A stretch of 62,919 nucleotides of DNA, filler included, from Reticulomyxa filosa (lineage: Eukaryota > Protista > Foraminifera): NCBI GenBank assembly GCA_000512085.1. It is 18 parts of 18 records of this genome, joined end to end, with 100 filler letters (N's around TTAATTAATTAA, not from the genome) between each part and the next. Parts side by side here need not be neighbours in the genome. Positions count along the whole stretch, not along the records: positions 1 to 20,958 come from ASPP01008665.1; 17 more parts are not named here. One strand, given 5' to 3'. Below are positions 1 to 62,919 of the stretch, piece after piece. The translations under genes were made by a program, and so were the position numbers. Position 1 is the first letter of the stretch; each line of letters opens with the position of its first letter. The notes under the pieces are model-generated. The model saw only the letters and a program-made list of their open reading frames with translations. It did no database searches and had not been told where the DNA came from.

Positions 1-87
1 TTCCGGGTTTTTAAAAACCCGGAATTCAAACCCTTTCGGTTCCAACAAGGAAAAAAAAAAAAAATATATATATATATATACATATAC

Positions 88-2380
88 CTTGAGGATTTGA
101 ATTAAAGATGGCAATGTACTAATAGTGAATGGACTGATTTGCTGAACAAACTCTTCCTTCTCCATCACAAATAGGTGGTTGTTGTACAACAACAAAAACA
201 AATCCAACAGCTGATGGACAGAGCTATTAACCCAAAGGGCGTCTTTCCAGATATCAACGTTATTGGAACCACTTGGACTGAGTCCAATTTCATGGACCAA
301 CAATTCCCACACACACGACACGCAGGGCGTGAAGAATGACAATGTGCTGATATACTCTTTTCGCACGTCGTGCAGCGACGAAAAGGTAATGATCAGCGTG
401 TGCGCGAATTCCAAAATGGTCCGCGTAATGGGCAGATCAATTGCCTGCGCAATGTGCTTTTGCAAGTCCTTGCCGAGTGGCTCGGTGGCACGATACACAT
501 ATCGTTGTTGGTTGATTGTCATCGTTGCATGTTGAAAGATTCGCCAAAACAGTTTTAGCACGATCTTGGAATCGCACAGCTTGTTTACATTTTCCAGCGA
601 CGGATTAAAGGTTTTGGTCTGTTTGTTTTTCTTTTTCTTTCTTTTGTCTTTATCTTTGTCTTTGTCCTTATTTGTCATATCGTCAAGCGTAATCACCGTC
701 TTGTCATTCATCTTACTGTCCCCATCCACGTCGATGCCACTTTTCACGTCCGTCGCATCTGTCATGTCCGTCACATCTGTCATGTCCATCACATTTGTCA
801 TCTCCTTCTTTTCCTCTTCTTCATTGCTCTTGCCCTTCACCTCCAATTCCATTTCCATGCGATCTTTTGTCGTTTGGTCCAAGCCATTGTCGTCATCGTC
901 AATCTCATATTTCTTTTCTTTCTCCTCCTCTTCGTCATCGTTGTCGTCGTCGTCGTCGTCGTCGTCGTGTCCATCTTCGCCGTCCTCCAATATGTCCTCT
1001 GTTAAATACCTTCGATATTTCGAAACCAATTCTCCATAAAACTTCATAAAGTCTTCCTTTTTTATTTTTATTTTTTTTTAAATGCACATACACATAAGTT
1101 CAATATGTTATATATATATATATATATATACATATATATGTATATATGTATACATAAAACATACGAATGTGGTCGTCGTCATCGTGTCAATGCAGTCAAA
1201 GAGCACTGCACAGTTGTTAATCAACGCAATGGCGCTTCTCTCATTGACAAACAACTCCGACTGCGAGGAGTGGTTTGCGATCAAAGGCAGCCATTCGAGG
1301 ATGGTCGGACTGATGTGCGCAAGACCTGTGGACGTCTCCGTGCTCACAAACACTTGCGGATGAGTCATCCACAGATTGGGAATGCTCACGATTTGCTCGA
1401 CAAAGTCTTGTAGCAGATGTGCATCGAGTTGGCAGGCCACGTGTGACATGACAAGTATTCGCTGTGCGAGGTCGTTCAATTCGTAGTGCTGTGCCAACAT
1501 CAATGTCATCTTCCACTTCCAATAAAACTCGTGCTTCATTGGAGATATTATGCATTGCTTCACAAACTCTTTCAATTCGTCTGTCATCTTTGACAATCGC
1601 ACATTGTGTATATTCATTATGTTCAACACAAACCCTATCACTGTTTTCACATTGATCACTGTTCGAGGATTGGAATTAGAATTAGATTTGGTTGTTTCTG
1701 CTGTTCCACTCACTTCTTCGTACATCGACTCCATCAATTTCATACTTATTCTCCACAGTTTACACATGTCTCTTCGCCACATTTCTTGCTTCAACTTGTC
1801 TATTGTAGAACATGCCACAACGGACACTTGCATGCTCACATCTTACTCCCTCCCCCCCCCCTCCTCTTTCCTGTTCCAAGAATGTTCAAAGAACAAACCT
1901 GACAGAGACAAGCCATACAACAACAAGTGGTAATCCGAAATGTCCTTCGCTTCAATCGACATTGACTTATTGATCAAGCTAAATATTATCGTTGCTCGAT
2001 TTCTATCCACACTGTCTTGGTGGTAGTAAAATTGGACTAATGAATGCACATTATGATTGCATTGACGGGCTATTGGAACTTGCTGCTGGTTTGGTGACAA
2101 GTTCAAATCATTTGCCAATTGCCGAACACCGCCATCAAAATGCTTTCGTAAAGTGTTTGCATACGCAAGTCGTGCTGATATCATGCGCCAATGACGTTGA
2201 ATCACATTGCATACGTCAATCTTTTGCTAGTTTTGAGTTTGTGAAAGACGAAGTGGAATAGTACATTTTTTGTTAAGATAGTCGCTTATCAACTTTTTCA
2301 TATTGGCGTAGTTGACGGTCAGCTCGCACTTTTGCAAGCAATTTATCACGATCACTGGACGTATCAGGATTATGGAACAT
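88..2380 (-). CDS. HECT E3 ubiquitin ligase, UBE3B/UBE3C (Hul5) family; multi-exon N-terminal part, HECT domain lies beyond the window start
   Basis: Manual translation from ATG 2380 gives MFHNPDTSSDRDKLLAKVRADRQLRQYEK, then an IQ-like motif (NVIQRHWRMISAR), DFVEQIVSIPNL and LLDLFLLLYNNHLFVMEKEEFVQQISPFTISTLPSLIQILK. All match characteristic UBE3B/C N-terminal blocks. GT-AG introns join the ORFs. Confidence 0.7.
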
Positions 2381-2499
2381 TGAGTCTTTTATTTTTCCCC
2401 TCCCTTTTTTTCCTTCTTCTTTTTGAAAACGTTTGACTGGTTACAACTTTACAAGTTCCTAAAAATAACTTTTCTTTTAAAAAATTCAAGTAGAAAGAT

Positions 2500-5400
2500 T
2501 CACCTCTTGTCACTTGGACACTTTCCTTCCTCAATGCACACATCCATTTGCATTGCTTACAGCTGCAAACATTTAATAACAAAGACATCCAGCTAATTAA
2601 ATTTTTTCAAATATATCTTTTACACACAATATGTATTGCTTTTTCACAATTATTTTCGTCTTTGATGTTTTTTGCTGCCATTGCCTGTCCAGTCCTCCAA
2701 TTGATTTTCATCTGTACCCATATGAACAGAATATGTATCTATCACATGAGACAGAGCACTTGCGATGGTTTGTATCTTTTCAAGGTTGTTGTTTTCCATG
2801 CTATGCCTCATTTCAGTTATAATCTTTTCGAGATTGTGTTGCGTTTTTTTTGTTTTTGTTTGTTTGAGCGCTTTTGAGCTTTATTGTCAGGTTCACCAAC
2901 TTTTAATGATATTTTGAAAATGGGTTGAGATGATTCTACTTCGCCATTTTCTACTTTCTTTGTGTTTCCATGTTGGGGCTGGGGCAGGGCATTGTTGTCA
3001 GTATTTCCACGTTTTCGTTTCGTGTTGCCTCCTCGCTGCTCCTTAAACTTTTTCAATGTTTCCTCGGTTACACCGTGCAATTTCTGAAAATTAAAAAAAA
3101 AAGAAAGTAAAAACAAAAAAACAACGAGCAACAGTTTTTTTTATTGAACTTGGAAAAACTCTTGAAATTGAATTGCAACAATCAAAATCAGCGCGTCAGA
3201 GCAACAACAGACCCAAGTCGTTGTGCTTGTATCTTGACCTTGGAGTAATGACTTCAATTCAGTACTAACGGCTGTGAAAGTGTTGTTTACAAACGCACTA
3301 ACACTCGAGCATATGGCATGCGGTTGATTTTCCAAATCGTTATCAAAGTTGAGCGAGCACAAAATGTGGCTAAGGAATGTGAGAAATTCTACGCATTGTA
3401 ATTTTATCAGACAGCGTTTTTTCAAGGCGTCATTCTCATCTCCAATCGTGGGAAGCAGCGACAAGCGTCGTTTTATATTTGGGCCAAAAGTATCGTAGAG
3501 CCTTTCGAGATCAAAATACTGCGTCAATTCACCAACAAATTCGGATACAACACCTTTGTGACGGGGCAAGACCTCAAATAATTTGAATAGTCTTCCCATC
3601 CCCTCTTGTATCACTTTTGCAATTTCCTTGGTCTCTGTTTGAATGTCTATCTCTGAGAATGGAATAAGCACAACAACAATCATTAACACAAAGTAAAAAA
3701 AAAACAAACAAAACAAAACGTAACCACTATCACAATCAGCAACTATTGTCTTTTCGACAAGCGATACATGAAAAACATTTTCATACAATAAAAATGCCTT
3801 GACAATGCCATCAAGCACACACGTTCGAAACAGGGTTGGGTGTTTGTGAACCAATTTGGTCAGAATATAACCGCATTGCTCTCTAATGTTGATGCGCTCC
3901 AAGTCAAACATAAGGGCAAATACACTGGGCACCAGATCTACTGGTGACACCAGCGATTGAACCACGAGGTCGTAAATCACCCACACGCTTTCGCTACGTA
4001 TGTTGCTGTGGACTGAAAATGTTAGATTTGTCACAAGTGGTGATAGTTGATTCATTGCTGTTATCAGCTCAGCAGAATAGGCTTCTGAAGCAAAATCAAA
4101 ATTCGATTTGAATTGGATGTCTTTGTTATCAAGGATTTTTGTTTTATTCTTATCGTCACCATCCACGTAATCATCACAGTCGATTGTTTTATTTTGCGGA
4201 CTGTCTTCGTCATTTTTTTCGTCTGTTTTTTCCTCTTCACTGTTTGATTGGTCTTCTTTGCGGTGTTTTGTTTTGCTTTTGCCAAACTGTTCATTGCTGC
4301 GGCTGGGCTGGGTCATATTATTTTGTAATGTCAATTCATTTTGATTATGTTCGACCAAAAACGTATGCAATGAATGTAATGTGAAAAATTGCAAAGTGAC
4401 ATTCTCTTGGTGCTGCAAGCAGTGACGAAAAGCTTCCAAAGAGCGAGGGTTGTTTATAAACATGGGATAATATCGTGAGTAAAAATGGCATAGCCCGATG
4501 ACGCTTGCACAAGGGATGGACGTATTTTTCCAATAGATAAATCTCAAGAGCATTTCAAACACATTGCGCAAAAACAATCTAAAAAACAACACAATTATGT
4601 TCAAAAAAATTCCTGTTACCTTGAATTTTGATTGATGAGGAAATGCAAATATTAACTTGGCATTTGGTGACAGTTGGACTAGTGCACTATTCATGCCTTT
4701 CTCTGCAATTTTTTGGATTTGGCTTTGTTTTGTTATACTTGATTTGATTGTATTGTTGTTCTCATTTACGTCGTTGTTTTCTATTTCGGTGATTAAATTT
4801 CGTTTGAATGCAAATTGTGGAATCTGTTTCATCACGTCAAAGTGCTTTGCAAATAAGCACAGTGATATCAATGATCTCAAGACCAAAGAGTCATTTGGGA
4901 TGGCTTTGCAATTCTCCCACACTTCGTTATTCAAGCGACAGTACAATACTTCGAACAAATTGCACAGATTTGTATGAAATAATCTGTGATCTTTCGACAA
5001 ATATTGAATGACATTACAAAAGCATTCAATGCAAGCCTCCAATAGTGCTGTGCCATCGCATGTGTCATTTCTCAGATTTTTCAATGGAAAGCGCCACATT
5101 ATGCTTCGTAAGCTGCTTTGCAAGTGCTGTACCAGTGTTGGGCTTGCTGGAAGTTCCACGTGGGGCAGAAGGTTGCAAATGATCTTGACAATTTCTATAG
5201 TCACATTGTTGTGAGGACCAACATTCGATTGAGCTGAGTCGAAACATGGTACTTGCAAGAACATGCAGATTTGTTCAAAATATTTTTTTAAGAGTAATGG
5301 ATGCACTCTGCTAAACAAATATAAGGTGGACACGCAAGAATGAGTGTTTGTCTCATTGCTTTGTGCATTGACAAGTTTAGAAATGACTACGTCGCACATG

Positions 5401-8400
5401 TCTTCACAGATAGCATATATGCGTTGATGTTCATTTGTTGGATTGGGTCCAGACTGGCCATTGATGAATTGGATCATAGTGGATATTACCTCAACCAAGC
5501 GACTGCGACTTTTGTCGTCAATGCCATTTACGCTGTCAATAATCCGTTGCACAAGGCCTTTAAATTCGAGAGAGTACTCTTTTATGCTGGACTCATCTAC
5601 TCGCTTCACGCGATTGGACAAAATGTGACGAATACCTAAAAACTCTCTTTCTTCGATTTTGTCATCGACATTGTTTAAGCATCCTCCGAACCACATTTTC
5701 TTAAATGTTTGTGTCACAAGCGCTACAATTCTCTCATTTGAATCTGTCATGCGTGATAATAACGTGGAGCAAATTTCATTGTATTGAGGATGGTACTTTG
5801 TGTAATAGCTGCCTTTGTCGTGACCTTGATGTTTTCATTTTTTATTTGTTGTTTTGTTTTGCAATTGCATTCGAATGTGCAAACATACCATTAGATAACA
5901 AGCAGCACAATTCTTGCAAAATTTGAATGACTCTCTTCCTTACTGACACGCCCGAGTCTTTGATTCTTTTCATCAGCATTTGCAAATACTCTGTTTCATT
6001 CGCTGCAAAGTCAGAAAAGGGCAGTGCCAACATATATTTTCCCACCAAATCTACTGCCGATTCTCTGACCGCGATTGATTTGTCAGACAGCTTTGCTTTG
6101 ATGACCTGCTTGATGGAATCGAAATGAAATATCTTTGGATCCACGTCCACAAGTGCGGACAAGAACTTCAACGCTTTTGTTCGATTTTTGGATTGCGTGT
6201 GGTGCAACTCTTGCAAAATGATTGCAACACATTCGTTGCAAGCCGCAACTAACCCACGTTTCCTTGAGAGTTGACCGTTCAACTGAATTGTTTGCTCATC
6301 CGAAAAATGAGAGACATATTTCGTCTTGCATTCGCATGGCCAAAGCTTGCAAAACAAATTCCAAATGAGTGGATGCAGCGATTTGATTGGATCAATGTTA
6401 TTATTGTCTCCATCAGACAATTTCAAATCGCCTGCACCACTCTCTTCACTCCCTTCCAATTTCTTTTTTCGATTTTTGCCATCTGTCGAGGTTGCTTGCT
6501 TTCCTAAAGACAAAAGATAGTCGAGAAAAGGAACTTGCTAATTTTGGATATGAAAGAAGAAAGAAGTACTGACCTTTTTTCACTTGTTTTCGATTACGTG
6601 CTTTTGAAGAAGTTGCTACTTCTTCCTTTTGTGGACATAAGGTCGATGCAGGCTTTGGTAGTAGGCTCTGATGCAATGAAGCCAACCAGCGCATCAAATG
6701 GTAGTATCGGGCCGATGTTATCAGTGATGATAAATCGTCTCCCGTCCTTTAGTACACAAAGCAAACTACTTATTCTTTGGTTGTTTTGATTTGTTTGATA
6801 TTTTCTTAACTGTGCGAGCAGGTAATTAAGCACCAAAATATTCTGATTACATTCGTATTCAAACTATTTAAACAAAAGTCACAGTGCTTAGCCTCTTCCT
6901 CATAATAATTAATATGTAATCTTTTGATACATTGCGCAAAAGACAATCAAAGGGAAAGTAAAAAATGGCATACTTGTCAGAATGTAAAATATCCATTTCA
7001 CAGGACAAAAGGTCCATATCTCTGAGAGCGGCACAGGGGATACAATACCAACTTTGATTACTTTCGGCCTTCCTGTCATTATATTTATCATGGGCCATTA
7101 CGCAAATTTTGTGGAAAGAAGCGCTGCAATTTTCACAGGTGATTGTTGGCTTGTCATCGCTCACGCCATTATTTTTGTCACAAGTACAACTTATTTCTTT
7201 GTTGTTCGTAACGAGACATTGCAATTTTCATCCCCTTTTGCGTGTTGTTTCTCAAATTTGTCGCAACGAGTGACGGAAGTTTCGACATCAACAACACAGA
7301 TCTTTTCACACTGGTGCAGATAGTTATCAATGCATCGATAAGATAAGGTCGCATCTTGTTTTCCAATTTGCTTTCCTTGTCTTTTTCTTTTTCTTTTTTA
7401 TTTTCTTCGGTGACAGTCTGTGAAGAAACCGAAGAATTTTTTTTTAAAATTTGCACCAAGTATTTGGTGATTATCCGTAACAGTGACTCGGCGACAGGCC
7501 ATTCTGGCAGCTGATATACTGCTAACAAGTCACTTATCAGAGCTGTCAAAATATCCGTATTCTCGTAACGATACACACATTGTCTTAACAATTGCTATTC
7601 AAGACAAAGTCTCACGAGTTCGTTTTTGCTGAACTTTTTCGAACAAACAAAAGAAGGCACTTACCCCGACAAAGTGGTTAAGCAAACTTTGGATTTCGAG
7701 CAATGGCCCAGTTATCATTTTTTTGAAAAATGAAATTTGTGCAGCAGTTGTCATTTGCTCAATCGCCATTTGGCTCTCTTGACCTGCGTTGTGCATTGCC
7801 ATCGATTGAAATAGTTGAAGTGTGACCGCACTGCATGCCAAGATTTGCTTTCCACCTTTTCGACTGCAGAAAATGGATTTGCTCTTAGGATTATCGAAAG
7901 TATCGACAATGCGTCCAATTACTTCGTGTTTCATGTCGGACGAGTGCCGATATTTGGAATGATTCAAAATGTTTTCAATCAACAGCTGACACTTTTCTTG
8001 AATCAGTTGAAAATTGCCAACACCGAATGAATAAAAGCAGATATCCAACAATTGTTGAACATGTTTATCATCTAAATTTGATTCCCTTTGCAACAGTTGT
8101 GACAACAAGGAAAAGAGATGAGTGACCATGGAAGAATACAGTGCTACTAAATCTCCACTCAGTTCTTTCCAACAGTCATCGCGATTGATTGTCTGAGTTG
8201 TTTTTTTTGCTTTCGTTTTTCTGAGACTCTTTTTCGTATCGACACCTTTTTCATTTACGCAATTTTTTTTTTTTTTTAAAAAAAAAGACGATCTTGTTTA
8301 ATCTTTTTCGAATGTGAAAAAACAGAACAACTTGAAAGGACAAAATCAACAAAATGTACTCTCTTCCCTTTTTATCCATAATTAGTTTGACTTGTTTTAA

Positions 8401-9806
8401 CCTGAAGCGGCGCTGCACTTATTTCTGCACTTGGCGTCTTTCCACGGCGCAAGCAATTCCATCAGAACGAACTGGCTAAGACGAATGCTGTTGTAGATGA
8501 TCCCTCCTTGAATGAATTTCCTCGGCGTATCTTCGCAGCGCATTACCAGCAAAGCAGCCAACGATGCATAGACAACATTTGACAATTGTTCAATGGTTCG
8601 CACTTCGATTGCTTCCTTGGAGTCGTCAAGTTTGAAAATGAATTCGTTGAGCAGACCATCAATCATTGCAAAGAATCGTTCCAACTCGCGCTCATCCAAG
8701 TCTTTTCGCCAGTAATTACTATTCGTATTTGCATTAATAGCGATCCAAATAGAGAATACATTGCGCTCCAATGTAAATGCTTATCTTCGTCATTCGTTTG
8801 CATATCAAAGCGAGCTTGTCTTTCTGTTTCCAATGGGGCATCTCTTTCATCAATGCACCACTTTTCGTTAAAGGCATGAAGCAAATAATTGGCATTTGTC
8901 AACAGTCCTTTTTTGTCAGGTGAATCATCCATCAGTTTTGATGATGTGGGATTTTGCAATGCTTCCATGCGATTTTCTTGGGTCCGTTTTTGTGTCGTTT
9001 GAATTGAATTTGAATGTGTCGTTTCTTTTTCTTTATTATTGTCAGAATGTACATCTTTCAAGGCGTCTTGTTTCAAAGCCATCCTCACTCTTCTTTGTCT
9101 TTTTCTTGGAGGTTCCACTGGATCTCGAATAGGACTGGATGACAATTCTAGACATTACACAAAAAGTTACTTTTCGTGCCAAACAATATTTTCATAAACA
9201 GCTGCCATTTGAGCAAAAAGAGACCAAGATAGATACCAAAGCTTCTTTTTTTAATTGGTTGCTCGAGACTGGAATGTCTATCACTTTTTTCGTCGTCAGC
9301 TGGACTGTTTTTATCTTTGTCTTGTTGTGATATAGTCTTGTCATTCTTTATTTTTTCCTCCTCTTCATTCAAGTTATACGTTTCTGGTAGCTTTTTCGAA
9401 GAAACATTTTGATTGGTTGCGCCCTCATTTGTCTGAACGGATTCACTTTGGCATTGACCATTTAAATTCTGTTCACATCAATCAACAGGGTATGTTGGCA
9501 AGGTTGTCACAATTTTTATGATTGGCTGAGTTAATGCGACGTAATTCTCGCAAGTATTATTGTAAGTGTAATACGAAAAAAAAAAGCAAGAAGGGGAAGA
9601 AATAAAAATTTGCTGACGGAAAGGTGTTCCAACGATTCTTTAATATTTGACTTCTTGACTTCTTCTAGCAGTGCCTTCATTATCGTATTGTCACAAACTG
9701 TTGTCAAAAATGCACGTTGTTAAATAAGATTTTTCATAACTTTAACTAAAGGCGTATTTGCTGGACGCTTGCGTGCACGACGCACTCTTGGATTTGCTTT
9801 GTCCAT
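2500..9806 (-). CDS. NIPBL: Cohesin loader Scc2/Nipped-B-like protein, multi-exon, with an internal PHD finger
   Basis: LISDLLAVYQLPEWPVAESLL (conserved PEWP motif); cohesin HEAT block RTKALKFLSALVDVDP...LSDKSIAVRESAVDLVGKY...RIKDSGVSVRKRVIQIL; Nipped-B C-terminal LVSPVDLVPSVFALMFD. Both ends approximate. Confidence 0.92.
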
Positions 9807-10526
9807 TGCTTATCTTTGTTGTGGTTTATTCAAGTCTTCGTTTCGATTGGATACAATATACCTTGGAATATTGGAAAAATATTACGTTTGTGCAGAAAAG
9901 AACAAGAACCTAGAACAAGTTAACAGCAATAAGAATGAAAAATTTGCTGAGACAATTTCGTTTATACTTTTGTGGTTTGCCTGTGCTATTAGCCCCAGAT
10001 AACTTTGTTTTAGGATTTTATAGATTGTCTGCAAGAAACTAATCCCTTTCTCGCTCTAGGATTTCATTTTTCGAGTTGTCACATGGAAACACAGTATTTA
10101 GATTTCATTTAATCTACGATTATTAACATAAATTATTGGCAAAAACATAATTAATTGACGCTGTTTCTGAGTATGTTTTGAATAAATGAGAGGAAAAAGT
10201 ATCGTTTGAGAGAACCTACTAAAGTGGCATGCATATAATACAAAATTATTTGTTGTAACAACTCCATCCCAAGATGATCTGGAATGAATCTAAAAGTTAA
10301 AAAGTGGATGATAAATCAAAATTCAAAAGGGATGTTACAACATGCCTTGAAAAAAGATATCTGACAAGTTACGGAAAAATATATTTGAGCCATTAAAGAA
10401 CACAGTGAATCATTTCCCTGAAGGTCAAAAAAAAGGGCATGTTTGAGCAAACTAAAAAGAAGAAACAATTTACAACGCCAAAAAAAAAAGTAAAATGCTC
10501 CACCAAATGAACAAACAATTTGGTGA

Positions 10527-12058
10527 TCATGCCCATATACGTCCAGTCATGTCCCAGCCAGCAGTGACCAGAGCGAAGCCGTCTTTTGTCATGGCAAGAG
10601 AAGAGATAGCATCGTTATGTTCCAAAATTGAATGCGGAAGAGCCGACATAGTGTTCCAAGCAACACAGTGAGGATAGTCATCATAAGCAGCAAATAGGAA
10701 ATAGCCACTTTTGGAAAAGGTGATGCTAGTAACAGCGGGAGGCGTGGGTAGAGCATTGCTTTTTTCGACATGATTGCCATAGTCGTACAAGTTTAGTTGT
10801 CCCATGGACCGAAGGTCCCACAGCCGAACAGTTCCATCTACACTGGCAGAAGCAAATGTAAAGTTGTAAGAAGGGAACCATTTGACTGCATTGACATCAT
10901 TTTCGTGTCCATAGAAAGTCATGACACAATGATCTGTCCCACATCCGAAGGGGGTACTTCCTTTTTTTTTTTGAAAAAAAAAAAGCACACAGATTATATA
11001 ATATACATACATAAATACGTATACATATATGTATATGTACATATATAATGTGTACATATTTATGTATGTATGTATGTATATATACGTATATAGTAAAAAT
11101 ATGAATAGTATATGCAAATTGTATAAGCGACAAAAACAACGTATACAACAACGTACCAGTGTGATCAGTTTCACTAGAAATTTTTTTGGAGACCCGAATA
11201 TCCCATAGTTTAACGGTTTTGTCGATGGACCCAGTTAAGACCAGCGAGTGATGTTTGGTGTTGATAGTTTCGTTCATGTTGTCTATTCCAATGACGTCAG
11301 CTTTGTGAGCGCGAAAGCGGGACTTGACGCTTCTGGTCTCAATGTCCCACAGCAGACACGAGCTGTCACCGCTGGACGTGATGATTTCGTAGTTGCTCAT
11401 GAAGCGACATTGGCTGACGTAGCCTTGGTGCTCCAACAGTTCGCACTTGGCACTGCTGTAGTCGTCCTTGTGAAAGATCGAACACACGTTGTCTAACCCT
11501 CCTCCCGCCAATAATGACCCGTCTGGTGAAAAGTCTACTGCCATCACCGAATTGTGTTCCACTGATATCACTTGTCGTTTCAGTCCTGTTTTTGAATTCC
11601 ATATCTTTTTTTTTTTTTTTAAATTATGTATTTTATTTGTGTTTGTGTTTGTGTTTGTATATGCGCATGTTCGTTTTTTTTTTTTTTTTTTTTTGTTCCG
11701 CTCTTTCGCAGAATAGACTTGGCTAAACTATTATCTTTTCGTCCTGTGCGCCGCTTGCAATCTCTCCCGAATCGTTCGTGGCCAGACAATAAATCTTCCC
11801 GAAATGTCCTCGCAATTCTCGTCCACATCTCAAGGGGCTGTTGTATGCTATTTCCTTTTTTGACATCGAACTTTGACTTTGCTCTTTCAGTGTGTTGGGG
11901 TAGTCCTTCGTGTAACGCGTTTGTAGAGACTTTATCTTCGACTGAATCTCTTCACACATATTTTTGCATTTTTCCAATAGCCCCGAAATTGATTCTGTAG
12001 TTGTCGAGGTGGAACTCTTGTCGTTGCCCACACTCTTTTTATCCGAAGCTGAGCTCAT
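10527..12058 (-). CDS. Heterotrimeric G-protein beta subunit (WD40), 3 exons
   Basis: RELRGHFGKIYC, GGGLDNVCSIF, HQGYVSQCRF, TSSGDSSCLLWDIET, TFYGHENDVNAVKWFP and ALVTAGWDMTGRIWA. Introns at 11605-11728 and about 10961-11156. Confidence 0.9.
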
Positions 12059-12465
12059 GTCTGCTTCTTCTGAAGTTACACTCAAAAAAATACCTTGTGG
12101 CAAAACCCCGTTTGCTTTTTTGACGGTCTCTTGCTGCTTTGTAAACTACTTGACAATGCTTAGAAAAGAAACACAAGCCACAAAGATGTTTAAAGGCTGT
12201 TAACCGCTGTAAAACAAAAAAAATAATAAAACTGCTTTTTTAAGTTGATCTTTTCTTTTTTTCTTGTTCTACCGATTAAAAATAAATTGTTACAAATAAA
12301 TCAGAGCGTAGTTTTGATAAAGTAAACTTAAACAAGTGAGTAGAAAGACTGTGGTCCTTGTGTGAAAGTGAACGCGAGAACAAACCCTACTATTTTTGAC
12401 GCAAACGTGTGGTGTGCTTTGTTTTTTTGGTTTTTGTGGTAAATTGTTCGCATCCCAAGAGCAAA

Positions 12466-13446
12466 ATGCTAGGGATAATAGTGCATGAACGGATTGTCAG
12501 CGTTTCAATAGCGCAATTAAGCCAGAAGACCTTTGGGTTTGACCTGCTCAAGCAATATGCGTATTTGAAAAGGGAGCTGGGAGAAGAAATAATTGACACA
12601 ATGGTATTCCTGGATAGGACACAATACATGGCATTTGCATCAAGACTGGAAAAGCAAGACATGTCAGCGATAGAAACGGAAGTAGTGAATGAAAGAGATG
12701 GTTGCAGGATACGTTGTTGGGAGAATATGGATCGTTCCAAAGCAAGTGCACGGGAACATGAAGATGAAGACGAAGCGAATGAGATATTGCATATGTTCTG
12801 TTTGGAGAGATGTGTGCATAGCGAAGTTTATAGCAATGATGTTATTTACGAGTTTGCATCGTTTCTGCAATACCATTCGTATTACGGCACGCTCCTATTG
12901 ACACCGTTGCCGTCGCTTCCGTGCGACGCCTTGCAAGCGTCCCAAGTGTTTGCATCTTGTGGTACGTATATAACGTATAATAATGTATATAAGTTTGTTT
13001 GTTTGTTTGTTTGTTTGTTTGGCAATTTAAAAAAAAAAAAAAGATAAGAATTAAATAAAAGGGAAGAAGAGTTTTTGATGATGATCCACACAAAATTTTT
13101 TTTTGGGGATTGGATAAGAGAAGGACTAGTGACCACACAGCATACAGCACATAGCACACAGGAGTAACGTATTGTTTGTAATGTTTGCCAATGTGCAGTG
13201 GGGATGTATCAAAGCAAGTTTCCTGCCAAAAACGAAAACAAAGACGACCTCGTGCTGGCAAAACACGACGCTATTGCGTTACAAGAACTGGATGGAACTG
13301 ATTTCGAAAATGATGTTATTGCTCGTGAAATTGCCACCTTTTTTTTGGAGGAAAGTGACGCGCAGATGTCTTCGCTACAATCTACGGATCATTTGACATT
13401 GTCATTGTTTGGTGCAAGCGCTCGAAGCGAATCCATTGCCGAGTAG
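12466..13446 (+). CDS. Hypothetical protein, about 3 exons
   Basis: Protein-like ORFs 12409-13047 and 13198-13446 separated by GT-AG introns. No family recognised. Confidence 0.5.
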
Positions 13447-14133
13447 GCTTTTTTTTCCTTTCTTTTTTTTCTTTCTTTAAATAAGCTTGTTTGCTTGCAA
13501 CGCTCGCAAAACACTTGCTAAATAAAGTATTTAGAGACACATAATATTTCACTTCCCAAAGTACGTACACTTTGATTTGCTACGGGGTACCGATGTTGCT
13601 CCATGGCAATCAACTTTTTTTTTTTCTTACTTACGTTTTGCTATTGATATGTTTGCTATTTATGTTCCTTCCATTGTTTTGTGTCGCCTTTTTCTTCTTT
13701 GTACCGCTTCGTTTTTTAATTTTCGTTTCTCATGTTCGTTTATTCCTTCTCTCTCATCTTTTTGTTGTTTTTGTTTTGTTTCCTCTCAGTCAAAAAAAAA
13801 TATCGGTTTTTTCCGACTTGTTCGTGTTTTTTTTTAGTATCATTTTTATCACACACAAAAAAAAAGATGTATCGGATCTTTCGAAAATTTTTCTCTTTGG
13901 TGACTACTCGTCTACATAATGTCCTTTGAGAAACAAGTTCACTAAATTTGCTACAATCTTCTTGCAGTCATAAAGTAACAGTGGAACTCAAACTTGTAAT
14001 GTGTAGAGGGATTGTTTTTCTTACGTACATGCGAGACGCCATGGGCGAAAAAAAAAAGGGCACTTAAAACAAAAATATTCTTTAAATTATTATTTATTAT
14101 TATTGCAGTCATAATCTTTGAGTAGTATTGAAG

Positions 14134-15372
14134 ATGTCATATTTTGCAAAATTTTTCTCGTCGCCCAAAGAGCGGATCTTATCTTTCATAAATAGTAGTC
14201 GCAACTATTACGTACCGAAAAACGTCGGACGACTGACATTGGAAATAGCAGCCCGTCAGAAATACCTGAGAGGCGAGGACGCCTTTTTTGTTTACAAATC
14301 CAAGGGATTTGGCGTTGCGGATGGAGGTTTGTGGAAGAAGAAAACGGAAGGGAAGATATTTGGATTGTGTTGGAGCACACATACTTTTGAGAGGCACAAA
14401 AAAAAATTCTGGAAATTGCAGGAACGCCGTTATATGGAGACCAACAATTGAAACAAATCTACAACAGTTGGCGGATGGGCAGATATTCCAGGTTGAACCC
14501 GGCACAGTTTGCACAAGATGTGATGAAGAACTGTGAAAAGGAGATGGCCAAAGAGAATGACGACGCGATGGTGAAAGAGTTAACAACCAAAAAAAATACA
14601 TGACACACTGCAATCGTATTGAAACATTCTTACAAAACATATGTAGCATTTTATACAATGCAACCTATCCGGTTATACGAGGAGGCATTTTAGGGAGCAC
14701 TACAGCAGTAGTATGCGTATTGACAAAGAATAACCAATTGCAAGTTATGCACACACACATACATGTGACTTTTTTTTTTTGTAAGGTCCCCTTTTAAAAA
14801 AAAAAAAAAATGATTTTCCTCGTGACTTTGTTTTGGGAAAGATTGCAAATATTGGTGACTCTGGTGCGATCATTTTTCGTAAGATAATGGAGAGACCCAA
14901 TACCTATCGCTTCTATTTTTTCACGCCCAGTCAAACTGTCAGTTTCAACGCGCCCAGACAAATTGGGCCACTCGAGGAAATGCAAAGCAGCAATGAAATG
15001 TGCGTCGATCCAATGGAATGGACCGAACACTTTGTCATACCCGTTGTTCCTGATGGTAAGTTATTGTAAATGTCCGACGTTGTTTGTTGTTCCGGCTATA
15101 GATCCCTTCCTTCTCCTTTTTCTCACATTATTCATAATATAGATGTCATCGTTGCCTTCTCTGACGGTGTCACCGATAACTTGTTCCCACAGGAAATATT
15201 GAACGAGATAAACAAATGTCTTCAAAGCAAAACTGATGCAAACAGCGAGAAAGTCGCTGATGCCATTTTGGCGGCTGCTTTGGCGCGACAAAAGAGCTCA
15301 CAAAGAACTCCGTTTGGTCATCCCAAACCCGATGATACTACTGTAGTTGTTGCTATTGTGCGCTCTGCTTAG
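14134..15372 (+). CDS. PTC7: PTC7-family PP2C protein phosphatase, multi-exon, with an apparent 1-nt deletion near 14493
   Basis: GEDAFF, GVADG|VGGW, GSTTAVV, ANIGDSG, SFNAPRQIG, DVIVAFSDGVTDNLF and KPDDTTVVVA. Confidence 0.9.
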
Positions 15373-15643
15373 ATTCACTCTCTCTCACTTTTTTTTTTTT
15401 TTTTTTGTCAACTAGGATACTTACATTATTCGCAGTGCTGTTTTTCATGTTCTCACTTCGGGCATGTCAATTTAAAAAACCAAAACGCTTTTTTTTTCCC
15501 CCTGTTTGGCATTGACCAAGCCCAGTCTGTAATACTACCTTGCCAAATTTACGTACGTCAGGATGCAGTGTCTTTGTATCACAAACTTCTGGGCGGAGGG
15601 GATTATCTCATTATCAAGTCCTATTGAATAGAGGACGTTCAAA

Positions 15644-17959
15644 ATGTCGTCATATTTGCGCAAGGTTTTGCTAAATGCAGACGGTGATGACGAGGTGGAA
15701 CAACAGAAACCAAAGGCAAGGTGAATTTTCTTATGCTTTCGTTGACTAAGCTTAAGACTTGTTTGCACGTCTTTTATCCTCTCGTTTTAAAAAAATGGGT
15801 TGTATTTTTCCCTACCATGTCGGATGACAGAAAGCAGTACCACATTGGCTGCAGGGGATTCAAACGAGCCAACGTGTGACTGATGACACCTCAGAGGTTA
15901 GAGCGTGTTTGTGTTTGTATCATTTCAATGACCACAACAAGCGGAAGCAGCAGTAAAGGGACTCTTCGGGCCCGCATGCACACAAGCGATAATAACTTTG
16001 GAATACACATACATACACACATACGTGCGACACAATAGCTGTACGAAGAAAAGGCCGACGAATTGGAAAAAAAGAAGCAAAGTAAGGACTAAAAGAACAG
16101 TCCTTTGGAGGAGGGGGTTTCAAAGGGGGGGGAAAGTTGTTTTTTAATTCAGATATATTCACATATCAATCGTATAAGGCATATCCCCCCCCCTCCTCTC
16201 CTCTTCTTTTTTTTTTTTTAAAAAAAAATGTTGTTTCAATAGTTTGTGTGTACTTTGCTATTTATTGTATGATGAAACATGCCGAAATGCAAATAAGTGG
16301 AGCAACTGCAAAGCAAAAAGTGTTATGAATGTGGCGAGTTTGGCCACGTGGTGAAGGAATGCCCGAACAAATTGAAAAAGCGAATGAATGGACGTTTTAA
16401 AGAAAGCGATTGGTGTTGTCCGATGTGTGCAAACATCAATTGGGATTGGCGACAGCACTGTAACAAATGTTCCACTCCAAAGCCCAGCGGCGCAACAGAA
16501 AAGAGGACTGGGCGTGGCGGTGGATACAACGAAATTGATGTTTTGTATTTTATTTTATTTTATTTTTTTATTAAAAAAAAAAAAAAGAAATTATTTTTCA
16601 AATTCTCTCGAAAATTCGCACATACAAAAAAAAAAAAAAAAAAACGGAAAAAAAGGAGGAAACACGAGCTCGTATCGCAGCATTGCGAGCAGCCAAGTCA
16701 GAAAAAGAAAAAGATAGCGAAGGAGGAAAGAGAGAAGACTCAGGAATGGATGAAGGATCAACCCCGATTTATGTTGGCGAGTCGGATGGCAACCCGACAA
16801 TCCTCGTACGCAATTTGAACAAAGATAGAATAAGCGTGTCGGAATTGGTGGCGTTCTTTGGACAAATTGGCAAAGTCGCACAAAACAAAAAGACCAAAGA
16901 CCACGAAGTGCAGATCCTAACCGACGCAGAGACACAAAGACCGACAGGGGAGGCTTTGGTCACGTATGATGACGCACACGCCGCTGCCTCGGCCATTCGT
17001 TGGTTTGACCAGGCCGAGTTTTTGGGACAAATGATTCGAGTTAATCAAACCACAAATACAAAATATACAAATGCAAATTTGTTGCATGTCAAACCAAAGT
17101 AAATTTAATTTGGTTGAGTGATCCATTCATTTGATTGATTGATTGATTGTTTATACAAATGGAAATGTGCAAAGGTGGAAATGGCAGTGCAAAATACTCA
17201 GCCCAGCGACGAAGGCGGGGACGAAGACGACGATGCCAACATCGAAGCTGAACTGTTCGGATATGCCACTCGTGGAAGAGGACGTGGTCGTGGAAGCAGA
17301 GGCGCCAGAGGGGGTCGTGGTGGTGGTGCTGCTGCTCCGGGGGGCTTGCCTTTGTTTGCACCCGACGATTGGAAATGCGACATGTTTTGATACCTCTCTT
17401 TTTTCCCCCTTTCTTGCTTCATTCGCTTTGACAAAGAGGGGAAACTAAACAAGGACATACCAAACATTAACTCACGCTCAACAGATGCAACAATGTCAAT
17501 TGGGCGCGTCGTGAAATGTGCAATCGCTGTGGCGAACCCAAACCCGAGTACGTAAAGAAATTGCAAGAGGAGGCTCGCAAGGAAATGGAAACGCATCAAA
17601 GTCATGCTGGCAATACTTCTCATGTGAGCGCAAACAACAAAGCAAATGACTTAAATGAACAATCTATCATTTTCAATGAGGAGATCCCACAAGATCAGGA
17701 GGATGATATAGGACAGGAAGAGATACACGACCACAAACGAGACAAACAAAAAGAACGAGATAGAAGTAACAAGAATAAACACAGTCGGAGCGGAGATAGA
17801 GATAGAGACAGAGACAAAAACAGAGATCGAGATAAAAACAGAGATAGAGACAGAGATAGAGATAGAGACAGAGACAGAGAAAAACGATCTCGTCGTAGTC
17901 GCAGCAGAGGGTCTCATCGCAATGGAGATAAAGACAGTAATCGAAGTCGAAGAAGGTGA
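15644..17959 (+). CDS. RNA-binding protein: CCHC knuckle, RanBP2 zinc finger, TET-family RRM, RGG, second RanBP2 finger, RD/RS tail (TAF15/ZRANB2-like)
   Basis: CYECGEFGHVVKEC; DWCCPMCANINWDWRQHCNKC; FFGQIG...PTGEALVTYDDAHAAASAIRWFD; RGRGRGRGSRGARGGRGG; DDWKC..CNNVNWARREMCNRCGEPKP. 5' exons uncertain. Confidence 0.85.
17790..17882 (+). repeat. Coding GAYAGA hexamer repeat (Asp-Arg dipeptides)
   Basis: gatagagatagagacagagac... encodes RDRDRD in the low-complexity tail. Confidence 0.85.
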
Positions 17960-18374
17960 TTCGCTAATGTGTGATGTCTTTTTTAAAGTGCTTAAGGGAC
18001 ATGTATTGCTTTTTAATCTAAAAAAAAAGTGTTGGTTCATTAATATCATCCTTTTTTTCCTTTCAGAAAGTTCAAATTTGCATAATCACTGTTTGAACTC
18101 TTATTAATCTAAAAAAAAATATTTTTGTGTTGAAACACTAACACTTTAATGCAACGCTCTTCTCAAAACTGTACACTTGCTCCGAAGGTTCTTAGTGTGG
18201 CGGGGCTTTGAAATAAAAACTGGTAATTTTTTTAGTTTCAATGCTAGTTTGAGGTGGAGAAAAAAAAATAGCAAAAATGAAAAATAATAAAATAAAAGGA
18301 GCAAAAAACAAGTAAACTGGACGAAGTAGAAGATATAAGCGTCGGACTGTTTACAAAAGATTACCGTTTGAGTG

Positions 18375-20527
18375 ATGCAGGAAGCAATAACGACAAAAAT
18401 AATGTTGAGATGGAAGAAAAAAAACAAAAACAACAAAAAAAAGACAACATTATTACAAGATCTACCACCTCCAAACTTTCCTCGAGGTCGGACTAACAAT
18501 CAAAGCAGAACAACAAATGGATATAATGGATATAACAAGCATTACAATCACAACAACAATCACAAAAGCAATTACAGTATTCACGACATTTACAATAAGG
18601 ACAAAGACATTGAAATGAGAGATCGGCCACAATTTATCGACTTAACAGACGATACAGCGAATAATTCGTTTGACACACCTCGAACACAAAAGTTGACTGT
18701 GTTCCTTTGATTTTTTTTTAAAATTAATTTCTGATTGGTTTGAAAACAGTAAGGGACCGTAAACAACAAAACCTTCACAGGCGCTCAATCATTAGTCCTT
18801 GCTCTTATACTCGTGAACACTATGCAAAGATGATTAGTTTTGTATCCTTTGATTTGTTTGTTTTTTTTTTTTTGCAAGGAAAATAAACCGATAAAGAAAA
18901 AATAAAAATAAAAAAAATAAATGTAGGACGATCCGAAGAAATAACACAAAGAGATCCACAAACGGGTCAATCTAAAACCAATCACACGCATTCGTTTTGT
19001 TTTATTTTCATTATTTTTGCACGTTGCAATATCTACTCTGTTTGAAGTGTGGAAATTTTTCCCGCTTCCACGGAAATTCGCACACTGTGCGAAGCTCTTG
19101 ACCCGAGACAATAACAAAATTGATTGGTTGTTATGTTTTGACGAAATAACTAGGAGAGCAAATAGTCAAAGACATCAAAGTCAGTATGCTTACCAATTAT
19201 ATTTGCAAAACAAAAACATGAATGGATTAAAAAGAACTTATGTATACATGTGTATATCAATTGTTTGAATGTCACACAAATTAGATCCCAATTATGAAAA
19301 GAGAAAAAAATATTTTCAACAGTTTAGCAAAAATAAATACATAAATATTGTTGGCCTGTGTCTGTTATTTTTTTGGAAGGAGGAGGGGTAGACGAAATTA
19401 GGGCTTTTTAAAAAAAAAAAAACACTGTCTGTGAAACCAATGAACAGAATGATAGGTTATCTCGAGGAAATTAATCTCAACAAAAAAGTAGAACTTGGGA
19501 AGAAAGGCACGAATCTCAACACCTCTTTGACGATTTCGACGGACAAACTAATAAAGCAAACTGATAAACTGTTGGATTGTCGAGCTAAAGAGCAAGAAAA
19601 AAACCAAACAGACAAGCAAAAACAAATCCGTGATGCAAAAATGAAACCACTGACGGAGGAACAAAAAAAGCTCGTACAGAGAACATTTGACAAAGCGAAT
19701 AAGGATATCTCGGTTTTAATTGCATCGAATGAGGAACTTGGACAAGTATATGGTAAGGACATTATACGATTACAACCAAGAATTTGGTTGAATGATGAAA
19801 TCATTAATTATTATGCCGCCATGCTCGGAAAACGAAACCGAACTCGGTTCGAAAACAAGCAGTGCGAATGTAGCGTCGTATTAATGAATTCCTTTTTTTA
19901 CACCAAATTGGCAGGCAGTGGGTACAAATTTAGTAATGTCAGTCGATGGACGAAACCGGCTCAGGTTATAACTGTAATACGATAACTTTCTTTTCTTTTC
20001 TACGTATGTGCGATCTCTTACTTTTCTCGATTTTGATTGGGTCACACACGTCACTGTAATCCACTTTTTTTTTTTTTTTTTTGTGTTTTGTTATTGTTGT
20101 CTGCTATCGAACACAGCTCCAAAAGAGATGCTTTTCCAAAAAAGTCAACACAATATTTGACTTACACAAAGTAATCATTCCAATAAATATGAGCAACACT
20201 CATTGGGTTTGTGCATGCATTAACATTGCAGAGAAGAGATTTGAATTTTATGATTCAATGGGCTCTGATGGTAAACAATTTTATGAAATATTCAAAAGAT
20301 ATGTTGAAGATGAGATCAAAGACAAAAAATTGGAAATAAAATATAATTGGAATCATTATCATCTTAAAGGAATTCCACGCCAAAATAATGCATATGATTG
20401 TGGTGTTTTTACTTGTAAGTTTATGGATTGGTTGTGTGACAATCTTACTCCAGATTTTTCTCAAACAGATATGTGTGATTTTAGACTGAAAATGGCACAT
20501 GAAATAATAACAAATGAATTGTTGTAA
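18375..20527 (+). CDS. SUMO protease, Ulp1/SENP (peptidase C48), multi-exon
   Basis: WLNDEIINYY, NSFFYTKL, VSRWT, IIPIN.SNTHW, FYDSMG and PRQNNAYDCGVF; His-Asp-Cys triad present. Start approximate. Confidence 0.92.
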
Positions 20528-20958
20528 GACTCTTGGTTGTATTTAATTTTTTTTTAATGATCAGCAAAGACTCGTTTTATTTGTCGCATGAAACTATTAC
20601 CAGCATCATAGTTTTTTATTTTTTTTAAGGCTTCAAATTTTTATTAAAAAAAAACATGAAAGAAACATGAAAAAATTTTGTCAAAACAAATGAATCCAAA
20701 AATTAGATAAAAATCATGGCTAACTTCTAATATGTAAAAAGTAAAAAGTAAAAATGATGAAGTGAAAAAAGGGGTTTGAAAAAAAAAGTATTGGTTGAAT
20801 TAAAAGAAAAGATGATGAAAAAAAGTGATGAAAAAGGGATGTTAGGATATAGCTTAGTGAAATGGTTGTTTCGTTTGACGTTGTTAAGTATTGAAGTAAA
20901 TGTAAAAGTGTATAAATAGTTACTGTGTACAAGCATAAGTATAAATGTAAATATAAAT

Positions 20959-21058
20959 NNNNNNNNNNNNNNNNNNNNNNNNNNNNNNNNNNNNNNNNNN
21001 NNTTAATTAATTAANNNNNNNNNNNNNNNNNNNNNNNNNNNNNNNNNNNNNNNNNNNN
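20959..21058. other. Artificial contig linker N44-TTAATTAATTAA-N44; identical 100-nt linkers start at 23173, 27002, 29477, 30870, 32351, 33578, 37854, 39627, 40727, 42331, 43857, 49048, 52547, 56972, 59450 and 61775
   Basis: Identical length and a six-frame stop core at every gap. Confidence 0.99.
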
Positions 21059-21555
21059 AACTTTTTTACTCTTTTTTTTGTTTGTTTTGTTTTTTGATGT
21101 ACAGTTAAACCAATGGGTTTTGGTTCTGTATTTTTCTTTCATTTGGTTGTTTGGGCAAAATGAAACACTTACAGTTGTTAAGAGGTTTGTTCTATTCGCA
21201 GTGACAGCATTGGGTTAAGAAAAAGAGAGAGAGAAAGATACAACTTCTTTAGGTGATTGAAAATTAGTCAAACAGTACCTTGCATCAATTCATCATAAAA
21301 CTAAAATTGTTTTGTATACGTTTTTAGGTTCAATACAAATTCCTAATTGATATCAAGTGAAAATAAATAAATAAAACCATTGGTGCATGATATTCCCAGC
21401 TATAAACTGAAACATTGTAATCGTTTAGGACAACTTGCACAACGTTTTACTTAAATGTACGGTGAGAAGTTTCACAAATCGTTTAACTTAGGTGTACTGA
21501 AAAGTATGTAGCCCTTTTATTTTTTGTTGTTATATATCTATTCCAATTTATTTCA

Positions 21556-23021
21556 ATGAAACCAAAGGAAGCAGCTGATTTTGTTGGACAAGGACTTTTT
21601 AGCTACTATGAAAAATATGTCAAGCCATTGGAGATGGCCTATCATGTACGCGTTTTTTTTTTTAGCACGACCTACCAGTTGTACCATACAAAAAAAAAAC
21701 AAACATCAAAACAAAAAATAGTTTGATAAATTCGCAACACCATTATTAACAGAAGCCGATTTTATGGCAGCGCCAATAGTGTTATTGATGGGGCAATATT
21801 CCGTCGGTAAGACCACGTTTATCCGTTATCTGCTCGGGAGGGATTTCCCTGGGGCACGCATTGGACCCGAGCCGACAACGGACAAATTTTGCGCAGTAAT
21901 GTACGGACATACTGAGCGACAAATCCCAGGCAACGCCGCAGCAGGTACTTGCATAGTTTTTATTGGTTGGTGCACGTGCACTGCATGTATTGCACGTATA
22001 TCCCTCTTTTTTTTTTTTTTTGAAAAAAACAACCAAGTAAAAATAATAAATGACGTATAAAAAAAAATAAAAAAAAAAAAGAGAGAAAGAGGGATGAAAT
22101 TTGTAAACAGTTCAGAAAGACAAGCCTTTTAGCGCATTGCAAGCGTTTGGAATGTCATTTCTGAATCGATTTGAAGTGAGTGAATTGGATGCCCCTTTGC
22201 TACAGCAAATCACACTGATCGATTCTCCAGGCATTTTGTCGGGAGAAAAGCAGCGCCTCCAAAGAGGGTACGACTTTGCGTCGTGGTCGGATATTGGGCC
22301 GCACGTGCAGATCGCGTGCTGTTGCTGTTCGACGCGCACAAACTAGATATCAGCGACGAGCTGAGAGATGCCATTCTTGCTATTAGAAGCAACTTCGATA
22401 AAATACGTTGCGTCTTAAACAAAGCCGATCAAGTCAATCAGCAGCAATTAATGAGAATGTTTTGTTTCCATTACATATATACATATACATATATATATGT
22501 ATATATATATATGTATATATATACATGTATACATAAATGGAGGGAGTCAATTGTTACACTTTTCACTTTGTAGTGCATTACAAAGATGGTGTCACTTATT
22601 GGCTATTGTTGGCATTGTTTGTTTGTTTGCTTGTTTTGTGTGGGACTCAAGCTATGGTGCGCTGCTGTGGTCGCTGGGCAAAGTCGTCCAAACACCCGAG
22701 GTGATGAGGGTATACATTAGTTCATTTTGGGAGAAAGAATATGAAAACAAAGAGGCTGAGAAATTGTTTGATTTGGAAAAAAACGACTTACTTGCCGATT
22801 TGAAAAGTTTGCCACGAGAAGCTGCCATTCGAAAAGTTCTTTTTTCTGTCCATTTACCAAAGAATGTATATACAAATATATACATATATGTATACGTATA
22901 CATGTGTATATATGCTTGATCGCATCCAAAGGTAAATGAATTTGTGAAACGTGTTCGTCGATGCAAGATTCATGCATTGATATGTGAAACTTTGCGTTCA
23001 AAGTTTGGATTTTTTTACAAA
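21556..23021 (+). CDS. EH-domain-containing (EHD/RME-1) dynamin-like ATPase; 3'-truncated, 1-nt deletion near 22282
   Basis: PIVLLMGQYSVGKTTFIRYLL, IGPEPTTDKF, IPGNA, FGMSFLNRF, IDSPGILSGEKQR, LLFDAHKLDISDE, VLNKAD and YGALLWSLGKV. Confidence 0.95.
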
Positions 23022-23336
23022 GTTAATTATTTGTTGTTATATCTAGGCTTTATGCATTGTAATGGGACAAGTTTTTTTTTTTTTTTTTTTTTTGTGATTT
23101 AAAGTGTTTGATTGATTGAACACGGCGGGGGGGGGCGGATGGAAACAATATATATATATATATATATATATANNNNNNNNNNNNNNNNNNNNNNNNNNNN
23201 NNNNNNNNNNNNNNNNTTAATTAATTAANNNNNNNNNNNNNNNNNNNNNNNNNNNNNNNNNNNNNNNNNNNNAGAAGAAGAAGAAGAAGAAGAAGAAGCT
23301 CCAGAAGAAGAAGAAGAAGTAGAAAGCGAAGAAGAA

Positions 23337-25686
23337 ATGAAGAAAATAGATCCCGAAGTGGACCCAACAGTTCGCAGTATAGCAGTGTCGAAAAACATAA
23401 AAAATATAAAAACGTCCCCCTCCCCCCCCCCAACGGAGGTGGTGCGTGGACATACGAAAAAGAATTCGAAAATACGACACGATAGTGACAGTGAGGATTA
23501 CGAGGACATGAACAAGTCTCCAAAGGCAAGAGAAGCGAAGGAGGAGCCAGTGCCAAGAGGAACAAAAAAAAAGGCATCATTGGAAGCAAGTACAATCCAA
23601 GTGGATTACAATTTGACAATAGCATTGGACAACATGATGTTGAATCAGACAATGAAGATGTCGGAGTTGGGTGACATGTATCTGAGTACACAAGAGTTTA
23701 TTGACAAATGTCGAACGTTTGAAAGACATAAGACGGGCGTGCATGACTGGCATGGAATGAGTAAAGAAGAAAAAGAGAATCAATTTGGACTGTTTTCATT
23801 TTTTTTATCTCGTCGTGACCGCTCGCAAGACGACCCGAACAACGCAGCAGGGAATAGCAATGCGAATGGTAACAGCAATACGAATCCAAATAACAGCAAT
23901 AGCAATAACAATAACAATCGCAAAAAAAACGACGATCAAGAATCGGTGGGCAAGCATTCATTGGATGGACATAACGACTCGGATGACTCGTCTTTGTCTT
24001 CGTCGTGTTCTGTCGTGAATGGTGTTCCCAACGACCTGACATTTGTCGACGGAGGGGGCGAAGGAGACCTTGCCATTTGGGATGACGATGATGACATTGA
24101 CGATGATGACAATGGCAATGGTAGTAGCAGTAGTAGTAGGTGATGATGATGATGATGATGATAATGACGATGATGATGATGATGATGATAATGATGATGA
24201 TGATGATGATGATGATAACGATACCAGTGACAGCGCCGCAAATTCGGGAGAAGAAACCGCCGCCGCGAAAAGACGCAAACGAAAAGCACGTCTTCGGAAA
24301 CGAAAGGCCAATCAACAACGCAAAAAGTTAAAAAATAAATCGATCGGCTATCCCAATCACTTGCACGTCGCTGCCTTCCCTTATCAACACATGGGCATGA
24401 TGAAGAAGGAACACATGACCATTCCCCAAATCGAGTTTTGGATCGAATGGATGATTTTGCAACTCCCCGTCGTCATCTTTGGAAAAAGCTACGACAAAAA
24501 AACCAAACACGCAATGAAGTGGCTGTCCCTTTATTTGTCCGATGAGTTGCTCGATACATTCTTCACTGTCGTCTATTTGGATTTGGAAGGGTTTGATCAT
24601 AAAACTATGTTCGATATCGAAAAGCGACTTTTCTATAAATCCAGTCGTCGTGTTTTGGGAGTGCCTGCTATTTTTTTTTTGGGAGAATATATTGGTTAAA
24701 TTATTAAACAAACATACACAAAATATATGTATATAAATATATTATATATACATATATATACATATATGTATATATATATATGTATACGTATACATATATA
24801 AATCATCTCTCCTTTTTTTTTTTTTTTAAATGATAATTGCTATGATAGGCGATGACGACATATTGTATTTGTGGTATTGCAAACGTAAACTGGGAGACAT
24901 TTTGGAAGACGTTCGACAAAAATGGAACAATGTCGACAAAGAGTCTTGGTTCAAACGCGAACAGAAATTGAAGCGCTTGGAACAAGGGATGATATGCAAT
25001 GACATGCGTGCCAACATGGAATTAGGGGAACACTTGATGAATACTTTGCCATTGCTGCGCAAACACAACGAAAAGTTTCTAAAGGAAAAGTATCAATTGT
25101 CGGAAGCTGGGACAGTTGTCAAAGTTGGCAAAGTTCAAGAGCCACAAACGGAAGTCAATGGAGCGCAAGGGGCGCCACCCAAGCGAAAGAAAGGGCAGGT
25201 TCACAAAAAAAAAAAAGCGATGACGAGGAAAGTAGCTATTCTTGGACTGAAAGTGAAACAGACAGCGATAGTCAAAAGAATAAAAAGAAGAAACCAAAAA
25301 AAGTGAGCGTAAAAGGAATACGCAGAAGAGGCGATGATGACGATGTCGACGATGGTGACAATGAGAAGGAGGAGGATAAGGAGGAAGACGACGAGGGAAG
25401 TAGTGAGGATGAAGATGGATATACTCGACACAGGGAACAGGGAAGACGTCGAAATGTTGTTCGTGATCGCCTGGACGAAATTGAGGATGATATGCCTGCC
25501 ATTGGCGATGATCGTCAAGAAAAATATCAAGAACTGTTAAACAATAACATCAATGAACAATTAGACAAAAAGAAAGAACGAAATGCACATCACAAAGGAC
25601 AGCGCAGTGAAATTAGCCAAATGGGTGACAGCAACCAAACTTTGTTCGCTGATGATAACGAAAGCAGCGATGAATCTCGGCCATGA
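23337..25686 (+). CDS. Large acidic low-complexity protein with a degenerate glutaredoxin-like domain (about 24440-24910)
   Basis: PVVIFGKSY...FTVVYLD...GVPAIFFLGEYIG|DDDILYL...KLGDIL follows the Grx pattern. The frame changes inside a microsatellite near 24120-24140. Confidence 0.55.
24141..24216 (+). repeat. (GAT)n trinucleotide microsatellite encoding poly-Asp
   Basis: Direct inspection. Confidence 0.95.
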
Positions 25687-26213
25687 ATATCTTTTCTTAC
25701 ATACTCGTTTATAATCAAATATCTTATCCCGACTAGTTTTAATTCCTGTGCATGTGTGTTTACTAAACTCGTAGTTGCCAATCACACAAGTGTAAAAAAA
25801 AAAAATAAAAATAAAACAAAATATAAAAAAAAAAAAAAAACGCCACAAAGTTTGATGTTTCAAGTTTTTCCAAAAAATTTTTGCATGGATTGACAAAGTT
25901 GATAAACCATTGTTAAAAAAAATACTATAATCCTTTTCCATTCACGGATATCTTAACTTTTCCTCCAATTAATTTTTTCCCACTTTGCGAGGGTCTTTCT
26001 CCAGATGCACACGGGTTCTTAACCTCAAACGATTGTATCTGTAAGAAAAGATAAGCTATTAAAGGAAGAAAAAACCCTTGCAAGCTCGTATAAAGAAATA
26101 CAATGAAAAACAACTAAAAGAATTTGCGTCGGATTCTCGTTTTGTTGGTGAACTGAAAAAAAAGGAGAAAACTTGCCCCCTCCATTTCATCATCATCATC
26201 TTTTTTGATAAAG

Positions 26214-26958
26214 ATGGATACAAATTGGCGTCTTCGCCTGGTAAGTAACAAATCACGACATTGTTTTGCGACAGTGCCTCCGAGTATCCGTCAGGTGCTA
26301 TTGAAAAAAGCCTCGACAGACACAGGGTCGATAGTATTAAAGCTTCGTTGGGAGTCAGCACAAGGGACGGACGGACCGAGTACGAATACGAACCCAATTG
26401 TAAAGCCGACGGCATTTGTAGGAAGCCGTTGTGACAATACATGTGCAGAAGGATTTTTATCTCTTCCAATAGCATTGTTGCGATGTCTGAACTTGAGCGA
26501 GGGGATGTCAGTGGAAGTGACATCAGTAACATCGACGACGAGCCAAAGCACAACACAAACGTATAGTTCAGTGCCACTGGAGCCATTGTCGTATGAGGAC
26601 TGGGAGATTATACAATACAATGGAGAGTTTATAACGCACAATCTGTTGGAACAAATCGACGTAGTGAACGACTCGTTTCCATTTCCACTGCACATTGGAG
26701 ACACAAAAGTGTATCTAAAGTCGTCGCATCGATTCCGATTCGGGTTTGTAAAGTTGGGGAGAACGACGACAATTGACATTAAGCCACTTTCCAAGACAAC
26801 AAGTGCGACCACTACCACCAGTGCAACCATGTCTTCCACGGCATTTGGAGTAGGTAGATCGACACAAGACACGACAGCCATGGCCAGTCACAAGTCCATG
26901 AAGACAGCAGCAAGTGGTGGTGTCATGTCCACAATTGCCGAAAATGTATCCAAAGAAA
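26214..26958 (+). CDS. PEX1: Peroxin PEX1, N-terminal domains (truncated by contig end)
   Basis: VPLEPLSYEDWEIIQYNGEFITHNLLEQIDVV matches the PEX1 N-domain motif VEPLSxDDWEILELHAxxLExxLLxQIRIV. Confidence 0.8.
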
Positions 26959-26961
26959 GGT

Positions 26962-27001
<40 letters not shown>

Positions 27002-27101
27002 NNNNNNNNNNNNNNNNNNNNNNNNNNNNNNNNNNNNNNNNNNNNTTAATTAATTAANNNNNNNNNNNNNNNNNNNNNNNNNNNNNNNNNNNNNNNNNNN
27101 N

Positions 27102-28163
27102 CCTGGTGACAAGTACGTCGTCTGCAATACAGATGAGGGCGAACCGGGCACTTTCAAGGACCGCGACATCCTGCTGTACAACCCGCACGCGCTGATCGAA
27201 GGCATGATCATCGCCGGCTACGCCATGGGTTGCAAAGCCGGTTACAACTACATTCACGGTGAAATCTTCGAAGCTTACGAGCTGTTCGAAGAAGCGCTGG
27301 ACGAAGCACGCAAGGCCGGCTTCTTGGGTCAGAACATCCTGGGTACCGACTTCAGCTTCGATCTGTTCGCCCACCACGGCTACGGCGCCTACATCTGTGG
27401 CGAGGAAACCGCGCTGCTGGAATCGCTGGAAGGCAAAAAAGGCCAACCGCGCTTCAAGCCGCCGTTCCCGGCCAGCTTCGGCCTGTACGGCAAGCCGACC
27501 ACCATCAACAACACCGAATCGTTCGCGTCGGTGCCGTTCATCATTCGCGACGGCGGCCAGAAATTCCTGGAAGCCGGCAAGCCGAACAACGGTGGTACCA
27601 AGCTGTTCTCGATCTCCGGCCACGTTAACCGTCCGGGCAACTACGAGATTCCGCTGGGCACCCCGTTTGCCACGCTGCTGGAAATGGCGGGCGGCATGAA
27701 AGACGGCAAGAAACTGAAAGCCGTGATTCCGGGCGGTTCGTCGGCGCCGGTACTGCCGGGCGATGTGATGATGGGCCTGACCATGGATTACGACAGCATC
27801 TCCAAAGCCGGCTCCATGCTGGGTTCGGGTGCCGTGATCGTGATGAACGAAGACGTCTGCATGGTAAAAGCGCTGGAACGTCTGGCGTACTTCTACCATG
27901 AAGAGTCTTGCGGCCAGTGTACGCCGTGCCGCGAAGGCACCGGCTGGCTGTACAAGGTCATCCATCGCATTGCCAACGGCGAAGGCCGTCCTGGCGATCT
28001 GGAGTTGCTGGATTCGGTTGGCAACAACATGGCAGGCCGCACCATCTGCGCCCTGGCCGATGCCGCTGTGTTCCCGGTTCGTAGCTTCACCAAGCACTTC
28101 CGTCATGAGTTCGAGTACCTGATCGAACACAAGAAGTCGCTGGTGGATCACAAATGGTGTTGA
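27102..28163 (+). CDS. nuoF: Bacterial NADH-quinone oxidoreductase subunit F (5'-truncated)
   Basis: [43 protein letters not shown] and [11 protein letters not shown]-rich, strong GC3 bias, no introns. Confidence 0.98.
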
Positions 28164-28166
28164 GCG

Positions 28167-29476
28167 ATGCTTGAAATCGAAATCGACGGTAAAAAACTGA
28201 CAGTCAACCAGGGCAGCACCATCATCGATGCCGCCCATACTGCCGGTACCTACATCCCCCACTTCTGTTACCACAAGAAGCTGTCCATTGCGGCCAACTG
28301 CCGCATGTGCCTGGTAGAAGTGGAAAAAGCACCGAAGCCGCTGCCTGCCTGCGCCACGCCGGTAACAGATGGCATGAAAGTGCACACTGCGTCCCCGCTG
28401 GCCAAGAAAGCCCAGCAGGGCGTGATGGAGTTCCTGCTGATCAACCACCCGCTGGACTGCCCGATCTGCGACCAGGGCGGCGAATGCCAGCTGCAAGACC
28501 TGGCCGTGGGCTACGGTAACTCCGGTTCGCGCTACCAGGAAGAAAAGCGCGTCGTGGTGGGTAAAGACATGGGCCCGCTGGTTTCCGCCGAGGAAATGAG
28601 CCGCTGCATCCACTGTACCCGCTGCGTACGCTTCACCGACGAAATCGGTGGCTTCCAGGAAATCGGTATGGCCAACCGCAGCGAGTTCTCGGAAATCATG
28701 CCTTACCTGGGCAAGACCGTTAACTCGGAAATCTCCGGTAACGTCATCGATCTGTGCCCGGTGGGTGCGCTCACTTCCAAACCGTTCCGCTACAGCACCC
28801 GTGCCTGGGAGCTGTCGCGTCGCAAGTCGGTTAGCCCGCACGACGGCCTGGGTGCCAACCTGATCGTTCAGGTGAAGCAAAACCAGGTAATGCGCGTGCT
28901 GCCGCTGGAAAACGAAGCCATCAACGAATGCTGGCTGGCTGACCGCGACCGTTTCTCGTACGAAGGCCTGAACAGCGCCGAGCGCCTGCACAAGCCGATG
29001 ATCAAGTTCGACGGCAAGTGGCACGAAACCGACTGGCAGACCGCGCTGGAATACGTGGTGAAAGGCCTGAACGGTGTATCTGCCGATCACGGCAAGGACG
29101 CCATCGGCTTCCTGACCAGTGCACACAGCACCACCGAAGAACTGTACCTGGCCCAGAAACTGGCCCGCAGCTTCGGCGTGAACAACATTGACGCCGCCCT
29201 GCGCCGTAGTGACAGCCGTGTGGCTGCCGCTCAGCAAGGTGCGCTGTGGCTGGGTTCTTCCATCGTGGAGCTGGCCGCGGCCAAGTCCATCCTGATGGTG
29301 GGCTCCTCGCAGCGTCAGGAACAGCCCCTGCTGGCCTCGCGTATCCGCCAGGCGGTGAAGAAGGTACCCAGCTCAACGTACTGCACATCGCCGACGACGA
29401 GCTGTTTACCGCGCTGAACGCCAAGCTGATCGTGTCCCCGGCTGCGCTGGTGAATGGTCTGGCCCAAGTGCTGAAA
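28167..29476 (+). CDS. nuoG: Bacterial NADH-quinone oxidoreductase subunit G (3'-truncated; 1-nt deletion near 29362)
   Basis: IPHFCYH..LSIAANCRMCLVEVE, NHPLDCPICDQGGECQLQD, RCIHCTRCVRF and DLCPVGAL. Starts 3 nt after the nuoF stop, consistent with an operon. Confidence 0.98.
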
Positions 29477-31040
29477 NNNNNNNNNNNNNNNNNNNNNNNN
29501 NNNNNNNNNNNNNNNNNNNNTTAATTAATTAANNNNNNNNNNNNNNNNNNNNNNNNNNNNNNNNNNNNNNNNNNNNATTGTTTGCACTTCCTCCACTTCA
29601 TCCAACTATTTGCGCAATTGGTGCTTCATACCTTTCAATCTATGCACGTGATAACCAAAGACATGTATTTACAACATCCAACAAATGAAAAAAAAAAAAA
29701 AAAACTTGTCAAGGCCACATTGGTCACGTTTTTATGTGGAGGCTGGTGTTATCAATAGAGTCCACAAATGCTTTGCGCTGTTGTCAATGAGTTGGGTCAT
29801 TGTATTGTTTGTGAGATTGGACAATTCGAGCTGTGTGATCAATGGATTGTAGAATGTGTAGTGCTATGGATAGACCATGCCTTGGTGAAAGTGGCTGATG
29901 TACAAAAAAGGATGGACATCACCACTGACTTGCAATTCGATTGCCCGTCAATTGTGTCATTGTCCATATCCTTCTTTGCGCAAACAGCGCTTCTTCCACC
30001 TTAAAGGCAGGTGCTGATCCATGTGACCACAACCAACTTTACATTATAATTTGCGGCAGCAATTGCAGCTGGTCGGACAATGTGTCAAAGTCGTTGTCGT
30101 CCTTTTCCACATTTTCGTCCATGTTGCCCACATTTTTTTTTGGCCACATCGTAAGACCTATACAAATTTTTTTTTATTTGATGTTTTAAAAAAAGTAGTA
30201 AAAAAAAACAAACAACATAACTTTGAAGTATCAAATAGCGTTGAAAATGTGCTCGCTGATAGAACTTTGACTTGGTGACTATCGAGTTATTGATGTATGA
30301 TGAAGTTGCGAGTGTTGGTGAATAGCTTGGACCCGCTTCTACTTCGTCACTTGTAAAAACACTATATTTTTGTTTTTTTTAAAAAAATCCATTGAAAATC
30401 AAATCTATCATAATACAATCCATCTTCCCCCTTACGTTTCTTGCTATACGTAAACCTCCCTTTTTTTTTTCATGTCATTTTTTTTTTACTGTTATGTACA
30501 TGTGCGATAATGATTTGTACGTCAATACGTACAATGATGATGGAATTCCCAAAGTATGTGATGAAGCATTCATTGCGGACGTCTTGATATATATAATTTG
30601 TATTTGGTTGATGGTCAACATTCTTCTGATAACACGTATACTCCCTCTTTTCAATTGCACCAAACCATTATTGAAAATTTGTACTGATGATAATCTTATG
30701 TTATCATGGCCCTGTGGACATTGCACACATATCCAAATTTTCAATTTCCACATTTTGATTATAGAGTGATTGGCCGATGTATTCCATGTTGTTATCAATA
30801 TAATTATATTGTCTTGATTATTTGAATGTTTTGGCCCGTTTTCGGTTTGAATTGTCTCTGAGCACATATNNNNNNNNNNNNNNNNNNNNNNNNNNNNNNN
30901 NNNNNNNNNNNNNTTAATTAATTAANNNNNNNNNNNNNNNNNNNNNNNNNNNNNNNNNNNNNNNNNNNNAAAAAAAAAAAAAAAGGATGCCACAAATAAC
31001 CAAATAATCAAAATTAAATAATAATAAACACACAAAATTA

Positions 31041-31683
31041 ACTTGAGAAATAATAGTTTGGGAAATTGTGAAGTCAATAATTTTGTTTGCCAATTCGTCA
31101 TCCAAAAGATGGTCTTTGTCTTCTGATTTGCATTTTTCGCGGACCACATCTCCCAATAATTGCAATATTAATGCTTTCACTTTGTTTGAAGGCTTTGTGT
31201 TCGATCATCCATTTGTTAGTTTATATATATATATTTTTTTTCTTTCAATTCATAATATTTCGAATTAGAACAAACAAAAATAAAATAAACAAGAAAAAAT
31301 TGACCCTCCATACGACTGCTTAAATAACTTTTTTGTTCAATATATAATCGACGGATTGTGTCAAAACAAGCAATGGCTGATCACTTCCAACAATGTGCAG
31401 TGACTGAAAAATTTCATTTTGTACATCGGTTTCCCCGTCATCTCCGTGTTCCAATAGTCTTAATACAATTTCTAAGTTGGATTTGTATATGTGTGCCATG
31501 GTTTACATTGGACGCATATTTATATGTTGTTTTGCGTGAGAGGTCCAAAAAAAAACGCAGAGCGAAAGAAGAAAAATAAACATAGCAGGCCGAACTGTCA
31601 ATTTTGCCACCGGTTTGACGAACTGAATCTTTGCTTTTCTTGGTTTCAGAGCCACTTGAAGAGGATTTGAATAGAGATGACAT
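31041..31683 (-). CDS. Maestro HEAT-like repeat (MROH1/HEATR7A)-like protein, N-terminal exons
   Basis: Manual translation VLRLLEHGDDGETDVQNEIFQSLHIVGSDQPLLVLTQSVDYILNKK, then KALILQLLGDVV...LLDDELANKIIDFTISQ, resembles the MROH1 N-terminus. Confidence 0.55.
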
Positions 31684-32075
31684 CTTTTTTTTTGGTAAAG
31701 TATTTCCTTGTTTCTTATATTCTCAAAGCCAGCTACTGACAATGTTAGGTATCTTACATTTGAAAGTATTTTAGTCACTCACAAATTATACTAAAATTTT
31801 ATTTATTTTTTCTTAAGCCATATTCTTTGCAACAAAAGCTCTTTCTGTTCTAGTTTGACATACATTGTTTTATTTAATGCCACAAATTGCGAGTTCTTAA
31901 AATAAAAAATGTAAACAATATTTCTATTTTTAAATTATATGCTGCACGGGCTTGTTCCAGTCTTTTGACAAAAAGAAAGGGTCTTTGCGCACATACAAAA
32001 AACCTTTCCCCTTTTAACTCTTTTTCCTATTTATACTTTTGGAATATCATTGGAAAAGCTCTGCTAACTCAATAA

Positions 32076-32350
32076 ATGAACCCAAACGCTCAAGAGTGGA
32101 ATCCAGACAGTTATAATACTCAATCTGGAAATACTTCAAGACAACAACAACCCGCTTCCGGTAGTCAACCATCGCATTCACAGTATCCAACCGCTCAGTA
32201 TGGAGGGCAACAGTATTATCAACCACAGCAATACTACCAAGACACGCGAGAGCAAGCAGCGCAACAAGAATATTATCGAGAAATGCAAAGACGACAATAT
32301 GAACAGCGTCGACTATTGCAACAGCAACAACAGCAACAACAGCAACAACA
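32076..32350 (+). CDS. N-terminus of a protein with a PAM2-like motif and a Q/Y/S/G-rich region (truncated)
   Basis: MNPNAQEWNP followed by SQYPTAQYGGQQYYQPQQYYQ and poly-Q. Confidence 0.6.
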
Positions 32351-33677
32351 NNNNNNNNNNNNNNNNNNNNNNNNNNNNNNNNNNNNNNNNNNNNTTAATT
32401 AATTAANNNNNNNNNNNNNNNNNNNNNNNNNNNNNNNNNNNNNNNNNNNNACTATTTTTATTTTTTCAACATATCCAATGCGTGCAACAATTTTTGAAGT
32501 TACATATCGATTGTCTTATGTCAAACATACGTGCGAATTTTGATATTTAGAGGAATCCAATTGCACATTTTTTTTTTTCAATAAAATACTTTATTTGTTT
32601 GAAATATTGCCAGTGTTTGTTGACTTGCTTCGAGTGATGTGATTTGACAGAAAAGCAAATGAACTTGTCGATTATATAATTATTGTATTATATTACTAGC
32701 TTTTTTTGCCAATGAATGGCTTGCCATTTTAGTGATGAAACAGGTAGTAATAATGAATTCTCTGTGTTGCATTGCAACATTATTCATTTATTTGCTTTGT
32801 CCAACAATCGACAAATTACATATTTTATTTTGTATACGTACATTTACAAAGACTTTACTGATTCTAATAGTGCAGAAGCAGTTATCTTTTTTTTATTCAA
32901 TCAATAACAAAAATATTTTGACATTCGAGAAAATAGATTTGATGATGTTTTGAAAATATTACTGTATGACACTGGAAATGTCATAGATTTAACAGACAAA
33001 AGAGGTCACATGAATGTGCTAACAAAAGCGTAATTGACAACACATTACAGGCACAATATATATATATATTTATATGGAATCAACCACTTTTGAAAGTGTT
33101 TCAACTAAAACGAAACAGAATTACTGTCGTTCTATTAATGGAAAAAAATTTATGTTATCTGATTGTTCTCCATGTTTCCATTTTGAAATTATTTTGTGCA
33201 AATTTTTGATTACATAATAAAAATTCTTCATTGTATAACCACGTTTAATCACTATATTTTAATTTGATAAATAACTCAATAATTATAAAAAATAATTAAA
33301 AAAAAAGATAAGTTGAATAGTTCCTTAAAAAGGGTTTAATTCCAGATTTTTTATTTTTTTATCTAGCATCATTTGTTTTACTCATTGTTTTCAAAGTTTA
33401 CAAGGATAAAATTTATATCACCAGATTGCCAAAGAAATTTCCTGTATGAAAATGGTTAAAAGAGTTCAAAGAGACTATTACGACATTTTTTTAAAAATAT
33501 TTTCGGTATCTATGATCAAATTGATGTCGTCATAATCCAAATAATTGAAAATTTGTATAAGTCTGTATTAAAAAAAANNNNNNNNNNNNNNNNNNNNNNN
33601 NNNNNNNNNNNNNNNNNNNNNTTAATTAATTAANNNNNNNNNNNNNNNNNNNNNNNNNNNNNNNNNNNNNNNNNNNN

Positions 33678-35036
33678 AAATAGTGTCAACGAAACTTTCC
33701 ACAAAAACAGACGGCATCATGAACAACGGTACATTTCATACAAGGTCCGTGATGACAAGTGAGTTGGCACGTGTGGCGACCGCATTTCAAAAGTTTCCCA
33801 CAAAGCTGAGAGCACACTTTTTTTTGGAGCTCCTCTTCCCCACAACGCAGTCGATACTCCATCTTTCCACACTCGCAATACGAAACGAACTTGGCCGGCA
33901 ATGGACAAGGCTTGCACGGGCCAGGATGGCAGATGGCTAAACACGGATGAGGACACGTATTGTCATTGCTGCCGTCATCATTTCCACTCTTTGTCCTCTT
34001 TTCTTTCCTTCCACGTGACCTCTTCTCACACAGCTCGCCACAGCTGTGTGGAATCCCATTCGAATAATAGTGCTTATTATCGCCTTGCAAGCTCATTTCA
34101 TTGCTTTTTTTGCAATAGCAACGATACTCGCCAACACTATAGTCGTCGTTTTCATAATTGCAGCCCGGGCATTTCAATCGTGTTATCTCACTCCCTTTTC
34201 GCGGCAATCGATTGTCCACTTCTGCTTGTTTCAACTCATTCGCATGGGCCCATCGACTTTGTTCAACGCAGAGTCACATAAACAAACAAAAAGTAGTCTC
34301 TTATGATTTAATTAACTCCAAACAAAGACAAAAGAAGAAAAAAAAAAAGGGAGGGGAAAAAAATTGTGCAAGGATACAAAACTCAATGCAAGACAAGTGG
34401 AAAATAGCACAACATTTAATGCAACTCCAAATTTTGGCGGTTTGGCTGATCGGCGATTGACATATCATACACTCATAAATTTGACTAAAAAGTTGATCGA
34501 TCATTTCTTTGGCTCGTTTCGATAAATTGCTGGAGTCATAGTAGGTACGTTCTTTTTTTTTTGATTTGATCGGTGCATGTTCTTTGAGTGGGCATGTTGG
34601 AATCGTTGCTGTCTCGTTGTGAAATATTCCAATGCGAGGATGTCATTACATTGTTATCACTCTCTTGTTCTGTGCTTCGTTTGTCATCTTTCTCTTCCAT
34701 GTCTTTGGCTGCTTCTTCTTGTTCTCTTTTTTTTATCACCCATTTGCCATTCGCAACGTTGTTCTTTGGACGATAACCATGCGCTTTTCTGGAGTGATGC
34801 CACTGTCTTTTGTCCTGCCGATAAAATTGCCTCTCTCTTGGCTCTGGCTTTTTTAATATGTCTTTCCACTTCTTATGCTGATTATATGATGCACCATTTT
34901 GAGAATTTTGATTTGTTTTCGTGATTGGCGCTTCATGCATACTCTTTTCTTCTTCTCTGTGCGCAAATGCTTGCGCATTATTCTTATTTGGGTGTGCAGA
35001 TGTGTCTTTGCCCTCCTTTTTGGAAGCTGCGCTCAT
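33678..35036 (-). CDS. NF-X1-type zinc finger protein (NFX1/NFXL1/FAP1 family), 3'-truncated
   Basis: RING/PHD YECMICQSPI...WSCIKCCAIFHLSCI...CPGC, then PHSCGELC, CPHPCLAICHPGPCKPC and CGRHTCQLTCHHGPCMKC repeats. Confidence 0.92.
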
Positions 35037-35362
35037 TTGCTTGACTATTTTCTTGTAGAAAGTAATTGAAAGATGACAAGAGGAGAGCAAGGGGGAAAAA
35101 GGGGGGACTGTGCTGTTGACAAAAACCTTTCCTTACATTGTAAAAGTTTTAGTAAAGATATGAAAATACCATAAAGTGAAAACGACCTCCTTTTTTTAAA
35201 TTTAGTGATATTCTTTAATTGGCCTCTGCCTTTAATAATACTTGTTTGCAAAAGAATGATTAACTTGTAAAAAAAAATCTCAAAAATTTTGATTTTTTGA
35301 CATTATTTGTGAGGTTTAATTCAAACATTCATTTGAAGAAGAAAGGCCGAATACACCGAAAT

Positions 35363-36065
35363 TTAAAACACAGAAGGAGCTTTTGCAGCAATTTTAGGCC
35401 ACAACTCGGCGCACTCTTTTGCAACAGGTCCTGTGATCGCAGATCCTTTCATTTCACCTTTTTCATTTACAATACATCCAGCGTTATCTTCAAAATATAT
35501 CCAAGTACCATCTTTTCTTCGCCAAATTTTTCTTTGTCTCACAATAACTGCCATCATCACTATGATTTAAAATAATTTCATTAAAAAAAAAAACAGTTAC
35601 GGATATGCGCATCATATTTTCCTTTGTTTCAGCGAAGGTGAGAAAAAGTATGTGATATTTGATTATTCAAAAAGGGTTTACAAAATTGTTTAGAAGGGTG
35701 AGGGGAGGGACAATCTTTACTGTTAATTGCAAATTTTGAACTGACCTTTTCTTCTTAAATCAGGTTTTCCTTTTTTTACACTGCAAAGGAACATATCGCC
35801 AACACTTCCCTTGGGAATTCGGGCAAGTCTACCTTGCCATCCTTTGACAGCAAATAAGTTCAAGTTTTTGGCACCACTGTTATCAGCACAGTTTAATAAT
35901 GCCCCTGCTGGCAAACCACATGATACTTTAAATTTTGCGCCACGAGTTCCGCTTCTTCCTGTTTGTTCAAATCACAACTCGTAAAGTGGTCTTCGTCCAG
36001 AGCACACACAAAACCACAAATTAAAAATAGCAATTCAATTATTCATGTTCACCTCTTTTGGACAT
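35363..36065 (-). CDS. RPL23: 60S ribosomal protein L23 (uL14), 3 exons
   Basis: MSKR|...[18 protein letters not shown]...[11 protein letters not shown]|[11 protein letters not shown]...[37 protein letters not shown]. Confidence 0.98.
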
Positions 36066-36796
36066 GTTTGTTCAAAGGCTTTGATATTGATGCAAAAATG
36101 AAATCCAATCAAGAGTTGCCAAATTTGATGGTTCTCACCTGTTTTTTGGAAGCCTGATATTTGTGGCTAACTCTATTGGAGAACTAATCATAAACTTTAT
36201 TCGCTTGTTCAAGCAAATAAAAATCGTTCATTGACAGAGATTGTGTTAATTTTAATCTTTTTTTTGATTAGTCAAGTAAGGCAAATTGTTGAAGTATCAA
36301 ACCTACATTCAACATAAACTACCAGAGTTGGATGATAGAAACTTGATAGTTAATGTTTCCATGAAATCAATAATATAAATGTTTTGAAACAGTAATAATA
36401 AAAAAAAACAAGTTGTTTCAAAAGTTCAAATTTATGTTTAGGGACAATAAATTAGAAATGAAAAACAATCTAGTCATAAAAAAAGGGTCATACATGTCTT
36501 CACAAAATATTTTCAAATGTCCTTGACCCAAAGAAAAAAGGAAAAAAAAAGACAAGGCACCTAGAATATACAACACAAGGAAAAAAAAAAAAAAGAAGAA
36601 GCAAATCAAACAAATCTATGAGTTGATTATGCTGACAGTGGTAATAATAGGGGAGAAAAAAAAAGCCACACTGCAGCGATAAGCAAAGAATATACGATAA
36701 GATATTTAAAATAAAATCCACAAGACACAAAAAGATACACTCTAGAATGCAAAGTCATTAAAAAGCAAGCAAAACATTGCATTGAACCCTTCTCCC

Positions 36797-36831
<35 letters not shown>

Positions 36832-36875
36832 TTTTGGGTTGAATAGATATCTAAAACAAAACTAAAATCAAAGTC

Positions 36876-37769
36876 TTATCGGTCGCGATCACTCCCGAAA
36901 ACTTCCTCTTTCTTTTTCACTCCGTTGGGATGAAACACAAACCGTAAATCTTGCAGTTCCCAAATGATCGACTCCAATCTTTGGCCATAATCGTAATTGA
37001 GAGGAAAGTAAATCCCGTTATCTTGTCGGACCATCAAAGCGTGGACCTGTTCGTTCTTGGACTTTTTCCGATAAGACAGATCTACGGCATTGTTGTGTGA
37101 CGATGAAAAACGAATAATGAAGGTTCCTGGAGGGCATTTCTATAATTTTTCATTAAAAAAAAAAATACGTATACACATATATGTATATATGTATATGTGT
37201 AAAAGTACGTATACAAATACAAGGATATCACAACACGTAACGTTCAAAGTTTCCTCGACTTTTTTCTTTGGGAAAAAGCCATGGAAGCTCATTTCGGGAT
37301 GGTTCCACAAATTGGAGTCGGTGACGATGCGACAGACCCCTTGAAACCATTCAAAGATGACACGGAATTGATGGGGAAAGATAACGGTATTGGCGGCATT
37401 GGCAGTGTCAAACACCAAATTGAAGCGAGCATGACTCAGGAAAGGCTCCAAAGTCTGACAAGAAATTTGTCCAGCCAACCACTTATTTTCGGTTCGATCC
37501 AAAAAGTACTGCTGCAAAGCGTGTGTCACTTGATCAAACTTTGCGTATGATTGGTCTTCATTTCTGCGGCCGAGTCCCCCTTTGGCGCACTCCCTCCACA
37601 TGGTGTCCTCTACCATCTCTGTCTGGCTCTTCGCACTGGGGCTTATCGAGTTCAGGTTTTGCAACAGCTCGGAGGACACGCTAACGTACTTGTTGTTGCT
37701 ATCAAAGGTGAAGCTGGTCAGTTTGCTCCAACTTTGAGGGGAGCTATTTTGACCGACTTGTTCTGCAGA
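36876..37769 (-). CDS. STAT-type linker-SH2 domain protein, C-terminal part
   Basis: IFEWFQGV...LWN...FHGFFPKKKVEETLN|KCPPGTFIIRFSSS...FVFHPNGVKKKEEVFG, with the stop at 36876-36878. Confidence 0.8.
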
Positions 37770-37822
37770 ACTAATATATGTACATATATACATTTTTTTT
37801 TTTTTTTGGGCATGCATGTACA

Positions 37823-37853
<31 letters not shown>

Positions 37854-38869
37854 NNNNNNNNNNNNNNNNNNNNNNNNNNNNNNNNNNNNNNNNNNNNTTA
37901 ATTAATTAANNNNNNNNNNNNNNNNNNNNNNNNNNNNNNNNNNNNNNNNNNNNCCCTCTTACACAAGTATAAAAAAATCTTTATATCACTATAAAAAAAT
38001 TTTTTACTAGTTACAAATTTTCTAGTTAGAATTTTCTTTCTTTCTTGGTCCCGAACTTTCTTGGGCTAGACGACGTCTTAAATTTTGAAGGATATTTTGA
38101 AAGTAAATTAAAATATTTAAGAGATGTCGAAGTATCTTGACACTTCCAACCACAATCTCTTTCAAAATACAACTTTTTAAGAAAAGTTAATATTAATGAT
38201 GTGAAGATGAAGAAAAACCTTTGGAACATTGTTTGATGTAGTGTTCACATTATCAAGGCCTTAGAGAAATATATCGAGCAGTAATCAAGAATTTGTTGCC
38301 GCATCAATTCAATATATTAAATCTAAGAAATTTAGTTATTGGAGACAAAGACATGTGAACCCGAAACAAGAACAAAAGTTGTCAAAAACAAAATAACTTT
38401 GACCAAAATTTGTCCATAAATTTGAAGTTTCGATTGTTGTTTGTTATTGATACAAAGTAATCAGATCAAGTCTTAAATTATACAATTTATTGTAAAACAA
38501 TCTATATTAGAATATGACTGTTAATTTTGAAATAATGCTGCGATCCATAAACGATAATTTTTGTGTTATGAATTTAACGTCATAGTACGAAGCGCAAACT
38601 TGATTTGCAAGTTTTGCGCTTCTTTAAAAAAAAATTGATAACGAATAAAACTTCTGGTAAGATAAGCCATAGTTCTGATAATTGTTTTACAAAAATCAAA
38701 AGCAAATTTGTTATGTGTATTTGATTTAACGCTTTGTGATCGTATTGTACTGTTTTAAAATTTCAATACTACGAACTCAACAAAATTAAAATGTTTATTT
38801 TCGTTCGTAAAAAAAGTGAACGCAATATTTCCCTTTTTGAAAAAAAACAATTTATCAGGTATTTCGTCA

Positions 38870-39626
38870 ATGCAATTGGAAACAACAAAGAAAGCAGAAG
38901 GAGAAAGAGCCCCTGAAGATGTATTGAAGGACTTCCTTGAAAAGAACAAAGTTAAAAAAAGTAATGACGTTGCAGAGAAATTTTCACAAATTGAAGTAAC
39001 TCTGGAAGACTTAATGCAATATCGCGAAAAGGAGATTGAGTTAGTCTTTAATTTGTGTATTCTTTCATTTACTTTTTTAACAAAATAAAATAACAAAAAA
39101 GGGACATTTGCGCAGAGGCAGGAATATCAATGGTGAGTAAAGCAGATTTATGTAAAGTGTTAAGAAGCACACCAGACAGTTATGCTTACAAAGAGGCACA
39201 AAGAACGAAAGTAGTATTGCCCCCATTGATATTACAAGCAAGCGAACAAGAGAAACTGGACGCGATATACGAAAAGGTGAAAAAGGTATCGGAAAAAGTG
39301 ATGGCAATAGATAAAGAAGTAGAACAAATGGAACGAGAAAGTCAAGAAAAAAAAAAAGAAATAAATGAGAAATTTGAGGAAATGATATCAAATATGACAA
39401 AACATAAAGAAAAGATAATAAATGAATTGGAAGAAATAAAAAATAAAAAAATAAATGAAATGAAAAAAATGAGAGAAGAATTAGTAAAAAAAGAAAAAGA
39501 AATGAAAGAATGGAATGAAAAATGGAATGAAGCAATGAGTGATCCAAATACAGATATTTATGTAAGAAAACAGAATATTCTAAATTTAATTGAAGCATCA
39601 CCATTTTCTAATGATAATAAATTATT
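38870..39626 (+). CDS. Protein with a SAM-like N-terminus and a long coiled coil; paralogue of the gene at 51157 (truncated)
   Basis: FSQIEVTLEDLMQYREKEI|..ICAEAGISMVSKADLCKVL resembles a SAM domain and is followed by an E/K-rich heptad region. Confidence 0.6.
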
Positions 39627-39726
39627 NNNNNNNNNNNNNNNNNNNNNNNNNNNNNNNNNNNNNNNNNNNNTTAATTAATTAANNNNNNNNNNNNNNNNNN
39701 NNNNNNNNNNNNNNNNNNNNNNNNNN

Positions 39727-40690
39727 AACTCTAAAGACAAGCCTAAAGATAATGCGGAGCCAGTCCCTGAGAATAACACTGACAATGAAAAGAAGACAGA
39801 CAATGCTGACAAGAATACGCAAGAGCCACAGGCACCAAAAGACAGCGAACAAAAGCCAAAGGGGGCGTTGCAACAAAAGTTTGGTCATTTGAACATTAAC
39901 CCAGCGGCATTGAAGCCAAAGCAGCCAATTGAAAAAAAATCAACTCTTGTCAATGACGAAAAAGAGAAAGAAAAGGAAAATGCTAACCCAAGCGCAACAA
40001 CAGCAACAACAACAACAACAACGACAACAACAATAACAGAAACCAAAGCACCAACGAGTTCCAATGCTAATGCCAACAACAAAAACGAATCTTCAATTGT
40101 GACCACTTCGACAGGATCGAGGTTGTCCGATCGCTGGCCTGGTTTGAACAAGAACAAGAGTAATGACAGCACGATAACACCACCCAGCGCCGGTGTCGGC
40201 ACCGACGCAGATCAAAAACCCAAACCTGCAGTTGGGAAACTGGGAGACAAGTTTGCTCATTTGAATATCAATGCATCAGCTTTGAAACCTCAAAGTGCTT
40301 CTACCAATGCAACTGCAACTGCAACTGCAACTGCAGCCACAACTGCAACTACAACTACACCTACTGGAGTAGCAACAACATCGACGACAGAGACGCCAAA
40401 AAAAGAAGAGGAAAAGACGACGCCCACCGATGCCGTTGCCACGGCGGATAAGAAGGTGTCAAAGCTAAAGTTTGCCGGCATTAAGATCGATCCTTCGTTG
40501 CTGCGACCCGGCGCGGCGCCAACCTTTAAGAAATCCAAGCCCACGGGCGAGTCCGGCATTATTTCAAATGACCTCATCTTAAACCGTCCCGTCATCAAAA
40601 AAAAGCGAGCAGCGACTCATCGCAAACACGCAGATGTGGCTCAATTGGCCGACGATGAAAAGGAAGAGCAAGAATATGGATCATGGAAAG
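39727..40690 (+). CDS. Low-complexity Thr/Lys-rich protein with CapZIP/FAM21-like motifs (partial)
   Basis: 304-aa ORF with three copies of KFxxLxIxPxxLxP and a basic RP motif. Confidence 0.6.
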
Positions 40691-40826
40691 GTAAGCTTTA
40701 TCAAAACAAAAAGTATATATATACATNNNNNNNNNNNNNNNNNNNNNNNNNNNNNNNNNNNNNNNNNNNNTTAATTAATTAANNNNNNNNNNNNNNNNNN
40801 NNNNNNNNNNNNNNNNNNNNNNNNNN

Positions 40827-41290
40827 CTCATGCACAACTTGGAGCAAGCCCTTTGGGAAGTTGGCACGATCCATCAACTCGGCCAGCATCATGACCGCTG
40901 TAGGTACTCTTTCTGATGGTTTCAATACAAACGAATTTCTGCAAAAAATTGCCAAGGGGTACATCTATTTTTATTTATTTAATTTTTTTGTTGTTATTAA
41001 TATTGCAAATTAAATATGCATATTGCGAAAACAACAATGTCAAAAAAAAAAAAATTCTTCTTTCCCCCCCCCCTTTTTTTTTTTGCTGTGTGATGATTTC
41101 TTGAAAGGATGAATCCAGCATATACTTTTTTTTTAAAGTTTGGGAAAAGGGGGATCCACACAACAACTATAAGGCCACATGCAAATGGCGTAACTACGTT
41201 TCCTCGTTTCAAGTCGATCAAGTAATTGACTTGGACCAATTGCAAGTGGATACCGCTTTGTGCAGACCTATGGATCTCCTCGCTGGTGTA
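40827..41290 (-). pseudogene. Methylmalonate-semialdehyde dehydrogenase (ALDH6)-like fragment, divergent and apparently 5'-truncated
   Basis: VVTPFACGLIVVVW|[52 protein letters not shown] is typical of ALDH6; the PFNFP motif is altered. Confidence 0.6.
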
Positions 41291-41767
41291 ATGAGGTCAT
41301 GGTAATTGTTGACACTCACTGGAGAATAGTGAATATGCATGACGTAGGTTTGTTGCCAAAGCTTTTTTTTTGGATTTATTTATTGGCATTTTTAACACGT
41401 AAATGTAATAAGTCTTCAGACGTGGGGAAGAGTGTGTCTTATAATTTCTTTTTTTTTCCCCTTGTTTGGTGACATTAAGTTGGACTTGGGATATGCAAGT
41501 AAATAGTGTTTCTTGTTCATTGTGAAGAAAAATGTAACTGATAAATAACAATCAACAATCATCCAAGCTTCTTAAAAAAAAGTCTTTTTTCCACTCTTTT
41601 TTTAAATACTTATTTTGGTAATCTTATTAAAACAAAATAGAAAAGAAATAATTTTGGATTTTGATAACTTTAAATATGAACTTGAATTCTAACAATACAG
41701 AAACAAGAATAAAACAGTCAAGAAAGGGGTGATTGACTTGTCCTCAAACTGCATTGTTGTAGTTGAA

Positions 41768-42330
41768 ATGTTTCGTCGTACGTTCAGTGTGCGTCACATA
41801 CCATCGATCTTGCAATTGCGTGCATGTACTCGTGTGTTAGGTTGTCGTAGCTTCTCAGGCGGGAAGACAGCATCCGAAGCAAATGAGCGCCTAAACGCAG
41901 TCCAAGCCAGCCAACTGCCGTCTCCAAGCCCAACGCTATTGAGAGTGGACGTGCGTCGACCAGCAATTGAAGCTGACAAGCTGCGTCAAATAGAAACGCC
42001 ATGTTTGCTAATGGACCTGGACGATTTGGACACAAATCTGAAGGCAATGAATGACTGGCTTCACACAGCAAACACTCAACAGCAACAGCAACAGCAACAA
42101 AGCACAACAGCGAATTATAATATACGCATACGTCCTCATTTGAAATTACACAACTGCAGTGCACTGCGCTTTTACCAGCTGGAAAAGCACAGCAAATATT
42201 GCGACAACAAGTTGTGTGTGTGAGCAGTGTGTTTGACGCGGAAGCATTGACGAATAGCGCAACGAGTCTTTGCAGCAACTGCACCTTCGCTTCCCATTGG
42301 AAGCACTTATGCACCCAGCAATCCACCAAG
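41768..42330 (+). CDS. Fold-type III PLP enzyme, D-threonine aldolase / D-serine dehydratase (DSD1) family, N-terminal part
   Basis: IETPCLLMDLDDLDTNL and IRPHLKLHNC (PLP lysine). After a 1-nt shift near 42210 the frame reads VCVSSVFDAEAL. Confidence 0.78.
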
Positions 42331-43959
42331 NNNNNNNNNNNNNNNNNNNNNNNNNNNNNNNNNNNNNNNNNNNNTTAATTAATTAANNNNNNNNNNNNNN
42401 NNNNNNNNNNNNNNNNNNNNNNNNNNNNNNATTTTTTTCTTTTCTTAAATAAAATTTTTCAAAATTTTTTCCACAATCTTTTTTCCATCCCTTTTTTCCA
42501 ACTCTTTTTCCAACACTTTTCCCAACAACCTTACCCTATCCCAAAAAAAATAAAAAAAACTTTCAAATTGCTCCCTCTTGGCCCCTATAACATATTCACA
42601 AAGAAAATAATTTTTTAATTTTTTTAAAGAAAAAAAATAAAACTTGATTTTGGAGCTCTAAGCTCTAATTTTCCATTTTCCTAATTTTTTTCTTTTGTGG
42701 GGAGTGGACAACCTTTTTTTTTTTTGATGTGAGTATGCCTATTCATAAACATACGTATACTTTTTATTAAAAAAGATAAAAAATAAAAAAATAAAAAATA
42801 TGAACATTTTGATTTTTTTTTCAACACTGTGTGGCTTCGACCCCGCAGTTTTTCTTTGGACGAGGGCCAAATAATTTTTTTTAATATAGGGCTGCGGCTG
42901 CTTTGCAAAACACATTATCATTATGTCAAAAAATAAAAATAAATAAATAAAAATATAACAAACCATGATTTCTCCTTGCGGAGACGGGGGGCTTACCCCA
43001 TTTTCTTTTTTTTTTGTTGCAGGATGCAAAGCATCCGAATAGAAAAAACATTTTTTTAAAGTGGACTGCTGTTAAAACAAACCACTTTTTTTTTAAGTTG
43101 AAATTATTTTTAAAAAGCAAAACAGAAAAGACATACCGGTAGAAGAGGGTGCAATCACCCTAATTACGAGCTAGTACAACCAGAGAGACAAAAAAAAAAG
43201 ACCTTTTTTTTCATTAAGATATAAATGGGCAACTTATAAATATTAATTAAAAAAGATGTAAATTTGTAATTTTTTTGAGTATTTTCACATTTTTTACAAA
43301 AAAATTTGAAAAAAGAATTGTTACAATTTTTTATTGTATTTCTACAATTGTGATTCCAAAAAAAGGATTAATTACAAAAAATTGAAAATTAAAATTGTTT
43401 TTTTTAATGATTAATTATTTTTCCTTGAGTAATGATTTTTCTATTGAAGAGAAAAGTTTTCCCTTTTTAGAAAAATTCTCTTGGACATTACAAACGTGGT
43501 TTTGGCTCTTCTCTTTAAATAACCTAACAAAGCAAACTTCTACAACATGGAACTCGCTTTTGAGAATTCCTTCACCAATGCTCTCCTCTGCAACGTGCAA
43601 CAGTTGCCGAAAAAGAAAATAATCAGGTGTACCCAAAACAACAGCATTCGAAAAAGAGGTGCTGTCATCACGGCCAAAACAAATACATTTTCCTATTATG
43701 GTCTCTCCTGACATTGGCAACATGCAAGTTGACGTTGTAAATCTATCCTCACATTCAAGAGAGGACATCAATGTTTTTGTTGTTTCATTCAATCTATTTA
43801 GCAGGACCACGTTTTTATGCATTTTTTCATCACTTTATTGTGATCAAACACAAGCTNNNNNNNNNNNNNNNNNNNNNNNNNNNNNNNNNNNNNNNNNNNN
43901 TTAATTAATTAANNNNNNNNNNNNNNNNNNNNNNNNNNNNNNNNNNNNNNNNNNNNGCC

Positions 43960-44079
43960 GGAACAATCTTGACTGGATCCGTCTCGTCAGGAACTATCTT
44001 GACAGGAACCATCTTTTCATGAGCAATCTTGTCAGGAGCCATCTTGACAGGACCAATCTTGACAGCAACCATCTTGACA
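43960..44079. repeat. 15-bp minisatellite, 8 degenerate units (consensus GGAACCATCTTGACA), cut by the contig start
   Basis: ggaacaatcttgact/ggatccgtctcgtca/ggaactatcttgaca/ggaaccatcttttca/tgagcaatcttgtca/ggagccatcttgaca/ggaccaatcttgaca/gcaaccatcttgaca. Confidence 0.92.
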
Positions 44080-45679
44080 TATTTCTATTGTTGTGTTCCT
44101 TTCCATCATGAAGGTTTGCTTACATGAACTTATTGAAGTAAATTGCGTATAAAGAGAGTTATACATCCAATGTAATCAAGATTGATGAAATACTGAAAAT
44201 TACTCAGTATTTGCAAAATAAATATCTTTTTTATTAACAAAAGAAATTTCAGTGTCAAAAACGAATTAATTTTTATGATGACCCCCAAAAAAATTCTCGT
44301 TTCATTTATGTTCATAAATAAAATGCTAGGACTTTGTTACTCGTTTCTAATACCGCAAAGTTAGTACATTTCTTTTTTGTGTAGAAGAAAACATGTTTGT
44401 AACGGTAAATGGTTGTGTTTTTTTTTTAGAGTTGCGAATTAACGAAGAGTTTAATTAAATTGAGAATTTGTTTCTCTTTACAAAAGTGGATATCAAGATT
44501 ACGACACATTTTTTATTTGTTAAAAAAAACATTGATGACTTGCGAAATTTTTATTTTTCACATTTTGCCTGAAACGGTACAAAAAAAAAAGATATTTTCA
44601 AGTAGAAAAAAGGCGTAAAAATCAATGTATCATACACAAATCACAAAAATAATTTTTCTCCAATATTAAAAATACCAACAAAATGATCAGCACTTTTTTA
44701 AATAAAATTGATCCAAATGCAACAATGATGAGTTAAAATTAAATTATTTAATACCAACAAAAGCATCACCAAAGAGTTTTAAAAAATTGACCAAAAAAGG
44801 GAAATCGAAAAAGAAAAATTTGTCATATAATCCATGTGGCAAGTATATCCTTAAGCAATTGTTATAATTTATTATGGTTTTTTGTTTTTTAATTTTTCTT
44901 TGAAGACATATATACTCATAATGTAGAGAAAAAATTTGAATGTAGTCAATTCAACAAACGATTCAAAACCAATATTGTATAATTTTGTTTTATTGGAACT
45001 GTTGATTAAAATTTTTTGGTTTTCTATTTAACTTCAACATACAAGTTTTCTTTGATTTGAGTATTTTATTTTGAATGATTTAGTAGTTAAAATGCAATTT
45101 CTATTTTTATGGTACATTAATTTTCGATTCGTATTTCGTTATAAATGTTACTTTAATTATTATCTGTTAATTTAAATCAATCAATGAGTGTGAAAATTGT
45201 AGTGCAATACATTATTTTATTTGTTTTAAAAAAATATATATATATTTAACGTTAACAAATGGACCAAAATCCAATTCAAAAGCAAAATCTGACTGAATCA
45301 CAACAGTATTGAATCGATCTAGTTAAAAAAGAAAATCATTATTGAATAAAACTTAAAATTTATTATTTTCGTTCGCCTGTATGAAGATTGATATTTGTTG
45401 TTACTTGCTTGAATAGATCGTTCAGTTGTATCAATTTTCATTATTTTTTATATTTCTTTTAATTTTGATTAACAAATGAATATATCATTTAAGATTTTAT
45501 AACATATACTTTATGTTGTTTCTTATTTTATATATTGCTTCTTCATGAAAAAAATTGATTATTTTTATAAAGTGCAATTTCAGTCAACTTTCTTTTGAAT
45601 TATACTGTATAATATAACATTGAATATTTATTATTTCAAATATACAAAATCTTATTATAAACTATGCTTGATTTATTTA

Positions 45680-46370
45680 TTTTTTTGTATCAATTAATTA
45701 CGATTATAACTTGTAGTCATAATAATTTGTATATAATAGTCATTTTGAGAAAATAAAGTTCAGGATCCTTAAAATCAATTTTATATATATAATATATAAT
45801 TAAATTTATTCTTTATTATTTGCAAAAAACCAAATTTGAGCATTCAAAAATATATTATTTTTAGAATACTTAAAATATAATTATCATTATATAAAAAAGT
45901 GAAATTGAGGATACATAAAGTTTAAGTAAATAATATATTTTGAAATAATCAGCAAATTGCTGAATTTGTGATAATTGAATATGTAGAAGTATCATTATAA
46001 AAAAAATTATCTACAATTAATGTAATTTGCATTTTCTTTATGTAAATAAGTAAATCTTTGTATTGCTTGATATTAAGTTTTATGAATCATTTATTTCACT
46101 TTTATATAATCATACAAATTATGTAGAAAAATAATTTTAGTATTTTACAATTATACACTAGCAATATAACTTTTTTTCTAATAATACTAAAAAAAAATAT
46201 TTGAATATATATTATCTGAATCCTGAGTTTTTTTCGAAATATAAACAAAAAAGTGTTTTCAAGGATCTGTATACAAGTTGTTATGACAACTTATGATTTT
46301 GACAATTAAAATTATCAAATTATTTATTTAACAAATACTTAATCTGTTGATATCAAACTAATTGAACAAA
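45680..46370. repeat. Degenerate long inverted repeat (fold-back) centred near 46000
   Basis: Four to five nested reverse-complement matches placed symmetrically (see findings). Confidence 0.5.
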
Positions 46371-46477
46371 TAAAAGATATAACAAAAAAGAATGAGACGC
46401 ACGTGCTATAAGCCAAGAGTATGTTTATTTTATTTGTTTTTTTATGCGAAAAAATAATGTTTTACATTTACGTATAA

Positions 46478-47477
46478 ATGCTAGCGTGACATTTGACCTC
46501 GCTCATTGTCCTGAGGATTTCGATTTTGTGCGTATCAATTGGTGCACTTCGATTATTAACAGCTCCAGAGACTTTAAGGTTGATTTCGAGGTTCATCCAT
46601 GCTAATTAAAGAATCAAACATTCCTTATTGGAAGAAAATACATGATTTATTGGCTAAAAACCGTGACGACAAGATTAATGAAGTCAATATGATTGATAGG
46701 TGTGTTCGGACTCTAGGTGGATCTTCGACAAAAGTTTGGAGAAACAGCGTGAAGAAATAAAAAAGAAAAAGTTCCAGCTTCTTCAAAAGTATCGTGAAGA
46801 AATGTGGTTACAGCTCGATGAAAAAAATTGTGTGATTTGTTATGAAGGTATTGCTCGTTTACATATTTTCAAGGCTCGTGAGTTGGTTAAATTGGCTGTG
46901 GACATCATTTTCACATTGGGTCTGCAACAACTCTTGTTCATGCTGCTGTTAATGGTAATGCTGCTTGTCACCTTTGACGTAGTTCAACATCGATTCGCTG
47001 TGGTTGTGGAGATCCAACTTGTTCTCATTTCGTTTTATATTCTCAAGAAAAGAAAGCCAAATTGGCAAAGAAATGCCGGATTGATGATAATGATATCATT
47101 ATTAGCGCAATTGTAGATGAAGAAAAAATCAATGCTATGAGTTTGGAGAATTAAGCAAATTAACAGTTCAAGCGACGAATGAAAAGATTGCTGATGGTTA
47201 TGATATCAATTATTATAATCCTGAAAAAGATAATAAGTTTATGTTTAATGTGTTGGAAAAAATTTTGCTTGATAGAAATAAGCTTGGTATTTTCGACGTT
47301 GAAATCATTGACAAAGAACCTGCTTTAATACAAAGACAGATTATGCTTAGTGAAAACGTTCATTACTTGTGTTTTGAAAATCTTGTTGAATCGATTGAAA
47401 AAGATAAAAGTTTCCAAGACAAAGAAGATTTACTTTGTGAAAAATATAATCAATTCGTTGAAAAACAAAACAAGTAA
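46478..47477 (+). pseudogene. Decayed intronless RING-finger gene
   Basis: CVIC (46829), a frameshift, then GCGHHFHIGS...ACHL*RS with TGA at 46975 where the last RING Cys is expected. Several further shifts. Confidence 0.65.
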
Positions 47478-47521
47478 AAAAAATCCCACCATTGAAAAAT
47501 CGTTGCTTTTATTTTTTATAC

Positions 47522-49047
47522 TCAATGGTAATTATTTTCATCAGAACAACCTTCATATACAGAATCACGGGTAGTCGGGATTATACTGTTTTCAACATGA
47601 TATCTAGCCCAACCTGTTTTCATCTCGTAGTCAAAAGTTGGATCATTCATTTCTCTTAATTCACTAATACTTTGACAATAATTTTTTCGAACTGTCTGAC
47701 ATAATAATAAATCACCACGATCATTAAGTGAAAAAATATTTGCATACAATGCTAATGTAAGAGTTCTTTCATCATTCGTTAATTTTTTTAAACAATAAAC
47801 TGGATCTTTAAAATTAATAATTAATTTGAATACATCTTTTGGTCTATCATACGATAACTCATTCTTATAATATTTTTTGCTTCATAATATTCTTTGCAAT
47901 GTCCTTTAACATGATGATTTTCAAATTCTTTTGATGATTCAAATAAATGATTAAAGCTGTCACAATAAGCAGATGTATAATTAAACACAGTAACTTTATA
48001 ATTTCTATCTAAAAATTTATCAGATTCATCATCATAAACCAACCTTTGGACAATACATTCCTTTAAAGGATAATCACCAATAATCGCTGTCCAATATTGA
48101 TATTCTGAATAAACAGATAATTGATGAAGTAAATGAAGCAATTTAAATTTTAACATTCCAGTTTTATCCATATTAGCAATGTGTAAGACCCAACCTATGT
48201 ATTTATCTAAAGTGCTTTCAAGTATTTCCAATAATTTTACATCCTTTAATAAATCTCCGCTTGAAAATTCTTCTACATTCTCAGTAACAGGAGTAAACGT
48301 AAAAGCATAAACTTTTTCTACACGTTTTTGACAAAATTTTGAAGTCACAGTGTCTCTTCTTTCAATTTCCCACTTATCACAAATTGTGACCAACATCGCT
48401 CTTTCAACCACAGCTTCAGTTCTTGGCCTACCCTTAAAAAAATTACTAAAATACATCGGAAAAGTCGCCTTATTCATCATCATTATAACTTCTTTTACGT
48501 TCCTTGGTGTTTCGTAAATCTAACCGTTATGATCAATAATTTTTTGAGTTGCTTAGGCGTTGCACCATATTCCATTACATCCTCATAATAATGTTCATAT
48601 GTTAAACAACGTTTAGTGTTGTCAATAAATAAACCAATTTTACCATTATAAAAAACAAAAGGATCAAATGAACGAATTTCATGAGCATTTGGATCAAGCG
48701 AAGAAATAATGGCTTTAATTGAAACGTGAAGATTATTAGTTCTAACACTTCTAATAATTGATCTAACTTTTTCTACTCTAATCATCTCTTGTGAATCTTC
48801 CATCACACAATCATCATCAATATCTTCTTTTCAGACAAACTAAATAAATAATTAAAACTATTCATACCTTTTGACGTATATAATAAAAAACCAGATTCGT
48901 CTAATGAATCCAATATTTTCAACCACTCATAAATAAATCTTTTTTCTCAGTCAAACATTTCCGCACATCTTTCATATCACAATAAAAGTTTTTTCATCAA
49001 CTCTTTTGCAAAAATTAAACGTTATCATCAAAGCGTTTTTACGTATA
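47522..49047 (-). pseudogene. One long intronless ORF of unknown function, broken by indels and a stop
   Basis: ORFs 48495-48806, 47821-48483 and 47522-47749 join by single frame changes at A-runs (IIDHNG*IYETPRNVKEVIMMMNK; YYKNELSYDRPKDVFKLIINFKDP). Confidence 0.5.
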
Positions 49048-49234
49048 NNNNNNNNNNNNNNNNNNNNNNNNNNNNNNNNNNNNNNNNNNNNTTAATTAAT
49101 TAANNNNNNNNNNNNNNNNNNNNNNNNNNNNNNNNNNNNNNNNNNNNAATATATATATATATATATGTATATGTATATAATATGTTGTCGTTTTTGCAAT
49201 CACTAATGAAAATGGAATTGGGGACACAACAGCA

Positions 49235-50376
49235 TTGGATCGTTACCGCCTTCAAAGAAGAGCCAATCGAAAGTCATGGGCGAGTTATATGGAAAATAAG
49301 CCAATTGAGATCGTGTCGAACACGAAAGAGGCGTCACGTCGAATGAGTTTGTGTGAGTTGTCGTCCGCATTGAACCAAATTCGCAAGCATCCTGAAGAAG
49401 TTTCGCCACAACTCTTGTCGTACTTTCCTCCCGCGCCCTTCACTGATCCAAACCATACATCATTGGAAGTTGCTACAACGACGCAAGAGGAACAACAACA
49501 ACAACAACAACAAAAGCAACAAGCACATGCACCTTTGAACGGCATGGATCCGTCCGTCCCGCCTACCAAACGCATTAGTATCAGTATCAGTCTCAATTCT
49601 CAACCCTTCACAAGGCGACTTTCAGCTTTGTTCGCCAAAAGCTCTTCTACTGACGACGACATGGTCACATTAATGACCAATCATATCCAAAACTATACCA
49701 AAGCGAGAGAATTGGCTGTGCAGCCAGTCATCCCGGAAGAGCAGTCCCCACATTCTATCCAAAAGTTTTGTGTTTGTAATATATATATATATGTACATAT
49801 ATGTATACGTAAGCTTTAATTGATCTTATGTTCCGTGGGTATACAGCGAGATGCATGAGCAAAAGGATGACGATTTGCCAGAGGATGCCACACGCACAAC
49901 TGAGACGACGCTAAAAGAATTACCCATTTCGGTCTTTTTTTTTTTTTTTTTCTGTTTTCTTTCGTTCCTTTATTTCTTTGAATGATCAACTTGAATGAAC
50001 AAAAACAGCTTTCTTCTCCTTAACCATAAAGTGCTTGTTTATTTTTTTTTATTATTATTTTTTAGATGGACACACCAAAGGATCCAAAAATTGGTCAACC
50101 TGAATTAGGTATTTGTCAATAACTTTTTCTTTTTAGAGTGATTTGTACAAGGTACATCCTTTTGATAATTAACTCCAAACTTTTTTGCAATGTGTACACA
50201 ACTAAAATAAAAAAAAAAAACAAAAAAAAAGAGAAAAAATCGGACGTGTTATTAGCGGATACACCAATACAGATTGAATTAACCGATGCTGTGATATTGG
50301 CACCTGACCCAAAAATGGAGCCTGTTGTTGTTGAAACAGAAATGATAGAGTTGGACAATCAAGACAAACAGCCTTA
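49235..50376 (+). CDS. Hypothetical multi-exon protein, C-terminal part
   Basis: Protein-like exons with poly-Q separated by GT-AG introns. No family recognised. Confidence 0.4.
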
Positions 50377-51156
50377 GTCTCGAGTATTGAATGTTGATGA
50401 TATCCTCTTTGCAATGAAAGAAGTTTGGCTCATATCTTTTGCATATCCATACATAATGTGCTCTAAATCGCAATGTATCCCAATTTGCTTGTGTAACGAT
50501 CAATTAGGATACAAAGTTGCAGCCAACGTTGAAGAAAAGGACTTTATTTTTAATATCAAATAAAATAATTAGTATTTTTTTTAAATTTTATGTTTAATTT
50601 GTTTTGCAGTGTTTTGGCCATCATTTTGGGTGCTAATTCAAAATGCACAATTGTAAAAAACGTCTTGGCCATTATCACGATAGGTTCCTTTTTTTCTTTT
50701 GTCGATTTTATATTGTCTTTTTTCTAAGGTCATTTATGTAAAATTGGTGCTTTTTTTAATACAAGAAATAATACAATGAAACTTGTTTTTTCTTCTTCTA
50801 ATAATCCTTTTGATAAAAGTTCACTAACTTTTTTGCCAATGGGTGTCTTGAAAAACATTTGAAAAAAAAAAATTTTATTTAAAATGAATCATTAGCCTTC
50901 ACAAAACTACTCGCCACAACATTAACAAAGAAAAGCAATCGTGCGTATATTGCAAAAAGCGGATGATGAGAACGAAGCTTCGAAGAGTTTCTTTGCGCAA
51001 GCAACGTACACAACGACGTGAACAGCCAAATGTTGAAAGTGATTCAGCAGTCCGGATTTGTTGGAATGGATAGAAAAAAAGTTTGGGATTTCTTAGCAAC
51101 ATACAAGAACCAAACATAAAGAATGCAGAAAATAAAAAAATTAATGAATCAGATGG

Positions 51157-52490
51157 ATGAATCGTGAAGATATGTTGAAAGCACTTCGTAAAATTCCTCA
51201 GTCCTGTGTGTATGAAGAGCACCAAGCTAAAATTCGAGGAAAAAGCGGCGGTCATATGGTGATATTGCATCCAAATGAACATGAGAAGATCAACAAAATT
51301 TATGAGAAATACAAAGAGATATCGAAAGTGATTGAAGATGTGCAAATGGAGATAACTGAATTGGAAGAAAATGGGAAAAAAGCAAAAGATAAAGTGATGA
51401 CTTGTTGTAAGTCAATAAAGTCAAGTATTGAAACCTATGAACAGCAAATGATGGAAAAAATTGAATCGTACAAAAATATGAAAAAGCAGATATTAACGGA
51501 TCATTTGAATCATCTTCACACCATTGAACAATTGTTCAAAGTCAAAAATGAAGAAATAAACCATTGTATTAATGACTCTGATATTAATATCAACGATCGG
51601 AAATTGAAATTGCAACAATTGTTGGATGACTCCTCGGTTCAAACGATATCTTGGAATAATCATGGCAAGCAAGTGGACACAGTGATTGATATTGATTCAT
51701 TTGATTCATTGTTCGATTCTGTGAAGCATTTGTTTCAACAATATATGGTCATTCACGAACGTGGCATTATCAAAATGGATCAGGTCCAACTTATTGATTC
51801 CAACAATGAAAAACCATTGATACATGTTCAATGGAATGTGGATAATATCTGTGATATGTGGAGACATGCTTGTTGTACTTATCAATTGGAAGTCGAGCCA
51901 ACACAAATGAAGAACAAGGATGTGAATATTCAGGGATGGAAAGTCATTGCACAGATCAAAGGTGAGAAAGACAAACACAATGGGAGTATTCAATATGGAG
52001 ATGAAAAAGAAAATTCATTGGAATGGGGCAATACGTATTCTCTTCGAATGCGTATTTGTGGTTGTGATGGGATATCTTATTCTCATTACAGTGATATTGC
52101 CACTTTGGAAACAAACACATTTGATTCCATTATTATCGAAAAAAAAGAGAACATGTATTGTTCTCATTCTTACCAAAGCAAAGACAAAGTAAATTATTAT
52201 TATTGTATCGAGGAAGTCGTGATGGATTTGCATCCAAAGATTTCCATAGCAAATGTGATGGAAAAGGACCCACTGTTACTGTTGTACTGTCTGACAAATA
52301 TAGTCATGTCTTTGGTGGATATACTAGTCTACCTTGGACCAGCGAAGCAGGTTGGAAAAGCGATGCTACTGCTTTTTTGTATTTGTTGCGGAGTGGGAAA
52401 GGTGATAAACCTGAGAAATGGGTCATCAACACTAATTATGAAAATCAAGCGGTTTATCATCATCCTTCTTATGGTGCACTATTCGGTAGG
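51157..52490 (+). CDS. Coiled coil, FN3-like and TLDc domain protein (frameshift in the A-run near 52140; truncated)
   Basis: LEWGNTYSLRMR...YSHYSD (FN3-like). FDSII...LLYRGSRDGFASKDFHSKCDGKGPTV...VFGGYTSLPW...DATAFLYLL (TLDc). Confidence 0.85.
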
Positions 52491-52654
52491 ATATCAAAAA
52501 AAAAAAAAAGAAAAGGAGAATATAATAATATTTTTTTTATTTTTTTNNNNNNNNNNNNNNNNNNNNNNNNNNNNNNNNNNNNNNNNNNNNTTAATTAATT
52601 AANNNNNNNNNNNNNNNNNNNNNNNNNNNNNNNNNNNNNNNNNNNNTATACATA

Positions 52655-52685
<31 letters not shown>

Positions 52686-52691
52686 ATACAG

Positions 52692-55600
52692 ATGTTAGCC
52701 ATTGTGACGGACGATTGGAATACTCTAATTTGCAGCGGTACTCCAAGCACAGTGATGGAAAAGATTGACATAGAAAGCTATTCGTTGGTGACACACAACT
52801 ACTTCCCGGATCCAATGAACTCAGAACAGCTGGTGTTATCGTATGCGAATTCCGTGGAAATCATTCATGGAGTGGAGCAGGGAGGACAGGATAATAAGTT
52901 ATTGCTGCTTGGCACAAACATGATTGGCCAGATTGAACTGCTGTCATGGGATGATCGCGTCTCGACACTCGTCCAAGAGTCGCAGTGGATCAAGGCACTT
53001 TGTTTGGTGCTCCAATTCTACGAAGTTTTGAGCTGCAAACGAACAAATACAAAAAAAAAAAAGAGTTTAAAATGATATGTTGTTATGGTAAATAGGAACT
53101 TCGACAAAGCAAAGTAATAATCACTCCAAGTGTGAAGCGTTTGGCAGGACGAATGGAAGAATTGATTATTGAGTATGCTGGCTGCGCATTGAAAGATATC
53201 AAAACTGACAATGATTTGTATTTGGTCGGAAGTATCGCCATGGATTACTGTGTTTCCACACAGCAAATGAATTTACTGTTTGGCCAAATATTCACGCAAA
53301 TGAAAGAGGCCGGAGGACGAGAAATATTCTTGCAATTGTTAGAGTCTTACATATTGTTCAATCGAGTGAACACGATTCCGACCGAAGTCATGGAGATGCT
53401 TATTGATTTCCTTGTCAGCAAACAACGTGCGGTGGAAGCAGAGAAAGTGATATTACACTTGTCTTGGGAACAATTTAACTTGGACCAATTGGTGAAAGTG
53501 TGTCGACAAAACCAATTCTTTGTCGCTTTGTGTTATATCAACAATGAAGTATTTGAAGAATTTGCTACGCCCGCACTGGACATGTTTTATACCTTTATTC
53601 AGCCCAATGAACAGTCTTTCTCCACTCTCAAAGAAATGGAGATTGTTCAACAAAAAAGCTTTTTGTTACTGCTGTACTTTCACGTCGTTTTGAATGAAAA
53701 GAGCTTTCCTTGGAAACGTCCTTTGGAAAGACCCACCAAAGCCAAACAACAAATTATCTCAGTGCTGTTTGATAAACCAAGGGAATACGTGCTGCTGAGA
53801 CATTTGTTCTCCGTTAGTTTGCAATGCACCTTGGATATTATCAAAATAATTTTCGATGATCCTTATTTGTTCTCTCTTTCCACTTCCTTTAAATCACTTC
53901 ATTCGACCACAAACAATTCCTCGTCTACATCAAACACCAGCGAGTTGTCCACGATGGTGCTTTTTTTGTTTTATTTCATTTGTTTTGTTTCCGTTTGTTT
54001 TGTCTTCTTTAAACATAAACACGTATACATGTAATACATAATTGTCTTTTACATTGCAATGCTTGCCTTAGTCCTCGAACAAACGTAACCCTCGTCTCAA
54101 TTTGCAAGTGAAAGACCTGTTGAGCAATGCGCAATTCGCGGTGATGAAAAGTGCAAAATGGGCAATGAAACTGAGTGGAAATGTCAGTTCTGAGGATTCG
54201 ACTTCCATCGGAAATCGTGATCAATCCAACGAAAATCAGAGCTTCAAACCAACTGGTGCAAACAGCAGTTATGAACCTGATCCAAGTCTAGCCACGCCAA
54301 CACGTCAAGACATGTTTAATGTATTGGTGGAACTCCTGCAAAGTGGTGACACTTTGGTCGTTGGAAAAGATAAAGTTTTCAATTTTTTTTTTTTTTATAA
54401 ATCTGAGAGGGATAGGAAAGAAATTTCTGGAAAATGATGTAACATTTGTTTTGTTTTTGTGTGGTTTTTTTTTTTTCCCCCTTCCTCCAATTCCAAGAAA
54501 GAGCAGGAGATGTTTTTTGAGTTTTGTGCACCCTATGTGGTGGCCGGCATATGCACGATGCATCCATCGTTAATGGCGTCATTGCTGACATATTATTTCA
54601 ACAGTGCCACAGTGCTGTCTAACAAAATCCAAGTGGCCGAAGATAATTTAGTAAACATTCGTAAGCGTATCGAAAAAGAAAAAAGCATTGCGAACAATGA
54701 AAAATTATTGAACGTAGTGCGAACAAGTCTAAATGATGTGGATCAATGGGTAAATGAAGAACGTTTGGTAGAACAGCAATTGAAGCAACTGGATGCGGAC
54801 AAACAGCATATTGAAGGTACGTTGTTGATTTTGCTTGGAAGGCGAATCGAAGACGAAAATGCTCGAAAAACGTTGAATATGAAGGAGTTATTGCAAAACT
54901 CGCAAAATGCAAAAGTGCATAAAGTGGAATTATATTTGTACAAACTCATTGGTGACCATGAAGCCATCGTCAATGCGTATTTGAATGATCCAGATATGCG
55001 CCTCCATGTATTTGATTATCTGCACAACTTGTATCAAGATTGTTGTGATGCCAAAGCGTATGCTTTTTTAATATGTATATGTGTTTTATTTCATTTATAT
55101 TTATTGTGTTCGTATGACTTAAACATTTCTTTTTTTTTTTTTTCTTGTTTCGCTATTTCGACACAAAACAAACAAACATTGCATATGCTGTGACACAAGT
55201 GAGTCAAGCAGCGAACTGAACTATCCTCAAAGTAGGGTTAACATTCGAAACGTAATCGAACTCGTGTCAAGAAGAATGAAGCTGTTAGTCGACATTGACC
55301 CAGTGAGGACCGCCATACTTGTGTTTACGGTGATGCCCGAGACGTATAGTGAGGCAATTGTCTTTTTGGAAAAGTCTCCTCAGCAACAGTATCTACTGAT
55401 GAAAACAATTAGTAATACGCTCTTCCAACTGCAAGAAGCACGACTTAGAGCTTCTGGAAAACGCGTTTCTTCTAAAAATGAGAGCAAATTGTCCTCAGAC
55501 TTGGACAACGAGCAAGGCTCAAATGTACAGCAGTCAAGTTTAATTTAATACTTTATATGTATATGTGTATACATGTATATGTATATATATGTATATATTT

Positions 55601-56954
55601 TATCTTTCCCAATTAACAAAATGAATCTTGTGTGTATAACAATGGAAAATTGTTATCAGATGAATACATGCGTAAACTGCAAGAGTTGTTGAAGCATCAC
55701 AAGATCGAATTTGATATGAATCTTCACGAGTTATACATACATTTGCTATGTCAATTTGACAAAAAAAGCGTATTGGATTATTTGCAAGAAAACACAGATA
55801 AGTACACGATCCCCAATGCACAACGTTCATGTGAGCGAGGAAAAGTGCTGGACGCCAGCGCTTATCTGCAAGAGCGCTCAGGTGATCCCAAGGGGGCACT
55901 TGACTTGTACATTAAATCTATTAAAAAATGTGTTGACGAATTATGGGTTATTTACCAGCAACATGAATCTCTCTTGCCAGAGGGTGTTAATCGTGTTAAA
56001 GTTAGCAAAACACAAATGCACATATTTATTTATTTATTTTATTTTTTTTTTTTGTTCTTTGATTGAGTCTGGAATATATTTGAATATGTTTTATCGTAGT
56101 TGTCAGGTTATGGAAGAGCAGAATCTTCAATGGGATTAATGGTAAGTTTGACTGAAAAAATCAAAGATGCCTCAGCAAGCATTGATCAATTGGAGTTAGC
56201 AATTGCATTGTGTCGTCGTCAAACACTAGTTTTGTTACAACACATCTTAATCTGTGCTCGTGCTGCATTGTTCCACTAATACACACACTCTCTTCTGTTT
56301 ACAGAAAATATAGCCCAAAAAAAACATAAATACACATTGTTTGTTTGTGCTTATGTTTTTCGTTTATCACAGAAAGACCAAGTGAATGAGTCAACAGAAG
56401 CGTTGTGGGATTGCTTGCTGGATGAGTGCTTGTCCATTCAGCAAGATATTGCTCTAAAAGTCAATAATAATTCCTATCAGGAAAAATACTCGCATAAAGT
56501 ACGGGAAAATATGAAAACGACGGTAAGTATATTGGTTGGATGCGTACTGGAAGCAATGATGGGAATGAAAATTAATTTGAGTAAAATGTTTGCAAAAATA
56601 GTCGATAAATGTAGCTTCAATGAGTATTTACATTATCGCGACACTGTGGATGTCATGTTGAGCACGTATCAATACGAAACCAATATGCTACAAACTGCCG
56701 TTCATTTGTTCAGCCAAGGCGCATTTTCTGAGTTTGAAAAGCTCGTCAATTCGTCCAAACATTCTTTTAAGGCACCAGATGAATATTGCAAGATATGCGA
56801 AGCAAAATTGCAAGATGTTCCACTATGTCTAAGTAATATGATTGAGCAACGGAGCCCGATAAGGAAGTCACAGCTTGTTCAAATATTTGCATGTGGACAT
56901 GCTATCCATATACCTTGTCTGGTGTGTTTGCCACATTCACCTTTTTTTTTCTAA
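52692..56954 (+). CDS. VPS8: CORVET subunit VPS8, multi-exon, partial
   Basis: LLSWDDRVSTLV...WIKAL; FLQLLESYIL...EKVILHL...NLDQLVKVCRQNQFFVALCYI (Vps8 domain); CHCR-like LHELYIHLLCQF...VLDYL; C-terminal RING-H2 CKIC...FACGHAIHIPC. Confidence 0.9.
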
Positions 56955-57118
56955 CTTTTTAAAATAAAATCNNNNNNNNNNNNNNNNNNNNNNNNNNNNN
57001 NNNNNNNNNNNNNNNTTAATTAATTAANNNNNNNNNNNNNNNNNNNNNNNNNNNNNNNNNNNNNNNNNNNNAAAAAAAAAAAACAACATATTTCTATATA
57101 TGCATGTGTTTCATATAG

Positions 57119-57648
57119 GCGTGCTGTGTTTTAGTGGACACATAATTTCGGCAGTACACTTGCATCGGATTTTGAACATAATAAAAAAAACGCAATGCAA
57201 AATTGTTCTGAGCACCACGTGGAGGCTTCGAAGTGATTTGAAACAGCGCATCTTTGAGGCGTTTGCACAAGCAATGGCGGATGAAATGGACGGTGATCGG
57301 AAAGTCGAAAAAAAGGTGGACAAGAAAGTGGATGTATATGAGCATATCATTGGACAAACACCTGATTTCAGACATTTGCGACCACGAGCGTTTGAAATCA
57401 TGGCGTTCATTGATGCAGTGAAGACTTTTCCTGATTATGATTTGCGAGATTGGGTTGCAATTGATGATTCAAATTTGTATGCTGCATGCACCCAGGAAAA
57501 GTTAAAACAACAACTCAAGGACCACTTTGTTCGGTGTAATACTCATGTTGGAATCACAGAAGAAATCATGGAGACTATCATCGCCAAATTAAATCATGGC
57601 CCTGATGAATGTCATTTGTCCCGGACCGTCAATAAAATATCTTTTTGA
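57119..57648 (+). CDS. HAD_SAK_2-type phosphatase (HAD domain of Swiss-Army-knife RNA repair proteins), last exon
   Basis: (D)GVL, KIVLSTTWR, IGQTPD, RAFEIMAFI, WVAIDD and HFVRCNTHVGIT. Confidence 0.8.
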
Positions 57649-59114
57649 AAGAAATGGAGAAATAATAAAGAACCAAAATAACAATTAATCACTTTTTTGT
57701 TGGACTTTTGTGTTTTACCGTGCATTTGCTTTAATTTAAAAGTTTATTTAACCCATTTCTTGCACTGTTCTGATAGATTTTGTTTTGTTCGTTTTCTTTT
57801 GTTTTGTTTCGTTTTCTTTTGTGTTGTGGTGGGTTGGTAAGATTGTAGCAAGGATAATGAGGCTTGGTTTGTTACTGCTTTGTAACTTGACCGAAATAAC
57901 TCAACTTTGGCGGAATAATTATTGTCCACACTTCCCACCCTTTTTTTCATTTTTATCAATTGAAAATTAGGATGAAGGAATTAGGAATATTGCAACAAAC
58001 ATTAAAATTATATTTACATGCGAAAACGCTTATTTTTAAATATTTTGTCAGTTTCAAGTTTATCCGTGTCATTTGAACATTTGATCACATTTCGATCTTT
58101 TAGATATATCTGTGTATTTATGCAATTGTTGCATATCCGTTATGGTTAACATTGGGGTGTGCCCTTGTTAACAATTTTAAATTAACTGATTTTCTTTGCT
58201 TGGCTGTGAGTTTTTGCTTATATGCTCCTTCATACAATAGTTGTAGGAATTTACCCGTTGAAATATCAATCTCTTTATCTTTGACTCAGCATTGATCATA
58301 TTTGAACAGCGCGCTATTTTTCTTTTTGTTCCTGCTGTTTGTGTTTGTGAATCCTTTATGGCAGGTTTATTTTTAATTCAAATTTCTCTGATGTTACCAT
58401 CAGCCTTAAAAAAACAAGTAAAAAGCCAAATTTTTAACAAATATTACTAAAACACTATTTATAAATTTTTCTTTTAACTGAATTAATGATACAAGAAACG
58501 AAAGGTGGCTGATCATTCCAAACCTGAAAACTTGCAAGATCAAACAAAAACAAAAGAAGATACACAGAGACGGTATACGTTACTTGAAGCAATGACAAAT
58601 GACAAATATTGATGAATCTGTGTAATCTCTTTAATACGTTTAAACGACTGATGAATGACAATTTTACTGACTAAAAAATGATGCAAGAAAGTGGTCTAAG
58701 AGAATAAAAATCGATCTTAAGCAAGTTTAACACTAAAAAACACATTACCAGCGCTCTTATCTTACTTAAAAGGGATAACAAGCCACTTGAAACGTTGTAT
58801 TGTACAAAGAAACTAAAGAAAAAAAAAGGGCACGGAGGGAATTTTTCCTTGATGTCCTGTATGATGTTTGAACAACGTTCTTTTTTGCAAAGATAAATGA
58901 GGTTGAAATTGTGTATTGTGCAAAAAAATGAAAGCAAAAAAAAGAAAATCAGGAAAATATTGGACTTCAAGCAAACAAAAAAACTCTAGGGTTAGTTAAC
59001 TTTCTGCGTACGGAGTTTTTATATTTTTTTCCTCCCCTCCCCTGCTTGCATGCATTCTTCCTACATATTAATTACACACGTGATTTATAGCAACAGTGGT
59101 TACGGAATTACTTG

Positions 59115-59347
59115 ATGTATGCATCAGCATTCCTGTTATTTTTTATCGTCGTGACGTTTCCATTGCAGATGAAGAGAGGTTTATCTGAAGTGGCTCAATT
59201 TCCTGACATTGCCCTGGTGACGCCTTCGATTCCACAAAAGGATTTATCCAAGTACAGTTTAAAAGAGCCACATTTTGTGAATCCCCTCGATTACGAGCAA
59301 GGTTGGGTGCACAAATATCCGACACCCATTGAGAATGTGCAACTAGG
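59115..59347 (+). CDS. First exon of a probable secreted protein
   Basis: Hydrophobic N-terminus MYASAFLLFFIVVTFP, followed by a GT donor and a poly-T/A intron. Confidence 0.35.
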
Positions 59348-62300
59348 TTTGGCAAAGAAAATTCGGGAAGCTTTTTTTTTTTTAAAAAAAATTTAAAAAA
59401 AAAAAAAAAAATTGCGAAGCATACAACCCAAAAAAAAAAAAAAAAAAAANNNNNNNNNNNNNNNNNNNNNNNNNNNNNNNNNNNNNNNNNNNNTTAATTA
59501 ATTAANNNNNNNNNNNNNNNNNNNNNNNNNNNNNNNNNNNNNNNNNNNNTTGTTTTGGTATTTTTGTTTCAAACAACGATGATTCGAAAATGGCACTCAC
59601 ATGTTTGGAATAATCCTGGAGAATAGATAGCAAGTGTCATAAGAGTGGAATAAAGAAACAAAGTAAAAATTAAAGAATTGGGTGTAAGTGTTAAACGAGT
59701 AAGAAAAAACATTCTTTTTTTGTATCGCAAAAACTTATGAAAGTGATGTCACTGAATAAAACGTTTCAGTCAAAGTCCTCTTTGAAAAAATAATTAAGAC
59801 TCGAATTTTAACTTTAGTTCGTTAACTTTGACAAAAGTTCAGTGATATGATATTTGGTTCAACGTACATTTGGACTGCTCAACAACATAAGTCGTATCGT
59901 TTCTTATTTTTGATTTGTTATAAAATTATTTTTTTTTCTACAATAACAACGAGTTATTTTAATTAGCAAGTTTTTTTTTTAATTCCCTTGGAAACACTAT
60001 TGAAGAAAACAGAAAAAAAACAATTAATAAATACAATTGAAAGCAAAATATCGTTTCTACAACTTTTTTTTGTGATTAAGCAAACCAACTTTTTTTCATT
60101 TAATTATGCCAAAAATCAAAGTTTTCGTTCAGTTATTTTGTTTGATATTGGGATGGCCCCCTTTGGGTAATGTTGAAAATGAAGTGTGTAGGAAATTTTG
60201 AGACCTTGGCACAGAAAACAAAGTATCTCACTGTGTTGGACGTTCGTGATTTTAGATATGAAGAAATCTTTGAAAACATCTATGTGCTGTTACAAACGTC
60301 GGTTCAAGTAAGAAAAGAATGTTACTTAAGAATTGCCACAGTTTTTACATTGCGTACAAACTACGCGCATATAGTTATAATTAATGTCAACTGGAATGTA
60401 AGAATAATTTCTGTAATTGTCAATTTTTATCATTGATATCGTCAATCTACAATTCTATGTTGAGTAATCATATGTATTCTTGATTCAGTTATTTAAAATT
60501 TTTTGTATATTTGTATCATAAAATAATCTTTCTACAATAAAATATAGGTACAATTTGTTCAATATCTTGCACTCCGAATGACCTCCATCTTGTAATTACC
60601 ACAAGCACAACAATTACAAAGTTTGGCTCAATACAAATAAATAGTATATGATTTCCTCTTCCAAGATAAGATTTTGTAAATATGTTATCTTTTTATTTGA
60701 TAGATTATCAACGGAAATAAAATTTAGTTTCACCAACATGGAAATCTTATTTATCGAAAATTAAAATCTGAACTCTTTTGACATTACTGAAGTAATCAAT
60801 TGATGTAAAATCTTGATTACATTGACTAACAACTCAGCAAAAATTCGATTATCAATCATATGAAAAATTAAAGAAAATCATTTTTCAGTTTTAAAATTTT
60901 TCTTTCAAAAATTACAAAGTTTTTATTTGTCCACAACATCAAAATAATTTAACAAATTAATTGCGCACATTTTTAATTTTTCTTATTAGTCCTTTAAAAT
61001 TTGATACAATACTTGAAACAATATGGATAATTGAAAAATATATCAACTAAAGAATTGAATTAATACAATTTAATTAAATAATGCAAAAAGGAAAAGTTGC
61101 TGTTTTCGGATTCAATAAAACATATATATTCATTTGATTTTTCTACTTGACAAATAGATTAAATATCAATCAATATTTTTAAAAATTGCTAGATGATGCT
61201 TTGGCTTTTTGTTTAAAACAAAAAATAATTTGAAAGTGACATTCACATATTGGAAGAATCATGGAGAATAGAGTCAGGAGAGTGGAATGAAGAAATACAA
61301 ACGCTCAAATTAAAGAATTGACTACAAGTGTTAAATGAAGAAGAAAAATCATTCCTTCTCTTTGCATTGCAAAAACTTTTAAAAGTGATGTAACTGCAAA
61401 ATTGTTGATCAATAATTAAAATCTGAATTTTTATGAACATTCACAAAATGTTTTTACACTACAGAAATATCAATCAATTCAATTGATATGTAAAAAAATT
61501 GTTAAAACAAGCGCAATAAAAAATTACAACCAACAAATTTTATCAACACTGAACATAACAAATTAATTGGTTCATGCTTTTGGTTATTGATAAATGAAAT
61601 AACGATTTTAATCTTTTAAATCTAATATAGGATATAACATTTAAAAAAGGTAAACTAAACAATTGAATACTACAAACATGAAGAATTTCTATTTTTTGAT
61701 TCAATCATAGTACCATTGCAGAAATATATACTATATGATATTTCAGAACAACATATCTCGAAATATCATTAAACNNNNNNNNNNNNNNNNNNNNNNNNNN
61801 NNNNNNNNNNNNNNNNNNTTAATTAATTAANNNNNNNNNNNNNNNNNNNNNNNNNNNNNNNNNNNNNNNNNNNNAAGTACATTGCGTTTGGTATTGCAAT
61901 TACAAGGCGGTACCATGCGAATGTAAGTTGTAGATGTTTTTATAAATAATTTTTATAATCTAATTCTGTAAAAAAAACAGTATTAATAATAATGATAATA
62001 ACAACAGACACGCAAAAGCGAAAGAGTGGCACTTCAACTCGTCGATTGACGGACGATACCTCTGATTGTATGGACTCAAACGACAGCCTGCAGGCGAGGC
62101 CAGCGCTAAAGCCGAAGAAAAAGGAAGATAATGAAGCTACTACATTGAACTCGAGCGAAATGTCAGGTACCAAATCGACATGCGCGAATTATAACTCATT
62201 GTTGTCTTGTCAGTACCAATATCAATACCAACAAGGCCACGGCCAAAGCGATATTGCTAAAGACGGCGACAAACCAAAAATAAAGTACTAAGAAATCCAG

Positions 62301-62919
62301 GAAAGCGACAACGATGAAGATATCAACAACAGCGAAGTGGTAGTGAAAGCGAAAATGCGCAATTGAATATTTCTTCTTCGTCGGTATCGTCTGCTGATTT
62401 AGAATAGTCGTCCTGGTTTACAAAGTGTGACAGCGCAACAAAACGAACCGGAAAAGTCCGTACGCAAAGAAAAAGGTCAATCCAAACATAGAGTAGCCAA
62501 CACCACAACAGCAATTCCAATGGCCGTGACTTCTTTGATCCTATGCATTTAAGGTTATTCTAGCCTTTGTCAACATTGACACCTCTTATCATAATAAAAC
62601 TTACATACACATATCAATTGAACATATTGCAACGAATGACAGGCTAAATGAAATGAGAAAGGAAATCTGTTATAGCAGTCTGTGAGTGATACTGTTGACA
62701 GTAACACAAAATGGACGAACCAACATATACTGAGCATGAACTTGATACATCCAGCAAAAAGAAAAGAGTCTAGTCGTTTGACGATCATAGTGATAGCCAC
62801 AAAAAGGGATATGAAGAAATACAGTATGTTGCAAAGAAAACTGAACGCATAAAACGGTATCATATGATGATAATTGATTTTCTACATGAAAAATCAACAT
62901 TTAGACCTAATTTTTTTTT

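Follow-up and report, generated by a model that had tools for sequence, protein, structure and literature searches.

A probable PHD finger within the Scc2/NIPBL cohesin loader gene of the foraminiferan Reticulomyxa filosa

The cohesin loader SCC2 has been reported to carry a PHD finger in land plants only, and not in animals or fungi (Wang et al. 2020, PMC7304647). The Arabidopsis thaliana finger comprises residues 702-745, binds the tails of histones H3, H2A and H4 and is required for meiotic cohesin loading; the same authors speculate that plants gained it while colonising land (PMC7304647). Theirs is the only experimental paper on the SCC2 PHD. A sequence-only reading of the DNA studied here had likewise stated that plant SCC2 has the finger and that its animal and fungal counterparts lack it, in agreement with that paper, and had proposed that a protist loader carries one as well.

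We analysed a window of 62,919 nt (the whole stretch of DNA under study) from Reticulomyxa filosa, in which the locus lies on contig ASPP01008665.1 (GCA_000512085.1). Searches and folding used single exons or ORFs, and possible joins between them were listed locally and compared by reading frame. From 11 PHD-bearing Scc2 proteins we built a profile, which aligned collinearly with the minus strand in the order PEWP helices, PHD, LNYL, AR..W, Cohesin_HEAT and Nipped-B_C, with its blocks falling in descending window order. The first codon that aligns with the profile lies at 8699; the gene extends from there, or from farther upstream, to about 2820, and the GenBank N-terminal model begins at 9680. 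Its features are as follows.

8418..8699, minus: Scc2 N-terminal coding piece (profile positions 95-189, E 2.6e-8)
7665..8249, minus: further Scc2 coding piece, preceding the PEWP motif (profile 191-382, E 1.5e-14)
7268..7591, minus: PEWP helix and next helix (LPEWPVAESLL ... LIDALITICTSVKRSVLLMSKLPSL; profile 384-477, E 8.4e-16, 49.8 bits)
7181..7227, minus: frame-change zone of 47 nt, from the PEWP-exon frame to the PHD frame (flanking stops; exon-like composition)
7033..7188, minus: putative PHD finger, C4HC3, with Trp two residues before the seventh ligand (PF00628; profile 494-546 = 7021-7206)
6864..6930, minus: candidate GT-AG intron of 67 nt, joining the PHD exon to the LNYL exon in frame (GC 0.28, intron-like)
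6843..6930, minus: the same candidate intron with an alternative acceptor, 88 nt (stop-free GT-AG join)
6789..6836, minus: LNYL motif (LVLNYLLAQLRKYQTN; profile 578-593, in the expected order; weak alone, E 5.7; visible in the homologue alignment)
6747..6810, minus: candidate GT-AG intron of 64 nt, LNYL exon to AR..W exon (in frame; donor GTTAAG, acceptor CTAAAG; GC 0.26)
6626..6721, minus: AR..W motif exon (ITSARYYHLMRWLASL...; profile 593-618, E 0.13, in the expected order)
6504..6573, minus: T-rich intron of 70 nt (GTCAGT ... TGTCTTTAG; T 0.47, as in the contig's annotated introns), giving the frame shift required for entry into the HEAT exon
5899..6363, minus: first cohesin HEAT block (Cohesin_HEAT 40.7 bits; profile 619-772, E 2.1e-41)
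3141..5750, minus: hook HEAT repeats and Nipped-B_C, 869-codon ORF (RFI_11876 / ETO25258.1; profile 775-1293, E 2.1e-64)

Two Pfam families identify the gene as Scc2, namely Cohesin_HEAT (PF12765; 40.7 bits, cut-off 21) in ORF 5842-6513 and Nipped-B_C (PF12830; 35.4 bits, cut-off 26.4) in ORF 3141-5750; the organism and annotation record agrees with this identity. The latter ORF is spanned over 100% of its length by a database protein (P0001) at 97% identity, the difference being a 57-nt spliced-out intron. Its 869 residues are 25% identical to Nonionella Scc2, and a HMMER search with them returned 14 relatives among 1.84 billion representatives, including the key foraminiferan orthologue; so few matches were found because the protein is very divergent. 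In GenBank the gene is divided into three models, and the PHD lies unannotated between two of them. It is quite probable that 7033-7188 encodes a PHD zinc finger within a single R. filosa Scc2/NIPBL gene. The practical value for Reticulomyxa is a correction of the annotation, in which the three models and the unannotated gap would become one Scc2 gene.

The finger occupies a 118-codon open frame (6868-7224, minus strand), with Cys13 starting at 7188 and Cys64 ending at 7033, and sits between the ORFs of the PEWP motif (7178-7591) and Cohesin_HEAT (5842-6513). Its pattern is CTC-x14-CENC-x4-H-x2-C-x17-WYCIPC, that is, C-x-C-x14-C-x2-C-x4-H-x2-C-x17-W-x-C-x2-C. The Pfam PHD model (PF00628) aligned in full (1-47/47) to residues 13-64 with E 3.3e-5 and 24.3 bits, marginal against a gathering cut-off of 24, and the best PDB sequence match by phmmer was the Pygopus PHD (E 2.6e-5, 27.8 bits). 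A regular expression for PHD fingers matched once when the window was translated in six frames, and not at all in 500 first-order Markov randomisations. In an alignment of 13 sequences (A1), neither the Trp nor any of the eight zinc ligands varies. With that alignment, an AF2 model of the 62-residue finger reached a pLDDT of 72.5 (43 for the single-sequence model). The best 50 Foldseek matches of the AF2 model were all PHD fingers (TM 0.43-0.63), with E-values no better than 0.096; such weak values are to be expected when a zinc domain of 62 residues is modelled metal-free. The sequence-only reading had called a complete C4HC3 PHD with its diagnostic Trp at 7033-7188, inside a non-plant Scc2/NIPBL between the PEWP motif and the first HEAT block; the spacing proved exact, the Pfam score lies above the cut-off, and the position is collinear with that in full-length orthologues.

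One such orthologue is Nonionella stella Scc2 (EukProt EP01083_P127189, P0005; 1812 aa, transcript-derived), a foraminiferan protein with the same block order as R. filosa (PEWP 553, PHD 635-678, Cohesin_HEAT 867-908, Nipped-B_C 1398-1583). The R. filosa pieces match it at residues 537-584 (PEWP piece 7268..7591, BLASTP E 1e-5), 635-678 (PHD) and 801-949 (HEAT block 5899..6363, 36% identity, BLASTP E 9e-26). By hmmscan, PHD, Cohesin_HEAT and Nipped-B_C occur together in four Nonionella proteins (P0005, P0009, P0010 and P0011), in one each from Plasmodiophora (P0024) and Planoprotostelium (P0029), and in P0019, P0020 and P0021; many environmental eukaryotes share the architecture. The header of P0019 names TransDecoder and a transcriptome assembly, so the stretch from PEWP through PHD to HEAT is contiguous in the mRNA of a relative. 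A word-based search with residues 335-480 of P0019, aimed at PHD-bearing Scc2 of plants and further protists, retrieved the query alone. Like R. filosa, the phytomyxean parasite Plasmodiophora brassicae (CEP02294.1) and the amoebozoan Planoprotostelium fungivorum (PRP84253.1, "Sister chromatid cohesion protein") combine PHD, Cohesin_HEAT and Nipped-B_C; their fingers, 80-105 residues after PEWP, are of the consensus type, unlike that of the foraminiferan R. filosa. In R. filosa, as in the Scc2 members compared with it (protists only), the finger follows the paired PEWP helices and precedes the LNYL/HEAT block.

Because this layout recurs in other Rhizaria and in an amoebozoan, the PHD in Scc2 is not plant-specific as published, and these predicted domain architectures contradict the claim of a finger confined to land plants. 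The three domains were already present together in the precomputed, automatic annotation of CEP02294.1 and PRP84253.1, which takes away part of the novelty suggested for R. filosa; our literature search found no publication on these two proteins or on a PHD-bearing protist Scc2. No PHD was found in Glandiceps NIPBL by Pfam scan, nor in Mastigamoeba Scc2 and other animal NIPBLs by precomputed Pfam domains and a regular-expression check. For fungal Scc2, its absence is taken solely from Wang et al. 2020 (PMC7304647).

The protist Scc2 PHDs are closer to each other than to any solved PHD, and the next closest are of the PHF2/CFP1/DIDO type: a consensus finger (P0019) scored 41.9 bits against PHF2 and 40.7 bits against CFP1, with DIDO1 also among the nearest. 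The R. filosa finger departs from this group. It reads PTITCENCSASFHKICV (CSASFH), without the Trp of CHRWFH that is otherwise near-invariant in alignment A1, and it lacks the Scc2-finger signature FMLDCDxCHRWFHGxCVG; its identity to the consensus-type Nonionella finger (FMLDCDECHRWFHGSCVGV, 31.8 bits to Pfam) is 27%. Against other Scc2 PHDs it scored 10-18 bits, below its 27.8 bits to Pygopus, whereas pairs of those fingers scored 30-90 bits, with the exception of two weak ones (19-20 and 27-29 bits). Judged by these scores, the R. filosa PHD is an outlier among Scc2 PHDs. Given the marginal Pfam score and the 10-18 bits, its orthology rests on position, not on sequence.

The frame problem that the sequence-only reading saw upstream of the finger is real. 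The PEWP-exon frame stops at 7178-7180, the PHD frame is closed upstream by a stop at 7228-7230, and 61 nt lie between the last and first profile-aligned codons (junction A) against 17 profile positions. The solution offered had been an intron at 7198-7311 or a 1-nt indel, of which the indel fits better and the intron is disfavoured. A GT-AG pair at 7311/7197 does yield a stop-free join, linking the PEWP exon to the finger by a phase-compatible intron of 115 nt (about 7197-7311), but it would remove SVKRSVLLMSKLPSL, and in homologues the residues aligned with this stretch form the conserved second helix: a PEWP piece cut at 7312 scores 7.3 bits less against the profile, and one cut at 7276 scores 0.5 bits less. 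The composition of the removed stretch (T 0.24, GC 0.40) is also exon-like, as in the junction-A candidates at large (T 0.19-0.24, GC about 0.40), against T 0.44-0.60 in annotated or clear introns. We regard this gene model as quite improbable. The R. filosa assembly is a draft with an N50 of 3.6 kb (PMC13746701, Table 1), and the mean intron length of the species is 87 nt (PMC13746701). Enumeration of GT-AG joins found no convincing intron for junction A; GT-AG "introns" of 16-28 nt were set aside as implausibly short, because the introns seen in the contig measure 57-196 nt. The likeliest cause of the frame break is a one-base length error of the draft assembly, the alternative being an intron that is short and atypical; either a 1-nt indel within 7181-7227 or an intron of 85 nt (7190-7274) would suit the sequence better than an intron at 7198-7311. 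A run of four A's at 7225-7228 is a possible site for a 1-nt indel. On the other side of the finger, five stop-free GT-AG joins between PHD and LNYL keep both WYCIPC and LVLNYLL, the two of 67 and 88 nt being of near-typical intron length and the rest measuring 19-40 nt.

An interrupted frame immediately before the finger is also what a relic or skipped exon might leave. The PEWP-helix exon would then be spliced straight to the LNYL exon, as in the animal, fungal and Mastigamoeba layout, with the finger left in an intron of ~400-470 nt, or the gene copy would be one broken at the frame shift. Six stop-free in-frame GT-AG joins do omit the finger (for example 7267 to 6864, 404 nt), it is unusually divergent, GenBank annotators left it out, and PHD-less Scc2 is known in Mastigamoeba and animals. 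Yet all eight ligands and the Trp are intact in a 118-codon frame, a pattern seen in 0 of 500 randomisations; the stretch is exon-like in composition; an intron of 400-470 nt would be roughly five times as long as the average intron of the species (87 nt); and in the nearest full-length relatives the finger is present at this place. We consider this explanation unlikely, and give about the same low credence to a coding finger that was gained or replaced independently in Reticulomyxa or its lineage, by convergence or domain replacement. The scores of only 10-18 bits to other Scc2 PHDs (mostly 30-90 among those), the missing Trp of CHRWFH and a best solved relative in Pygopus instead of PHF2/CFP1 would all suit an independent origin, but position and flanking motifs are the same in another foraminiferan, Nonionella, and the whole Reticulomyxa Scc2 is fast-evolving (14 relatives; 25% identity to Nonionella), so that divergence alone is enough to account for the low PHD scores. 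That a cysteine-rich ORF of this kind arose in non-coding DNA by chance we find scarcely credible: the Pfam score of the finger is only 0.3 bits over the cut-off, but the pattern had no match in 500 randomised windows, the PDB sequence match is independent, and the finger stands exactly where expected in a collinear gene.

We prefer the reading of a coding finger within one Scc2 gene, inserted after the two PEWP helices and ahead of LNYL, AR..W and the first HEAT block. At this place it may give the loader direct contact with histone tails, and such contact would bring the hook of Scc2, the activator of the cohesin ATPase, to particular chromatin; the parallel would be Arabidopsis SCC2, whose PHD binds histone tails. 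Most protist Scc2 fingers are of the PHF2/CFP1/DIDO/BPTF type, and reading of H3K4me3 by them is therefore plausible. The R. filosa finger, with eight of eight zinc ligands kept and the CHRWFH Trp lost, is more likely to recognise a tail that is unmodified or carries another mark, or to act as a structural or interaction module only. Histone binding by this finger we infer purely by analogy.

The sequence-only reading had left two options for the origin of the finger, that it is much older than plants or that it arose twice. Similar, positionally equivalent PHDs in Foraminifera, Phytomyxea and Amoebozoa suggest that the older origin fits better. Tentatively, and with slightly more doubt than belief, we propose that the loader already had a PHF2/CFP1-type histone-reading PHD, possibly specific for H3K4me3, when Amoebozoa, Rhizaria and plants last shared an ancestor, near the last eukaryotic common ancestor, and that several losses followed, including at least those in opisthokonts, Archamoebae and chlorophyte algae. 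If so, cohesin loading would originally have been targeted by direct chromatin reading through Scc2, the use of adaptors for this purpose in animals and yeast would be derived, and the "terrestrialisation" account of the plant finger would be wrong. The question would turn from why plants added a reader to why animals, fungi and some algae lost it. That the loader is present at active promoters is an old observation, for which an ancestral PHD reader would offer a simple, testable mechanism.

Among described systems, animal NIPBL, fungal Scc2/Mis4 and Mastigamoeba Scc2 have the PEWP helices, Cohesin_HEAT and Nipped-B_C in common with R. filosa. No solved fingers come closer to the consensus protist finger than the H3K4me3-reading PHDs of PHF2, CFP1, DIDO1, PHF8 and BPTF; for the R. 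filosa finger, which is without the Trp of xWFH, they are not the best match. That place falls to the PHD of the Wnt co-activator Pygopus, both as best PDB sequence match (2vp7, 2dx8; 27.8 bits) and as second-best structural match (Foldseek rank 2-3); the resemblance is one of PHD fold in general, and we know of no link between Pygopus and cohesin. Arabidopsis belongs to another supergroup than R. filosa, and the plant finger is known here by its published coordinates. Histone binding and a meiotic role have been shown for the plant finger, whereas the R. filosa finger is known from its sequence. Arabidopsis SCC2 nevertheless has, like the R. filosa protein, a C4HC3 PHD N-terminal to the HEAT hook of the cohesin loader, and its finger, reported to be without an aromatic cage for H3K4me3 (PMC7304647), can in this respect be likened to that of R. 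filosa.

The C4HC3 PHD finger that a sequence-only reading had placed at 7033–7188 on the minus strand is confirmed. It lies in the minus-strand ORF 6868–7224 (translation ISCTCDKNNGVSDDKPTITCENCSASFHKICVMAHDKYNDRKAESNQSWYCIPCAALR) and has exactly the ligand pattern that had been described, C-x-C-x14-C-x2-C-x4-H-x2-C-x17-W-x-C-x2-C, with Cys13 starting at 7188 and Cys64 ending at 7033. It passes the Pfam PHD model, which aligns end to end (24.3 bits, E 3.3e-5; cut-off 24), and its top PDB-sequence match is the Pygopus PHD (phmmer, 27.8 bits, E 2.6e-5). A PHD regular expression matched once in the six-frame translation of the window and never in 500 Markov randomisations. An AlphaFold2 model built from a 13-sequence alignment (pLDDT 72.5) retrieved PHD fingers as all of the top 50 Foldseek hits in the PDB, but with weak E-values (0.096 or worse), which is to be expected of a zinc domain of 62 residues when the metal is left out of the model.

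The finger is flanked by conserved parts of the cohesin loader Scc2/NIPBL:

7178–7591, minus strand: ORF with the PEWP motif, upstream of the finger
5842–6513, minus strand: ORF with Cohesin_HEAT (Pfam, 40.7 bits)
3141–5750, minus strand: ORF with Nipped-B_C (Pfam, 35.4 bits)

An exhaustive HMMER search, for which the C-terminal ORF (3141–5750) served as query, found just 14 relatives, so the Reticulomyxa protein is highly divergent. Among them was a full-length Scc2 from a second foraminiferan, Nonionella stella (EukProt, 1812 aa; PHD 635–678, Cohesin_HEAT 867–908, Nipped-B_C 1398–1583), to which the Reticulomyxa PEWP piece (residues 537–584, E 1e-5), finger (635–678, E 0.005) and HEAT piece (801–949, 36% identity, E 9e-26) align in the same order. 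We combined 11 Scc2 proteins that carry a PHD into a profile, which gave strictly collinear matches when run against all minus-strand stop-to-stop pieces:

8699–8418, minus strand: N-terminal piece (profile positions 95–189)
8249–7665, minus strand: piece upstream of PEWP (191–382)
7591–7268, minus strand: PEWP helices (384–477)
7206–7021, minus strand: PHD finger (494–546)
6836–6789, minus strand: LNYL motif (578–593)
6721–6626, minus strand: AR..W motif (593–618)
6363–5899, minus strand: first HEAT block (619–772)
5795–3768, minus strand: hook HEAT repeats (775–1293)

The finger therefore sits at the exact site expected for a PHD-bearing Scc2, and its assignment to a non-plant Scc2 gene, collinear with both the profile and the Nonionella orthologue, was right in substance.

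GenBank divides this locus into three minus-strand "hypothetical protein" models (7178–9680, 5842–6694 and 2817–5750), which are one mis-annotated Scc2 gene. The first terminates at a stop (7178–7180) produced by a frame break, and the finger is left unannotated in the gap before the second. The third, RFI_11876 (ETO25258.1), covers the 869-codon ORF 3141–5750 fully at 97% identity, differing by a 57-nt intron removed in the GenBank model. The locus lies on the 20,958-bp contig ASPP01008665.1 of the Reticulomyxa filosa assembly GCA_000512085.1, a fragmented draft of 50,809 scaffolds (N50 3.6 kb) whose annotated introns average 87 bp (PMC13746701, Table 1).

We enumerated joins between exons locally, for frame compatibility only; searches and folding used unspliced, uncorrected pieces. 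Downstream of the finger, every frame change can be solved by canonical GT-AG introns of ordinary size:

6930–6864 (67 nt) or 6930–6843 (88 nt), minus strand: finger exon to LNYL exon, in frame
6810–6747 (64 nt), minus strand: LNYL exon to AR..W exon, in frame, A-rich
6573–6504 (70 nt), minus strand: into the HEAT exon, T-rich

Upstream, 61 nt separate the last aligned PEWP codon (7268) from the first aligned finger codon (7206), against 17 profile positions, and the frame has to change within 7181–7227. The join had been attributed to either an intron at about 7198–7311 or a one-base indel. The former (here 7311–7197) is improbable: it would excise SVKRSVLLMSKLPSL, whose aligned counterpart in the homologues is the conserved second helix, and truncating the PEWP exon at its donor costs 7.3 bits of profile score, compared with 0.5 bits for truncation at 7276. 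Candidate introns at this junction are also exon-like in composition (T 0.19–0.24, GC ∼0.40), against T of 0.44–0.60 in annotated and clear introns of the contig, ASPP01008665.1. An 85-nt intron at 7274–7190 is rather unlikely, if less so. In-frame joins that bypass the finger exist formally (7267 to 6864, among others), but skipping it altogether in the mature mRNA would take an intron of roughly five times the average length for the species, and one that happened to hold a 118-codon ORF with a perfect ligand set; we consider this improbable. The indel stands as the leading explanation: a one-base length error or polymorphism within 7181–7227, for example in the A4 run at 7225–7228, is probably responsible.

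The gene has two frame changes <500 bp apart on the minus strand, with a plausible A-rich 64-nt intron at one (6747–6810) and none at the other (7181–7227). Together with the N50 of the assembly, this suggests that base-level indel errors are perhaps common in this draft, fragmenting many gene models. Elsewhere on the contig, a G-protein beta-like WD40 gene (10527–11571, minus strand) is broken by a 196-nt intron (11156–10961; donor GTACGT, acceptor tract T11-C-A11-G) packed with TA/CA-rich microsatellite (TATACATACATACATA...). Two domains on overlapping plus-strand ORFs (16297–17102), an RRM (30.6 bits) and a CCHC zinc knuckle (25.7 bits), probably belong to a single RNA-binding protein gene with an internal frame change or intron. 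At the contig end, ORF 20081–20527 (plus strand) matches the Ulp1/SENP peptidase C48 domain strongly (88.5 bits), and the gene is probably truncated there.

When the PEWP-to-HEAT segment of Nonionella Scc2 was used as query, a word-based search retrieved 1044 Scc2/NIPBL proteins. Precomputed domains among the best 120 showed PHD with Cohesin_HEAT, and Nipped-B_C too except in P0023, in at least Nonionella stella, P0019 (an ORF called by TransDecoder in an assembled transcriptome), Plasmodiophora brassicae (P0024, CEP02294.1), the amoebozoan Planoprotostelium fungivorum (PRP84253.1) and environmental proteins P0020–23, P0026 and P0070, of which some derive from the pico-size fractions of Tara Oceans. 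The sequence-only interpretation over-estimated the uniqueness of the Reticulomyxa case. PHD scores (hmmscan) were 22.8–40.6 bits, eight of nine reaching the 24-bit cut-off (P0009 from Nonionella fell below), and the ESM-Atlas holds Scc2 clusters with a PHD in 65%–78% of members, one mostly streptophyte. Among the relatives examined, domain checks found no finger in animal NIPBLs or Mastigamoeba Scc2.

The Scc2 fingers lie 70–105 residues C-terminal of PEWP and share the signature C-x-C-G...FMLDCD-x-CHRWFHG-x-CVG...W-x-C-x2-C. Reticulomyxa apart, they match each other at 30–90 bits, with weak pairs P0009–P0026 (19–20 bits) and P0024–P0026 (27–29 bits). The rhizarian-type P0019 finger scores higher against that of Planoprotostelium (60 bits) than against its best solved PHD (PHF2, 41.9 bits; then CFP1, DIDO1, PHF13, PHF8, MLL5 and BPTF). 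Because the fingers are coherent across two supergroups at one position, the comparison favors one old origin rather than several separate gains; among the protist proteins compared, the proposal that the architecture is much older than plants appears right in substance.

The P0021/P0022 clusters (Tara Oceans 0.22–3 µm, WGS prefix MDSY01) represent an abundant marine pico-eukaryote with an apparently intron-free Scc2 of 1452–1479 aa, whose PHD outscores all others in the set (40.6 bits). Neither PEWP nor PHD was found by regular expression or Pfam in P0013/P0017 (ENA, 1767–1830 aa), environmental proteins from the small set related to Reticulomyxa Scc2, pointing to loss of the finger among protists too.

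The Reticulomyxa finger keeps all eight zinc ligands and the Trp preceding the seventh, with PTITC in place of FMLDC and Ser in place of the near-invariant Trp of CHRWFH (CSASFH); it matches other Scc2 fingers at only 10–18 bits. In PHF2, BPTF and similar readers, the CHRWFH Trp contributes to the trimethyl-lysine cage. As this residue is kept in the consensus protist finger and replaced in Reticulomyxa, we infer that the former may read H3K4me3 and that the latter does not.

Reticulomyxa Scc2 is a further PHD-bearing loader; its finger is divergent and its gene mis-annotated. A full-text literature search found no published report of a PHD in a non-plant Scc2, so that the architecture appears documented in automatic database annotation and not in print; the broader pattern across protists is worth a proper survey. 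Wang et al. (2020) described the SCC2 finger as restricted to land plants and missing in Chlamydomonas, Volvox, Micromonas, animals and fungi, and suggested an origin with terrestrialisation (PMC7304647). A prasinophyte source for P0021/P0022 would directly contradict its reported absence from green algae. The Arabidopsis finger is reported to bind unmodified H3, H2A and H4 tails and to have no such cage (PMC7304647), as would be predicted for the Reticulomyxa finger with its replaced Trp.
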